Shown piece after piece: positions 1-12,349 of a stretch of 12,349 nucleotides of DNA (within the stretch, counting starts at the first letter, position 1; the number at the start of each line of letters is the position of its first letter). The notes beneath the pieces were generated by a model that saw nothing but the letters and a program-made list of their open reading frames with translations, made no database searches and was not told where the DNA came from. Origin of the DNA: Candidatus Helarchaeota ASGARD archaeon Hel_GB_B (GTDB lineage: Archaea > Asgardarchaeota > Lokiarchaeia > Helarchaeales > HEL-GB-B). The position numbers and the translations under genes are program-made. The DNA is taken from assembly GCA_005191425.1 (NCBI GenBank), contig SUPR01000097.1, positions 1 through 12,349 of the forward strand, read 5' to 3'.

Positions 1-1388
1 AGTATTGAATTGAAAAATATATTCAAAATTATAAAAGCAAATAAATTAAATGAAAAATAAATTGGAAACCATGGATATTTAGATACGGATGGGACAATTC
101 CATAAAGATTCAGACCAACTGAGATATATAATATTGTAAATAATATTATTGATGAAATTATTCCTATGGTAATATGTTTAAGCAATATTTTTTTAGAAAT
201 ACTGAATGGGGTCTTGAATATTTTCCAAAAATTTAAATTAATTTTCTTTGTAGGCCTCCAAAATAGAATTATAATAGCAAATATGACCCCAAATAAAAAC
301 ATCGCCGTTGCCCCTGCTATAGGCAATGGTAAAAATATCAGAATTGGTATCATTAATAACATTGAAGGAATTCCGGCAAGAAATGAATAAATAAATAATT
401 TGATGAACAGATTCAAACCCGATTTATTTTCAATTTCCACTTTTTTGATGTCATTTTCTTTAACTTTTATAAAGAAATTTGATATTACGTCCGTTATTAA
501 ATAAAAGAAGATGATACCACCAATAATTTGTATTAACAAGAAAAATGCTCTAATATTAACATAAAAATTTGTATCAATTGGAATAACATCGGGGAATGTA
601 TTTAAAAGCCAATCTCTTGATATTCTAATAGGGTCTTGGTCCCAAGCCAAGAATACATGATCTGAATTATCATCAAAAAAAAGTATGGACGCGTTACCGT
701 CTTTAAAACTACCATATAAACGGTTAGGGACAATTTCTGATGGTGATTTATTTAATAATTTGCTAATTGATTCAGTTGTTTCTTTTAACGAAAAAACTTC
801 ATCAAATTTTGCTTGCGCCATTAAAATATTAAGTGTACGGTTTGTTCCCAAGTCATTTTTAGTTATATTAAGAAAAGTACCAATACCAATAAAACATTTA
901 AAAGAATTATCATTCTTCACAATTATATTACCTGGCCACCCGCCCATAGAAAACCCAAGATAACCTAATTTACTTATATTTACATCTGATCGTGAGTCAA
1001 GATATGTTTTAATTGCCTTTACATCATTGATCAACTGACTAAAGTCAAGTTCACTCCCACTTTGACCATGCCCTCTAAAATCGAGAGTAGCTACAACAAA
1101 CCCTGAGGTAGCAAATTCTATTGCATAGCCCTTCATCCACTCTTTACTGTCCATTATTCCATGTCCAATAATTACCGCTGGCTTGTTTACTGCATTACTG
1201 TTAGGTTCATAAACATTGAAAACTATTGTTGTCCCATCTTTTGTCTTTATTGTCAGTCCATATGTAATTTTTACACTCGTAGGAATCATAAATGTTAGAA
1301 TTGTCCCTAATAGAAATATGATAATAGAAATACAAATTACTAAAAATTTTATATTATTTTTAAATTTTATCTTTGTATTTATCTTCAG
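1..1388 (-). CDS. Membrane-associated alpha/beta-fold hydrolase (N-terminal TM/signal anchor, serine-hydrolase domain, C-terminal multi-pass membrane domain); 3' end runs off the window
   Basis: Manual translation of the minus strand gives a frame that is open from 1415 to the window edge. It reads ...KFLVICISIIIFLLGTILTFMIP (hydrophobic anchor)...PAVIIGHG (oxyanion loop, GHG 1166-1158)...LDFRGHGQS...LGFSMGG (nucleophile elbow GxSxG, 956-942)...AKFDE...DDNSDH (candidate catalytic His 659-657), followed by several hydrophobic TM-like segments. The start is uncertain: CTG at 1388 is shown, and the first ATG is at 1289. Confidence 0.88.
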   Translation of the reverse strand, partial: MKINTKIKFKNNIKFLVICISIIIFLLGTILTFMIPTSVKITYGLTIKTKDGTTIVFNVYEPNSNAVNKPAVIIGHGIMDSKEWMKGYAIEFATSGFVVATLDFRGHGQSGSELDFSQLINDVKAIKTYLDSRSDVNISKLGYLGFSMGGWPGNIIVKNDNSFKCFIGIGTFLNITKNDLGTNRTLNILMAQAKFDEVFSLKETTESISKLLNKSPSEIVPNRLYGSFKDGNASILFFDDNSDHVFLAWDQDPIRISRDWLLNTFPDVIPIDTNFYVNIRAFFLLIQIIGGIIFFYLITDVISNFFIKVKENDIKKVEIENKSGLNLFIKLFIYSFLAGIPSMLLMIPILIFLPLPIAGATAMFLFGVIFAIIILFWRPTKKINLNFWKIFKTPFSISKKILLKHITIGIISSIILFTILYISVGLNLYGIVPSVSKYPWFPIYFSFNLFAFIILNIFFNSI

Positions 1389-2063
1389 TTTTATTTTAAA
1401 TTTTGATAGATTTTCCTAATTTTAATTTATTTAATTAATTTCTCGTATCTGATTTTTATCCTTAAAATATTAATTTGAGATATGGAAATATTTCCTTAAC
1501 ACCATTAAATAATTTTTGATATTTATTTTTTTAGTTTGATTTTTTTATTTTATATCTTTACATAATTGTACCAAGAGAAAAATCCACGGAAAAAATTTGT
1601 TATTAGATACTTGAATCTATGAATTATTTAGAATTTTATAAAAATCTCTAAAAAATTATTAACGGTTTGAACATTTGTTATAATATAAAGTCGCGACATA
1701 TATCTTATCAATTGGTAAAATGTATTATTTATTAATACAAAATTAGTCTAATTTAATCACAAATAGTTTTTAAATAGAATATTGTTTTAATTTTCATAAT
1801 AATAAATAAAAAGAATGTAAAAAATAGTTGTTATTAAATTAAAAAAGATAAATGTGGATTATTTAATTAAGTACTTAACCAATATAGTGATTTAAAATCA
1901 TTTTTTTACAAATTGAAATTAATAAGATAACTATTTTAATCTTATAATTTAATATATATGTCCTAGATAATATCTACATTAAAAATCATCTAAAAGATAA
2001 ATTAAAAAATTAATAATGAATTTAATTACAAAAACTCTTTAAATATTAATATACCATTATTTT

Positions 2064-2621
2064 ATGAATAAAAATTACGAGATGAAAAAAATGGAAGGAG
2101 ACTTTCAGAAAGTCTATAAAATATGCTTTTTAGGAGATCCAGCAGTTGGTAAAACATCAATAATAATAAGACATACTGAAAAAAGATTCGAAGATACATA
2201 TAAATTGACAATTGGAACAGATATTTCAGCAAAATTAATGCAAGTTGAAGATAAAAACATTTATTTAATAATATGGGATATTGGGGGGCAAGAACGCTAT
2301 CAAATTTTACGAGAAAGTTATTTACAAGGGTCATTTGGGGCAATAATTGTATTTAGCATTTCTGATAAAGAATCTTTTAATCATGTTAGTGATTGGCTAA
2401 ACGAATATTGGAAGACTTGTGGAAGATTACCTGTTTTAGTCCTTGCGAATAAAATTGATTTAAAGGATGAAAGGGTCGTTGATGATGAAGAAATTAAGAA
2501 AAAATTTGAAGAATTAGGAATTCAATATTTAGAAACATCTGCAAAAACAGGTGAAAATGTTGATAAGGCTTTTGAGTTAATAATACAAAAAATTTTTAAA
2601 GAAGAATCAGAAAAGAAATAG
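2064..2621 (+). CDS. Rab-like small GTPase (Ras superfamily), no C-terminal prenylation motif
   Basis: G1 GDPAVGKT, G2 TIG, G3 WDIGGQ, G4 NKID, G5 ETSAK. RabF-like stretches IGTDI, YLIIW, RYQILR, YLQGS, IVFSIS. Ends ...KEESEKK with no Cys. The true start could also be the in-frame ATG at 2082 or 2091. Confidence 0.95.
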   Translation: MNKNYEMKKMEGDFQKVYKICFLGDPAVGKTSIIIRHTEKRFEDTYKLTIGTDISAKLMQVEDKNIYLIIWDIGGQERYQILRESYLQGSFGAIIVFSISDKESFNHVSDWLNEYWKTCGRLPVLVLANKIDLKDERVVDDEEIKKKFEELGIQYLETSAKTGENVDKAFELIIQKIFKEESEKK

Positions 2622-2794
2622 ATTTTATATCTTTATTTGCAATTTATTCATTGATATCTAAAATATCTTGATGTTTATATACAAATTTAAGGTAACTATA
2701 TCATTTTTCGTCTTCATTTTGAAAATTTTATCCTTTATATTAAAAAACTATATTCAAAAAATTTTTTAATAATAATAAAATTTTAATGTTAAAG

Positions 2795-2802
2795 TTTAAT
2801 TA
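2795..2802 (+). promoter_or_regulatory. Possible TATA box (TTTAATTA, preceded by purine-rich AAAG as a BRE-like element) for the tRNA gene
   Basis: Lies about 24-31 nt upstream of the tRNA 5' end at 2826, the expected archaeal spacing. The AT-rich background makes this weak. Confidence 0.3.
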
Positions 2803-2842
2803 AAATTAAACATTCAAAAAATAATGCGCCATTAACTCAGCC

Positions 2843-2879
2843 ATTGTTAGAATATACTTAAACTATTCTACAACTGAAT
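2843..2879 (+). other. tRNA intron 1 (37 nt), non-canonical D-loop position 17/17a
   Basis: Central helix TCAG (2837-2840)/CTGA (2874-2877), 3-nt bulges CC|A (2841-2843) and AT|T (2878-2880), and inner hairpin TTG-t-TAGAATA/TATTCTA-CAA. Cutting after the second nucleotide of each bulge restores a typical archaeal D-loop AGCCTGGACA. The outer helix is only 1 bp (C2836-G2881), so the BHB is relaxed. Confidence 0.85.
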
Positions 2880-2901
2880 TGGACAGAGTGCCAGCCTTAT
2901 A

Positions 2902-2953
2902 AGAGCACATTGCGTGTTCAGGAATTGGCTGTACTTTGCACATGCTCTAAGTG
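2902..2953 (+). other. tRNA intron 2 (52 nt), canonical position 37/38
   Basis: Strict hBHBh': anticodon stem CCAGC/GCTGG, central helix CTTA (2896-2899)/TAAG (2948-2951), bulges TA|A (2900-2902) and TG|A (2952-2954), inner helix GAGCA (2903-2907)/TGCTC (2943-2947). Confidence 0.93.
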
Positions 2954-3024
2954 AGCTGGAAGTCAGGGGTTCGAAGCCCCTATGGCGCATAATTTTATAA
3001 AAAATATAACGAAAGGTCATAAAA

Positions 3025-3915
3025 ATGTTAAAAGTGGTGGGAGGCTCATCCGCAAAACACATAGCATTTGAAGTAGCTAAAGAATTAAATACCGAATATA
3101 TTATGGTAAATACTAGGAAATTTCCTGACGGAGAAAAATATATAAGAATATTAGATGATCACATTAAAGGAAATTCTTATGCCGTTATTCAATCAATGTA
3201 TAGGACTCCTGACGAATATTTAATGGAATATTTTTTTATAACAAATGTTCTTAAAACACATGGAGCTGAAAAGATCATATCATTTATCCCATATTTTCCT
3301 TATGCAAGACAAGATACTGAATTCAATCCAGGTGAGCCTATCAGTTTTAAAATTATAGCAAATTTAATTGAGAATGCAGGTACAGATATTTTATATACAT
3401 TTGATCCACACCTTCATCGAATTAAATCGTTGTCTGATTTATTTACTATTAAAGCTCAAAATATTTCTCTAATTCCTATGATCGTCCGGTACATTAATAA
3501 TAATTATAATTTAAAGGACGCAATCATAATAGGCCCTGATGAAGAAAGCGAGCAATGGACTCAAATGGCTGCAAATGAAATAGAAATTGAATATGACATA
3601 TTACAAAAAGTTAGACATGGCGATTATGATATAGAACTTAAGCCCAGAAATTTAGAGGTCTTGAATAGAGATATTATTTTAATAGATGATATCATTTCAA
3701 CAGGTAAGACTATGGCTGAAACAATAAAAGTTTTAAAAGACCAAGGGGCTAACAAAATTCTGGCAGCTGCAAGCCACCTATTATTGATTGGTGATGCTTT
3801 AATTAATCTTTATCGTGCTGGTGCCGATGTAATTATCGGCTCTGATTCTATTCCGAGTCCAGTTAGCCAAGTAAAATGTGCACCCTTGATTGCTGAGATT
3901 CTTAAAAAAATGTAG
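3025..3915 (+). CDS. prs: Ribose-phosphate diphosphokinase (PRPP synthetase), compact archaeal type
   Basis: Motifs FPDGEKYIRI, PYFPYARQD, DPHLH, and the PRT loop IILIDDIISTGKTM. The 296-aa length fits archaeal PRPP synthetases. Confidence 0.96.
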   Translation: MLKVVGGSSAKHIAFEVAKELNTEYIMVNTRKFPDGEKYIRILDDHIKGNSYAVIQSMYRTPDEYLMEYFFITNVLKTHGAEKIISFIPYFPYARQDTEFNPGEPISFKIIANLIENAGTDILYTFDPHLHRIKSLSDLFTIKAQNISLIPMIVRYINNNYNLKDAIIIGPDEESEQWTQMAANEIEIEYDILQKVRHGDYDIELKPRNLEVLNRDIILIDDIISTGKTMAETIKVLKDQGANKILAAASHLLLIGDALINLYRAGADVIIGSDSIPSPVSQVKCAPLIAEILKKM

Positions 3916-3941
3916 TTGGTAATTATTATAAAAAATCTTAA

Positions 3942-3957
3942 TTTTTTTATTTTATTT
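3942..3957 (+). terminator. Possible oligo-dT archaeal terminator after prs
   Basis: T-rich run TTTTTTTATTTTTATTT about 25 nt after the prs stop, in the gap between convergent genes. Confidence 0.3.
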
Positions 3958-4053
3958 GACTTTTACAAATATTTTAAAATAATCTTGGACAACATTCTTG
4001 AACTTTTTTATTTAAGCAATAAATTAATAAACACTTGAATAATAATATCCGTC

Positions 4054-5130
4054 TCAATATTTTTTTAATACTTGATGGTCATAATTGGGGCCATAAGTAA
4101 GTGTTATCTGGTAAAATGTTTTTGATTGTGTAATAACTTTTTCAAGATTACCTTCAACTACAAATTTTTCATCTGTATCAAGTTGTCCCCTAAATTCTTC
4201 AACAAAATTGGTAATTTGTGTGATATCGCCAACTTTTGGACCATTTAAAATATTTTCAATTTCAATTGGACATGTACCACCAATAAAAAAGCATTCAGAA
4301 TTATCAAGTATTCGTCCAACAGCCTTTATCCAGCCAACCTTTTTAATTTCCAAATATTGGTCATATATCCCAATTTCCGACCAATTTTTTACTGGTTCAA
4401 ATTCTATTTTAACTTTTCTATCGAATTTTTTGGATTTAATTATTGAATATATTCCTTTTTTCTTTTGATATTTCAAATATTCTTTAATTGAATAATTTTT
4501 AAAATACCAATGTTTGGGAGTTATATTAGCAGGATTTTCGTCAAATTCATTTTTTATGGGAAAACTTTTATCCGAATAAAAGTCAAGTAAGACGGTCCGA
4601 AGTTCTTCTAAACTCTTTTTACCATAAATTATCAAATCGATGTCTGAATATTTTAGATGATAAAAATCGTGAAGAATAGAACCAAATATACCGAACCTAT
4701 GTGGCTTTAACCCGCTATGGTCTTGAATGATCTCCAATATGTCCATTAATAATTCAATAAGTTTATCTGGCGAGTCTTTTGAAATAATGTTTTTTAGTTT
4801 TTCATCTGGTTTTCTAAGTTCTTTTATTTGGTCTTTTTTTATTCCCACTTGGTCGCAATTGAGTGGATTATAATAAATTAAATATTGTGGATAATTTTTT
4901 TTAACAAAATTAAGACCACCATCTGCATAAAATTTATAAAATGTCCCATATTTTGAGGAAATTCTGGGCGATCGTGGATCTTTTGATTGGTAAATGCTAG
5001 AATGTGCATATTCAACATCACATAAACATGAATTTGGAGGATGTAAATATCCATATACTCGGAAAATTATTCCTTCTGGCGATATTGGTGCATCTCTATC
5101 TCTAACTCTAAAATCCATCATCTTTCTCAC
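4054..5130 (-). CDS. DNA polymerase beta-superfamily nucleotidyltransferase-domain protein (COG1665-like archaeal family), probable C-terminal OB-like beta domain
   Basis: FGIFGSILHDFYHLKYSDIDLIIYG matches the hG[GS]x9-13DxD NTase signature. The N-terminus (RVRDRD...FRVYGYLHP) and a beta-rich C-terminus recall the archaeal COG1665 family; the family assignment is from memory. The start is GTG 5130 or ATG 5121/5118. Confidence 0.8.
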   Translation of the reverse strand: MRKMMDFRVRDRDAPISPEGIIFRVYGYLHPPNSCLCDVEYAHSSIYQSKDPRSPRISSKYGTFYKFYADGGLNFVKKNYPQYLIYYNPLNCDQVGIKKDQIKELRKPDEKLKNIISKDSPDKLIELLMDILEIIQDHSGLKPHRFGIFGSILHDFYHLKYSDIDLIIYGKKSLEELRTVLLDFYSDKSFPIKNEFDENPANITPKHWYFKNYSIKEYLKYQKKKGIYSIIKSKKFDRKVKIEFEPVKNWSEIGIYDQYLEIKKVGWIKAVGRILDNSECFFIGGTCPIEIENILNGPKVGDITQITNFVEEFRGQLDTDEKFVVEGNLEKVITQSKTFYQITLTYGPNYDHQVLKKY

Positions 5131-5134
5131 AACT

Positions 5135-5151
5135 AAAAAAAAATGAAAAAA
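5135..5151 (-). terminator. Oligo-dT tract between the V4R-like gene and the nucleotidyltransferase gene
   Basis: The minus strand reads TTTTTTCATTTTTTTTT immediately after the TAA at 5154-5152, resembling an archaeal U-tract terminator. Confidence 0.35.
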
Positions 5152-5955
5152 TTACATTACCCATGTTGTAATATCTGAACATGGTTTTTTCGGGTCTTCT
5201 CTGACATTTTCATCCAACAGAAATTCATAAGGTGTGTGTTGGTAAAATTCTTTTTCTCTAAAGATTATCGGTATTTCATCTGGACCAATTTTTACAAAAC
5301 ATGGGCAATCTTGTTTTAATTCTGGTCTACTATTTGGGTCTCTTGGATTTTTTATTAAACCAAATCCATAGGTACATTGTATTTCCTTTTTACAAATCCC
5401 CACTCTAAATTCATTTCCACACGTAATCGCTTGTGCAAAAGTTTCATCCTCACACTGAATTACTTTAAATTTACATGTATCACATGTTTTACCTTTGATC
5501 AGTTCTGTAGGTCTATTTTCTAGCACTTCTATTGTTAAATTTTTTGACAAATTTTTTAATATTGCGAGCATTACCGGTCTACAAAACATATAAGCACAGT
5601 TCCAAATATATGGTACCTCTTTAAATTCATCACTTTCCAAGAATTCCATGCGCATTTTATCAAATGGGCAACGACCAAGTATTAAAATATCTCCTTGAAT
5701 TGTACATTCTATGTCCAAAGTATAATTTATTGCCCATTCAAGTAAATTAACACCATATTCAACTGATTCTTTTTCTGGTTTTAATTCTTCTACTAATAAT
5801 TTACCTACATCGTTAAAAATATGATACATCATATATTGAGTACTGCATAATGCCTGCCACATACCTACTGTGGATCTCTTTAATAGAATGTCCCATTTTA
5901 CAGATGAATTTAGTATCTTTTTTATAACTTTCAAATGAAATAAACTCTTACTCAC
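5152..5955 (-). CDS. Cys-rich hypothetical protein; N-terminal V4R/ATC-hydrolase-like ligand-binding domain plus a Cys-containing C-terminal extension
   Basis: 14 Cys. The pattern RCPF...C-x4-C...TCDTCKFKV resembles the Zn-binding V4R-type fold. The GTG start is supported by a strong SD. Confidence 0.55.
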   Translation of the reverse strand: MSKSLFHLKVIKKILNSSVKWDILLKRSTVGMWQALCSTQYMMYHIFNDVGKLLVEELKPEKESVEYGVNLLEWAINYTLDIECTIQGDILILGRCPFDKMRMEFLESDEFKEVPYIWNCAYMFCRPVMLAILKNLSKNLTIEVLENRPTELIKGKTCDTCKFKVIQCEDETFAQAITCGNEFRVGICKKEIQCTYGFGLIKNPRDPNSRPELKQDCPCFVKIGPDEIPIIFREKEFYQHTPYEFLLDENVREDPKKPCSDITTWVM

Positions 5956-5957
5956 TT

Positions 5958-6734
5958 TTATTCCTCCTTAAAATTATCCCATGAATTTCCTAATTTATTA
6001 AACCAAGCTTTTTTCTTTGGAGACTCGCGATCTGGTCCTCTTTTTCTTGGAAATAATGGATATGCTAAACTAACGAATCCAATAATCGAAAATTCCGGAT
6101 AACTTATATTGCACATATCTGCTATTTTATTTTCTGCAGCAGGACTAGACATTGGAAAATTAAAATAGCATGCTCCGATCCCAAGGGCATGTGCCATCAA
6201 CATCATATTCTGGGCTAGCATAAATGAACAGCCCATACTCATCCTACTTGCTAATTGTTGAGCTGTAATGGGGACTATGTCCGTGAAATGTTTTGCACCA
6301 ACTAATCCTTGTCTGCACGCAATTACCAATATCACAGCTTTTTCAATATAGTCCATAAGCCACCCCGTACCCATTAATGCAGTTGATATCCCAATAGCTG
6401 ATGGCTTTTTCATATAACCAAATCGCCATGCTGCTACTTCCTTCCAAGTAATTTGACCGCCACCAAACATATATTTACAAAAAACTCTACCCAATCTTGC
6501 AATTGCTTTTCGGGTCTTTAAATCGGTTACTACAACTATTTCCCAAGGTTGATAATTTTCGGGACTTGGTGCTTGACATCCAGCATCAATAATTTTTTCT
6601 ATGATTTCTTTTGGAACAGGTTTTTCTTCGTATGAATACACCCATCTCATTGCACGCCTATTTTTTATGTTATTCCAAACATGAATCGCATGGATTCTTT
6701 TCTCTTCATCTTCAATCTTATCAAAAACACTCAT
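5958..6734 (-). CDS. Nitroreductase-superfamily FMN-binding oxidoreductase
   Basis: IKNRRAMR (FMN-binding RRxxR), APSPENYQPWEIVVV, and AQNMMLMAHALGIGAC. There is a long central insert (GGGQITWKEVAAWRFG...). SD-like GGTG at 6744-6741. Confidence 0.92.
   Translation of the reverse strand: MSVFDKIEDEEKRIHAIHVWNNIKNRRAMRWVYSYEEKPVPKEIIEKIIDAGCQAPSPENYQPWEIVVVTDLKTRKAIARLGRVFCKYMFGGGQITWKEVAAWRFGYMKKPSAIGISTALMGTGWLMDYIEKAVILVIACRQGLVGAKHFTDIVPITAQQLASRMSMGCSFMLAQNMMLMAHALGIGACYFNFPMSSPAAENKIADMCNISYPEFSIIGFVSLAYPLFPRKRGPDRESPKKKAWFNKLGNSWDNFKEE
5963..5969 (-). promoter_or_regulatory. Shine-Dalgarno AAGGAGG for the GTG at 5955, embedded in the last codons of the nitroreductase gene
   Basis: The minus strand reads ttt AAGGAGG aa TAA aa GTG, a 7-nt spacer. 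Confidence 0.75.
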
Positions 6735-6928
6735 AATTTACACCAAATTGATATTTTGTTTTTTTTAAATTTAATTTTTTAATTGGTTATGCTTTAATTT
6801 GTCTTATTTAAAAAGAATTTCAAGAATTAAAGACTTTTATCAATAAAAATTTAGATTAATAATTTAAAATAATTTGTCTAAATAAAAAATACATACTTAA
6901 ATTTAATCTGGATTTGTTTAAAGGTTAT

Positions 6929-7702
6929 CTACTTTTTATTATTTATATTGATATATCTTTTTTTATAATTTTGGAACGGATGTCCATGCCCTGGAATAAT
7001 ATAATCTGCAATAGAAGTTATTTTATGCATTGATTTAATACAAGCTTCTTTACCTAAATTACCTGAGTTGTATTGCCATATTTCGTCATGATCAAAATAA
7101 GATTGGGAAACAATAGCATCACCTGCAACGATAATTTTAACTTTTAAATATTCTATAAGGAGAGAACAATGTAATAAAGTGTGTCCTAGAGTGGGAAAAA
7201 TTCTACATCCAGCGAATTCGTCCTTTTCATTTAAAAAAATAACCGGTAATAGATGACTGAAATTATAAAATTCGGCAATTCGGTCTATATTTAATGAAAA
7301 ATCTCTGGACAAATCATAATTATTAAAAATTTCTGAATATATTTCTTTATCGGGTAAAAATGAGTATATTTTTGCATTAGGAAATAGTCTCAAATTTCCG
7401 AAATGATCTGTGTGCCAATGAGTAATAAATATACCATCAATGTCATTAAAAGTCAAGTCATATTGATTAAATATATTTTTTAAAGAACGTTCATTAAATG
7501 TTAAATTCTTATCAGATATATCAATTTCATTAGCAAATCCAGTATCAATAATATAATTATTTCCTTTGTATTTGATATATGTAATAGAACTATCGCCAAA
7601 TCTTCCAAGAGCTTTATTGATTTTGAGCATTGAAATAGATGGATTTTCACCAAATTCAATATTTAATGAACCAAATTTTAAAATTTTAAGATCGTCAATC
7701 AT
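6929..7702 (-). CDS. Metallo-beta-lactamase-fold hydrolase, MBLAC1-like
   Basis: IIDTG, THWHTDHFGNLRLFPNA (HxHxDH), TLGHTLLHCS, IIVAGDA, ADYIIPGHGHPF. Confidence 0.9.
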   Translation of the reverse strand: MIDDLKILKFGSLNIEFGENPSISMLKINKALGRFGDSSITYIKYKGNNYIIDTGFANEIDISDKNLTFNERSLKNIFNQYDLTFNDIDGIFITHWHTDHFGNLRLFPNAKIYSFLPDKEIYSEIFNNYDLSRDFSLNIDRIAEFYNFSHLLPVIFLNEKDEFAGCRIFPTLGHTLLHCSLLIEYLKVKIIVAGDAIVSQSYFDHDEIWQYNSGNLGKEACIKSMHKITSIADYIIPGHGHPFQNYKKRYININNKK

Positions 7703-7727
7703 TAGTATAAATTTAAGTCAAATAACA

Positions 7728-9254
7728 TTAATTAACATTATGGATCAGTTCCCAAAATTCTTTAATTTTTAAATATCTATCAGCTCTCTTCTTGTGTGTA
7801 ATTCCATCTTGTGTCTTATAGGTAAAACAATTTAAAATTTTTGGACCAAGTCGTATTGGTATTACAGATTTTGAGTTAAATATTGGCGAATTATTCATTA
7901 ATGTAAAAACACTAATAATAATATCATCAATATAATTTCTGTTATCATCCAAAAAATTAATAGTCGATTCAAAATCGATATCTAATTCTCCTGGAAATCC
8001 TATGATTAAATAAAGAACCACATCAATATCCAATTCTGATGTTAATCTTATCAATTTGGTTGCAGAGTGTATATTTAGGTCTTTTTTCATTAAGTTAAGT
8101 ACCTTTTGGCTACCAGATTCAAGACCATAAAAACAATGCGTTAGTCCATACTTTTTAAAGATTTTAATTCTATTTTGATTCAAATTATTTAATTTACAAT
8201 TTCCGCCAAAAGAAATATGCAAGTTTTCTTGGTCAAGTAATTTAAGTGCATTGGTAAAATTAGTTGTTATGTTGAAAGCATTATCACTAATTTCAAATTT
8301 ATCGATCCCATAGTTTTTCAAATAATATTTTATTTCTTTTAATATGTTATTTGGACTTTTACTTATAACTGGGTTCCAAATTGAAGGTTCATTGCAGAAT
8401 GAACACCGCCCATCGCAACCCTTTGTTGCTAATAATTCTAATTTCTGAAAATTTTTAAATTTATAATCAAAATAGGTTAATTCATCATAAATAGGAAACG
8501 GTAAATCATTTAAATTAATTTTAGGAGGTAATTCCGTAATATAAATGTGATTATTCTTTTTTAGTGCTAGACCGGGGACAAAACTTAAATTACTTTTTTG
8601 TTTCAGTGAATCTATTAATTTAAATAATGGATATGTACCATCATTATGATAAATTACATAATCTATGATATCTAAATTTACATATAAATCTCGTCTATAT
8701 GTAGGAAAAGTTTCAGGCCCACCCAAAATTATGATTGAATTGGTTTTTAATCGTTTAATATTTTGAATAACTTTTAATGTAGCAATAACATTAGTAATAT
8801 TAACTGAAAAAGCATAAATATTTGTATCAAATGAAATTAAATTTTGGACATATTTATCCAGAATATTATAAAATTTAGCGGTTTTATCTCTTAAATTTTG
8901 AAATATTTCGTTAAACAAATCTAAATGAATGGGTGATAATGATTCTAAAAAATGTTTTCCCACATTTTTTATCGAGAAAAAATTTTTTGAATCAAATAAT
9001 AAAAGTGTATAACCGATTAAGGGGAATAGATTAATTTTAAATTTGAAAGAATGGTTGATATCAAAATCTTTTAAGTATTTGTAATAAAATCCCGGACTAA
9101 AATCTATTGTTTGGATATTTATCCCTTTTTCTTTTAAATATGTGTGTAATAATGCTAACCCTGAAGATGGAGTATTAATGGTATAGGGCGGGATCAAAGA
9201 TAAAACGCAATCATATTCCATATAAATCTTAAAATTATTTATTACTTTATTCAA
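7728..9254 (-). CDS. Cobalamin (B12)-binding radical SAM protein (class B methyltransferase-like)
   Basis: N-terminal B12-binding-domain features (PP...PSSGLALL..YLKEKG, IILGGPE), CxxxCxxC motif GCDGRCSFC, GLESGSQKVL..MKK, and IIGFPGE. The start is TTG 9254 (8-nt overlap with the upstream gene) or ATG 9221. Confidence 0.92.
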   Translation of the reverse strand: MNKVINNFKIYMEYDCVLSLIPPYTINTPSSGLALLHTYLKEKGINIQTIDFSPGFYYKYLKDFDINHSFKFKINLFPLIGYTLLLFDSKNFFSIKNVGKHFLESLSPIHLDLFNEIFQNLRDKTAKFYNILDKYVQNLISFDTNIYAFSVNITNVIATLKVIQNIKRLKTNSIIILGGPETFPTYRRDLYVNLDIIDYVIYHNDGTYPLFKLIDSLKQKSNLSFVPGLALKKNNHIYITELPPKINLNDLPFPIYDELTYFDYKFKNFQKLELLATKGCDGRCSFCNEPSIWNPVISKSPNNILKEIKYYLKNYGIDKFEISDNAFNITTNFTNALKLLDQENLHISFGGNCKLNNLNQNRIKIFKKYGLTHCFYGLESGSQKVLNLMKKDLNIHSATKLIRLTSELDIDVVLYLIIGFPGELDIDFESTINFLDDNRNYIDDIIISVFTLMNNSPIFNSKSVIPIRLGPKILNCFTYKTQDGITHKKRADRYLKIKEFWELIHNVN

Positions 9255-9585
9255 GGACTAAATTTTTTAAACTATTTAATAATTCATGGAGTGACAAACC
9301 CAATTCAAGATAGAAAATGTTTTCTTGGATTGATTCTAAAGAGTTTTTCAATATTTTACTTGATTCCACGAGACCTTTATCTTGTTTCAATTCATTTAAT
9401 ATTTTAGTGGTAATTTTTAATTGCTGAGTTATCAAAGTAAATTTCTCACCTATAGACTTCATAAAATCTTCAAATGCATCCTGAACATTATTTAATTTAT
9501 TATTAATTACATCTAATTTCGAATAAATATCGTTTAATGCACTTGCAACAAATGGTAATAATGATTGTTTACCTGAAGAAGACAT
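9247..9585 (-). CDS. Small all-helical coiled-coil protein (member C of a tandem trio)
   Basis: Continuous 3-4 hydrophobic periodicity. Its ATG overlaps the upstream stop (TAATG at 9587-9583). Confidence 0.75.
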   Translation of the reverse strand: MSSSGKQSLLPFVASALNDIYSKLDVINNKLNNVQDAFEDFMKSIGEKFTLITQQLKITTKILNELKQDKGLVESSKILKNSLESIQENIFYLELGLSLHELLNSLKNLVLE

Positions 9586-9950
9586 TACTCATCACTACTA
9601 TTTTCCTTTAATTCTTTTAATTCTTGAATTATTTCATTTAACTCATTAAGCGTATCTTGAAAATCAGTTACATCAAATTTATCCTCAATTTTTTTTGAAA
9701 TATTTTCAATAATTTTATTTGAATTTGCTAAATCTCTAAATTGAAATGTTTTTTCAAAAACATTTATTAAGTCCTCCAGATGGTCGCTAACTTGGAGCAT
9801 AGACTCATTAATTGTATCAGTTAAATTAATTAATGAAGCCGAAATATTATCAATATTTTTTGACATTTTGTCCAACTTTTCAGATAAATTTTCAAACAGT
9901 GCGGAAATTTGATTAACTTCACTCTGATCAGACATAGATTTCAAATCCAA
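9585..9950 (-). CDS. Small all-helical coiled-coil protein (member B of a tandem trio)
   Basis: Hydrophobic residues at 12,15,19,22,26,29,33,36,40,43,47,51,54,58,61,65 give heptads with a stutter. The start is TTG 9950 or ATG 9935. Confidence 0.75.
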   Translation of the reverse strand: MDLKSMSDQSEVNQISALFENLSEKLDKMSKNIDNISASLINLTDTINESMLQVSDHLEDLINVFEKTFQFRDLANSNKIIENISKKIEDKFDVTDFQDTLNELNEIIQELKELKENSSDE

Positions 9951-9966
9951 AATATTTATTTATTAA

Positions 9967-10521
9967 TTATGATCCAAAAAATGAAGATGGCCTTACTACA
10001 TGGTCTTCATCATCATCTTCAATGGGTTGTGGCTCTTCTACAGTACTCTCAATTGGTTGAGGCGCTTTTACTGGAGCTGGCGTAGGTTGAGATGGTTTAG
10101 CTGGTTCTTTAATCTTTTGCTCTTTATCAACTTTATGTTCTTTCTGGACTGGTTTTTTACCTTTAATTTTCGATGCCAAATCATCAATATTCTGGACAAT
10201 ATCTTGAATTGATAGAATTTGTAAATTCTTTTTTAATTTATTAACTAATGAATTCAATAAAATATTTAATTCATCTATGGTAGATGTCTCAAGACTTTTC
10301 ATTTTTTCAGATAAAGTCTGTTCAAAAGCAGGTAAGCTTGAATTTGTAATTGTATTAAAGCCCGCATCAAATTTATTTTCAATATTATTAACTTTTTTAA
10401 CTAATTCATTTATAATTTGATTTTGTTCCAAAATATGTTTTTCAATTCTTCTTAAAGCTTCAACAGAATCTTCTAAAATTCCTGTTAGTATTTTTACCAT
10501 TGATGATTCTTCACTTGTCAT
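9967..10521 (-). CDS. Coiled-coil protein with Pro-rich disordered linker and acidic/aromatic C-terminal tail (member A of a tandem trio)
   Basis: Heptad region of about 120 aa, then KEPAKPSQPTPAPVKAPQPIESTVEEPQPIEDDDEDHVVRPSSFFGS. ATG 10521 is preferred over the track's GTG 10530 because GGGTG (10532-10528) sits 6 nt upstream like an SD. Confidence 0.8.
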   Translation of the reverse strand: MTSEESSMVKILTGILEDSVEALRRIEKHILEQNQIINELVKKVNNIENKFDAGFNTITNSSLPAFEQTLSEKMKSLETSTIDELNILLNSLVNKLKKNLQILSIQDIVQNIDDLASKIKGKKPVQKEHKVDKEQKIKEPAKPSQPTPAPVKAPQPIESTVEEPQPIEDDDEDHVVRPSSFFGS

Positions 10522-10679
10522 ACCAAGCACCCAAAAATCATTTTTTGATTCAACAATTATCTATCTAGAGACAATTAAAATTTATAGATATTGGGATAAT
10601 TTTTAATTGAATATAGAATTTATTTACAAATTATTTTTATTATAAGCATTAATTATATTTAAAAAGTTAATCAATAAAA

Positions 10680-11663
10680 TTAAAAACCTATCTTCTTAGC
10701 CCGAAGATTTGCATCACTAATGATTACAGAGAATAGGTTTACATTTTTTATATCAGAAGTAAAAAACCCGAAATATTCACCAGATTCTAATTTTGAAGCT
10801 AAAAGTAAAGAATCACCGTCCTTTTTTAGTCCCCACAGATCCTCAGATTCATAATTTCTAACGATAATATTGTAATTTTTTCTAAGGTTTGAGATAATAT
10901 TTTCGTGCTCAGGATTCTTTAAATCAATGCGAGTCGATAAATTTATAGATACATTTTCATCTATACTGGACAAGTCTATGTTATTTAAATCATCTAAATG
11001 TGGAAGGATCAATAAAACACGTACTTTAACATTTTTTAATATTTCATTAATTTGTGAAATAAATTGATTTTCGCCTATTAATATTTTTATATTCTCATTT
11101 ATTTGGTAATTCTCTTTTTCTTCTTTTAATTTTTGCTCGAATTCTTTAATCAACTTTTCCTTTTGTTTTTCAAAATCTTCTTGAAGTTTTATTAATTCCT
11201 CTTTATGGTTGTTTTTTTCATTAGTTATTTCAGCCATCAAACTGTTTCTTTCATTCTCGAATTCAGCTTCTTTATTTTTAATTAATTCCTGTAAATCATC
11301 AAATTTTTTCTTATAATTCTCGATTATTTCCTCATTTTCACTTTTTGATTTATCGATTTTTTCTATAAGTAATTTTTTTTCTTCACTCCATTTCCTTTTT
11401 TCAAGTTCAAAATCGTCCAGGATTTTCTTTTTTTCACTTAATTCAGCATTTATTTTATTTATTTGGACTTTTAACATTTCAATTTTCATATTTTTTTGTT
11501 CAATTGTCGAATCCTTTTCATTGACCGCATATTCTAAACTTTTTATCTGCTCGGTTGTAGTTTTTTCGTGTTCTAAAAATTGTTTTTCTAATTCAATTAA
11601 TTTTATTTTTTCTTCAATGCTGGAATCCTTCAATTTTTTTAGGTCTAATTCGATATCGTTCAT
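10680..11663 (-). CDS. Long E/K-rich coiled-coil protein with a C-terminal TrmB effector-like / PLD-like alpha-beta domain
   Basis: About 190 aa of charged heptads, then IKILIGENQFISQINEIL...VLLILP...INLSTRID...VRNY...LWGLKKDGDSLLLA...GFFTSD...LF..IISD..LRAKKI. This pattern resembles TrmB sugar-binding/PLD-like domains and has no HKD motif. Confidence 0.65.
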   Translation of the reverse strand: MNDIELDLKKLKDSSIEEKIKLIELEKQFLEHEKTTTEQIKSLEYAVNEKDSTIEQKNMKIEMLKVQINKINAELSEKKKILDDFELEKRKWSEEKKLLIEKIDKSKSENEEIIENYKKKFDDLQELIKNKEAEFENERNSLMAEITNEKNNHKEELIKLQEDFEKQKEKLIKEFEQKLKEEKENYQINENIKILIGENQFISQINEILKNVKVRVLLILPHLDDLNNIDLSSIDENVSINLSTRIDLKNPEHENIISNLRKNYNIIVRNYESEDLWGLKKDGDSLLLASKLESGEYFGFFTSDIKNVNLFSVIISDANLRAKKIGF

Positions 11664-11740
11664 TTTAAACCAACTATTTTCATAATGATATTAAGTAGAA
11701 ATTATAAATTAACGATAAAATATCTTATTATAAAATATTT

Positions 11741-12349
11741 TTATTCTATTTCTAAATTTTTAATCCAAGTATTTTGAACATAATTTAATATTTTAGTATC
11801 TACATGATAATTGGAGAGCAGTTTATTAAATCCTTCTGAGATTGCATAATTTACATCTTTATTTCCGAAAAAATTTATCGTTGAACTTTTTGGTATGAAT
11901 TTTTTAAAATATTTAAAATTGTTTTCTACTCTCTCCTTTAATGATGTCAAAAATGACGGATTAAAGACATCTATTGGTATTTCATATTCGGTTTTTGATT
12001 GAAGAATTAATGGCGGAGCTACAATCCATCTATTTACTCCTGAAGTATCTTTTATTTCTGCAATGTATAGTGGGAACCATATTCTTATAATTGGAAGAAT
12101 TAAATTTAGATTTGAACCTGAAATTGCCCATCTATTCAGATGATCTCGCTCGGTCTTAATATTACTATATAAAGTAGTAAGATGTTCATTAATTTTTAAA
12201 ATTTGCTTTTTTGTTTCAGCTAAATCCTTTAAATTAAATGAAATGTTTGATGAATCTGATTGATATGAACTTTTAATAATTTTTTCAAATCTGTTCATCA
12301 AATTATTAACTTCGTCCTTACTTTTTTGAACGATTTCTATTGTTTCTTT
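11741..12349 (-). CDS. Hypothetical protein, 5'-truncated by the window edge (helical segment followed by a globular C-terminal domain)
   Basis: The frame of the 186-aa ORF stays open upstream of TTG 12301 to the edge (KETIEIVQKSKDEVNN-LMNRFE...), so the track's start is probably an artefact. The C-terminal part contains PIIRIWFPLY and WIVAPP. Confidence 0.7.
   Translation of the reverse strand, partial: KETIEIVQKSKDEVNNLMNRFEKIIKSSYQSDSSNISFNLKDLAETKKQILKINEHLTTLYSNIKTERDHLNRWAISGSNLNLILPIIRIWFPLYIAEIKDTSGVNRWIVAPPLILQSKTEYEIPIDVFNPSFLTSLKERVENNFKYFKKFIPKSSTINFFGNKDVNYAISEGFNKLLSNYHVDTKILNYVQNTWIKNLEIE

Follow-up and report, generated by a model that had tools for sequence, protein, structure and literature searches.

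We report a gene for tRNA-Ile with a UAU anticodon, interrupted by two introns, in the Helarchaeales archaeon Hel_GB_B. It occupies positions 2826-2989 (+) of the 12,349-nt stretch of DNA analysed here (the window), which is contig C181 of the source assembly (genome G000; 3.54 Mb, 182 contigs, 93.7% complete), and yields a 75-nt product once both introns are removed. Judged from gene sequence and gene content, the locus is very probably a functional gene for tRNA-Ile(UAU), a "tRNA-Ile3," that replaces the TiaS/agmatidine system in this lineage.

Reading AUA without misreading AUG depends on lysidine in bacteria, on agmatidine in archaea, and on IAU or psi-A-psi anticodons in eukaryotes. In the usual archaeal system, TiaS converts C34 of tRNA-Ile2(CAU) to agmatidine.

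Exon 1 (2826..2842, +), recognized by direct reading and ARAGORN, supplies the 5' strand of the acceptor stem (GCGCCAU), U8 and A9, the 5' strand of the D stem (ACUC), and the first D-loop bases (AGCC); its 3' boundary follows from the bulge-helix-bulge (BHB) rule, under which cleavage falls behind the second base of the bulge. The remaining D-loop bases (UGGACA, among them G18 and G19), the 3' strand of the D stem (GAGU), and G26 lie in exon 2 (2880..2901, +), whose 3' part adds the 5' strand of the anticodon stem (CCAGC) and loop residues C32 U33 U34 A35 U36 A37. A 16-mer of this exon, GAGTGCCAGCCTTATA, is the same in two relatives from family f2 (G002 and G006). The anticodon TAT (UAU; 2898..2900, +; direct reading and ARAGORN) is cognate to the Ile codon AUA. 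Exon 3 (2954..2989, +) runs from A38 through the 3' strand of the anticodon stem (GCUGG), the variable loop (AAGUC), and the T arm (AGGGG UUCGAAG CCCCU) to the 3' strand of the acceptor stem (AUGGCGC) and discriminator A73; the gene does not encode CCA.

All pairs of the spliced product are Watson-Crick (acceptor stem, 7/7; D stem, 4/4; anticodon stem, 5/5; T stem, 5/5), and the product has the conserved residues U8, A14, G18-G19, U33, A37, A38, T loop UUCGAAG, and A73. In its acceptor stem (6/7 bases), A73, and T arm, it is similar to the same genome's tRNA-Ile(GAU). ARAGORN called the spliced sequence as a 75-nt tRNA-Ile(tat); the sequence called had its D-loop junction shifted by one base relative to the BHB-rule product, the two being equal in length and stems and differing in one D-loop base at the junction (A for U). 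By ARAGORN and by direct reading, the spliced sequence belongs to the tRNA family (RF00005). The initial annotation, which had proposed a two-intron tRNA-Ile at 2826-2989 with TAT at 2898-2900, is thus borne out by the ARAGORN call and the full pairing of all stems. In G001, G002, and G006, the T loop is UCCGAAG or UCCGAAC, with C54 for the U54 of UUCGAAG in Hel_GB_B (L002 1171-1200 [-]; also L003 and L004).

Directly upstream of the tRNA lies a gene for a Ras-family small GTPase (2064-2621, +; 185 amino acids; PF00071, 164 bits), a typical Asgard "eukaryotic signature" gene, and directly downstream lies the ribose-phosphate pyrophosphokinase gene (prs; 3025-3915). An A/T-rich box, GTTTAATTAAAA (2794..2805, +; read from the sequence only), about 21 to 32 nt upstream of the tRNA 5' end, is a possible candidate for an archaeal TATA element.

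Intron 1 (2843..2879, +; 37 nt) interrupts the D loop after nucleotide 17. Its central helix (UCAG/CUGA, 4 bp) pairs 2837-2840 with 2874-2877 and is bordered by 3-nt bulges at 2841-2843 (CCA, cut after CC) and 2878-2880 (AAU, cut after AA); the inner helix pairs 2844-2847 with 2870-2873 and is continued by 2849-2854 with 2864-2869. The motif is relaxed, because the outer helix is the single pair C2836-G2881, and for the same reason its cleavage would need a broad-specificity endonuclease. Minimum free energy (MFE) folds of this intron show the 5' bulge, the central helix, and the inner hairpin, and its removal restores the usual D loop, AGCCUGGACA. The sister species G001 has a D-loop intron at the same position; relative to Hel_GB_B, its inner helix changes from UUGU/ACAA to UUGC/GUAA, a compensatory replacement (U-A to C-G), and an A-to-G change in the central helix turns U-A into U.G. 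No D-loop intron is present in the f2 relatives G002 and G006.

Intron 2 (2902..2953, +; 52 nt; direct reading) sits at the canonical position 37/38. Its central helix consists of four Watson-Crick pairs between CUUA (2896-2899, C32 to A35) and UAAG (2948-2951), with bulges at 2900-2902 (UAA, cut after UA) and 2952-2954 (UGA, cut after UG), an inner helix GAGCA/UGCUC (2903-2907 with 2943-2947), and the anticodon stem as outer helix. The strict BHB described at 37/38 by the initial annotation is therefore upheld by direct reading: the 37/38 intron has every element of the archaeal hBHBh' motif, and the D-loop intron has every element but the outer helix. ARAGORN (-i) reported the same 52-nt intron after removal of the D-loop intron. 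The MFE structure of the precursor fails to draw the canonical BHB register at 37/38; the local MFE fold retains the anticodon stem and inner helix but shifts the central helix by one register. In nearest-neighbour models, the two bulges of a BHB carry a penalty.

The genome encodes two EndA catalytic-domain proteins (C36:44408-44659 and C98:28593-28853; PF01974, 98.6 and 75.1 bits; open reading frames of 192 and 218 amino acids), and the presence of two such genes suggests a heteromeric, broad-specificity splicing endonuclease. Splicing endonucleases of the heteromeric type accept relaxed motifs. Introns are common in the other tRNA genes of this genome, and multi-intron tRNAs are the rule. 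Among the tRNA-Ile(UAU) genes that we read in all genomes, intron number ranges from 0 to 4, and the 37/38 intron is almost always present.

In the raw, unspliced window, no tRNA was found by ARAGORN or by Rfam at the gathering threshold; the unspliced locus reached 21.6 bits against RF00005 (E = 0.085; C181:2872-2981), the gathering score being 29 bits. The fold z-score of the locus is -4.6. A genome-wide BHB-splice scan reduced 13,445 acceptor-pair candidates to only about 30 tRNA loci, tRNA-Ile(UAU) included. Logan contigs from three runs of three studies (X1, X2, and X4; all hydrothermal-vent metagenomes, one of which may be the source sample) cover 2814-3100 with zero differences inside the tRNA; the only differences, at 3020 and 3066, fall within the neighbouring prs gene. 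Among the runs listed as containing the locus, none is an RNA run. The anticodon bases 2898-2900 are without variant in all three runs, and the T at 2898, which a C would have turned into a CAU anticodon, is confirmed.

The codon served by this tRNA is abundant. Across 1,232 open reading frames of at least 300 codons, ATA occurs at 39.1 per 1,000 codons and accounts for 34% of Ile codons; it is about twice as frequent as ATG (20.5 per 1,000). The heavy AUA use that had been surmised from the window is thus genome-wide, and the ATA-ATA-ATA run at 2160-2168 does lie in frame within the GTPase gene. By gene content, AUU and AUC continue to be decoded by an archaeal-type tRNA-Ile(GAU) (C163:8134-8234).

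The tRNA inventory of the genome (BHB-splice and ARAGORN scans) stands at about 35 loci and is incomplete. An initiator tRNA (CAU) lies at C160:36233-36329. An elongator tRNA-Met(CAU) was not located by the splice scan, by a regular expression for CTCATA/TTCATA arms, or by blastn with the Lokiarchaeales gene. A scan for CAT, TAT, and GAT anticodon arms found the initiator as the only CAU tRNA, and the inventory likewise lists no elongator tRNA-Met; the elongator gene is either unassembled or interrupted beyond the scanner's resolution. One locus occasionally called "Met cat" by ARAGORN (C111:17807-17956) is actually tRNA-Glu(CUC) and was rejected. No second UAU gene was found by the anticodon-arm and BHB-splice scans. 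Elp3, for which the initial annotation had proposed a search, is present; therefore, xm5U-type chemistry is available in this organism.

Two further tRNA observations are recorded here. In Hel_GB_B, an intron-less tRNA-Ala(CGC) at C160:49511-49583 has the T-stem closing pair A53-U61 in place of the near-universal G53-C61. In Lokiarchaeales, the gene for an elongator-type CAU tRNA, with acceptor sequence GCCGGUG and anticodon stem CCAGA, sits immediately after another tRNA gene and has a conserved 37/38 intron with GGGTCAGA, to which some genomes add D-loop and T-loop introns (examples are L057 190-345 in G032, L084 1395-1532 in G007, and L165-L167).

Within the class (Lokiarchaeia), about 130 genomes were searched and none yielded TiaS. 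The TiaS FLD domain (PF08489) matched none of 41 genomes, namely Hel_GB_B and 40 relatives spanning families f1 to f5, with control genomes scoring; the TCKD domain (PF22641) had no match in Hel_GB_B. A tblastn search of this genome with two Asgard TiaS proteins, themselves confirmed by NF040849 (476 bits) and all four Pfam domains, gave a best E value of 0.024, covering the zinc ribbon only. Partial TCKD matches, confined to f2, were considered as divergent TiaS and rejected: these proteins are methanogenesis-marker-11-like with a winged-helix N terminus, and score 155.6 bits on TIGR03280 versus 50 bits on the TiaS model (cut-off, 600 bits). As an observation in its own right, this 375-amino-acid f2 Helarchaeales protein (L104 1180-2307 [-] in G002; L105; L106) fuses a TrmB/MarR-like winged-helix N terminus to a methanogenesis-marker-11-like body that matches the TiaS TCKD domain over its initial 60 positions.

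Across a phylum sample of 301 Asgard genomes, PF08489 was present in 171, with a sharp family pattern. It was missing from f2 (0/1), f4 (0/69), f5 (0/7), f6 (0/4), f15 (0/19), f16 (0/3), f19 (0/5), and f24 (0/3); families with the domain include f8 (24/28), f10 (68/76), f25 (21/21), and f30 (11/11). The initial annotation had suggested that the lineage had lost or was losing TiaS. The loss stands, there being no domain or tblastn gene match; a loss in progress does not fit the class-wide absence. Because TiaS is missing class-wide, its loss is most likely lineage-wide and old, and not ongoing.

Orthologues of tRNA-Ile(UAU) were found in more than 25 genomes, and UAU genes were read in every family of the class (f1 to f5 and f32). 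They were read in f1 (G001), f2 (G002 and G006), f3 (G003 and G005), f5 (G038, G311, G017, G219, G291, G243, and G288), and f32 (G313). Within f4, they were read in genus g8 (G009), g19 (G297), g7 (G315 and G317), and g9 (G032, with G026 and G186 assigned by near-identical BLAST match and a common 15-mer). The UAU tRNA of G038, used as a BLAST query in f4, matched mostly tRNA-Ile(GAU) and the elongator CAU tRNA, and the UAU genes of g7 and g10 were located via the 15-mer AGCGCAGGTCTTATA. This 15-mer is identical in G007, G013, and G016; in G007 an RF00005 match of 45 bits encloses it, and for genus g10 (G013 and G016) the UAU assignment is by the 15-mer alone. In the f2 genome G004 (82% complete), no UAU tRNA was found, the pattern matches there not being tRNAs.

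A UAU-arm 15-mer searched over the 301-genome sample found real UAU tRNAs outside the class in f6 (4/4), f15, f16, and f24, all of them TiaS-less families; the pattern is narrow, and a family without a match counts neither way. Two matches in TiaS-positive families were not tRNAs and were rejected. The f6 genomes are near complete at 1.3 to 1.4 Mb, and this family may be Odinarchaeia. The mapping of UAU and TiaS across Asgard archaea that the initial annotation had proposed gives TiaS in 171/301 genomes, and UAU genes read in the class and in f6, f15, f16, and f24. Since TiaS is absent, UAU is class-wide, and AUA makes up 34% of Ile codons, it is most likely that an encoded UAU anticodon replaces the agmatidine-CAU system throughout the class.

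Two further UAU genes were also encountered. The f4 genome G009 contains an intron-less tRNA-Ile(UAU) (L169 137-214; G009:C54) with an encoded CCA and G-U pairs in the acceptor stem, adjoining tRNA-Arg(UCG); it differs from the intron-containing UAU genes of related genomes and may be a second copy, possibly borne by a mobile element. A metagenome-assembled genome labelled "Thermoprotei archaeon isolate AUK163" (JAGGXX010000018.1; L287 6396-6498 [-]) carries an intron-containing tRNA-Ile(UAU) whose arm, AGCGCCGGCCTTATA, is the same as in the Asgard families f6, f15, f16, and f24.

We weighed three other explanations. The UAU tRNA could be real yet redundant if AUA had a second reader, a tRNA-Ile2(CAU) that the scans missed and whose C34 is modified by some enzyme without relationship to TiaS. 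The incomplete CAU inventory leaves some room for this, as the initiator alone was found and the elongator tRNA-Met is missing too, and the anticodon stem of the Lokiarchaeales elongator-type CAU tRNA (CCAGA) resembles that of the UAU tRNA (CCAGC). We nevertheless consider it improbable: TiaS was found in none of the genomes searched in the class, all families examined retain the UAU gene, as they should if it is an essential sole decoder, and the relatives examined show one initiator and one elongator-type CAU tRNA, which corresponds to the Met requirement alone. Still less probable is that the locus is a decaying or unspliceable copy, its D-loop insert not being a true intron and no working tRNA being made. 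The 1-bp outer helix of the D-loop BHB and the subthreshold RF00005 score of the unspliced locus would fit such decay, but once spliced all four stems are perfectly paired, G001 has a D-loop intron in the identical position, with compensatory substitutions, and multi-intron tRNAs are the rule in the genome; moreover, no second UAU gene was found, and AUA is too frequent to go without a decoder.

The least probable of the readings considered is a mitochondrion-like recoding of AUA: the tRNA would bring Met to AUA codons, or would decode AUG as well as AUA. In its favour, a U34 that is unmodified or bears an xm5 group might in theory pair with G as well as A, the genome encodes Elp3, and the scans found no elongator tRNA-Met. 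Against this, AUA as Met would put Met at about 6% of residues, the acceptor stem, A73, and T arm are like those of tRNA-Ile(GAU) and unlike those of the initiator, and all published UAU cases are Ile (PMC3575796, PMC3239211). A functional, Ile-specific tRNA-Ile(UAU) in place of the agmatidine system is therefore the reading that we retain.

For this retained reading, the expected course starts from a primary transcript with two BHB introns. The archaeal splicing endonuclease would excise both introns and a ligase would join the three exons; CCA would be added post-transcriptionally, and the 75-nt tRNA would be charged by IleRS and read AUA via U34-A pairing. We infer in vivo splicing, Ile charging, and discrimination against AUG from the gene and its context. 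AUG would presumably be avoided through modification of U34, or through a ribosome and an IleRS adapted to this tRNA, as is the case in Mycoplasma mobile or in eukaryotes.

Decoding with UAU instead of agmatidine-CAU has been published for Nanoarchaeum and Korarchaeum (PMC8450103, PMC6000648). Like Hel_GB_B, Nanoarchaeum equitans and Korarchaeum cryptofilum have an encoded UAU and no TiaS, and they are also without tRNA-Ile2(CAU); the Korarchaeum UAU gene, like the present one, has an intron and resembles its own tRNA-Ile(GAU). Those cases are single species in other phyla with at most one intron, whereas in Asgard archaea the trait covers a whole class, and Hel_GB_B adds a D-loop intron. The pre-tRNA-Ile(UAU) of ARMAN-2, -4, and -5, with a strict BHB, is spliced in vitro by a broad-specificity endonuclease (Fujishima et al. 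2011, PMC3239211). ARMAN shares with Hel_GB_B the UAU anticodon, the lack of TiaS, and a strict hBHBh' intron at 37/38. It differs in belonging to DPANN and in having a three-unit epsilon2 endonuclease, in contrast to the two separate predicted EndA-type genes of Hel_GB_B; the additional noncanonical intron is found in Hel_GB_B. In Mycoplasma mobile, as in Hel_GB_B, a lineage without a C34-modifying enzyme reads AUA with tRNA-Ile(UAU) (PMC3575796). That tRNA is bacterial and intron-less, and its discrimination against AUG is reported (PMC3575796), that of Hel_GB_B being presumed. These published cases agree with the occurrences of UAU cited in the initial annotation for Nanoarchaeum, Korarchaeum, and Mycoplasma mobile.

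Eukaryotic cytosolic tRNA-Ile(UAU) is like that of Hel_GB_B in having a UAU anticodon dedicated to AUA, a usual interruption at 37/38, and no C34-amidation enzyme. Formation of psi-A-psi in eukaryotes is due to the intron-dependent Pus1. Eukaryotic tRNA-Ile(UAU) is modified to psi-A-psi (PMC8879553). Eukaryotes read AUU, AUC, and AUA with IAU, whereas Hel_GB_B keeps tRNA-Ile(GAU), and in its genome introns are common in other tRNA genes too. The eukaryote-like AUA decoding put forward in the initial annotation therefore holds for the encoded UAU without TiaS; beyond that it is an analogy only, as tRNA-Ile(GAU) is retained.

Multi-intron Asgard tRNAs have been published (PMC11291895; bioRxiv 10.64898/2026.10.13.758758) and, like those of Hel_GB_B, contain introns in the D arm that standard finders overlook, with BHB motifs at the intron ends. 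In term searches, neither paper mentions UAU or tRNA-Ile, and the bioRxiv paper mentions neither Helarchaeales nor Lokiarchaeia. The literature searched held no paper combining TiaS with Asgard, or agmatidine with the truncated term Lokiarchae. The UAU decoding mechanism is already known from Nanoarchaeum, Korarchaeum, and ARMAN, and none is reported for Asgard archaea in the literature searched; the Asgard-wide TiaS/UAU split appears to be unpublished. As no paper was found that joins TiaS or agmatidine with Asgard archaea, the distribution is worth a proper mapping.

For the organism, the finding means that a Helarchaeales archaeon in which AUA makes up a third of Ile codons apparently reads it with a plain UAU anticodon, and not with agmatidine. 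The combination of UAU and no TiaS belongs to whole Asgard lineages and not to one genome, most other Asgard families keeping TiaS; tRNA-Ile(UAU) was present wherever it was looked for in TiaS-less lineages, the f2 genome G004 excepted. The genome is also another case in which standard tRNA finders miss essential tRNAs. The distribution of TiaS and UAU offers a character by which the ancestry of AUA decoding in eukaryotes can be tested. A bolder reading, which we hold to be unlikely and offer tentatively, is that a clean divide separates Asgard lineages with TiaS from those that lack it and have an intron-containing tRNA-Ile(UAU), the latter comprising all sampled Lokiarchaeia with Helarchaeales, the Odinarchaeia-like small-genome family, and at least three more families, and that eukaryotes inherited their tRNA-Ile(UAU) and their lack of agmatidine from a TiaS-less Asgard ancestor. 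If this were true, the intron-containing tRNA-Ile(UAU) of eukaryotes would predate eukaryogenesis and would not be a later invention.

Follow-up and report, generated by a model that had tools for sequence, protein, structure and literature searches.

Introduction

Multi-intron tRNA genes of the Thermoproteales were reportedly described by Marck and Grosjean in 2003 and by Sugahara et al. in 2008. A first-pass annotation of the DNA considered here still named the Thermoproteales and similar lineages as the groups best known for such genes; that view is outdated, and in the current literature it is Asgard archaea that mark the extreme in tRNAs with several introns, overlooked ones in the D arm among them (PMC11291895; bioRxiv 10.64898/2026.10.13.758758). 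Valentin-Alvarado et al. (2024; PMC11291895) found 92 to 95% of the tRNA genes of Atabeyarchaeia and Freyarchaeia to be interrupted, often at noncanonical sites, with extra introns that tRNAscan-SE missed. A preprint by Goswami et al. (2026; bioRxiv 10.64898/2026.10.13.758758) presents a motif-free census of 90 Asgard genomes; according to its accessible text, 30% of the intervening sequences in the focal families had been missed, mostly in the D arm, the missed sequences lie at bulge-helix-bulge (BHB) boundaries far above chance and were gained repeatedly, and two full-length paralogues of the splicing endonuclease EndA are the rule.

Outside the Asgard archaea, the pre-tRNA-Glu(UUC) of the euryarchaeon Methanopyrus kandleri combines a D-loop intron with a relaxed (HBh') motif and a strict canonical intron at position 37/38. 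Both introns are cut in vitro by the (αβ)2 EndA of A. pernix, which bears the L1/CSL loop, and the mature tRNA has been seen by RNA-seq, while the EndA of M. kandleri itself is without the L1 loop and cuts the HBh' intron poorly (Kaneta et al. 2018, PMC5829648). The same study already reported (αβ)2 EndA with an L1 loop from Asgard archaea. The multi-intron tRNAs of the Thermoproteales have multiple noncanonical BHB and HBh' introns and a heterotetrameric EndA with a Crenarchaea-specific loop (PMC4090602). Among eukaryotes, the nuclear tRNA-Ile(UAU) of Cyanidioschyzon merolae is described, in the accessible part of PMC9602550, as having three introns, in the D arm, the anticodon arm (in its loop), and the T arm, and as being processed by TSEN.

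Here, we describe a gene for the same isoacceptor, tRNA-Ile(UAU), with introns in the D arm and the anticodon loop, in a window of 12,349 nucleotides (contig SUPR01000097.1 of assembly GCA_005191425.1) from the archaeon Candidatus Helarchaeota Hel_GB_B. Its intron pair, one relaxed HBh' motif in the D-loop and one strict motif at 37/38, is that of the M. kandleri gene, with the differences that the D-loop intron lies at 17/17a here and at 20b/21, on the other side of G18-G19, in M. kandleri and that the EndA alpha subunit found here has the loop that the M. kandleri enzyme lacks. The Thermoproteales belong to another phylum, and the D-arm sites listed for them in the review PMC4090602 are 20/21, 22/23, and 25/26, not 17/17a. 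With the Asgard genes of the two papers cited above, the present gene shares the phylum, the multiple introns, the missed D-arm intron at a BHB boundary, the two full-length EndA paralogues, and a putative lineage-specific gain. Those papers, as far as their accessible text goes, focus on Jordiarchaeia and Atabeyarchaeia, and the main text of the census is without Helarchaeales or Lokiarchaeia; their median intron length is 22 to 23 nt, compared with 37 nt here, and neither this gene nor its orthologue series is described in their main text. The split tRNA-Ile(UAU) is one more instance of a published phenomenon, hidden Asgard D-arm introns, rather than something novel in kind. As a well-controlled example of how introns turn over by lineage in the tRNA genes of Asgard archaea, it offers an intron that co-varies in a congener and an empty site in the sister family. 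The first-pass annotation had also seen a bearing on the ancestry of the eukaryotic TSEN complex; the tRNA-Ile(UAU) case leaves what is known of that ancestry unchanged.

Results

A tRNA-Ile(UAU) gene interrupted in the D-loop and the anticodon loop

The gene occupies 164 nt of the forward strand (2826-2989, +), starts with GCGCCAT, and ends with ATGGCGC-A; CCA is not encoded at its 3' end. Exon 1 (2826-2842, +) supplies tRNA nt 1 to 17, namely, the acceptor 5' strand GCGCCAT, U8 and A9, the D-stem 5' strand ACTC, and A14 G15 C16 C17, and thus ends in AGCC; its assignment comes from the sequence and from the ARAGORN cloverleaf of the spliced product. Intron 1 (2843-2879, +) is 37 nt long and lies in the D-loop between nt 17 and 17a. 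Exon 2 (2880-2901, +), which begins with TGGACA, supplies nt 17a to 37, with T17a G18 G19, the D-stem 3' strand GAGT, G26, the anticodon-stem strand CCAGC, and the loop bases C T TAT A. It is followed by the 52-nt intron 2 (2902-2953, +) at the canonical position 37/38 and by exon 3 (2954-2989, +), which supplies nt 38 to 73: A38, the anticodon-stem strand GCTGG, the variable loop AAGTC, the T arm AGGGG-TTCGAAG-CCCCT, the acceptor 3' strand ATGGCGC, and the discriminator A. Exons 2 and 3 were likewise assigned by ARAGORN.

With both introns cut out, ARAGORN returns a perfect 75-nt tRNA-Ile(tat) with a full cloverleaf, in which the anticodon TAT stands in a standard 7-nt loop and A14, G18 G19, the T-loop TTCGAAG, and the discriminator A are all present. 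When only 2843-2879 is removed, the program reports the same tRNA-Ile(tat) with a 52-nt intron after nt 37; when intron 1 is kept in, it finds no tRNA at 2826-2989. A blind search, in which up to three BHB-compatible deletions were combined in every possible way over the 164 nt, put the same intron pair at the top rank. In the window as it stands, no tRNA was called by ARAGORN in its default mode, by ARAGORN with introns, or by Rfam at the gathering score, and RF00005 gave a partial match only, of 21.6 bits. The first-pass annotation had claimed a 37-nt intron at 17/17a besides the canonical one and had warned that standard annotation could miss the gene; the cloverleaf of the spliced product and the blind search agree with the former, and the failed calls of ARAGORN in both modes and of Rfam with the latter. 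The span that it gave, 2835-2959, covers both introns but is shorter than the whole gene.

The tRNA gene is a GC-rich patch in an AT-rich window (22 to 32% GC). It stands between a Ras-family small GTPase gene directly upstream (2064-2621, +; Pfam Ras, E = 2e-48), which is typical Asgard gene content, and the ribose-phosphate pyrophosphokinase gene prs beyond it (3025-3915). The assembly comprises 3.54 Mb with 28% GC and is 93.7% complete, and the 15 runs listed for positions 2000 to 4000 of the window are DNA-type vent and sediment metagenomes, with no RNA run among them. Inspection by eye revealed no C/D-box motifs in either intron.

A relaxed bulge-helix-bulge motif around the D-loop intron

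In any BHB, the exon bases at -5 to -2 of the 5' cut pair with the intron bases at -5 to -2 of the 3' cut. For intron 1, this central helix H is formed by T12 C13 A14 G15 (2837-2840, +) and CTGA (2874-2877, +). It is flanked by two 3-nt bulges, C16-C17-A at 2841-2843 (CC|A) and A-T-T17a at 2878-2880 (AT|T), each with its predicted cut after the second base. The inner helix h' (2844-2873, +), as given by the MFE fold, pairs 2844-2854 with 2864-2873 in 10 bp, with T2848 bulged and a 9-nt loop, and the outer helix consists of one pair, C11:G18. A strict hBHBh' motif has outer and inner helices of at least 2 bp each; with its 1-bp outer helix, intron 1 belongs to the relaxed HBh' type. The register, with cuts after the second bulge base, was checked on the canonical intron of the same gene, and in both introns H consists of four Watson-Crick pairs, and the junctions that reconstitute the cloverleaf lie in 3-nt bulges.

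Much of this arrangement follows from BHB geometry, which leaves an intron that follows nt 17 no choice but to build H from nt 12 to 15. T12 and C13 double as D-stem bases in the mature tRNA, so that each of them can serve either the splicing fold or the mature D-stem, and the D-stem would form only after cleavage or in equilibrium with it. The outer helix is near-absent and has no room to evolve: its 3' strand would have to consist of G18 G19, two bases fixed by tRNA function. The central helix of U12 to G15 and the 1-bp outer helix had been recognized in the first pass, and the sequence register and the MFE fold agree with both. The mutual exclusivity of the splicing structure and the D-stem, also claimed there, holds insofar as U12 and C13 are shared, but it is not a special feature of this gene, since the geometry forces it on any intron after nt 17.

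The motif is rare by chance. When the criterion was an H of 4 bp with at least four contiguous inner pairs at the boundaries of intron 1, 8 of 20,000 dinucleotide shuffles of the insert (0.04%) matched, and in the whole 164-nt gene only three (p,q) pairs passed, two of them being the two introns. When the insert was placed at each of the 62 remaining positions of the mature tRNA, a 4-bp H arose at one only. The unconstrained MFE fold of the pre-tRNA reproduces the D-loop BHB (H, bulge, and h') exactly, with z = -4.6. Enforcing both BHBs gives a fold 7.5 kcal/mol above the MFE, and once the canonical intron is removed, 0.5 kcal/mol separates the D-loop BHB fold from the lower MFE.

Conservation and co-variation in related genomes

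The closest genome, a congener (G001, same genus), whose prs protein and EndA alpha subunit are 72% and 78% identical to those of the source genome, has a syntenic tRNA-Ile(UAU) gene upstream of prs with a 35-nt intron at identical junctions (AGCC|A...A|TGGA). Its inner helix, TTGCAAAAGG/CCTTTTGTAA versus TTGT(T)AGAATA/TATTCTACAA in the source genome, differs by four double compensatory changes and one wobble-compatible change (G:C to G.U), with no disruptions, and the loops differ as well. Helix H is kept as T.G-C:G-A:T-G:C, the sequence CTGG in the congener turning T12:A into a T12.G wobble; the MFE fold of the congener precursor is without helix H, and the BHB fold lies 4.2 kcal/mol above that MFE. 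The exons co-vary too, from C2:G71 to G2:C71 in the acceptor stem and from A10:T25 to G10:C25 in the D-stem, and these compensatory changes indicate that selection sees the spliced product. The co-variation comes from a single species pair, the two distinct intron-bearing sequences being those of one genus. When metagenome and genome collections were scanned for the gene with its D-loop intron, only identical copies of the source genome and the congener were returned (two metagenome matches).

In the sister family, three genomes have orthologous tRNA-Ile(UAU) genes with an uninterrupted D-loop, located at L022:1378-1539(-) in G002, at L021:1442-1604(-) in G006, and on the minus strand of L024 in G004. 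The D-loop of G002 reads ACTC-AGCTTGGACA-GAGT, compared with AGCC|TGGACA at the junction in the source genome, and relative to these compact D-loops the 37 nt represent an insertion that is confined to one lineage and lies where it was predicted. The intronless orthologues were registered by hand; MAFFT put their exon 1 onto the 3' end of intron 1. All three have an insertion of about 29 to 32 nt with approximate boundaries in the variable region. In G004, the anticodon stem is interrupted as well, by 31 nt (CCAG|...|CC), and part of the 5' exon recurs as a stray copy about 70 nt upstream of the gene.

Orthologues are thus kept in five genomes of two families, each of the five with the canonical intron. 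Among the remaining families of the class, no orthologue was found by an exon 3 pattern with up to three mismatches or by an exon 2 pattern with up to one mismatch. A tRNA-Ile(UAU) gene was not found in the third family (f3: G003 and G005), so that the pattern at 17/17a may reflect either gain or loss of the intron.

Two EndA paralogues and a proposed splicing route

The genome encodes two EndA paralogues, each with PF01974 and PF02778, of 192 aa (alpha, contig C36) and 198 aa (beta, contig C98, L002:1474-2070, minus strand), and two EndA matches were found in five of six relatives of the order. The alpha protein is nearest to the catalytic subunits of the (αβ)2 enzymes of Aeropyrum, Sulfolobus, and Pyrobaculum (E = 2.5e-42 for 3P1Z_B to 5e-30). 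Its catalytic triad Tyr/His/Lys is present, in that AVYEHGPGIDHAPF...VRKKF aligns to the A. pernix alpha subunit, and the catalytic His matches the position at which entry 3AJV has a His-to-Ala mutation. It also has a 10-residue L1/CSL insert, GKPLGIRKPKSTDFDRP, which aligns to GQPLDVEKPRGADFEGP with K48 on A. pernix K44, the conserved lysine of a loop whose role is described in PMC5829648; this insert is conserved in four alpha orthologues and absent from beta. The beta protein has Ala at the position of M. jannaschii His125 and retains the Tyr and Lys, and the His is also lost in the beta proteins of G001 and G002. Beta is full length, with both domains, and its similarity to the EndA of M. 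kandleri and M. jannaschii exceeds that to the beta subunits of Crenarchaea, which are short (E = 0.0005 to 0.006 for 2ZYZ_A, 3P1Z_A, and 3AJV_A).

These features support the assignment of a putative (αβ)2 broad-specificity EndA with an L1 loop to the source organism, where homology and the study of Kaneta et al. (PMC5829648) point to a heterotetramer; a broad-specificity EndA had been suggested in the first pass from the tRNA alone, and at the sequence level the triad, the L1/CSL insert with K48 in alpha, and the His-to-Ala replacement in beta are in line with it. The Helarchaeota group would appear to share this type of enzyme.

In the splicing route that we propose, the primary transcript would carry two protein-spliced introns, and the heterotetramer would cut each of them in the two 3-nt bulges of its BHB, with alpha, the bearer of the L1/CSL loop, as the catalytic subunit. 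An RtcB-type ligase would then join the exons, as in established archaeal tRNA splicing. The canonical 37/38 intron would offer the enzyme a strict motif with the anticodon stem as its outer helix, and the D-loop intron a relaxed HBh' motif in which U12 to G15 pair with the intron bases CUGA and the 10-bp intron hairpin serves as the inner helix. As the outer helix of the D-loop motif is essentially missing, a loop-bearing, broad-specificity enzyme would be needed.

Decoding of AUA

ATA amounts to 42.5 per 1000 codons in the 13 ORFs of the window, where it is the eighth most used codon, and no second copy of tRNA-Ile(UAU) was found in the genome. The enzyme TiaS makes agmatidine on tRNA-Ile(CAU). 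TiaS (PF08489) was found neither in the source genome nor in 41 sampled genomes of the class (30 of them of high quality), and across the phylum it was found in 70 of the 121 genomes sampled, in a clean family-by-family pattern. Its lack in the genome and the class makes the C34-agmatidine route unlikely, and the class probably relies on tRNA-Ile(UAU) for AUA, as is the case in eukaryotes. The gene described here is probably the only AUA decoder of the organism and is very likely essential. As three standard detection settings miss this probable sole decoder, genome-derived tRNA inventories of such MAGs must be badly incomplete. In the literature, we found no paper that states a class-wide lack of TiaS or a switch of AUA decoding to the UAU anticodon.

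Alternative explanations

We consider it highly probable that the locus is a real, single-copy tRNA-Ile(UAU) gene, an AUA decoder, with two protein-spliced introns. The least improbable alternative concerns the exact position of the D-loop cuts. The insert might be removed at other bonds, with junctions shifted by 1 or 2 bases or cut on a different fold, which could yield a mature D-loop such as AGC|TTGGACA, identical to the D-loop of G002; the alignment to that genome (AGCTTGGACA) fits equally well a cut made one base earlier on both sides, the 1-bp outer helix leaves the 3' bulge poorly defined, and the accessible text of the 2026 census reports many D-arm insertions without a canonical motif or with imprecise boundaries (bioRxiv 10.64898/2026.10.13.758758). 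However, a shift by one base loses the 4-bp central helix, in that C11:G pairs and T12 then faces T, and the predicted register is shared by the source genome and the congener despite their diverged helix sequences. We therefore regard displaced junctions as improbable.

Two further explanations were considered. The perfect cloverleaf, the compensatory changes in the acceptor and D-stem, which bespeak purifying selection on the spliced product, and the presence of orthologues in five genomes of two families are all difficult to reconcile with a decaying or silent pseudo-tRNA, with the reading of AUA left to a different, hidden tRNA gene of the same genome. Such a second decoder is conceivable, because about half of the tRNA set expected of this 93.7%-complete MAG was not located, but the missing TiaS in this genome and in the 41 class genomes speaks against the agmatidine route, and on this evidence a pseudo-tRNA is very improbable. 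It is also hardly credible that the 37 nt escape splicing and form an oversized hairpin in the D-loop of the mature tRNA, as output of the tRNAscan-SE type would draw it. Annotators do leave such stretches inside "mature" Asgard tRNAs; nevertheless, a 47-nt D-loop would break the elbow geometry of G18-G19 and the T-loop, the exact BHB geometry of 4 bp and two 3-nt bulges, rare by chance, is conserved between species, and the orthologues of the sister family work without the insert.

The canonical intron as a possible folding switch

Within the reading of two protein-spliced introns, the canonical intron has a feature of its own. Its helix H pairs CTTA (2896-2899, C32 to A35) with TAAG (2948-2951), the outer helix is the 5-bp anticodon stem, and the inner helix is GAGCA/TGCTC, also 5 bp, which makes it a strict hBHBh' motif (5 + 5 bp). 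This canonical BHB is not in the MFE fold of either precursor, that of this genome or that of the congener. Instead, a 12-nt anti-exon stretch in intron 2 (2927-2938, +) pairs in the MFE fold with 2884-2896 of exon 2, that is, with nt 20a to 32, which comprise the D-stem 3' strand, G26, and the anticodon-stem 5' strand. The anti-exon helix rivals the D-stem, the anticodon stem, and hence the canonical BHB (-53.3 versus -60.3 kcal/mol), and it leaves the D-loop BHB intact.

In four orthologues, 42 of 48 cells of this helix are paired (12, 11, 10, and 9 of 12 per orthologue, with one double compensatory change), compared with 12 to 22 when the partner is slid, where the helix was derived from one of the sequences later counted in the pairing test. 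Shuffling of the intron produced 12 of 12 pairs in 2 of 5000 cases. The anti-exon helix may be a folding switch that orders the two splicing events, which is no more than a hypothesis. The anti-exon stretch would keep the D-stem 3' strand and the anticodon-stem 5' strand off their mature partners; this would make U12 and C13 available to the D-loop BHB of this genus, and nt 40 to 43 to the variable-region intron of the sister family. A more ambitious joint reading would make the canonical intron a built-in folding switch that renders the noncanonical intron cuttable, with the noncanonical cut made first, and would combine this with the class-wide lack of TiaS, so that AUA would be decoded, as in eukaryotes, by a tRNA-Ile(UAU) whose gene always bears an intron; we offer it as a speculation that is more doubtful than convincing at present.

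Noncanonical introns in other tRNA genes of the genome

ARAGORN with introns called 14 tRNAs in the 93.7%-complete genome, and an anchor built on the T arm and acceptor stem located about 22 tRNA loci. Of the latter, about six are uninterrupted, about five have a canonical intron only, and at least 10 need removal of a noncanonical intron. The wider survey of tRNA introns that the first-pass annotation had envisaged is to this extent realized, as a partial one of some 22 loci, to which a relaxed T-arm/acceptor anchor added no true loci. A scan for GC islands, tried as another tRNA locator, returned 2536 islands and was of no help. Of the tRNA set to be expected, about half is presumably hidden by interruptions of the T arm or acceptor stem or is unassembled. 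BLAST found no further copies of intron 1 in the genome, and at the level of sequence similarity there is no sign of intron transposition.

D-arm insertions recur among the loci that were located. The tRNA-Pro(GGG) gene (C107:13220-13359, minus strand) has a 37-nt intron after nt 17, with CTAG/CTAG as helix H, and an intron in the anticodon loop, and the tRNA-Arg(UCG) gene (C139:5448-5573, minus strand) likewise combines a D-loop intron with a canonical one. A 36-nt intron lies at 16/17 in tRNA-Val(GAC) (C165:954-1064, minus strand), and a 26-nt intron lies in the D-stem of tRNA-Ile(GAU) (C163:8134-8234, plus strand); tRNA-Val(CAC) (C107:59236-59337, plus strand) has a 29-nt D-arm insert of uncertain position. 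The three D-loop introns of 36 to 37 nt in this genome, compared by eye, are alike only in their AT-richness.
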